A stretch of DNA of 55,033 nt from Parasitella parasitica NRRL 2501 (Eukaryota > Fungi > Mucoromycota). How positions within the stretch are numbered: position 1 is the stretch's first letter; every line of letters begins with the position of its first letter. The notes beneath the pieces are model-generated. The model was not told where the DNA came from. It saw only the letters and a list, made by a program, of their open reading frames with translations, and searched no databases. The stretch covers positions 10,733-65,765 of the forward strand of contig MU619302.1 in assembly GCA_025201805.1 (NCBI GenBank), read 5' to 3'. Positions 1-55,033 of this stretch are shown one piece after another. The translations under genes were made by a program, and so were the position numbers.

Positions 1-66
1 ATAACCTTCTTGATTTGAAACAGAGACTTTATTCTCCAATTTACACAAGCGTATCACATCACATCA

Positions 67-558
67 TTGGACAATCTTCAATCTTCAATTGAAGTACATT
101 GCCATGATCTCCTGTCTATAATTATGGCAGATCAGGATACCTCTCGTATCTTGGATATCAACTTCCCTGCATCTGAAGCTATTGGTATTCTTCTACATAC
201 CCAATATGCGAATGAATTCTTGTCTCTGCTCCGTGAAAGTGAATCGGAAATCTTGGCTGATTTTGACCCATTGAATTCTGCTAATATTGCCGATCCCAAG
301 TACGCTGACTACACTGAACACGATCGTATGGAACTCATTGCTGAGATGGTCAATACTCGTTGCGTCGATGCCCTGCGCCCACCCAATGTGAGTAGTGTTG
401 GCCGTTGGTTCTTAGAGCTCGGATGGATTGGTCAAGCCGAACTGGACGAAGCTGTTGCTGATGCTATGGACCGACTCAAGAAAAAAGACCCCACAAAGGC
501 TGCTTTTCTGTTCAAGCGTTGCCATGGTACTTCCATAGATTCTGAGATGGAGCTTTAA
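67..558 (+). mobile_element. C-terminal part of ORF1 of a non-LTR retrotransposon (LINE) relic
   Basis: The peptide RILDINFP...GILLHTQY...DFDPLNSANIADPKY...VGRWFLELGWI resembles, from memory, ORF1 proteins of Mucorales LINEs. It ends in a TAATG stop/start overlap at 556-560, as at ORF1/ORF2 junctions. No intact ORF2 follows. Confidence 0.55.
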
Positions 559-559
559 T

Positions 560-2340
560 GTCTCTCATCAATGAATCATGTGAGAGTTATATGAATTACG
601 ATTATTTCCAAAGACAATTAAATAAAGAGACTACAAGCGATTATATCACGGAGAACGTAGGGTCTTTATTAAAGATTGAAAAGGAAGCCAGGATTGCTCT
701 GGTCCTGGTTTCCAAAAGTCTTTATACATCTCCATTTAAATGAGTCAGTGTCAATATTGGAATTGAGATGAGATTCAACCTTCAGTTAATAGGCGAAAAC
801 CGACAAAGACCACGACAATCGAGTGTGGCTATTTTAACTGTATGATGTTCAAAATTCATAATTATTGATCGTTTTTGGTAGGATCAACCCTCAGTTCTAA
901 GGAGTTATGTTTTCAAGATTATTTAATTGAGAATTTGCTGGGGCTGCAGGCGATTACGAGGCGGAAGTTCCTTGTCTGACATAGCTGGTGTCAGTATTAT
1001 TGTCTAACTTAGCCACTTTCTTGGCTGTACGTTCAGCTCCCAATTCAGGGGAGCGAGGAGAGGGAGGATCAGACATCACAATGCCTTTTGAGATTTCTTG
1101 TAATGCAGAAGCATCAGTCAGTGGTAGAGCTGGTTTATCATTGATTTCTTGACCTTCCGATACTGGGTTTTGAAGAGGATTGCTACTGTTGTCAGTGGCA
1201 CGAGAATCCTTTTTAGGGAGATCAGGTTTGGGGACTTTTGTAGTCGTTTTAACTGATTTTGACTTCTCTGAAGCCCTTTCTGTCTTTTTTTGGGTGTAGG
1301 AGATTGGGCCACAGCACGGATTTTCGATGGGACATCAATCTGCTCATTGCTTCGGGTGCATACGTTGGCTATATGTCCCTTTTTGCTACAATGATGGCAA
1401 GTAACTCACTTTACATAGTCTGGACGATCAGCCCGACAATGCTCAGAGCTTTGACAGTTACGACAGAAGGCAGGCATTTGATCCCATTGGAGCAATAACA
1501 CACGTTGTTCAGATTCAGGAACACGAGGGTTCCACATGATGACGCGAGACAAGGGCTCTAAATGTCTATGACCTGGGCAGTTAGAGTCCTTAGGGAGACA
1601 ATCGTCGCATTCATAATCAGGCGAAGATGCGAGGGTCAGATTCAATGTTGCATGTCCTTCTCCATTAAAGATACCAGCAGCAGACCGGTAGATACCATGA
1701 TCCAATACATCCCGAAGCAGGAGAGACGTTCAGCCATGGCAGCCTTCAATTCCATTGCGAGAAGGAAGGGAAGACTCTCCAATTTTAGTCTATTAATTGT
1801 GGCATCAGCTGGATATCAGAAAATCTTTCAAAGAGGTTCCATCTTCCAGGGTAAGCCCCGTTTCAATGATCGTTTTGCGACCACTGCCAGTAGGAAGCCA
1901 CATGGTTTCGAGGAAGGCATGACCGAGATAACTACGAGTTTGTTTGCGGTGGTCCAGAAAATCTTCGTATAAGTCATTCTGAATGGCCGCTTCAATAAAT
2001 TTCACCAATGCTTTATCAAGGAGAGAGCGATCTTTGACAGTTGTTAGATCAACAAAGACTGAGCCTTGCTCGACACCTTTCATGAATGGCTTAACTACTG
2101 CCATATTGGATGGTCCTGATGATCCATTTAGCTGATTTTGAGCAGCTTGAGAATCAGTTACAGGACGTTTAACGAAAGTAGGATTGAAAGATACATTTTG
2201 GATTTCTTTCTTATTAGATCCTTTTTTCGACTTAGAGCTCTTGACTTCATGAGTCCATAATTCAGGTCTCAAGTTGTTGGAACTAGCGACTAGACGACCG
2301 ATGTTGCGGTTGTGATGATAACATTTCCAAGAAGATGCCC
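560..2340 (-). mobile_element. Degenerate L1-like LINE: frameshifted ORF1 with two CCHC zinc knuckles, plus the start of ORF2 (AP endonuclease)
   Basis: Minus-strand ORF pieces at 1805-2272, 1406-1705 and 1118-1312. Knuckles read CRNCQSSEHCRAD(R) (last Cys lost) and CHHCSKKGHIANVC (~1355-1400). The ATG at 859 reads MNFEHHTVKIATLDCRGL, the typical APE endonuclease start (xxTLNCRGL), followed by stops. No RT domain is seen. Confidence 0.75.
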
Positions 2341-3833
2341 TTTAAGTTTTGAAAAGTGTCAAGATGGCGCACCAGCAGCAACAAGAATAATAAAAACATA
2401 AAAATTACTTTGGGAGCGGAGACAAGGTTCAAGTAAAATTAGTTTTGTAAGGCATCGTGGGACGTAGTGAAGCATTAGCCTTGGTTTATTTTTCTAGATG
2501 TAAAAACTTCTTAACAGTGATTGTTTAAGTCAAATGTGATTTAAGCTGTTATAAAATAAAAACCAACTGTTTATTGATATTAATATATGAACAGAAAAGT
2601 ATGTTTGTTTAGTTATTATCAAAGTATATTCTAGTCAATGTTGGTTATAAGCAAAGTGGTTATATATAAGAGAGAAAGCGAGGGGTGAAAACTGTGATAA
2701 TTGCAGTATATAAATGTATGTCAGTACTTGGTAGTACCAAGTATTAATGATAAATTTGTGTTGCCACAAAACAACAGAAGAAAAGGGTAGAGCTTAAAAA
2801 ATCCTGTCGATTCACTGGCGATATAAAAAAAAAAAGGGTGCCGTGGTTCTTCGAGTTGCCATCCTCATAACATGCGCAGAGCATGCTTAGAAGTACCACA
2901 CTTGTGCTTGGTTCCATGAACTTNNNNNNNNNNNNNNNNNNNNNNNNNNNNNNNNNNNNNNNNNNNNNNNNNNNNNNNNNNNNNNNNNNNNNNNNNNNNN
3001 NNNNNNNNNNNNNNNNNNNNNNNNNNNNNNNNNNNNNNNNNNNNNNNNNNNNNNNNNNNNNNNNNNNNNNNNNNNNNNNNNNNNNNNNNNNNNNNNNNNN
3101 NNNNNNNNNNNNNNNNNNNNNNNNNNNNNNNNNNNNNNNNNNNNNNNNNNNNNNNNNNNNNNNNNNNNNNNNNNNNNNNNNNNNNNNNNNNNNNNNNNNN
3201 NNNNNNNNNNNNNNNNNNNNNNNNNNNNNNNNNNNNNNNNNNNNNNNNNNNNNNNNNNNNNNNNNNNNNNNNNNNNNNNNNNNNNNNNNNNNNNNNNNNN
3301 NNNNNNNNNNNNNNNNNNNNNNNNNNNNNNNNNNNNNNNNNNNNNNNNNNNNNNNNNNNNNNNNNNNNNNNNNNNNNNNNNNNNNNNNNNNNNNNNNNNN
3401 NNNNNNNNNNNNNNNNNNNNNNNNNNNNNNNNNNNNNNNNNNNNNNNNNNNNNNNNNNNNNNNNNNNNNNNNNNNNNNNNNNNNNNNNNNNNNNNNNNNN
3501 NNNNNNNNNNNNNNNNNNNNNNNNNNNNNNNNNNNNNNNNNNNAACAACACAAACCCCAAGAATGCATGACTCCATACATTTCATTTATCCCGGCTTTTG
3601 ACTACTAGAAATGAATATACGTCATGGCTTACACTGGCTATGTAAAGGAAGCAAAAAAAAAACTTAGTTGCGGGTGAAAAGTTAGGAAAGATCATGGCAT
3701 GAGAAACAGAATTAAATAATAAAAAAGTGACTTTTTATCCCAGTTCCAAAAAAGGGAACGATAAAATGAATATTGATGTTCAATTTATTTTTGAATACTT
3801 TCCTTCCCTACATTTTTTATTTATTTTATTGTA

Positions 3834-5499
3834 ATGTCAACTCCAAAGAAAAAGCCAAAACTGGATGGTCTCCCTGGTAAAACAATATTCACTCAAGAAA
3901 TCAGAAGAATATTAAACTTGGATGAAAGAATGATAACGATCACTGCCAACCTTTGGGCTGAAGTAACAGCATTAGTGGATGATTATTTTGAAAATCATGA
4001 ACTGGATTTTCAAGCCATGGCAAAAAGTGTTTATGATAGTATTCTTTTAATCTTCTCAAAAATCAGCACTTTTAAAGAATCAGAAGGAAGTAAACGCGTC
4101 ATCTCCCAATATTTACGCGAGTATTGTGCCAGTGTACACAACTTTTTAGCTCAAAAGCACATATACACTGAATTCGTACGCTATTACGACTTACTAGAGA
4201 TCGAAGGAAGAAAAAAACTACAAGAGATCTACAAGGAAAAAGAGGAGGAAGTAACTGAAGAAGTAATAGGGAGAAAACTAGCAATACGTATCGGAAAAAG
4301 AGCACAACGTGTAAGTCAACATACACACAAATATATGGATATTGTACTAAGTACTATTAATTCTATTTCTTCCAAATTAAATTGTAGGACATTGAAGCCG
4401 ATAAAGAAGACAGGGGACCAGTAAGTTGAGCATAAAACATCGCTTATATTGACAACTAAACATATATAATATAGGCAAATATAAAAATGATAAAATCTTC
4501 CAAATCATTTACTATTCACCACCCACAAAGCACTACATCGACTCCAAACACTCCAAAACTGCAAAAGGAAGACTATGAAATATTAGGTCGAATTGCTGAT
4601 ATCAAATATCGCTCTACTAAACAAAAATCAACCATCGATATTGAATCAATCTTCAACAAAGCCCGCAAAGAAGAAAAAGCTAACTCCTCATTAAAACGCA
4701 TTCCTGGTGCTATTCAATTCTTAAACAATACTATTTTAAACGATGACCGTGTCTTCAAAAACAAGTATCTATGGGAGGAAGATGAGTCAATACCATTTAT
4801 CAATGCAATGAAATACATACTCTCCGATTATTACCAAAACTGCCTAGTACAAATTCCAACAAATTTCGACGATGAGCGAACGTTTTTCTGTGAAGTCATT
4901 ATTCCTATTTTGAAAACCTTCGCCATCCATAACAAGAACATGACATTTAGATGGTGTGAAAAAGAATCAAAAGAAAACAAAAGCTCATGGCTCCAAAGTA
5001 CTGACTACAGACTAAAAATATTGAAAAAAGATTATTGGATGGATATGGTATCAGCGAAAATAGAGGAATTGCAGTGATGGTTGAATCCTCCGGTGCCGAA
5101 TCCAATGTCACTCACTCTGTCGAAGATTCTATTAAACAGATAAAAAGTGCAACTGATTTCCTCACATTTCTCAAGGCCAGATTCCAAGACTCATCAGCAT
5201 ACACCTTCACCAGGCTTCGTACACCAACTTTGCTTCTAATTCGCAACCAACTCACAATGACAACAACCTCACTTGATTGGAATGGAAAATGGCAAGTCGT
5301 TGATGTCAGAACTGCTACCGTCCCCACTACTAAAGAAGGAAAGTTTAATTTGATAAAATTGTTCGAATTACTTGCCAACCTAAAAGAAATTTGGTATGAG
5401 CAACAACAAATCGTACTGGAATTGGAAGCAGAAGCTGTGGGAATCGGAGAAGAGTTTGATGAAACAGTTGGTGATCATTTTTCATACCAGGACAATTAG
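3834..5499 (+). pseudogene. Intron-containing protein with a C-terminal PD-(D/E)xK restriction-endonuclease-like domain (CR-REase-like); one frameshift
   Basis: GT-AG introns at ~4312-4387 and 4421-4474 join the ORFs in frame. Motifs: ERTFFCEVIIP...RWCEK...LLDGYG...VMVESSG...HSVEDSIK. A frameshift near 5010-5030 (TDYRLK vs TKNIEKRLLDG) falls just before the putative catalytic Asp. Confidence 0.55.
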
Positions 5500-5879
5500 A
5501 TTTCTTTCTTTAAAACCGTTGTTCCTTTTTATTGTATTTTATTGAATAAAAGATTTTAATCTAATGAAAGCTAGTGTTTTACTCTGATATTTGATCAAAT
5601 CTCGTTAAAGTACAGGTCATCTTCCAAAGGGGGGGGGGGAAGAGCTCAAATTCATTCGAACTTTAATCTATGAAAACTGTGAGGTTTGCTCAATTTTCGA
5701 TTAATGTTCTGTAATATTTTGTGTAAATAATTGTCTCGAAATGGTGAAGCTTTGAAATATTGTAGCAGCAATTGGTCTTTATATGTTACAAATTGTTCCA
5801 ATCGCTATCATATAAATTCATATTGCTCGTAAAAAAGGCTTTTAAGTGAGAAAAATGCCAATTTATTGAACAAATAATG

Positions 5880-7667
5880 CTCTTCTATCGTTGCTTTCTC
5901 AATCCATTATCTGATTGAATGGTGGAATGCACTTGGTTAAGTTTAGCCTGCAACTCTTCTTGTTGTTGGAGCGATGAATTGGCAGACCTGAGTACCTTAG
6001 CCAACTGATTCCTGGATTTTCTTCCAGACCCTGTCATTACTTTCTTGCAAAAAAAGAAAAGAAGATTTGCTTGACCTTCTGCCTCTCTCTGCTACTGCTC
6101 AAGTGTATTCACACTCTCAAAGAGACGAAGAATCATTGTCAACCAACTGTTCCAACAGGAGCAGAAGAGGCGAGGACGAAGATTTTGAGAGTGTAGGGAA
6201 CGTCAAACGCATGAGAAAGCAGAAAATTGTGCTTACAAAAGCGAACAGAATCATCGCAAGAGCAACTACAAAGAGTAGAAGCAGAAAACTTCGCCTCATA
6301 GTATACCCTATTTTTTTTTTCGAATCTGATGAACAGAAATACAACCAATGAGTAAAGAAAGTTTATGCAATATCAAGGTTCCTCAGGAAAATAGAATTTA
6401 CCTTGTAGGTTTCCTGGGAGTCAGGTTATATCTCATTGATCATGTCCTTTGCAGCTATAAAGGGCTCCACATCCACTCACTGTTTTCTGGCTATATCAAA
6501 TGGACTAAGCCTCACCTTCTTGAACCCAAAATAAAATTGCAGAGTGTCCTGTCGAAAATCTCTTTCAACAACTTGAGATAGAACGTACAAGAGTCGATGG
6601 ATTCTTAGGTCTCGAGATCTCCCTAAATAAAACGAAATGATCATGTTGTGATAAATTTCGATCAAGTTATCAGTGTGGGCAAATGCCTCCTGTGCAAATC
6701 ATTAGTTTTGTATAGAGCCAATAGCAACACGAGTGGATAACATACCGGTCTATAGGTCTTGACTCATCTATCTCTCTTTGGAATCCAAATTGTCCGTTTT
6801 CAGCCTTGAGCTTTTCTTAGAATTTGCGCCAAGTCTCATCAAACAATGCTGCATTCTGGCTGCGCAACATCCCAATCAACACGATTCGTATTACATCACG
6901 GATTTTCTCTGTAGCTTTGTTGGCCCCGGAAACTTTGATCTCATGCATACTTTATATTAGATTTCATTCAATACGCAAATAAAACTACCGTGTACCTCTT
7001 CGATGTGTGTCTCCCATGCTCTTTTGATGTGCCAGTGACACAAAAAGATTTTGACAGATGGACTAAACGCCTGGACAATTGCCACTTACTCAGAAGCGCT
7101 TTTTCTGTGCTTCCTACCTCATTCAAAAAATCATTTTTGGTAAGTCGTAGCAAGCCTTTGATTGCCTTCCACTCGAGATTTTTCTCTTCAAGGTTATATA
7201 ATCCATGTTTTGGCTTGAAAGACGAGAACCAGGTAAATCCTCCCGCAAGGTGGGGTCACGCGGATTTCATTTTTCCATGAGTATACTACCTTTACATGGC
7301 CCTCATGGTACATGATGATCCTCAACTGAGCAGGGCAACCGGCCTTGATGCTTGCTGCTCTTTTTCTTTCATGGAGGCGGAGGAGGAGGATGATGCTTCT
7401 GGTGCCTCAATTTCTTTTTTCATGCGTTTGTAATTATAGATATGTAAAGGCTCTGCTCAAAAGCCTTGGGGTCAAATATTGCGCCAGGAAGGTATTTTTT
7501 GGTGCTCTTGTTGACGTTTTGCAGAATCCACGTAGCATATGGCATTCTGGATTCTCGGCATACCAAATGTTAAATTCCTCTTCGCTTTGAAATTCAGACT
7601 CTTCAGCATCATTTTCGTATGAAGGTCGAAAACGAGGCACTATAGATGTTGCTGGATTGTAAGACAT
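5880..7667 (-). mobile_element. Decayed Mutator-like (MULE) transposase pseudogene
   Basis: Fragments NLEWKAIKGLLRL (~7140-7180) and HTDNLIEIYHNMIISFYLGRSRDLRIHRLLYVLSQVVERDFRQD (~6550-6680) match the TNNxxESxHxxLK motif region of MULE transposases. Many stops and frameshifts. The left boundary is approximate. Confidence 0.65.
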
Positions 7668-7812
7668 TGTTGTTTACATAGTGAATCACGCCTCTCTTAT
7701 TCCAAAAGATTTTCACCATTTCAAAGATTTGAGATGCATAGTGTCATTCGGACTCCAAAACAGAAAGAGAAAGGACATTTTTGTTATTTCTTCTCTTTCC
7801 AGAATACGAAAA

Positions 7813-9679
7813 ATGGGTGAGTGTACAATAAATGCATCATCAATGTACTTTTTCCCCCCCCCCCACTAATCCTTCTTTCAGGAGATCCTGAATCGATGAA
7901 TATGGACGAAGTTACTGAAGAGAAAAACGAGCAAGAACAGCAGCAGCAAACCTTTGAAACTCCCAAGTTTATGTTAGGTTGGACAGACAAGCAAAAATCC
8001 GGTATGCTGATAAAGAAAAGACATTCGTTCTGCACTATGGTATTGACGTTATCTAGAGTTTGCCTCTCAGTTATTAATTAGTCTACCCCCCAACGAAGTA
8101 ATTCAAATTGTTGATCGAATTTCACCGTATCTACATCGCAATATTTTATCAGTAAGTCCCAAGTTGATATGTCTGCGTTTATCAAGATCTAACACACACA
8201 CACACACACAGCAACTCCCACCTGAAATTGCAGTAGAAGTTCTAGGCTTACTAGATCTACACTCCTTGATTCAAGCATCTCAGGTGTCTCGCGGATGGCA
8301 TGCCTTGTGCGAAGAGCAGAGTTTGTGGAGAAATTTGTTTGAACTTCAAGGATGGGGATACAATCGAGAAGAAATGGATGACTATTTATCCAACATACCC
8401 GATGAAGAAGACTATCATGCGCAGAGCAGCAGTGGCAGTAGCCGAAGCTCTAGTAATATTGCGCCTTTACCCATTGTTAGGACATCTTCCCCACTTATCG
8501 GCAACAGTAAGTGGTCTCGATTATATCCCTCAAAGAATCGTCCTGCTGTGGATACCAGATCAGTTCGAAAAGTGAAGCGGTTTACGTTAGAGAGCATACG
8601 CTCTGGCAATGGAGCTGATATAGTGAATCCGCACTACGACCCTGCTTCAGATACCCGCTTTATCAATTGGCAAGTGCTTTATCAAAACCGATTAAACATT
8701 GAAAGGAGATGGAAAAACGGTAGCTGCAAAGTTCGCATGTTTCCCCCAGTCAATTGTCCTGTAGCTGATTTACACACAGAAGGCGTATATTGCATACAGT
8801 TTGACAAGGAAAAGATGGTAACTGGTAGCCGTGATCGCACAATCAAGGTTTGGGATATTCAGACAGGCCGATGTAAGATGACATTACGAGGGCACACTGG
8901 CAGTGTTTTATGTTTGCAATACGATGCGCAATATGTTTTCAGTGGAAGCTCAGATACGAATTTGATCGTAACAGATATGGAGACTGGAGAAGTGAAACGC
9001 ACCTTAACAGGCCATCGTGATAGCGTGCTTAGCCTGCGACTGGTGAAAACCAACCAAGTCATCAGCTGTTCCAAAGACAGGACTTTGCGTTTATGGGATA
9101 GGAATACTGGCGAATTAATACGGCTATTTAGTGGGCATCGAGCCGCTGTCAATGCAGTGCAATGGAATAACAACAGAATAGTGTCTGCCTCGGGAGATCG
9201 AACGATAAAGATATGGGATTTGGAGAATGGAGCATGTTTAAAGACGTTGGAATCACATACTCGTGGTGTTGCATGCGTAGAGTTCGACGGTAGTTTTATA
9301 GTGAGTGGCTCTAGTGATCAAACTATCAAAGTATGGGATGCTGTATCAGGGGAATGCGTGTATACACTAGTTGGGCATACGGAATTGGTCCGAACTATTC
9401 AATTAGACCCCATAGCAAAGAGAATCATCAGCGGCTGCTACAACGGGCACTTGAAAATTTGGTCTTTGGACGAAGGAAGAGCTCTGAGAGATTTAGGGCA
9501 AGCAACCGAAGGAAGGTACCTGAAGACATGCTAGATTATATATCCTGAATCTGAGCTAACATTTTACCAGAATACTCAATTTGAAATTCGACTTTAGCAA
9601 AATTGCATGTTGTTCAAACTTGGTCAAGATTGTCATATACGATTTTGCTGACCAAATTGATACCAAATTTTTGCTGTAG
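7813..9679 (+). CDS. F-box/WD40 protein, beta-TrCP/FWD-1/Pof11-like SCF substrate receptor
   Basis: F-box LPPEIAVEVLGLLD...SQVSRGW, followed by about 7 WD40 repeats (GHTGSVLCLQYD, GHRAAVNAVQ, HTRGVACVEF). Predicted exons: 7813-7816, 7882-8001, 8057-8150, 8212-9515, 9571-9679. Confidence 0.9.
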
Positions 9680-9770
9680 ATATTGCAATACTGTGTGAAT
9701 ATGACATGTTAGTACTAATAAAGGTGATCAGAGACTACCACTGTCAAATGGATATATATATTTATTATAA

Positions 9771-12797
<3,027 letters not shown>

Positions 12798-14304
12798 GGA
12801 TATTAGAGGAAAGAAACAAAAAGAAAGAAAAAGAAATCATCTGCAACCAGTGTGTGTGTGTGTGCGTGTATATTACAACTAGGCTCAAGGAGTTTGTACC
12901 GTACATATGGACATTTTGCTGTGATACTGTCTCTCTCATCACACACACGCACACCCCCCCCAGAAAAATCATGGTCGTATCACCTACTAAATTTAACCGC
13001 AATCAAGGGGATAAAGCGTTTGATCTATAATGTAGAGATATTATATGGACATTATTCGAAAAAAAAGTATACAGCGCTAAGCCTTTTTTTATGGCGAGAA
13101 GTTGTTTGCACAATGCGTTGGACACGAAGCCAAAATCAGAGTTATCAAGACGGTCCACATTAACAATAGCCTCAGCAGCAAACATGAGATGCGATAATGA
13201 TCTCTGAGCATTCTGGATGATTTTGTATGCAACCAGTATAGCTCCTTGGTGCACATGGGGATATTCCAATATTCCAAGATAACTGAGGCTTTCCAGGATC
13301 ACTCGGCCAAATGTCCCTTCAATCCAGCGCTTATTTACCGCAATACTCCAAGAATCCGTATAAACATAATGCTATGCTCACTTTTTGATGGGTGGGTTGA
13401 GGCATCCGTCAGCAAGTAAACATGCAAATATACGATATGCGCTTCTGTACAAAGCAACCATTGTTGGGTCCATAGACGACATCATCTTGGACCTTATTGC
13501 TGCTGTTGGACTCTCATTTTCGAATGGGGGTGAAAAATGCCGATGCCATCGTCAGCATTTAAACAAGCCTGAAGCCTCTAGTGACCAACCAATGAAGCCG
13601 CTTTACCATCTACCGTGGAGCAGCTTGCTTTCTCGCCATTGTTTGAGGGATCAAGCTCAAACATGCCAATTGCAGAATAACAGTGTACAAGATCGCGTGT
13701 ATGCATTCCCACACTCGTCGAAGCACATCGCCATCTCTGTTTGCCTGATTCAGGGGCAACTCTGCTCATACAGATAGCATATCACAAGCGCCTGTTTTTT
13801 TCGGTTGTAATTTATCCACTGAAATGGAACAGAAGGATTTGTTTAGCCAGTGAAATGAGACAAAACCTTCACGCCATTTCCATGCCAGAAGGTTTGCTTT
13901 AGTGTTTTCCTGAGCATCACACTTGTATGCACAATTTACTAATTTGAAATTGAATCCGTTCAAGTTTTGTGTAACTTGCAATGCTTGTGTAAGAAAGATG
14001 AAGTAAATAAATACCCTTATTTCATGCATAAACACTGGGATGATAGTAAGATGTGAGGATGAAACGCATTATATTTTGCGTCTAAACTATCTTTCATTAT
14101 ACCTGTATGCAAAAAAAAAAAAAAAAAAAAAAAAAAAACTATAAATCAGCATGAAAAAAACAAAGCATTTTCGTCACACTTACACACACATCATACAAGA
14201 ACGACAGAGGCGCGTATGTATTTAAAGCCAAAGGTTGTAGGCTGAAGCCGATATCTTGGCTTTCTTTTTCTTTTTCTTTTAATAAACAACAACAAAAAAG
14301 AATA

Positions 14305-15277
14305 ATGTCGAATCTCCACATCTTTCAAAAGGTTTCCAACGTTTTGGTTTACCTTCTGTTCCTCTCTGCTACCGTCTATAATCTCGTAGGCTCCTCTCCA
14401 TCTGACGACACTACCCGTGAAGGTCAGACGTACATCACTCCATGTAAGTAATTGTTGAATAGCCAGCGCTCGCGTCTTCTAACCACCCGCATCTCTGCTG
14501 CTAGCCTACTGGGTCGAATACATCTGGACTCTCATTCACTTTCTTCTCGGTGGTTTCGTCATCTACCAGTGGTTTGAGCCTGCCCATGAGGCTGCTATCC
14601 ATGGCGTCGGATGGCACTTTGTCGTTTCCGTCTTGCTTAGCTCCGCTTGGTTGACTCTCTTGGTAAGTTGTGTAGCCCTCCTGTTTTATCTTTTTTTTTT
14701 TTTTTCTAATCAAACGGAAAACGCTATAGCAACACGGCCATTTTATCATTGGTTTCATCTTTGTTCTCTTGACTGCCTCTTCTGTCTCTTGCGTCTTTTG
14801 TAAGTACTGCATTTTATCTCGGTATCGCATAAACCTAATCTCGTTTCATTCACAGACAAGCTTGCCAAGGACTACCCTACTACAAGCTGGTGGGATAAGC
14901 TCTTTATCCACGCTCCTTTCTCCTTATGGCACGGTTGGATCGTTTTCTCTGCTGTAGTCAACCTCTTTCAAGCCTTCACCGGCGTCCGTGAGGAAGGTCC
15001 CTCTGTCTGGATCCGCATCTTGGTTATTCTTGCTATCCTCTTCTTGACAACCACTGCTATCGGTTATGTTGAGTACAAGAAACACAAGGGTGATATTACC
15101 GGTGCCTTAGTCATTGGACTCGGTCTTTTGGGCATCTTTACTAATCAGCATGATGCTTGGATCCACTGGCCTGCTTTGGCTGGTGCCATTGTCACCCTCT
15201 TGTATCCCCTCCGTCCTTACGCCTTCAAGCTTGTTGGTCGCTCTTCTGATTCAGAAAATGCACCTCTTCTTGGCTAA
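14305..15277 (+). CDS. Trp-rich multi-pass membrane protein (TspO-like/DUF1774-like fungal family)
   Basis: Four predicted exons give MSNLHIFQKV...TYITP|SYWVEYIWTLIH...GVGWHF...|...LFIHAPFSLWHGWIVF...ENAPLLG*, with about 7-8 hydrophobic helices. The family name is tentative. Confidence 0.75.
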
Positions 15278-15492
15278 ATGTAATCATTTTCCATACGTAA
15301 CCTCAATAATAAATATCGGTAGTTTTTGCCTTTATTATCCAGAACATAAACCAGAATTCAGGTTGTGTAACTGTTCGTGTATAAAGTTATAGCTCCAAGT
15401 GGCTTGTTTTTCTTTGTCTGTTGCCTAATGTTACAACCGAAATGTCAAACAAGTACACAAAGAACTGAGCAATCTTTTATTAACTAAATATT

Positions 15493-15743
15493 TTATTCAT
15501 CGTCCTCTTCTTGTGCCTGACTACGAGAGGGATTCAACAACTTGAAGGCAGCTGGATGTAATGAGATGGAGAGGATGAGATGTCGCTTGTGCTATACGGC
15601 AAGGAAAGATCAACTTACTTTGGTGGATTTCAGCCTTGGTTCTTGGGTTGTTGTCCTTGTCAACATAGTCTGAATAGCGAAGAACCCCCTCCACATAAAC
15701 TTGATCACTGGATAGTGATGACCATGTCAGATGCACGTTGGGC

Positions 15744-15779
<36 letters not shown>

Positions 15780-16244
15780 ATCAAAACATCTTACCCCTTC
15801 TTAACCTTACTGAACCATTCGCCTGATTGCCAAAAAGCAACACGATGCCATTGAGTACGTTTAATCAGATTTCCTATCCCACAATACAGTCAATGATGGA
15901 TCCTCCAATCCTGCAACTTTATATATCAACCTTCTTTATCAGGTCTTGTTTCAGACGTAGCAACTGTGTAATTGGAAACATGGCGCTCTCCAACCTCAGT
16001 TCTAGTAGGATCAGCGCCGATGCGTCCAATGAGCTGGATTTTGTTTACTGTTCCCCAATTGCTTGTTAACTTGTAAAACCAGCCAGTTTAAAGCAACTAT
16101 ACTTACAATCCGAACGGGCAGCAGACACAGAGAACGACTTTTGAAATTGGACGCGTCAGCAAACTGCTTCATCGTTGGCAGCACACTGATACTTACCCTA
16201 ACAAACTTCAAAGACTGATTGGCAGGGCGGAAAAATGCTGACAT
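15493..16244 (-). CDS. RIM1: Mitochondrial single-stranded DNA-binding protein
   Basis: Presequence MSAFFRPANQSLKFVR..., then OB-fold motifs NKIQLIGRIGADP, YTVATSE, TQWHRVAFW and KG|DQVYVEGVLRY, and an acidic tail EEDDE*. Confidence 0.88.
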
Positions 16245-16621
16245 GATGATGTCCAAATGTGATAAAAAAAAGATACAGAAAAGTAGAAAGAAAGGGTGAA
16301 ATGAAAAAATTAACACGCCCTCTTTGTTGCCATTTCTTGGTGTGACTAGACGGCATTGAATGCATGTCTGCAATGATCTAATACGTCGATCGGTGTAGAG
16401 GTTGAAGGCCTCGTATCAGATTACAATGGCATCAGATTTGACTGGTCGCATTGTTTTATTCATGGCTTGCTTTATCGTACCAATACATCACTCAAAAATG
16501 GTGTTACATCACAATAATATCAAACCCAAAAATGGGAAGAATGGTAATTTCTCCAAACATTGACTTTATTCCAATATTGAATATAGGTGTCCATGTAGCT
16601 CACCCATGTTGTATATAGCTG

Positions 16622-19016
16622 TTAGCTGGAGTTGTTATGGCGATGACTGAGGAATTCCAGAATTGCTCGAGTCCCTTGCTCAACAACTGCAGGACGAGGG
16701 ACCCTAAACCTAAGATAAAATCGCTCATTTTAGATCTGGCATAATACTCTACAAAACATACAATAATAATATATTTGGACATACCTATTTCCAAACACAA
16801 CTAATTCCTTCAAGTTCTTCAATGCTGATAGACCAGGAGGTAGATATCCAATATCATTGTTACTCAATATCAACACTTCTAAGCTCTGACCAAATGATTT
16901 TTCAGTAATGTGATCCAGCTTATTTGAATAGACGCTCAGTGATTTAAGAGATGGCAACGCAGCTGGAAGAGTCTCTGGTAATTCACGGAGCGAGTTGTGA
17001 TCCAAGATCAGTTCCTCCACTTTGGGGAATGATGGTGCCATTCCTTGGATACACTCGAGTGCCTGGAGGCGGTTTTTGGACAAGTTCAGGACCTTGAGAT
17101 TAGTGAATACAACATTTTTCATTGTTAGGTTGAAATCTTTTAAAATATTGTGCTCCAGATGGAGTTTTACAATAAAGTTGGACATCAACGTCAGATTGGC
17201 AGGGAAAATCGCAAATTTGTTGTGATCCAGCAAAACTACCCCTGGAATGTCATCGCTAAAGACCATTAATTCGCGAGGCAATTCTGAAAGCTGATTCCTG
17301 GACAGATCAAGTCGTTTTGTCAGACTGACATTCTGTGCTAGGCTGTTGCTTAAACTGGTAATTTCGCATTCCTCGTTAAAAGTAGTATGCGCATCCGTGT
17401 CCTCAGAAGAGCTTTGCATCTGCTGCTCTTCCTGTTTTTGTCGTTGTTCCTGCTGCTGAGAGTAATTACTCTTCAATGACTCAATTAGCTGCGTCTGACT
17501 CATAGAAGCAAACGATCGCATAGGGTTCCCCGTGCAATGAATCATTTTCAACGATCCTAGCTTGCCCAGTTCGTATGGAAGTGTCAAAAGTTGGTTTCCC
17601 CTTACATCCAACCGCTGTAATCCAGTCAAATTAGTCACCACCGCAGGAATGTTTTGCAGTTGGTTTGACGAAATATCCAACGTCTGGATAAGAGGCGCGC
17701 CCGCTAGGCCTATTAATCCGTCATCTTGTAATTTGTTGCTTGTGAGCGAGAGTTCAACTAATTTAGGCATTGACACAGAACGGTCAAACATGGCTATCAG
17801 GTTATTTCCAGCCTCTAAACGGACCAGAGAGGGAAACGATATTTCCTTATCGACAGCTGTAGGAAATGTTATTATCGGCCCTTGTACGCAAAAATACGGG
17901 ACAAACCTGGGAATAGAGTCTTTAGCTTGTTTTGATTGACGATTAATTCCTTCAACCTTGTCCAAATCGAAGCAGAGGGTAATTGCGCGATTTGGTTGTT
18001 GCTTAAATTCAGTTTAACAATGTTGGATGCACTGTCCTGAATATCGATAGATTCAACTTGATTGTAACTAAGGTCCAGCTGTTCAATGGTGCTTCTTTCA
18101 AAGCATACATGGCCTTTGATTTGATTGTGCGACAAGTCCAATTCCTTGAGCTTTGAAAGTTGGTATAAAACATTGGGTATTTCTTCAAAATTATTGTAAG
18201 GCATCATGATGGATGTCAAGTTTTGCAACTGACACAAAGAATCGGGTAATCCTTTCAATTTGTTGTCACGAAACTATATGCATGTCTTAACAGTTGGCTC
18301 CCCCCTTTTATTATTTCTTATATGTATACTCACATCTAGCATCTTTAAGGAGCCAAATTCATCAGCCAGTCTTGGGTCAATTTCTGTGATTGCGTTGTCT
18401 CCAGCAATAAATTTTGTTAGTTCAACAGAATCATACCAGGCATCTCCTGAGGCGGCGAAATCTACAACGATAGAATTTGGATCAACGTGGTACCTTTGAT
18501 TATACGCCTGTTAATAATCACATATTTCCACTATCAGGGCCATGCTTACATTTTCAAGACTTCTTCTGGTATCTTGGTCAATCCTCTACTTGATATGTCA
18601 AGTTTCCCCATGGATTTTGCTTGTTTAATAACGGTTTGTATCTTTCTTGTCTCTACAACAGTAGGCTGGTCCTCCGTTGCCCCATCTCGGTACCGCTGAG
18701 CGCCCATCATGAAATTACCAGATTTTCTGATGGGATTTTCTTTTTTCGCGGCTACCGGCTGCTTTTGCGTGTCAGATTGGGCCATGCGAGCTCTCTGCTT
18801 GGCCATGAATTCTTTGACTCCAGCTGTAGGGCCAGTTGTACCCTTTACAACGCGAGGCTTGACTGAGCAAGTAGCCGATTCTGCCAGCACAGGCTCTTCC
18901 TCTCTCTTTGTGGCAGTTACTAGACCTGCATCCGAGCTTTGCTGCTTTTGAAGACGCAGCATAGAGGCTTTGGTAGCTCTCGGTTGAATTGAAGGCTTCC
19001 TTTGTTTGCTTGCCAT
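16622..19016 (-). CDS. Leucine-rich repeat protein, LRRC40-like
   Basis: Many LxxLxLxxNxL repeats, N-terminal AWYDSVELTKFIAGDN and C-terminal cap GN|RFRVPRPAVVEQGTRAILEFL, as in LRRC40. Confidence 0.85.
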
Positions 19017-19189
19017 TTGATCCACTTGAAAGTAAAAGAAAAATACAAAGAAAATCCCAAAAGAGAAGGGGAAGGGGCATAAATCCTGCAATTCCTCTGC
19101 CGCCACTCAAACTGAGTATTTTTTATCATAAATTTGAAAAAGTTGTGTGCCAAGTTTTCACCAAAAAAAAAAAATCCCCAGGGTGTTTT

Positions 19190-19255
19190 GGTTTCGCTCA
19201 GGTTTCGGTTCGCTCAGATTTCGGTTTCGCTCAGGTTTCGGTCGCTCAGGTTTCG
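19190..19255 (+). repeat. Four tandem copies of a ~17-bp unit (GGTTTCGCTCAGGTTTC)
   Basis: ggtttcgctcaggtttc ggttcgctcagatttc ggtttcgctcaggtttc ggtcgctcaggtttc. Confidence 0.9.
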
Positions 19256-19262
19256 ATTTAAA

Positions 19263-19890
19263 ATGAGTTTATTCGTTCTTCCCAAGTCGTTGCGTCCTGG
19301 AACAGATTTGATGTCGAAAGCCATCATTCACAATCCGAAAATCTTCAACATTATTACAACTACTCTGTCAAATACACAAAATGATTACATAGTAGGGAAT
19401 CCTGAGTGGGACAATGGCACTCGCTCAGATGTTGTCCTAGAAGCAAAGTCATCAGTATTAGACCTTCCCCCAATAATCATAGAAATTCAACATATGGTTA
19501 ACAGCTAGTTTATGAAGAGAGTCATAAATTACAGTCTTGAAGCTTTTAATAGACATAAATTGGACCCTATCGTTCTAATCATATGTACTGATACCTTATC
19601 TGATTCTGTTGCCAAAGAGGTAAAAACCAGCGCTATTCCTGCTTGCTATGACTTCCCTTCTGCAGGTTGGGCTTGTAATTGCCTGATTGTATGTAAAAGA
19701 CGCGTCCTAGAGTATACTGATATCATGCCTTTGAATCCATTCATTGCTCTTATTTTATTTCTGACCAGCCGGGAGAAGTTACAATAAATTGTTCACTTTA
19801 CCCAGATGATCCAACTATTCAATATTTGTACACTTTGGTGTCACATTTGCATCAAGATCGTCTTCGAGATCAGCATATTAGCATAAATAG
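19263..19890 (+). pseudogene. PD-(D/E)xK nuclease pseudogene, Rpn/YhgA-like motif pattern
   Basis: LRPGTDLMSK...NGTRSDVV...PPIIIEIQ...FMKRVINYS...DPIVLIIC. Has an in-frame TAG at 19506-19508 and a frameshift near 19770, after which it continues ...DDPTIQYLY. Confidence 0.65.
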
Positions 19891-20363
19891 CAACTTTGTG
19901 CGATGATGTCTTTGTATTAGAGCCATTGCTGATGGTTTCAATCAACTCAAAGGAACTCTCTCGCCAAGTAGATACTATCTGCCATGTTGCTGTAGGTTTG
20001 AAAAATTTATCGTGTATCTAGATAACTCTATTTTTCAATCAAAAAAGGAGATTTCCTATAGTAACAACGTCAATACAAAATGGTTCTAGAATGATGACTT
20101 TTCATTTGGAAAACTATAGAGATATGTAGAAAAAAGCCATTTTCCAGTTATATATCACTGGATACTCGTATTCTTAATATGATCGCTTGAGACCCACACC
20201 ATCAGATAGACAATAAACACTCTTCAAGGTTACTTGGTGCTATTTCTAAGGTTTAGTAAACCTTTTGCACAATTTCCTTAAATTACTTTTAAGATGGTTT
20301 GATGATAGCTCTGTTCAAAGTAATTTTATTCATCAAGAAATAACATACTATGATAAAGTAACA

Positions 20364-23727
<3,364 letters not shown>

Positions 23728-23744
23728 TTTTGCATTTATGCATG

Positions 23745-23790
23745 AGAGAGGTAGAGAAAGAGAGAAAGAGAGAAAGAGAGAAAGAGAGAA
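23745..23790. repeat. (GA/GAAA)n simple repeat in the 5' region of the DPP IV gene
   Basis: gagagaggtagagaaagagagaaagagagaaagagagaaagagagaag. Confidence 0.8.
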
Positions 23791-24054
23791 GGACAAGTAC
23801 CTTATTTTCCTGGTTGTATTAACAGACGTCCGAGAACAAATTGGGTGGAGATTAGAAAAAAAACGAGAGAGAGAGAGAAGAAAACGTTTAAAGGCTCTCT
23901 GTTTTATGAATTAATATACTATTTTAGGGGGTTGAAGAATGATATTCAATGTCACCAAAGGAGAGAGACAAAGAAAGATACAAGTTTAGTAAAGGAGATC
24001 CCTAAAACTAGCACTTATTTCATGTTGTGTAATGTTTGATAAAATGTTGTTAAA

Positions 24055-24817
24055 TTAATGCAAAAGACTGAACGCATGTAATTTGACTTGAATACAGGCT
24101 GTGATTCGGTTATTTCCCGTGTCCATACTGAATGTTTCTATGTCTATGTGCAAGAGAGGCTTTAATTGGGCATTTTGTCTTTTCAATTCTATCAAAATTA
24201 CCGTCATGCACCCCTAATTTTCGATCCTGTAATATAGTTACCAAGGAAACAATGTCAACAACCGCATTGTCCATGCCAACCAATGTTACCGTGTCAAAAA
24301 GCCTCAGCGACCGATCTATCCAGTCTATATAACGTTCGTATCCATGCTCAAACTGAGGTCTGTCGCCTTGGGTGGACTGCCTGCGACTATGTACGCTGTT
24401 TGCATGTTTTGTTTCGTTGATACGCTGGACGGGATCTATGGCTGCCTCAATGGCAATGAATTTAGATTCGGTGGCAAATAGGTCAGCTGGTGGCGTAGTG
24501 ACAACGACACTGCTAGACTTGGTTGTACGCAATCCTTGTGTTGCTTTACTCTTGCCATATTTATTACTCTTGGAGTCGCGATGCTGAGGTTTTGTAGTGT
24601 CTTTTTGTTTGCCTTTAGTTGTTGTAGCTGTAGTCGAGGAGGAGTGGGAGGAGGAGGATTCTGCTTTGGATTGAAATTTTGTCTTGGATTTATCAGAATT
24701 TGTTTGTTTCTCTACATTTTGTTTCTCTTTCCGTTTAGGCGATGGGCTCTTTATCGGCAGAGGCTCAGGCGGGAACGTTGAAATAGGTGTAAAATCGTGT
24801 GCCAAAGGGTTCAGCAT
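24055..24817 (-). CDS. Uncharacterised protein: N-terminal PAM2 motif, low-complexity linker, C-terminal Alba-like domain
   Basis: Starts MLNPLAHDFTP (PAM2-like). The C-terminus reads YIDWIDRSLRLFDTVTLVGMDNAVVDIVSLVTILQDRKLG...|IETFSMDTGNNRITACIQVKL. One intron at ~24144-24201. Confidence 0.7.
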
Positions 24818-25288
24818 GGTATAACCTTTGATTTATAAACGAGAAGGAAGATGATGATAGCTGTGGATCTGGCTGATGTAACATCCAAATGAATGTGACT
24901 GAAAAGGGCTGTAAAAATGTCATGGCGGCAATGTCTGTCGTATTCACACCGTAACAGCCTCAAAGGGAAAACTGAGCAATCAATGTCTCACCTCCAAAAT
25001 AGTGTCGTTGTTTTATGGATGGGCAAAAAGGATTTTCAGGTAATTGGAAATGGAGACAACCTTTCGTCATTTTCAAGGAGATATACAGAGTTCATCAGTA
25101 TGAGACACAAGCGCAAGATGCTCTAAAGTCAATCAAGTTTATGCAATATTAGGCATTCTCATCAAAAGACCCGGCACTTGAATACGAGGGAGGCGGTAAC
25201 ACACACAAAAAACGCCGTGATATTTGTTTTTTAGGGGAAAAAGAAAAGAAAAAGCATTTCCCTTCTTTTTCCAAGCATCCTCTACAAC

Positions 25289-27047
25289 ATGGCTATTCAA
25301 ACGCGGTCAGCGTCAAAAAAGGCCAACAACAGCAACGAAGAGCAGCCTCAGGCTGATGCAGTACCTCCTAATCGTGCTGCTCGACGTGCTGCTCAAAAGA
25401 AAGAAGTCAAGGAAACCAAGGCAACCAAGGTTACAAAGACTACCAGAACTACTAGAACTACCAAGTCTACACGCTCTGTGTCTTCAGCAAGTCGCTCCAA
25501 GGAGCTGAACCCCAAGACAACCCATTACGAGTAAGTTGAAGGAACAGTGGATGTAGCAAAAAGTCAGTGCATAACTTGATGCGACTTTTTGTGGTAGATT
25601 CGGTGGTGTTGCTGGTGCCATGGCAATGATTACATTTTTACCTCTGCTGGTGGTTATGTTTGCATATGGCTGTGATAAAAGTGGAGGCTACCATCCTTTT
25701 CAAAGATTCTACCAGTTCGTGACACACTTTGACATTGAATTTCTCAAGCATAAAGTATTGAGCTGGAGTTATGGCGCTGCCATCTTTTACCTGGGTATTG
25801 TATTGCAGCTGGTAGTGTATTCTTATGCGCTTCCGGGCGAGGAAATCGAAGGCGCCCCTCTTCGTGATGGTACTCGTCTCAAGTATAAGATCAATGGTAA
25901 ATATGTGGGTTCTAATCAAATATGCTTGCATGTTACTCATGTTATAATTAGCGATGAGCGCACTTCAGTCGCTTATCACGCTCTCGTTTATGTCCCTTCG
26001 TGGACAAGGTTGGTTTATGTTTTTATGGGTAAAGGCTCATTTTGCCGACATTACTTTGTTTTCTATCTTTGTCTCCTTCCTTGTTTCAATTTGCGTCTAC
26101 CTCCGTAGTTTTGTTGGTGACAGAATGTTGGCTCTTGGAGGCAACACAGGCAATCCAATCTACGATGTAAGTTCTATTGCTTATGGACATTTGTTTGTTG
26201 TTTCGGTGTTGATGCTATAGATGGCTGCTCTTTTTAGTTTATGATTGGTCGTGAATTGAACCCTCGTATTGGAAAGTTTGACATCAAGTTCTTTACTGAA
26301 CTTAGACCTGGATTGATCATGTGGTTATGCTTGAATGTATGTTTTGGTATTTGTCAATGGGTCGAGTTGGGAAGAGTTACCTACTCTATGGTTCTTGTTC
26401 TTGTTTTCCAAGCCTGGTATGTAGTGGATGCTTTGATCAATGAGTCTTCCATCCTTACTACTATGGACATTACCACGGACGGCTTTGGCTTTATGCTTGC
26501 TTTCGGTAACCTCTGTTGGGTTCCCATGATGTACAGCTTGCAAGCTCGCTATCTTGCCGATAATCCAGTTGATTTGAGTACCCCTCATTTGATCGCCATT
26601 ATTGCTCTTCAATTTGTGGGCTACTATATCTTTAGATCAGCCAACTCTCAAAAGGATGCTTTCCGTAAGGATCCCAAAGACCCCAAAGTCGCAGGTAGTA
26701 AAATAGTAACAAAAGTGTGTGTACATATCCGTGAGACAGCAAATTGAGCCTCTCGTTTCTTAGATCTGCAATACATTGAGACAAGAGCAGGCACTCGCTT
26801 GATCACTTCTGGCTGGTGGGGCAAGGCAAGACACATTAACTACTTGGGTGATTGGTTAATGTCTGTAGCATGGTGTTTGCCCTGTGGATTTGGATCGATC
26901 ATTCCTTATTTTTACTGTGTCTACTTTGCCATCTTGTTGGTCCATCGTGAACGTCGTGATGAGGAAAAGTGCCATAAAAAGTACGGCGCTGACTGGGAAC
27001 GCTACTGTTCGATTGTCAAATATCGCATTATCCCTGGCATCTATTAA
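25289..27047 (+). CDS. ERG24: Delta(14)-sterol reductase (ERG24/LBR family)
   Basis: ELNPKTTHYE|FGG, GGNTGNPIYD|FMIGRELNPRIG, ELRPG, TTMDITTDGFGFMLAFG, SGWWGKARHINYLGD, HRERRDEEKCHKKYG...YRIIPGIY*. Confidence 0.93.
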
Positions 27048-27559
27048 TGTATATTCATGTTAATTTAATGTACAAAGAAATAAATAGGAAACACTCAGCA
27101 TGTGCATGGTTGTTTATCATACATTATTCTAAGCGCTTGGAAACACCAAACATTGACAGCACACAGAGATGCTTTTCGGGGCACCGGTTATTGAACGTAT
27201 GCTGTCCTTGTCTACGTTTTTGTATGACCTTACAGCTGTTTTCGTGCAAGTCCAACATCGCCTACTATATTATCGCAATTAATCAAAAATGAATGTGATA
27301 CAAAATGCTTTAATTTGATTTCGTATTACATCTAAAAATTGATTCACTTTATGGATTGACAAGCTTCCCTCCTGCTCTTTTTTATGTGTTGATACATATT
27401 ATTAGCATATAAGTTTAGTTTGAATAATAGAGGATTAAAATTATTTATGAGTGGTTGTGTGTCTGGTAAACAAAAAATCGTAAAAGTGGAAAAGAGGACA
27501 AAGAGATATATGGTAGTGAGAGAAACTAGAGTATTAAATATAACAAATTAAAAAGGCTT

Positions 27560-29355
27560 TTAATCAGCTAATTGTGCTTGTGCCAATCTAGCCTCCAAAT
27601 TACGCAAGGCCTCCTCTTTACTCAAAAGTTCAGCTCTCTTTTCTTGAATTTCACGTTGTACCTTCAATTCAATCTCACGAAGCTAGCGTCATGATAGTTA
27701 TTATGAGTACGCAATTTCGTAGAAAAAGATGCATCAGTGTATCAGTATTACCTTCTCTTCCTCCTTTTTCAATTGCTCCTCCTTCAATCTAACGCTTTGA
27801 GACGCCATGTCTTCGGCATTCAACGAGGCATCATCTTGCTCGCCTCCATTAACAGTACGACTAAGCTTCTCAGTACGGTAGTTTTCGTAGAGGAAATCAT
27901 GAGTAATTTCTTTGAGATCTTGCAAATGAGAGCTGTATATCGCTGAGTATGTAGAACAAAAAAAAAAAAAAAAAATCAAACAAGCAATTACCTTAGCAAA
28001 GCAGATCTTAAGCGGCCGAAGTCAGAGTGTTTGGGATTATCAACTTCGACAGCGCCCCAAGGGTATTGGCGACCACGAACAGTGCGACCATTCACAACAA
28101 TTTCTTCCTCACTACCAATGATGGAGAAAGGCAACAGCGCCTGTTAATATAAGCAGGTTAGTAACGATGTCAGAGAAAAATGTTGTCAAGCTGATATACG
28201 TTACCCTCAACTCACTGTTTTCTTCAATAGTGTCTTCTTCGTCTTCCTCGACATCATAAGGAAAGTTATAAATGGGAATGTTGTAGTGCTCAATGTCTTC
28301 CATGATCTACCAAAAATCAAAACATTTGAATACAACTTTTTCCTGTGTCTGGTTAAGAATACTTTACTCTGCTCTTGAATTCCTTGAGTTCTTGAGGAGT
28401 AAGAGAGTCGGCACGGCCTACAACAGGGATAACGTTGACACGAGGACTTAATCTACGCATCAACTCGATGTCAATTTCACGCAAGCTACAGATGTTTGTT
28501 TGTTTGTCAGTTTATAGATTCTCATCTGGAATAAAAATACACATTACGCATGGCCGGTAGGCGAAATAAAGTATAACAGAGCGTGGACTCGGTTATCACG
28601 GAATCTAGGGTTACGCTTGATTCTAGATTCCTCAGCAAGGATATCATCATATTGCTTTTCCAAGTAGGCAACAATTTCATGGAAACTAATCAAACGCTGC
28701 ATTAGTATGATGGAAGAAGGCCATGTTTGTACTTCTTTTACCATGCTTCATTGTCAATGTTGTCACCAAAACCAGGTGTATCAACAATAGTTAAAGAGAT
28801 CCTATATAAAGCAAAGAAGTGTTAACTCCCTTTTATCTCCTTAAACAACAAAATTCTCCTGTGTATCTTTTTATTATTTCGTACGAAGATAGGCATCCCC
28901 CATCTTCTGACCCCCCCCCCTTTTTTTTTTAAAAAAAAAAAGTCGCTTTACCTAACACCATCTTCATCCAATTCTAAGCATGAAAAATATCTGTTATTTC
29001 AACGCTAATGTCCATATAGACAGAAGACTTACCGACAGAAACAGGTTTAATATTAATCCCCTCCTCGTTGTGTGCATCTTCTGGGTTGTCAGACTCTTTC
29101 TTTACAAGGATACGATCATCGCAAAGAGTGTTGACAAAGGTAGTGCGACCAGTACCAGAAGCACCTAAAAATCACCAAGGTAAGTATTTAATTACTAGTA
29201 TCATATTTCCTTGTACATACCAACAACCATGAGGGTGAATTGGAACCCTTTCTTGACATTCTTTCTGCGTCCTCCAAGTCTCTAAAAGCAACATTTGTCA
29301 ACAAAAACAAAAGCTTTATACAATCAAATAGCTAAATAAAACATACATGAGACAT
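27560..29355 (-). CDS. CDC11: Septin, Cdc11/AspA group
   Basis: [11 protein letters not shown]|[14 protein letters not shown] (GRT P-loop variant of Cdc11), [52 protein letters not shown] and a C-terminal coiled coil. Many short introns. Confidence 0.88.
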
Positions 29356-30149
29356 TTTAGATTGTTTATTTTATATAAAGAAAAGAGAAAGAAAGAAAGA
29401 GAAAAAAGGGGGAAAGGATGAAGACTATACAGAAAAGAGGTGCAAGCGGGGGATACCGAATTTGAAATCAAGTAGCTATTATCCAATGAAATATAATGGT
29501 TACTGAGCCTGACACGCGCAAGTTTCCCTTTTTCCCTCATCTAAATTGTGATCTCCTCTTGTCTACGGTTTATTAATTTCCTGCAACATTTGAGATAGAA
29601 ACTACTCAACCGTTACAAAATACCTTTTTTTTTTTTTTTTTCGNNNNNNNNNNNNNNNNNNNNNNNNNNNNNNNNNNNNNNNNTCTCAAGTATAAACGAT
29701 ATTCTGCTGCACCGTCGTCTTAACCACATGAAAGTTTAGCTACATGTCTCAATAAAATTTAGCGTGACAGATTTACCATCTTGTATGCATATTCTGACAT
29801 GGCATGGCTACTGCATGTAAAGAATTATCCAATGCACAAATGTCTATCTGGAAATAACTATCGCTTTTAATATTTCCTTAATTTTATACCATGGACTTTG
29901 TTCCAATTAGCACAAAATGAACGAAGGCGCTTCTCTTTCCCAATATACTATAACGCCAACATTCTTTGATGAGCGTTCAAACAAACAAGATAAACCAAGC
30001 CTCTTACCTGATTGATTATTATATTGAAATACATTTACTCACACAACTATTATAAACAATTAGAGCGTAAATACTAGCTTCTTTTCCGTTTCATTGTAAT
30101 AGAATAGTATAGCCTCTGCTGCCTGATCAACGTTAGTGTCTTTTTATTT

Positions 30150-33100
30150 TGCTCCTTTGAAACGACTTTACTAGTTTGGGTGATTTTTGATTACGGTGTA
30201 TCCACTCGAAAATTTCAATGTTTGCTACTCAAGAAATCAACAGATGGATCGAATGTAATTTCTGATAGCTTTGTAACAAATCTCAAGGCTAAGCAAATCT
30301 TTTTGTTCTAAAAGCTATGAAAACCTATCTTTGTCTAATGCTATATCATGCTAGATGTTTCAAGATTATAGTTTCTATAGCAGAGAAAAATGTAATTGCA
30401 GAGATTAGATCAATGAAAAATGAGGTCTCTTGATAGTTGCTTTTGTAATCGTATTTTTCAATATATTGGCTATACAATCATATCAAAATGGTTCCAAGTT
30501 TGCTTATGGGATTTATACCTTGCTCCTAATTGAAAATGGGCGCTTACAAGCAAAGCATTTTTCAAGTGGCCTTTTGAGAATAAAAGCTGTAGCTTAACTG
30601 ATAGAATGTGAGAACCAGCAGTATGATCTGTATCGTGTGGAATAAGCAAATCTTCGTTATAAATATTCCAAGAAAGCCTTAGGTATGTTTGATATGCGTA
30701 TTAAAAGTTTCAAGTAGAGCAATGAATTATGCATCAAACCATGTAGGTTATATCGCTATTAATATACTTTTTTTCGAAACGTTAATTTTCAAATCTTAAT
30801 CAGTCGGTGCACCACATCAATAACTACACGTCCATATAATTTTCTTAGCTGTAGTTCCATTATTTCGACCAATTTTGTCGTCCCTAGATCCATAGGCCCA
30901 AAGTGGGCCTTTCAAGAGGGAAAAAACCCATTCTGCTTTTTTGGATTATCTTGCTCAAAAGTTGATTAAACAAAAACTATTTGGCAGTTATTTGGTAGCT
31001 CTATGTCTGTATCGCAAAAACTACATCTCAAGCGTCTTTTGTCGCTTTGAAAATAAATCAAACTTCTGGCAAGAAAAAAAAAACCTTAAGATTTCTTTTC
31101 CTGATATTTACCTGAAACTTGCATATCTAGGATGTACTCTTAGCTTTAACCCTAAATTTGTACCCTGAAGGTTGACTCAAAATTGAAAACTGAAAACTAA
31201 CTCTGAGGTTTGGCGTCCAAACGAAACAAAACTTAAAAATGGTCAGAGATGCATGAAAATCGGATGTTATTTAGACTAGTCTAAAAGAAGATGCTTTTGT
31301 CTGAAAATTTTATGTTTATTGCTAGATATGTTGCAAAGATATTAAAGATTGCAGATTATGCCTTTAAGCGGGGAAAAAGGTAATGGTTTAGATTGTGTAG
31401 CATTTATTGAATCCAAAAATGAGGGTATATAAAAATATTTTAAGGTTATATTATACAGTACTTCATCTATCAATTCATATTGAGATATACCCAGTTTGAA
31501 TATTAAAATCATACTTCGCTTCTCAATTGAAAATAGGCGGTGCACTCATTTACAGCGACAAAATAGTAGTAGGCTGTATATTCAATCTCAGCAGTATGTT
31601 TCAATTTGGCCCAAACCAAAATCGAGAAATTTTTGCATACTTCATTGCTAGATATCTCAAGAAATTGATAGATATACTGGATATGTGCACTAAATGTTTA
31701 ATAACAAAAATTAAATTCTGCATCTAACCATGTAAATTACAAGGCTATAAAAAGATTTTTTTTTATTACCAATTTTCAAATATTCAAAAAACGCCTTTTT
31801 TGATAGTTTTTGAGTGATAACAAGCATATTTTGAAATCATTCGGCTCTATAAAGTTGATCAAACAAATCAGCATGTCAATACCTACACACCAATAATTTA
31901 TTTACAACTGTAGCTTTATTACATCTGCCAAAAATCAAAATCTTGTCTCGACTAAAATGAATCTACAATTATCCGGTCCTATACTTGGAGGGCCAAAATG
32001 AAGCCATTCAAAAGGATAAAAATCAATTCCGTTTTTCGAGATTTTCTCGCTCAAAAATGGTATTTTTTGACCAAACAAAAACCTTTCGGTAGCTATGTTG
32101 TAGCTCTATTTTTTTATTCCTATGTCATGTATCTTTATATACCATCTATTGCTCTGAAAGTGATGAAAATAAATTAAGCCTCTGCTAAAAACATATGCAA
32201 AAATATTTTTTTCTACATATCTATCTAAAAACTTATACATCTATTAGAGAATCAAATTTCAAAAAGAGTTTAATAATAACTCAAGCCAAAGTGTCTTAGT
32301 GGTTTGTCGAGAAACAGGCTGACCAAATTTACCGTAAAAAGACAAAATTGGCTTAAGCTTGTCGGATTTAAGCTTGACTACGACATATTCAAAACCAGTA
32401 GCTGTACCAAAAAAAACGTGCCTTATTACTTTACTTAAGAGCTTGAACTTGATTTACTTGCAAAATTTGGTATTTGTTATAGGAACATATGCTGAAAAAT
32501 CTGCAAAATCTGCAAAATCTAGCTTTGGCAATATCTCGACAACAAAGATAGATATCGAAAATCGGAAAGCGTAGTGAGGTACAGTTATCATAGCAGTACT
32601 TGAATGTATACTTGCCTTGGACCCCAAATCCGTACCTGAAAATGACCCTGAAGGTCGACCCAAAGTTGAAAATTGAAAATCGAATATGAGGTTTGGGGTC
32701 TAAACAAAGCAAAATCTGAAAAACGGACAGCGGTAGATGAGGTTTGAATATGTTTTAAAATGGTACAAAAGAAGTAGATTTTGGCTGAAAGTTGTATCTC
32801 TATTGCAAAGATAGTAGAGACTGCATATTATGCCTTTAAAGCAGGGACCAAAACATGAAGCTACATGAAATCACTTTTGAGGTCACATTTTACAGCATCT
32901 TGGCATTTCATTCATATCAAGATGGTTCCAAATTATCTATTACTGAAAACATGTTTTGCTTTTGAATTGAAATGAATAGTTGGTTCTTCTGGAAAATATG
33001 TTATGGCAAAAAATGTAAGATTTCCGGTTATGGCTTTTTTGTGGTTTCTGTGAGAGATTTGACAGTAAAGCAAATCTATGAACTACCATAATCTTTGTGA

Positions 33101-33200
33101 TATTTGCACTAAATGTCGAAGGAGTATATACTATAAGAGCTCATCTTAATTTGATATACGGCAGTAAGACTCTCTATTAAAGTTTTTATTATGCTAACCT
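30150..33200. repeat. Degenerate tandem triplication of a 1.0-1.45 kb AT-rich non-coding unit
   Basis: Collinear anchors: catatcaaaatggttccaa (30479), catattgagatatacccag (31476), catatcaagatggttccaa (32913); gatatgcgtattaaaagt (30691), gatatgtgcactaaatgt (31680), gatatttgcactaaatgt (33099); ccctgaaggttgactcaaaattgaaaa (31163), ccctgaaggtcgacccaaagttgaaaa (32646). Confidence 0.75.
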
Positions 33201-34110
33201 TAGCATAATGACAGAGTGTATAAATACATCCCTGAAATGCACCAGTAATAATGTGCAGCTCTTAAGCAGATTTATTTTATATCGACTTTTTGAGTTGACA
33301 ATCCGTCTTAAACTTGTACATCTATTACTTTCAATTAAGTATATCATAATGCAAAGCAGAAAATTCGGGTTTGCAACCAGGTGTATAGAAAAAAAGCAAT
33401 ATCTCGTTTGCTTGAGGAGATGATGGGTATTATCAAAGAATAAAAGGCGAAATGAAATAAGATTTTGACAAAAACTGACATTTCCAAAACTAACACTGGA
33501 ACTCTATAAATATTGAACGTTGCATACACTCAATATACTGAATAGCTTCAAGGCACTCAACAATGTCTTTTTTTTAAGGCTTATCAATTATGGACTAACA
33601 GTTATTATTCTCAAGTTCTGCAAGACAAAAATATATTTTCATCATTGCATTATGTAATTGTTATAACTTTCGTGTGTGATACAATCACATATGCACATAA
33701 GGTAATCGTGTTGAACAATGTGACTCAAAAGTCTCAAAGTATCTTCAAATACAATATAGATATAATTCTTGTATATTTATAGTAGCTCTTGATGATATCA
33801 ATTAATAGCCCGGATAAAAAGTGTTTTACAACAGTGAAGGTAGATGTTGACGACATTTTGGTAGTACACGTACTATCTAGGTCATAACAAATACATCATA
33901 CAAGTTTCTACCATACTAAAATACATAGAGATAACCTGTAATGCTCATCAGCAGATGTAAAAGTGCATGTAAAAAAAAAAAAAAAACCAATATGGAGGCA
34001 CATTACGTGCATAAATGATTGGATATTGATGATTGGCATTGTGCTTGATTACTCACATAGAACAATAAAAGGTTAAACAGGCATTTTTCGCTATTCTTAG
34101 TAGCAAAACC

Positions 34111-34235
34111 AGGTTTGTTACGATTCCGAAGGGACAATCCCAGAGTAGGACACACATGACATCAATAAAAGAAGGTTTAGAAAACCCTGAATACCTATTC
34201 TATTACTTTTTTATGGTCTCGGAATCGTGAAACCT
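34111..34235. mobile_element. Possible MITE (~125 bp) with imperfect terminal inverted repeats
   Basis: aggtttgttacgattccga (34111) pairs with tcggaatcgtgaaacct (34219-34235). No clear TSD. Confidence 0.4.
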
Positions 34236-34609
34236 AACGTTTTTTTACGTAAAGTATCTTGAGAACTGGGCTGAGAATATTATTATATAGTTCGGTTATT
34301 TCATATGGCAATGGCGAATACTTGGTTTCAAGCCTCATTGCAGACGTTTTTTTTTTATTATAGAAGAGTCTTCTACTTGCACCATTTTAACTCAATTGAT
34401 CAGATGAAAAGATAGAGAACAATCTCTGTTTTCAATATTTTTGTCGATATGTCTATTATTAACTCTGCGAGCTAAAAAGCGCACGCATAGATATAAAAAA
34501 ACGGAACATTAGCCATGTCATTGTACTACAACAAGCTCGAAAAAAAGTATAAAATGAAATCGAGTTTCTATTCTCGTTTCTCATCCGCACATAGGAAAAA
34601 GTAAAGACA

Positions 34610-35143
34610 ATGTTTAGAACAATTGCTATTTTTTCGCTTTTCATCATCTGCTACTGTTCAGCTATTATCAATGCAGCCAGTATCCCTGCCAACAACAATC
34701 AGTGGAATAAGAGACCTCGACAATTCAGAATGCAAATATTTTCCAGGCCAGATAGCAAAGGTGCAGTTCAAACTATTCGTGCAACCAATGGAGGTAAGCT
34801 TTATCACAAGTGCAAGAAAATGCAGCGCCAAAAAGGCTAATGTAAATTTTTCAAATAGCTTCCTCGCCTTGCTGGAATTTGGCATCTAAAAGAGTTGGTT
34901 CATACGACTTGAATGATCCGCTGGTCAAAGTTACCTTTTACAGAGTACGTTATAATCTTCACAAGCAGAGGCCAAGTGCATGAAAATAACATTTGCCTTT
35001 TTTAGTCATTGGATTGCAAAGGTGCACCTTCAGCCACCTTTCCTCAAGGGCCTGTGAGTCGAAGCCACGTTATGATCAAAGCTAAATCGGTCTCCATTAC
35101 AAAAGTAAAGGCTATTTCGCTTCGAGATCATCAAACCTTGTAG
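34610..35143 (+). CDS. Small secreted basic protein (~135 aa), possibly beta/gamma-crystallin-like
   Basis: Signal peptide MFRTIAIFSLFIICYCSA, a KR site, and two GT-AG introns that give an open frame ...MQIFSRPDSKG...|ASSPCWNL...KVTFYR|SLDCKGAP...KAKSVSITKV...*. Confidence 0.72.
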
Positions 35144-35592
35144 AAAAACAAATCATAATAGCAATGTATATATAAATGTGATAATGTGTAATATATGTAT
35201 ATACCATCGATATGAAAATAACCAATGTCCAGTCTTTAAATTTGTTGCCATGATGTGTTTCAGGAACCAGATCAGTTTTATAAACCCTCTCGATCCAAAC
35301 ATAGACTTGTTATAAAAGACAGAATTATTCAAGTTTCTTAACAAGAATTTGGATCTTTATCAGGTTCTCCTCGAAAATGAGCAGCCTGCATGGAACACTA
35401 GGGGCTATTGGATAAAATGTAACAATAACATTGCTAAAGAATTCATATATAAATCGAGTTTAGATTAAAATATCTGAGAAATTTATTATTAAAGTAATGT
35501 AACGGTAATAGCTTTATAGAAAGAAAAAAAAAAAAAAAAAGAAGAGTAATGAAAAGGAGTGTGATACATAGAAAGTTTGGAAACATAAAAAT

Positions 35593-37112
35593 TTAAGCAT
35601 GTCCAACAGCTGCACTAAGAGAAACAGAGTGATGATGATAAAGTGGTGTAGGGTTGAAAGTGGATTGTTGGGAATCGGATATAGCATATAAAAAGGCATC
35701 CAACTGTGTGGCTGCAGCTTGAATGGAAAGGTTACTATCCGCAGATGCGACCACAGCAGATGTGCGTCTATGGTGACGAAGCAAGCTATGAGCAGAAGCA
35801 GCAAGTGCATGTCTTGTCGGATATCGTTCTAATAAAGAAGGGTCTCGATCCAAAGCCAAATAAATGGTTGACCCCAAGCCCTCAACTGTCACAGCATCCA
35901 GATTGCCACCCCAATGGCTAGCTAACGTTTTTGCAGATCGCCAGCCGGCCAGGGATTCCCATTCAACCATCAAGGGTGAATTGACGGTCGTAGCGCCAGT
36001 AGACGAAAGGACATGTCCACAAGTGGGAATTCCGAGCGGGTCGCGAGGAATACCAGGCAGGAGATCGCTTTCGAGTAACGGAGCAGCCGCATCTAGTCTG
36101 AATCCAATGCTTGTAGGTCCCCCAAAGATGCGCAATGAGAGAGGTCTGTTTTGAGGGTTATTTGATCTGCTTCTCCATCGACGCTGGAGCCAATTTGAAT
36201 TGCGGTTGATGTCTTCATCGTGAAAAGCTTGTGCTTTGAGAGACAGTAAGGTAGATTCGTAAAGGATGCGATGCAGAATACTGGGAACAAAAGTGAATTC
36301 TTGCTCGATTGGAGTTTTGTGATTTCTGCTGGTCATGGTATCTCGTCTAATGTCGATGTCTGGTATAGCGCGGTCACCGCCGAATGCATTGGCAAATGAC
36401 TTTTGTGCATCAGAAACAGCCTGATGAGCGACTTCTTGAGGGCATGTCTTTTGGGCGTGGTTGTTTGATTGAGCATCCCACGAGAGATGTTGATCTACAA
36501 TGAAAATTTAGGGTTATTTAAAATTCTCCCTTTTTTGCCAAGAGAAATTTTTTAAGGGGGTGGTTTTCAACTTACCAAGTAAGAGATGAATTCCAAAGCC
36601 AATTGTGTTTATATTCTCCATCAGTGTAGCAGAGGCTGCAGTTGGGTTTGATAAAAGCGCATATTTCAACCGAATCAAGTTTGTTGCTTGACTTTGACGT
36701 AAATTGTTAAACACTTTTGACATTGCTTTTGGTGAGGTTTCTCTGAGAGAGGGGTGTAGCAATGTGCAGATATCACGCAAATAGCTATGGGCCACATTCC
36801 GAATGATGGGTGATTGGAGTGAATCTGGAGATAGCGTAGACAATAATCTCAGAATATGTGTGTATCTCACAGGCAGCTCATTGCAGATGAAGGCTGGGCT
36901 GGTAGCTGCAGGCTGCTGACTATGATGGGTGAGAAAAAAAGGTTAAATATGGTTGGTATATAGTAGATGCTGTCGATCTGACAAGTTTACCTTTTTTCGT
37001 TTGTTGATTTACTGGGCACAAGGTGATTTAGAGAGATGCGGGTCTCCTGTGTTGCCCACAAGCCAGCTAAAATTCTACGAGGTAGCACATTGATGATCTG
37101 CGATTGCAACAT
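35593..37112 (-). CDS. Pyruvate/branched-chain oxoacid dehydrogenase kinase homologue with a degenerate ATP-binding site (putative pseudokinase)
   Basis: Three exons with an open frame. PDK landmarks occur in order: TRISLNHL, FICNELPVRYTH, SPIIRNVAHSY, IGFGIHLLL|DQHLS, CPQEVAHQAVSDA, FTFVPSILHRILYE, ASHWGGNLDAVTVEGLGSTIYLAL. Confidence 0.8.
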
Positions 37113-38097
37113 TGTTCAGTAGGCAAGAAGGAAGGAAAAGAGAAAAAAAAAAAAATTAAAGAAGAAAGAAACTAATAAATAGCCCTCTGTCTTTGTGCTT
37201 TTTATATACTACATTGTTATTTGATGGTTTCTAAGATTTCCATTAGAAAAAGGGCCCCTTGCATTGCATTATATCCCTTTTCCAGGTACTTTTTTGTATT
37301 ATTAAACACTAGATCTCATATCTGACTGTGTAATGCGAAATTTCCGGTTGGAAAGATCAGTCTTTTGACAACTTGCATACACACAAGACGAGTTGATTTC
37401 AATGCAAAATGATGGTGCGTTTTTGCCACTTCATAGGCCATCCGTTGCCGTGCCAAACTGAGCATCTCATTCAGAACGGCCCTAAAAAAAGATAAGCTCA
37501 ACGCTCATGTATATATATATATAAGGAGAAATTTGTCCTCTGCTGTTGAGATCTCTACAAAAGGAGAATACCCACATTTGATACATAATCTGGTATCATT
37601 GTTTATTACAAACTTGTAACACAAAAATGCATATCAATGTAGAAACACAAGGAATAATGTATCAAAAATCGTTTTTGTTGTAATAATATTTTGCCCCATC
37701 CAGAGCGTGGCGCTAAAAATATCATATGAGAGATCTCCGTGTTTGTTTAATATTATGTTATTTATTCATTTTCCCCTCCTTGTACAGCTAAATGATGCAT
37801 AACCGTAGTAAGAAAGAAAGGGTTGGACCCACAAAAAGCAGTTCTTTATGAAATTCAAAAAGATTTCTGTCTTGGCGTTTTCCGAGAAATCCATCTTTTG
37901 TTATGCGTCAAAGAAGTCGCCCCCCCCCCAATTCATCATGATTACACATTCACAGTGCATTACATATCGTGCTATCATATTTTATTAATATTTGTATATA
38001 TATACATACACTCCAAGAAACTAGGCTTATATACATGCATAACTGTATATCATAGAGGTAGGAATAATCTGTTGCATTAAATGATGTTGAGGACAAT

Positions 38098-38108
38098 GTT
38101 GTTGTTGT

Positions 38109-38151
<43 letters not shown>
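38098..38151. repeat. (GTT)n microsatellite
   Basis: About 17 GTT units with one interruption, downstream of the bZIP gene. Confidence 0.95.
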
Positions 38152-38294
38152 AAAAAGTAAGCCTTATAAAAATGTGCGTAATTTGGAGGTTGCTTTAAGC
38201 GGAAATATGTCAAGTAGTTTCAGAGTGGGTGCGTAGTGGGGTTACTCATAATGCATGGTATTAGAAAAACCATCGATCGTATAGAGGCAGAATT

Positions 38295-39256
38295 TCAAGT
38301 TGTAAAATTCTGAAAAGGTGGCTGCTGCTCATAGTTTTTTCTATTTGCATTGAATTGAGGACAGTTCTTGTGAGCTACCAGTAATGTTTTCAAATCCATA
38401 ATCTCTTTACGCAGGGAATTGGCTTCCATCTCAAGCTGGTCATTGTCATTACTTAGGTATTCAACTCTAGCCTGCAAATTAGAAAGCCATTGCTTTTTTC
38501 TTTGACGGCATTTTAATGCGGCTAGGTAGAGAAACGATCATTAGTCAGATGCTATGTTTTGGTTAATATCTAGAATGATGATTTACCTATTCTATTTCTT
38601 TCCAAAAAGTTCTTTCGTTTTTCTTCGTCTTCAGGCAGCCTTACTGTGCGGTTTCTTTTTTTGCTGAGCTTATTTTTGACGGGGTATAAAGTTGCATTGT
38701 TGATAGAAGTTGTTGTTGTAGTAGTAATAGCAGAGTTCCTATTATTCTCCTGTGGTTGTCGCTCCATTTGCATCGAATTATGCTATCACGCAGAAACTAA
38801 TTAGAGTCGACACATTTATAAACACGGCTGTAAAATTCCTACCATAGGAACACGATGGAATGTGGTATCGTCACTATCTTCACTAGTTGTCGCCTGATAG
38901 TCAGATACCGATGAGTACGATTCTATTAAATACCCAAGTTTAAAACATGGCCTTCTCCCCTGATTTAATTTAAATTGTTTCGATTCATGTTTCTACTTTA
39001 CCATTCGCAATGGAAGCATTGGACTCAAATGTATATGATGAAATGTCTGTGACCCAAGTATCAACACCAACATCCAATTTTGCAGGCACTGAACATGTAT
39101 CAAATCTTGATTTCGCCGGAACTGAAGAAAAGCTTTGTTCAAAGGGATTGGGCTCTTGATCTGTGGCTTTCACTATTAAGCGTCAAGTTTTATATATTTT
39201 GTTTTACAATAACCATTACCTTTTCGGTTGATGTTGAACGAATTGCTGGAAGACAT
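38295..39256 (-). CDS. ATF/CREB bZIP transcription factor (Atf1/AtfA-like)
   Basis: N-terminal DQEPNPFEQSF (Aft1_OSA-type motif), basic region EKRKNFLERNRI|AALKCRQRKKQWL, leucine zipper ending LLVAHKNC. Confidence 0.88.
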
Positions 39257-40674
39257 GATTGCGAAAAGAAATTACTGTTTTTTTTATTATTATTACTATT
39301 TTTTTTAGATGAAAGTATTTAACAATTGACTGGGACAAGAAAAAGAAGAAAAGAAGGTGATCAGACAGATTTGTGGTCATTTGTCACTTTTAAAATAGAA
39401 TGTCTTAAAAATCTAGATGTAAATTACATCATAAAAATATATTTTAGGTGGTCCCTGTAAAATGCCCTCTGTAGCATATGACGAAGTTTGTGATACTCGA
39501 GTTAGTTCTTACCGAATTCCTGGTTTGATCGTTTGTTATATTCTAGATTTTATCTCTAAGCGATCATAGAAACGTTGGTATAAGGTTCTAAGCTAAAACC
39601 AAGCAAAAAAGCTGTATACACGTATGTAGCTAACGACACTATATTCTAGGTGAGACTCTCTGTCTGACGCAATCAAAAGCAACATCTACTATCAAATACA
39701 ATTGGAAGTCGCAAGCCCATTGCGGTCTGGTGAGGATTCAGAGGCACGAAATTGTATTTGGGTTTGCTTTTTATATATATAATCACAATATAATGATGAA
39801 GCAAGTGTTTCGGGTATATGCAACTTTATCAGGATTGCAAAAATTAATATGATAGCATGTTCTGTCGCACAAGTTATAATATAAAAACAGACAAAATGAA
39901 CTCGTCGTTTGGTTCAGAGCCTTTACCTTACCTTTCACATAGGGATTGTATGCATGCAATTTCTCTTGAAATGCCTCCAACATCATGTGTTTTGAAGCTT
40001 CTTCTAGTGCAACTTGATAACTAGTCAAATGATTCTAAATTTCGAAGCAAATGCTTCTCGATGATGGCGAGCCAAAGTCAAATACGTCATATTTGTTTAT
40101 ATCAATCGAACGCGGCCAGAATATCATGCGTTGCAACATCAAGTCTTATCATTATCATAAAGGTAAGTTATATGACCTAGTTTCTGTAATGCAACTTACC
40201 GTGTGGCAGAATGAGCAGTATCCGTGCAATTGTAATGTCACGATTGCATGTTTGAGATATATATCTACGTTAAATACCAAAGCCTGGGAGGAGTTTCAGG
40301 CATGTGCGGATGATGGCGTGTCATATTGCCGTCACTTGCAAACACAATGCGTTGTTCTCTTTTACGATCCCATCGCAGTATATGAAAAGCGTATAGCATC
40401 TCATTCCCTTAAAATGTGTAGGACGTATGCTGATTTGTCACATTTGCCTTGAACAACTCGCGGCAGGCTCTTATATGAAGAGCCTCAAATTTAAAGTCGC
40501 TTCTCAACGGTGTGTAAGACATAGACTGAAGCTATAGTATATACATACACATATATATTACTGTTTGTTTTATTATTAAAAAAAAGTGGAAGAATGCAGA
40601 AAGAAAATCAAATAGGCGGCGTCTTTATCGCTGGGGATTTATATAAATATATATATGTCTTTTCGAAGGATCAT

Positions 40675-42427
40675 TTAAACACCCAAAAGAAGTCTTCTGG
40701 GATCTTCAACAAGTTCCTTGATTCTAACCAAGAATGTAACAGCCTCACGACCATCAACGAGTCTGTGATCGTAAGTGAGAGCAACATACATCATGGGACG
40801 GATTTCGACCTACAATGCCATGGTTAGACTCCAATCCCCCCACATATTTACCATTATCATACCTTTCCGTTAACAGCAATAGGTCTTTCCTTGATAGAGT
40901 GCATACCCAAAATAGCAGTTTGGGGCAAGTTGATGATGGGAGTACCCATCAAAGAACCAAAGACACCACCGTTGGAAATGGTAAAGGTACCACCAGCCAT
41001 ATCCTCAATAGTGATCTTGTTATCACGGGCCTACATTAATGCGGATAAATCAACTAGTGCTACTTGGTCCTTTCAAATGCCTACCTTTTTGCCGAGTTCG
41101 GCAATGTTCTTTTCAATGTCAATGAAGCCCATATCTTCGACATTTCTCAATACAGGGGTGACGAGACCCTTGGGAGTAGAGACAGCAACGCTCATATCGA
41201 CAAAGTCGTGATAAACGATTTCTTGGCCATCAATAGAAGCATTAACAGCAGGAATTTCTCTCAGTGCCTCAGCAGAAGCCTTGACAAAAGCAGACATGAA
41301 ACCAAACTTGACACCATGCTTCTTGACAACGGCATCCTTATATTCAGCACGAAGGCTCATCAGGTTTGTCATGTCAATTTCGTTAAAGGTGGTCAATGAC
41401 GCGGCGGTATCTTGGGATTGTTTCAAACGCTCAGCAATTCTAAGACGCATACGGTTCATCTTGACACGAGATTCGTTGCGGCTGCCAAAGACCTTTTCAG
41501 CATCTTCAGCCTTGGGAGCAGGAGCAGGAGCAGGAGCAGCAGGCTTGGGAGGAGCAGCGGCAGCAGGCTTGGGAGCCTCTTCCTTCTTGGGCTCTGCAGC
41601 GGCAGGTTTTGAATCTTCAGCTTGTTCTTTAGGCTCTTCCTTCTTAGCAGCAGGAGCCGAACCTATTTTTTNNNNNNNNNNCACGTATAAATATACAAAA
41701 AGTGATACAGCAAGTGTTATATTTCCCACGAACCTTCTTTTGGTGCATCACCAAGCTCTAACTTGAAGAAATCGGCGCCAACAGAGACATTGTCCTCTTC
41801 TTGAGCGTAAACTTCAACAATGGTGCCTGAAGCAGGAGAGTTGACAGTGACATCGATTTTATCAGTTTCGATTGTAGCAACCTCTTCGTCTTGACTAACA
41901 AAATCACCAACCTCTGTTTGTACATACGTTATACAGACAGTACACAAAAACAACATTGTACACAATACTTACGCTTCACCCATTGTTTGAGGGTACCTTC
42001 AGAAATTGACTCCGCCATCTGGGGAACCTTGACAACCTTGTCAGCTATTCATTTTTAAACGAAATGCTCATTAACATGTTTCCTTGGTTACGAGCGGATG
42101 TGCGTATATATACGTTACCATAGTTTCTGATTTGATATATGAAAGCACCATTCTTGAGGTCCTTGGATTGTCTGTAAAGGTTTTAGTGTTAGTATTAGTT
42201 TGTGTCCCAAATGCTGATGGGCTTTTTCGCTTCCTCTCTTTTCCTCCTCCATGCCTTGCCATATTTTCATACCTAAAACGATCGTAACCTACAGTATATA
42301 AAGCTGCAGGAGCTTGGACGTGCAAGTTTCTAACTTGAGACAAGTTGCGCAAAGCAGCTGTTGTAGTTTTTGAGGTAGAGAGGCGGGTGATTCTACTTGC
42401 AAGGGGTGATACACGAGAATATTGCAT
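40675..42427 (-). CDS. KGD2: 2-oxoglutarate dehydrogenase E2 (dihydrolipoamide succinyltransferase)
   Basis: Mitochondrial presequence, lipoyl domain ([17 protein letters not shown]), Pro/Ala linker, [27 protein letters not shown] and [12 protein letters not shown]. Small N gap in an intron. Confidence 0.95.
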
Positions 42428-44113
42428 TATAAATATTAATTAAAAGAAAGAAAAGGTTCAAGAAAGTGGGGAAAAGTATATTTTATACAAGTGGGGAAAG
42501 AAATAATTTTTTTTTATTTACTTTTCATTTAAGAAAGGGCCCTCTCCCTTTTTTTTTTTTTGCCCGGGTGACGACGGCTGCAAAGCGTTTGTATTCAATA
42601 ACTGGGGATATATTTTTAGCCCGTACTTTAGCGGAAGACATGAATCTGTATGCTTTCTTCATATGGAAGAAGTAATTACCGGCAATTATACTCTTCTTGA
42701 AGCCAAAATGCAGTTTCTTGTCTCTCAGAACATTTGAAATGGCATGCAAGTAATAAATAACTACTAGACGAAAGAAGCACTCCAATCACTTGATATAGCA
42801 CTGTAGGTCATCTTTCTTCGTTTTGCTAAATCCATATCAACAGACTTGACTATGTGGCTGTTGATTTGAGCCGATAACCTCGATAAAAGCTAGACTAAAA
42901 CGTCTCATCATGGGTTCTAAACTTCAATGACTCGAAAGCAAATGCAATTGTATAAAAGGCTTGCAGATTAAAGAACATGTTAGTTTCCTAAAAGTTTCGT
43001 TAAACTTTCATTAGCTCACGAATCTTTCCGTATCATTTTCGCTCTACGATCATAATTGGGCTCACCGATAACTATGTGAGTAAATAGATTTGCGCGAATT
43101 TTATATGCGATTTTTTCAGGAGAAATGAAGAAGAAAAAAAAGGCTTTCGTACTCTTGTAACCACTTTATCAATAGCTTTGGCATCATTTGGTCGAGTGAA
43201 ATGAACCTCAATTTTATCATGTTGCAGTAAAATAAATTTTTAAATTTAGCCTCATCCAGAGTCTTTTTGTTCAAAATTATGGGAGCGAAATAAGGATATA
43301 ACCTAGTTACACTGTATGAAATACATGTGCCCCATTTTGAGTTTTGGACGTCAAGGCAAGAAGCGTTTTTTTTTTCGCTATAGAAGTTAATCTCCAAAGT
43401 TTTTGATTTCATGTGGAACAAAAGTAAAAGACATCCTCAAACCCAAGAAAATGGGGTTTATGTACCCATAATTAGGCCTGACTAGATCTTTTGGAAATTA
43501 AAAGCCTCTTACAGATTAAAATGGTTTTGATTTTCTGCAAATGATGCCACCAGATTAGGCTATATATGATCAGTAGAATGCCCCGATGAGCTAATTGAAG
43601 AAGAAAAGTGAGGATTGCCTATACCAGGATGGGAATACACTTTGCAGTAATCAATATTTACTAAAACCAGTGCCAAAGATGTTGCCAGCCTCTGCCATTC
43701 ACCAAAATTCACTTTGCTCACTTTATGAGCAAAGAGTTAGTTTTTGACAAATACCAGTATTAAACCCACGCTGAAATAGTTTTAGAAATCAGGAAAATTG
43801 CCACGGATTCTTATGAAGGAATCGCTTTTATCGAGAAGCTGTTTCCGCAAATTGAACAATGTTTTAATAGTGCAGATAACAGTGCAGATATTTGATCTAA
43901 ACATTGAATCTTGATAATCTTTATCTTTTGTATTTTGCAGCGATTATTATACTGACAAACATGCCTATCTATTGTAATACTGCACGGAATCTAGTCATTG
44001 CATTAAATTACACCCCCTTTTTATAGTGACCGCCCTCAATAATGTAGTATAAAGTATCGCCAGCCGCTTGCCCCAAAAAAATCGTGTTTTTTTCCTTGAG
44101 AAAACATTCCAAA

Positions 44114-46165
44114 ATGTCAGATTTGAAACGTTACAGAGTATCAAAAAACAATTGGAAGACACCTATTGAGGGATCAGAATTCGATTTTGAAGGCCCTAGC
44201 GCAGACTACCTGATTGAACCGTCGCATCTTTACGATCAAGTTATATATCAAAATATCCACGCCGTCAAAGAAGAATGGAGTCTTACTGACAAAAGGTAAA
44301 ATCGCTTGAGCTCATGTAACACTCTGTTTAATTAGAATTGTAGTGACGCATTGTCTTATTTACCCATTATGAAAGATCCGTTGAGAGTGGTACTAGGCAT
44401 TGATGAAAAAAAGACGATAGATATACCCAACGGCGAGTCGATTAAATTAGGTAAATCCGACTAAACTCAATTGAAATTACTCGAATAGTGATAGATGATA
44501 ATAGACGATTACTTCAGATACAAAAAAGGATATGTGATCAATACTGGAGGAAGCATATGGGGATTGGATTTTGCACCGAAATTGCATAATGACACTGATC
44601 CAGCTACACAATATCTTGCTGTTGCTGGCTACAAGGGCACTGTATCAGAGCACCACGAAATAGATGAGATTCAACCCGCTGGGACATACAAAAACGCTAT
44701 TCAAATTTGGAGATTGAGGCTCTCTACCAAGCAACAGTCTGAAGATGCAATTTTAGACATGTGTTTACTGCATGATTTTGGGGTTATCCACGATCTGAAG
44801 TGGTGTCCCTACGGCGTATATGAAGACGAGGTAAGAAATTGCTTGTTTTTACCAACGAACACTGACCAATGCATGGTGTTGTGAAAGGATGTAAACGAAG
44901 GCTTACCGAAATTAGGCTTGCTGGCAATATCATGTGGCGATGGTACAGTAAGAGTTATAGTGGTGCCTCATCCGAATGCCGTCAGAAAATACATGTGCCC
45001 TGAAGATACTGATCCACACAAAACGCTGTATTGTAAGTAAGTCAGATGGCATGGTTGAAATGATTAAACTGAAGAAAATTAGTACGCATCGAGTCATCAA
45101 GATGTACCTTTGCACTTGAAGCGTCAAAATCACTTGCAATAGCATGGGGTGGGCATAAAAAGATTGCCGCAGGATACACGAATGGTAAGTTTGGCAACGA
45201 ATAGTTTATGAGAACACTGCTTGATTTTGCTATTGAAAATAACAGGTGTTGTCGCTGTGTGGGATGTGGAATCAGCGCTCAACAGCCACGAAACATGCAC
45301 AAAAGAAAACTCAAAAAAGTATATGAAACTATCCTTTTATTGTCTGGATTCAGGTGTCAGATGCATAACATGGAATGGGCACGATAACCCCGACAGATTG
45401 CTGTTTGGTGGATATGATGGACAATTAGTTTTAGTGGACACAAATGATCCATTTATTCACTTGGTTTTAAACAGAGCGAGATGTAGGACGTTGTTTACTA
45501 ATTTATATGCCACCAAGCGTTGACGCCTTTCTTGTTTAGCTATTATGCATAGTTGTTCATGGCCAGGACATTCATCTATGATGCTGTTTAATGACGGTGA
45601 GAATATGGTTCGAGGAATTTCTTTAAATTCAGATGGTTCGATATCCACGGGAAGGTATGGTGAATTGCCCGGCATGTGTTGGTCCATAGCAACATCGGAG
45701 TTTCATGGCCAGTATGCAAGCGGCACTGCGGCTGGATACGTGCATTCTGCCAACATATACCACATCAAGGGAAAAGGATTGAATAGTATAAATGTTGTGC
45801 ATAGGCTCTTTTATAACGAGACTACAAATGAGTATCGATATATCGACGGCATGGGATTATTGGTAAGAAAGTAATCAAGCCCTTGTTCGAGTTCACTAAA
45901 AAAAAATCCCTCCATAATTTGGTAGAATGTGACGGAAGCCAGGACTATCTCATCATATCCAGTATACAGTAAAACACAAATGGCAATTCAGAGGGTAGCA
46001 CAAAAACACCAAATGAAATGGTCGCATAGGCATATGCGCTAATAATTTTATTTTTTCTAGGTTGTTTGGAATCCTAATCAACCAACATGTGGATTTCTTG
46101 CGTCTGGTGGAGCTTCTGGTCTATGCCGCGTAGAATTTGAAGGCAGAGGAAGCAAATGGATATAA
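44114..46165 (+). CDS. WD40 protein, TFIIIC subunit Tfc6/GTF3C2-like
   Basis: INTGGSIWGLDFAP, QYLAVAG, IQIWRL, DLKWCP, KLGLLAISCGDGTVRVIVVPHP, and C-terminal VVWNPN...GFLASGGASGLCRVEF. Many introns. Confidence 0.75.
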
Positions 46166-46388
46166 ACAAATGGATAAAAGTTCAGGCGCCTTTTTTTGAT
46201 AATCCTTATTATCTTTGGAAGGGGGGCCATCGTGGGATCGTATTTACTTCTTCTTTTGATATTAGCGGACAAATGTATACCAATCGTGCTATAAAAAATA
46301 AAAATAAAAAAGTATAAAAGCCCTGGATTTGTGTAATTCAGTCTTCTGTTTCCTCTTCTTCCTTGTAAGCCTTATTATAAGTATAACA

Positions 46389-47151
46389 ATGACTGCCGTA
46401 AGTACAGCAATCGACTTTGAAGCTTCCATCAACGAAAAATCGCAATACATTGTCGAAGAAATTGAAAATGCCGAGCAAACTTTGTCTGATCAAGAAGAAA
46501 CAATCAATTTGCTCAAAGAACTTCGTTCTTCCGATGAATGGGAAGAAGTGGAAGCTTACAAATATTTAACTGAGTCGGCTCGATCTCACTCGCTTACTGC
46601 AACTACATTAAGAGGCCCTGGCTTAATCGCTAAAAGGCCTACCAAGTTTTTTAACAAAGAAAAAACTTCATGTGTCATGTTTACCCATTTCGGAAGCAAT
46701 TTGTAAGCACAAATCAGTGTAGTGGCCCCTTAAACCCCTTCATGTATTAATCTGTCTTGTTTTTGATGCAATTCTAGATGTGGCCATGATGGTATTATCC
46801 ATGGTGGTTTAGCTGCCACAGTATTAGACGAAATGTTGGCATATGTGGTAAATATACCAATAATCCTTGATTTGTCATATAATTAACGGCTGGTGTGTGT
46901 GTTTTTTTTTCCAGACAATCCCAAGCCTACCTGGGTCTACTGGATTCACTGCTAATTTAAATGTCAATTATCGCAAACCCATCCGTTCCAATCAATGGGT
47001 GGTTATTCGCGGTGAATTAGAAAGGGTCGAGGGTAGAAAAGCTTGGGGAAAAGCCTGGATCGAGACTAAAGATGATACACCTGTCATTTTGACTGAGGCA
47101 ACCGCACTCTATATTAGTCCTCGCTCTCAAGGGCCTATTACAAAATTTTAA
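46389..47151 (+). CDS. Hotdog-fold acyl-CoA thioesterase (PaaI/THEM4-like)
   Basis: HSLTATTLRGPG, NL|CGHDGIIHGGLAATVLDE, FTANLNVNYRKP. Two introns. Confidence 0.88.
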
Positions 47152-48033
47152 AGCTATATACCTTATCAATAGAACGTTGATTTGTTTGATTTATTTAATA
47201 AATGCCATGGATGTATATTAATTTTAACTATTTAATAAACTAATGTGCCACGAACGAAGCACTATGACATTGAAAAAAAAAACATATGTTAAAGCAAGAG
47301 CCTGCACAATTATAATCATTTCAACCAAGGGAGAGCTGGCAAAACATCCGTCTCCAATAAACCAGAGGCAAAGTTCAATAAGTTAAAAAAAAAACTATGG
47401 CTTTTCATTCCATGTCTGATCTCTCGTAAGTGAATGACACTCTTCACAAAGCTCCAAGCTTTTGGTGAATTCGTATGACTTGATATCGCGTGTATGCCGT
47501 ATCTGCCCCGCAAAGAAGCGATAATGCTATAAGAAAGGAATGAAAATTATACAGCATTGTCGCTGATGGCATACCACTACTTTTAAAACCACTGCAATGC
47601 ACCATTCAAATTCAGAACCTCGAAACTAATACTTTTGGAGAAGCTTGGCATGCTACATCTACTGTTGTGCGATGCGGTCATATTTATTGTATAGAAGTAG
47701 CACGAACATTTTGATAGTAGTGAATACATCATAGCCTCAACTCTCATCCTCGACAACTCGCATCTTTGTGACACTTGGAACCCAACTCCAAGATGAAGAT
47801 CATTGTCAGATTAATCCAAAAAAGCAGCAATAGAAAAACTTGCCATGTTGCAAAGTCAAGTAATGTACTTTGTAATCGAATTCTTATAACGAAATCACAT
47901 TGCCCCAAGGAAGCATGTTCTCATGATAAAATCGATATCTATGAATTCCGGTCACGATGCAATCTTGTCTATACCATATAAGAAGGCCTTTTTTCTTTTT
48001 CAACTTTCTCTGCTAATATTGCACAGCAAAGGG

Positions 48034-49377
48034 ATGGCAGATACAAAACATGAGGGCCTCATGTCTCTTTTGGACAATGATCTTTACAAGTTTACTATGC
48101 AGTATGTAGTTTTCAAACACTACAAAGACATTTCTGTCGTGTATCAGTTTACCAACCGCGATAAAAACCTTCAGTTGAACAGCGAAGCTGCTGAATGGCT
48201 CGGGAAGCAGGTTAAAGGTATTGCACACACCGTTAATTATCACATGTCTTGCTGAATCTTCTTGAAGGCATGGGCCATCTGAAATTGACAGAGAGTGAGC
48301 GTGAGTATATGTCACGCCTCGAGTTCTTGGATGCCGACTATGTTGACTATCTTGCTCAGTTTCAATATAAGCCTGAAGAACAAGTGTTTATGAATTACGA
48401 CGAAGCAACTGGCGATCTGGAGTTGGAGGTTAGAGGTAACTGGCTCGAGACTATCTTGTACGAGGTGCCTCTTTTGGCATTGATCTCTGAGGCTTATTTT
48501 CGCTATACGGACCGTGATTGGAATTACGATAACCAAGCTGAAAATGCTGCTAAAAAGACACAAGAATTATTGAAACACGGATGTACCTTCTCTGAATTTG
48601 GCACTCGCAGACGAAGAGATTTCAAAACTCATGATTTAGTCATGTGCGAGATTAATGAGCAGTATAAACGCAGTGTCGCTGCCAATCAATCGTCCAAGGG
48701 AAACTGTGCGGGTACCAGCAACGTCTTGCTTGCGATGAAGTATGGCGTAAAGCCCATTGGTACAGTGGGTAAGTCATTTGTTTACTTTGAATGCAACCTG
48801 TATATTTATAGCTGACTCTCTCGTAGCCCATGAGTTCTTCATGGCTATTTCTGCATTGAATGGCGTTAAGCATGCTAACCGCGATACACTGAATATCTGG
48901 TATGATGTGTACAAGGGGAATCTCGGTATTGCGTTGACAGATACGTTCACGACACCCATTTTCCTCAAGGATTTCGACCATAATCTTGCTAGTAAATATG
49001 CTGGCGTCCGTCAAGACTCTGGCAATGCGTCAGAGTTTATACAAACCATGGTAGCACACTACAAATCACTAGGCATAGATCCCAGCACAAAAACCATCGT
49101 CTTTTCTGATTCCTTGAATGTGGAACGTGCTATCAATCTTCAAGACCAAGCACTCAAAGCTGGCATCAACGCAAGTTTCGGCATCGGCACTTTTCTGACC
49201 AATGATTTCCAAAAGGCCAGCGATAAAAACGTTAAGAGTAAGGCTTTAAATATTGTGATCAAGCTCAAGGAGTGCCATGGCAAGCGTGTTATCAAACTTA
49301 GTGATGACTCGTTAAAACACAGTGCTGACCAAGCTACCATCTTGGCCTTCAAAAAAGAATTGGGCATTGATAACTAG
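48034..49377 (+). CDS. NPT1: Nicotinate phosphoribosyltransferase
   Basis: SLLDNDLYKFTM, ILYEVPLLALISE, FSEFGTRRR, GTSNV, GTV|AHE, ALTDTF, GVRQDSG, FSDSL, FGIGTFLTND, KLSD. Confidence 0.95.
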
Positions 49378-50172
49378 GCCCGTTATTACTCTGCATGTAT
49401 TATCATAAACTAGTAAATGCTATAACAAAGCATGCGGTATTGTTGTCTTGATAACACTGCCTTGGAATGAGAGCTACTGCTATGGTCACGATAAGACCTT
49501 GGGAGTGTACCGCAATCATTTCTTATCGAGGCTGTATCCGATGCTCTATTTTCATCATTCACATACATTATATAAACATTTTCGTTTGATGGGTCAAACC
49601 TTGTAAAAACTGAAACACAATTGTAGCATAGCATGTTTTACAAAAACAAAGATGCACGCTGTGGTTGTGTTAAAATTGTATATTAAATGTGTTGTAATTG
49701 CAACGCGTTAATGAATCAACATTTGCTTCTGTTGTCAACTCGATGGGGGGTTTGCAAAAGCGAGAAAGCCTCGTAACGCTGTGAGTGATGTTGCTTCCAG
49801 AGGATGCTGCTGGGGTCGTTCACTTGCAACTTGACGCATGTGTACATTATACATGGAGTGTCACAACGTGGGCATTGTCCTCTTGAACATAGAGCACAAT
49901 CTCATTTCATTAAAATATATATCAATATCTACTAGTCGTATATTGCACTTTCATTTGTGACACTATGTTGCCATTATCTACGGTATTTGTGTTTCTCCTG
50001 CATGACCAAAGCTGAGTATTCAGTGGAAGAAGGAGGGGGGGGGGTGCCGTGTAGTATATGTAATAGACACTCTTATTTGAGGAGCAAAAAAAAAAAAAGT
50101 ATAAAATAGGCAAACGCCCATTGTTTCTTGCTCTTCCTCTCTCTTCCTTCTTTACACTCAAAACACTTTGAC

Positions 50173-51781
50173 ATGGACATTGTCGAAAAAGTTGATATCC
50201 CAAACGATGCTGGCAAAGTGGACACAGGCATTTTCCTAAATAGCTTTGTTCTGCCTTCCCAATCAATCATCAATCATGACTTGACACCACTCAAATTCAA
50301 CGACATAGGCGACAGCACAGACTTGGCAAAATCCGAAAAAGTGCCACTATTTGTCGCAAACCTGATCGACTTCCATAACGACGATGATAGGGTGATGACA
50401 AACCATGCGACTCTATCATCTTCTACACATGCACCATCTAATCCTATTTGGTATGAATCACATTGATTCCTGTATCGAAATACTAATATGTTGTCATATA
50501 CCTACATTTGTAGGACGCCAACAGACAAACATACCCAAATTGCGCCAAACGGGTATAATGATTGGATCAAAACCCATACAAGCCATATCTGTAGTGGCGG
50601 AAAACTATCATTCTTGTCCTCGCTTTCGTTCGATACTGTCACAGACGACGACAGTAATAGCAGTGAAAGTGGCGCAAGTGATGAAGATGACGAGCTTGTT
50701 ACTCCAACAGCAGTAGTTGCAAGCGCCTTACCTGCAATGCCAGGTTTGTCTTTATTTTTATTTTTATTTTTTTATTTTTGGACTTGCAAAGGTATTAATC
50801 GGCATTAAAATAGACATGTTGGAGAGGGAGCAACCAGCTAAAAGGAAACAGGAGACTAATGAAGTTCTCCTTTGCCGCCAAGCAAATTGTACTGACCAGG
50901 AGATGTCATTGACGCAAATCGAAACGACTGACCACCCACAGCCTGCCGCTACTCGCAGTACCGCCGCACAGCAAATAAAGCAACAGCTGCATCGAGCAGT
51001 AACAACTGGATCTTCTAGTGCGCTTGGCGCAGACCATCATTCGAAGAAAGATGGCAAAAAGTCTTGGTTCAGCGGACTGCTACATGACCTTAAAAAGACG
51101 GGCAAGCCTCAAAAACCAAAGAAATCAGGGCTATCGAGTCTATTCTCAAGATCCAGTGAAAAGCAGAAATCACCACATGTTAAACAATCCACATTCACAA
51201 CCGAACCGCCAAAAAAACTTAAAAAGAAGATACTAGATTCAGTCCAAAGGAATAGTAAACCGCTACCTCAGCAATACTCTCCCAGCACGGAACGCGCTCT
51301 TTATCGTTTATCTCATGTCAAATTAGGCAACCCCAAGCGTCCTCTACAGCAGCAAGTGGTAATTTCAAACATGATCAACTGCTATTTGATGACGCAGCAG
51401 CAGCAGCAGCAGCAAATCTACCACCATAATGAACGCCAACAAGTCTATTTCAATAATATATACCAAGCAACCTATCAATCATTTGAACCACCTGCTCCTG
51501 GTGGTAAATATCACCAGCATCAACCCCATTTTCACTCATACCCCACTCTGCCTCATCGGCAACAGCAGATATCTAGCCACCCAAACCCATATGTACAGCA
51601 AACACCACCACCGCATTTTAATGAAGAAAATGCACCCGTAATTACCGAGAAACCGAAACCCCCAAGCACTGCTAGTCAGAATAAAAAGAAGAAATACAAG
51701 CCAGTTCCTAATAGTGAATATAGTCCGTTGGCCCTTGACAACAGTACTGGGACCCAGAGCTTCCAAAAGATAGACATATAA
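50173..51781 (+). CDS. Zds1-like protein with Zds_C domain (putative PP2A-Cdc55 regulator)
   Basis: ERALYRLSHVKLGNPKRPLQQQVVISNM matches the Zds_C motif. The rest is low complexity. Two predicted introns (~50451-50513, ~50744-50814). Confidence 0.75.
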
Positions 51782-51996
51782 TAAATTTTATCCTGATTTT
51801 GTGTACCATTCTGTATGGATGTTCTATGGGGACAGCTGTAGAGAAACCCATATTTTGAGGCTCAAAACAATGTTTCACTAGTTGCCGTCTGCAGGGTATC
51901 ATCACAATGCAGTATTGTGGTATATGATGATTTGATTTTACAAACGAGTATTAAAATAGAATTGCTATATTGACAGAAATATCATTGCAAGTTGCA

Positions 51997-53493
51997 CAGT
52001 GGTTCCACTGCCAATTTGAGGATTTTATACGAACTTTTAAAATAAAAATTGGGGGTTTAACAAAAAAATTTGCAGTGATTGTTCGAAGTTCAATTCACGG
52101 ATTTGTAAGAAATAATTTCACAGATATTTTTTCACCTTCTAAAAAAATGAAATCGCTAGTATTTTTAAAGGAAGACGGCAAAGGAAATATTTACGACGAG
52201 AATGGAGCTGAAGCAATCGACATTGTTGATGAGAAGCCTGATCCTTACGCTTTAAAGCAATTAGTTAATCTTGATTCTTACCTAAAAGAAAGCGCTAAGT
52301 TTCCCACCAACGATAAACACATTGGACAAAGCGAAGAAGAAATAGGAACAACTATGAAAATAAGTGCAGAACGCTTAACTAAGTATATGACATATGGTTC
52401 TGGCACAAAACCAGTACAAAGTCCAGTGCCTATTTTCGGTTAGAGCTGCGGCTCTTGAAGCAGGCGTCAAAGAAAGTACTGCTCGCGCCTGGTGGAAAAG
52501 CATCCAGACTCTTTTACTCTTGAAAAGAAAACCAATATTCAAAACAGGCCGAAATCACAGCTACAGGAAGAGCATAAGCAATGTTTAATTAAGTTTTACG
52601 ATGATGACCCAGGTGCCTATATTCAAGACGCTGTTGAGATGCTTACCAGCAAGTTTGCTGGTCTTGAGATCAAGAAATCAAGAGTACATGAGTTTATGAG
52701 AGACGATTGTAACCTCTCTTTTAAGAAAGCTACTTTTTGATCCGAGGCAAGAACAAGCTCAGATACCATCCAAAAACGTTACGATTGGGTCGTCGCATGG
52801 AGTAATTCATATTTGGATTTTTCTAAAAACTGCGTTTTTATCGATGAAGCTGGCTTCCATATCAACATGAAAGCGAGTTGAGCATGGGCTCCCAGAGGGC
52901 AAATGGCAGTGGTCACCACCCCTACGACAAAAGCACCTAAACATACCATTATTGGCGCCATATCATCTGTAGGTGTGGTAAACCTGAGTCTTCGTGTACC
53001 AAAGCAACAGCCAAAGGTAAGGAAGATCCAGGGTGGCAAAAAGAGAAAAAGCCCTGAAGCAGCTTCTAGAGAAGAAGGGCCAAAAGACACAACTGCCGGT
53101 CATTATTTAAGATTCTTAAGGGAGACCTTGGATATTATGGACAAGCATGATCAAATGAAAGGTTTTTATCTGATTATGGACAATGCACCGATCCATTCGT
53201 CTAAACAAATAGAAGAAATTATCTATGAAAGAGGTCGGGACTATAAGTACGTTTATCTTCCTCCTTATTTACCAGAGCTCAATCCAATTGAACAGTTCTG
53301 GGCATTGGTAAAAGGCAAAATGAAGCGCCACAAGCTTGAAGATGCAGAAACACTCCCAGACAGAGTTATTGATGCTGCAAATGAAGTCCCTATCCAGCAT
53401 CTCCAAAATATAATTCAGCACTCAAAAGACCATTTTGTAAACTGTTTAAACCACATCCCAATCAAAGTGTTTGTATCAGAAGATGAAAAATAG
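51997..53493 (+). mobile_element. Inactive Tc1/mariner-IS630 (DDE_3) transposon
   Basis: HTH region (SVRAAALEAGVKESTARAW), FIDEAGF, IMDNAPIH and YLPPYLPELNPIEQFW, with 36 residues between the second D and the E. One frameshift near 52420 and TGA stops at 52738 and 52879. Candidate left end CAGTGG at 51997; no matching right TIR found. Confidence 0.9.
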
Positions 53494-54319
53494 AAAATAA
53501 ACAAAGGTAAGAAAGAAAAACACCAAAAGAAGTAAGTGAGATTCTCTCTAGTTGAGAAGTAGTTTTTTATTTCGAAGTGAAGTCCAAAGTTCGAAAAGAA
53601 TAAAATATAAAATAATAGAGCCTTTATATAGTTTCTTGAGATTTGACACCTAGAAGTCGTACCAATTTCAATGATATTATCTAATTGGGTTATAAGATTA
53701 TATAATGATGGTTTATAATAATATTATGGTACGAGGTTTAAGATTGTATTATAGAATTCCAAATGAGTAATTAAAGTAGTGCTTAGGATATGATCTGATT
53801 CTTGGTTAAAGTAAATTATCCAATAGCGTAATTAGTAGTGTGGTTTCAGTTATAAGTGTTTGTTCCTGACATGATAAAATAAAATATCCTGCGTGAATGT
53901 CCAAGCTGTTGCCATGCTGCGTATCGAACCTGGGTATTTTGACAATCCTCAACATTTGGCAATTCGGGTTCCATGTCGACATCCATGGCATCGACCTATT
54001 AACAGAGAAACTAAAATTAATGCACTTTGAAGAAAAAAGGAGCAAGTAAATCTATGAACAGATTTATAAAATCCTCAAGTCTTGAGACACCTAAAGCTAT
54101 TTTTTCACATTGGTGGGAGCCTCAGGCATAATAAAAACCTTCGCCACTGCTTTCAATGGGAACAGAAACAGACAACGTCCAGAAGGCTCCTTCACTACTT
54201 CAGAAACGCGTCAATAGTATTTATGGCAAGACGAGAGTGAAGTAAACTAGAGAAGCATCCAAGTGTTTACCATAGACCTGATCAGCTAAACAACACCCAG
54301 CTCTCCATAACATGCACTA

Positions 54320-55033
54320 CCAGCGACAGACCATATCGCTATGACATAGATATATGGTACTATCACCTCACTTGGGAAGATCGACTAAGCTAGGCAACGC
54401 AGACTAGAAGATTCCTTTGTCACTGATGAATCTTTATAAATAGTCTTGCCAGAATATTACACTTTTATTAATAAGACATCCTCTGGATGTATTTATACAC
54501 ATTCATTATAACTAATACGAGGGTTTGACTATCTAAGACTATATGATGTTGTTGTGTGGTGGCGCATACCAGGTCGTCTCTTTGCCTCTCCCACATGTAG
54601 TCAAACAATCAGAACACCCCCCATATAAATATTATATAGGTTATCTTAGTTAAACAAATAAACAAGAGTCTTTATTCCCATAACCATTAGTTCTGGTAGC
54701 TTTGGTTATATCTCTGTTGTGTGTTGTATATTCGTATTGAGTAATCGCTTAGTTTTAAATCCTAAATCAGGTAAATATCGGTCCCCGCAACAATGTAAAT
54801 CAATGCAGCTGCACTGGATTTACTAAGACACCAATAATAGACTTGGACCTTGGATGTGAAACCTGGGGTATAAGAATTGACATAACAACTGAGAAAGGAC
54901 TTGAGAACACCTAAAATAAAAATTAGTACACCTTGTAATAAATCCGCGAGATATCACCACACAAGGAATTGTGCATTTCTACAGCGACATGCGCTTCCAG
55001 TGACAGACCATATCGCTATAACATAGATATATG
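54320..55033 (+). repeat. Direct repeat (period ~677 bp), LTR-like; second copy runs off the window
   Basis: ccagcgacagaccatatcgctatgacatagatatatg (54320) vs ccagtgacagaccatatcgctataacatagatatatg (54997), 35/37 identical. The first copy contains TATA-like and AATAAA elements. Confidence 0.6.

Follow-up and report, generated by a model that had tools for sequence, protein, structure and literature searches.

Pyruvate and branched-chain acids enter mitochondrial oxidation under the control of PDK and BCKDK, which the literature consulted treats as active kinases. Catalysis depends on the GHKL-type ATP site, in which the asparagine of the N-box binds Mg and is needed for activity. In other families, both pseudokinases and GHKL domains that have degenerated are established, examples of degenerate GHKL/histidine pseudokinases being DivL, the subfamily II ethylene receptors, the phytochrome HKRD and the meiotic TOPOVIB-like proteins. 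The protein described here would resemble these in using the GHKL fold as a binding module after motif loss; they belong to other branches of GHKL proteins, however, and all are without the PDK regulatory bundle. Among the PDKs themselves, docking takes place onto the E2 lipoyl domain (PMC3397410), and residues Asn247, Arg250, Asp282 and Thr346 of PDK2 line the ATP site and contact an ATP-site inhibitor (PMC4350332). PMC4920349 is consistent with the requirement for the N-box asparagine. The yeast proteins Pkp1 and Pkp2, which work as a heterodimer (PMC10345312), and PkpA, PkpB and PkpC of Aspergillus are, like the protein described here, fungal PDK paralogues with divergent roles (PMC10345312; PMC6027865). 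They differ from the Mucorales protein in being described there as kinases. No PDK pseudokinase and no account of the Mucorales family was found in a literature search that covered mainly journals open without subscription. A conserved, kinase-dead member of the PDK family would reveal what role the PDK fold has once catalysis is gone, and the Mucorales, which are noted for fermentative dimorphism, lipid production and mucormycosis, would have a control point that has so far gone unrecognised.

The gene analysed lies in a window of 55,033 nucleotides of contig MU619302.1 from Parasitella parasitica NRRL 2501, in which a preliminary description, made from the letters alone, had pointed to an open PDK-like frame of three exons with canonical introns. 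The frame proved to be exactly so. The coding sequence, on the minus strand, comprises 1368 nt encoding 455 amino acids, with no internal stops. The coding part of exon 1 (36991..37112, 122 nt, residues 1–41) specifies a conserved N-terminus, almost devoid of acidic residues, which corresponds to the first helix of a PDK; exon 2 (36576..36919, 344 nt, residues 41–156) specifies the regulatory helical bundle, BCDHK_Adom3 (PF10436), including the ELPVR motif; and exon 3 (35593..36494, 902 nt, residues 156–455 and the stop codon) specifies a degenerate GHKL domain and a Mucorales-specific tail. Introns 1 (36920..36990, 71 nt) and 2 (36495..36575, 81 nt) are both bounded by GT..AG, and both are spliced out in a 1470-nt contig from X1, the single run listed for this stretch; the contig joins the exons at the predicted borders with 0 differences. 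This contig spans 35555..37126 on the minus strand, a span that does not give the true transcript ends. X1 is not recorded as RNA, and we take it as such because it contains 10 GT-AG joints over about five neighbouring genes; these fall within 30000–41660, where there is little intergenic cover. The transcript evidence is that of one run from one study, in contigs that carry no expression level, and a spliced transcript is present where the preliminary description had named its absence as evidence against its reading. The protein is identical to KAI8640762.1 (P0089), a hypothetical protein of 455 amino acids from P. parasitica. Database labels for the family are 'hypothetical' or, in UniRef, 'Protein-serine/threonine kinase', the latter being probably wrong.

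Both descent and fold place the gene in the PDK/BCKDK family, with a homology to PDKs well beyond chance. Exon 2 scores 24.4 bits against PF10436, just over the cut-off of 24; exon 3 is unmatched by the HATPase_c profile and, searched alone by sequence against the PDB, gave zero matches. A homologue search with exon 3 found 76 proteins, every named one of which is from a Mucorales genus (an assignment checked for Radiomyces). Alignment A1 was built from the 44 of these that are named and near-full-length, leaving out 32 shorter or unnamed sequences. In the profile search proposed in the preliminary description, BCDHK_Adom3 is matched by all 44 and HATPase_c, at E ≤ 0.5, by none; all five non-Mucorales orthologues tested match HATPase_c at E ≤ 1e-4, two of them above the cut-off. 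The A1 profile finds PDK1–4 and BCKDK with E values of 6e-14 to 2e-10, and HHalign pairs the family with its intact relatives at a probability of 100 over 354 columns.

An AF2 model made for P0001, which is identical to the window protein at 438 of 455 residues, has a pLDDT of 82.3 and a pTM of 0.83. Foldseek matches this model to PDKs with an E value of 1.7e-14, and VIA superimposes it on PDK4 over 322 residues with a Z score of 31.1, an rmsd of 3.2 and 15% identity. The superposition covers model residues 10–390, and the match to PDKs runs from end to end. The Parasitella protein is thus predicted to fold fully like a PDK, in two domains of which the C-terminal one is of GHKL type. Residues 397–455 of the model extend beyond this fold; the helix at 413–428 is confident and the remainder is not. 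In comparison with mammalian PDK1–4 and BCKDK, which combine PF10436 with PF02518, the two-domain fold is shared over residues 10–390 (Z 29–31), as are the regulatory bundle, the N-box glutamate and the final hairpin. The Mucorales protein differs from them in its low identity (about 15%), the lack of a HATPase_c match, the broken N, G1 and G2 boxes and the new tail. The ESM Atlas returned PDK-family clusters at 0.95–0.96; when HATPase families were skipped, all hits fell under 0.9 and were uninformative on other dead PDK families.

The ATP-site motifs were compared column by column in 49 Mucorales rows (the window protein, the 44 of A1, P0079 and P0084–P0086) from 28 genera, in 37 rows from other early-diverging fungi hand-picked to span lineages, and in an outgroup of 15 rows from plants, algae and further eukaryotes, two of them probably bacterial. 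Protein databases represent open frames only, among which broken copies would not show. At the level of sequence, three of the motifs that define an active PDK kinase are not intact in the Mucorales protein, namely the N-box asparagine, G1 and G2. In the N-box helix (residues 230–243, 36232..36273, minus strand), Glu235 is present in 49 of 49 Mucorales sequences, and the lysine and asparagine are replaced in the window protein by Leu238 and Leu239, neither being retained in any of the 49. The asparagine column, that of PDK2 Asn247, holds Leu in 34, Ile in 7, Met in 4 and Val in 3, against Asn in 33 of 37 other fungi and in 15 of 15 outgroup rows; the loss of this residue had been correctly read from the stretch ESTLLSLKA. 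The column of Lys242, equivalent to PDK2 Arg250, is Arg or Lys in 42 of 49. A His-to-Arg change in the same helix was considered as a sign of decay and set aside, Arg being found also in intact orthologues and Gln in plants.

The G1 region (residues 290–307, 36040..36093, minus strand) has lost its glycines, which are found in 1, 0 and 11 of 49 Mucorales sequences at the three columns, and carries instead the family motif PRD (38 of 49). The DxGxG pattern is absent from all 49, and a D.G.G-type G1 is present in all 37 rows of the other early-diverging fungi. The preliminary description had placed G1 at DAAAP, which is probably wrong: MAFFT and HHalign agree on an insertion of 8–9 residues here, after the strand, with Asp299 opposite the G1 aspartate. 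Asp299, retained in 45 of 49, rather than Asp290 of DAAAP (19 of 49), is probably the equivalent of that residue. In the G2 region (residues 334–341, 35938..35961, minus strand), the first and second glycines of GxGxGL are present in 1 and 0 of 49; the third, Gly339, is present in all, and the leucine that follows in all 52 other rows is Trp (Trp340) in 49 of 49. The reported loss of G2 in WESLAG is therefore right for the first two glycines but not for the third. In the final hairpin and G3 region (residues 349–370, 35851..35916, minus strand), the GG pair is kept, the GxG glycines Gly361 and Gly363 are invariant in the 49 sequences, and the threonine is mostly replaced by serine (Thr 5, Ser 38, Ala 6 at the column of Ser364). 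The hairpin and the ELPVR segment thus remain as first described. That the protein lacks every ATP-binding motif was an overstatement, since N, G1 and G2 are nowhere intact but Glu235, Gly339, Gly361 and Gly363 are retained throughout.

In the window protein, the equivalents of PDK2 Asn247, Arg250, Asp282 and Thr346 are Leu239, Lys242, probably Asp299 (past the insertion) and Ser364. Asp282 was taken to be the G1 aspartate, and the other three were mapped through the profile alignment, in which the offset is 8. Within the bundle, a histidine column that is His in 15 of 15 outgroup rows and 25 of 34 other fungi is Gln in 49 of 49 Mucorales and in 3 of 3 Umbelopsis sequences; this is probably the column of Arabidopsis His-121, mentioned in PMC4920349. 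Taken together, the altered motifs suggest that the Mucorales protein very probably neither binds ATP-Mg nor transfers phosphate.

The state of motif loss is common to the 49 sequences and 28 genera, at identities of about 40–97%. The orthologue comparison that had been proposed accordingly gave 49 of 49 without the asparagine and 49 of 49 without DxGxG. Orthologues with intact boxes, which the preliminary description had held would, together with a dN/dS near 1, count against it, are not found among these 49, but the sister lineages are mostly intact. At least eight Mucorales species have two copies of the family. There are 109 positions conserved at 90% or more in the Mucorales, 55 of them in common with intact relatives and 54 family-specific, a count that carries the uncertainty of column assignment in poorly aligned parts. 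The family-specific positions include Trp340, Arg341 (at least 90%), a GGPTS hairpin (45 of 49) and, in the tail, H-x-[VI]-S-L, found in 45 of 49 Mucorales sequences, 0 of 37 other fungi and 0 of 15 outgroup rows. The bundle landmarks Phe51, Glu55-Leu56-Pro57, Arg59 and Tyr87 are retained, and the sheet region, residues 331–381, has a mean identity of 69% within the Mucorales.

Pairwise identities over shared columns reveal a shift of conservation towards the regulatory half. In the Mucorales this half averages 0.63 and the kinase half 0.55, the regulatory value being higher in 1062 of 1176 pairs; the corresponding values are 0.53 and 0.59 in other fungi (131 of 561 pairs) and 0.67 and 0.75 in the outgroup (4 of 105 pairs). 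The shift holds also at matched divergence, with the qualification that the pairs are non-independent and that the kinase half would score lower simply through the missing ATP motifs. No Mucorales locus turned up in a scan of metagenomes. Because the gene is transcribed and conserved, with motif loss common to all 49 sequences, we do not regard it as decaying; conservation at the protein level is best read as that of an old family under selection.

An exhaustive representative search beyond the Mucorales family returned only four weak hits, three of them assigned to Bifiguratus, to Syncephalis and to a cluster from Umbelopsis. A profile built from such orthologues reached Endogonales, Umbelopsis, Glomeromycotina, Mortierellomycotina, Basidiobolus, Kickxellomycotina and one chytrid, followed by plant and algal PDKs, among the best 120 of 1192 matches. 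The intact fungal orthologues are nearer to PDKs (E 1e-83 to 1e-90) than to BCKDK (1e-77 to 1e-79). Our careful tree has 40 rows, from which the long rows of Calcarisporiella, Syncephalis, Quaeritorhiza, Paraglomus and Sporodiniella were omitted; its 11 outgroup rows do not include animal PDK, BCKDK or canonical Mucorales PDK, one of them (L073) has a motif that we take to resemble canonical ascomycete PDK, and no AU test was applied. In this tree, the Mucorales form a clade with support of 100/100, the sister group is Umbelopsis (100/99) and Endogonales-type rows come next (98/92), in an order that agrees with the species tree. All fungal orthologues form one clade (100/100) against the PDKs of plants, algae, bacterial contigs and other eukaryotes, and the label 'plant-type PDK', which we had considered, was dropped, the fungal clade being separate from the plant PDKs. 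A quick tree of 65 rows that included the long rows again joined the Mucorales with Umbelopsis, with support of 97. The stem branch leading to the Mucorales measures 2.33 in the 40-row tree, the tips measuring 0.12–0.51, and this long stem could bias the placement of Umbelopsis. We conclude from these phylogenies that the Mucorales family derives from a clade of PDK paralogues in early-diverging fungi, most of them intact, with which it also shares a similar N-terminus, and from which it is set apart by the N-box asparagine and G1 counts given above.

Umbelopsis is intermediate in its motifs. All three of its sequences (P0087, P0107 and P0108, among the partly degenerate non-Mucorales orthologues) retain the asparagine and G1; the N-box lysine and arginine and two G2 glycines are gone, and the G2 loop is shortened. 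The N-box asparagine is also replaced in single orthologues from Bifiguratus, Syncephalis, Calcarisporiella and one Haplosporangium (P0083, P0080, P0191 and P0143), so that the clade either tolerates or repeats such loss; these cases may be repeated independent events. We found no functional study of the early-diverging-fungal orthologues, whose members are auto-annotated. Mucor lusitanicus carries a copy of the family and, with intact, intermediate and dead orthologues at hand, the idea of a kinase-dead PDK is directly testable.

Intronless PDK homologues with intact motifs were also seen on two bacterial-looking contigs. One (L050:2486-3583) carries PF10436 and PF02518 and adjoins genes for a 4-alpha-glucanotransferase and an enoyl-CoA hydratase; the other (L064:2213-3577) adjoins a TctC/TctB gene. 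A further intronless homologue, a 71% match to P0195, lies in a Terriglobia MAG (L081:3001-4092), and the PDK type of the bacterial-looking contigs gives the best score for about 16 of 80 loci. PDK is usually held to be eukaryotic.

The reading that we prefer, with a probability of about 50%, is that the Mucorales protein is a kinase-dead regulator with the PDK fold, attaching itself to a 2-oxoacid dehydrogenase complex and forming a dimer with an active PDK. The conservation seen is of the kind expected of a binding protein made from this fold. The reading is proposed because PDK docks on E2, PDKs dimerise through the sheet (the 331–381 region in the window protein) and Pkp1 and Pkp2 form a heterodimer. 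With its ATP-binding motifs lost, the protein would act through binding rather than phosphorylation; for binding to either the complex or an active PDK as its function, we see even chances. The searches retrieved no intact PDK from a Mucorales genome. The regulatory domain would dock the protein on the complex, an active PDK would be its assumed partner, and occupation of docking sites or formation of half-dead dimers would, as a first guess, damp phosphorylation, with boosting as the alternative. The protein is rather likely to be located in the mitochondrial matrix, as judged from the first 22 residues, which in the 49 Mucorales rows contain a mean of 2.1 Lys/Arg and 0.1 Asp/Glu and include a strongly amphipathic stretch. 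Against this, part of the basic N-terminus already belongs to the fold, as its first helix (model residues 10–30), and a clear separate presequence is absent.

A further difficulty for a docking regulator is the conservation around the old pocket of Glu235, Asp299, Gly339, Trp340 and the PRD motif, which could point to a remodelled ligand site. The protein may instead, as a clearly less probable account, have become a ligand sensor, the pocket having been rebuilt for a metabolite or a Mg-free nucleotide whose binding switches a partner. Arg341 adds to the residues conserved about the former ATP site and its lid, yet all of these may merely pack or fill a cavity, and conservation is lower on the kinase side. 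The likelihood of a pyruvate-sensor role of the classical type is reduced by the column of PDK2 Arg154, a residue with a pyruvate/DCA role, which is Gly in 38, Ser in 6 and His in 3 of 49 Mucorales sequences, Arg not being among the main residues.

Unlikely to a similar degree is recruitment to a task that has nothing to do with the dehydrogenases, perhaps outside the mitochondria, in which the new tail and surfaces would be used. The long stem branch, the 54 family-specific positions and the new C-terminal helix and motif would suit such a role, as would the RRx[ST] motif that 25 of the 49 proteins carry, the absence of a separate presequence and the non-PDC substrates and roles of yeast PDKs (PMC10345312); the retained bundle landmarks and the basic, acid-free N-terminus argue against it. 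That the protein is still an active kinase, with a non-canonical mode of nucleotide binding, is improbable: the invariant N-box glutamate, the probable G1 aspartate, the last G2 glycine, the G3 GxG and the basic residue at 242 are what such an enzyme might keep, but aliphatic residues replace the N-box asparagine and lysine in every sequence, the G1 glycines are gone behind an insertion and the G2 loop has been rebuilt. A functionless, decaying gene, to which the lost catalytic motifs might point, is hardly credible in view of the open, spliced frame, the state common to so many genera, the new invariant residues and the retained duplicates.

A more specific and tentative proposal, which we think somewhat less likely to be right than wrong, is that in the Mucorales a PDK paralogue became, step by step, a dedicated kinase-dead subunit in control of a dehydrogenase, whose switch is the rebuilt pocket or the new tail. 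The series from intact motifs (Endogonales, Mortierella) through partial loss (Umbelopsis) to loss and re-fixation (Mucorales) would then record the birth of a GHKL pseudokinase, and a pseudokinase layer would lie on the mitochondrial carbon gate, at the pyruvate or another 2-oxoacid dehydrogenase.

The C-terminal extension (35596..35730, minus strand), confined to the Mucorales, consists of the predicted helix at 413–428 and the terminal H-x-[VI]-S-L. The tail region as a whole, residues about 385–447 (window 35635–35810, minus strand), contains the RRx[ST] motif, presumably of PKA type and lying in the tail linker of the window protein, together with the His-rich terminal motif. Residues 441–447 bear a faint likeness to the opening of the E1-alpha site-1 peptide YHGHSMSDPGSTYR (PMC3397410). 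The form H-S-[VI]-S-L occurs in 29 of 49 Mucorales sequences, so that the matching serine is not invariant, and the tail is without the Gly, Met, Asp and Pro which in the site-1 peptide are either invariant or required. We have therefore set aside the tail as a substrate mimic, which is at best a weak and quite improbable lead.

A gene for an E2 subunit of a 2-oxoacid dehydrogenase lies about 3.6 kb from the pseudokinase gene (40677–42428, minus strand) and is spliced in X1. It matches PF00198 (E 2e-38) and the lipoyl domain PF00364 (E 1e-12), and from its motifs we take it to be of the 2-oxoglutarate type; its proximity may be due to chance and carries no weight in the reading given here. Between the two genes is one for a bZIP transcription factor (about 38160–39160, minus strand; PF00170, E 6e-09), with three introns spliced in X1. 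On the other side, a small spliced gene (about 34600–35510, plus strand), which starts with a signal-peptide-like stretch, converges on the 3' end of the pseudokinase gene. Transposon-like reading frames occur at 52882–53493 and 19–558, both on the plus strand, the former being presumably a DDE transposase-like fragment.
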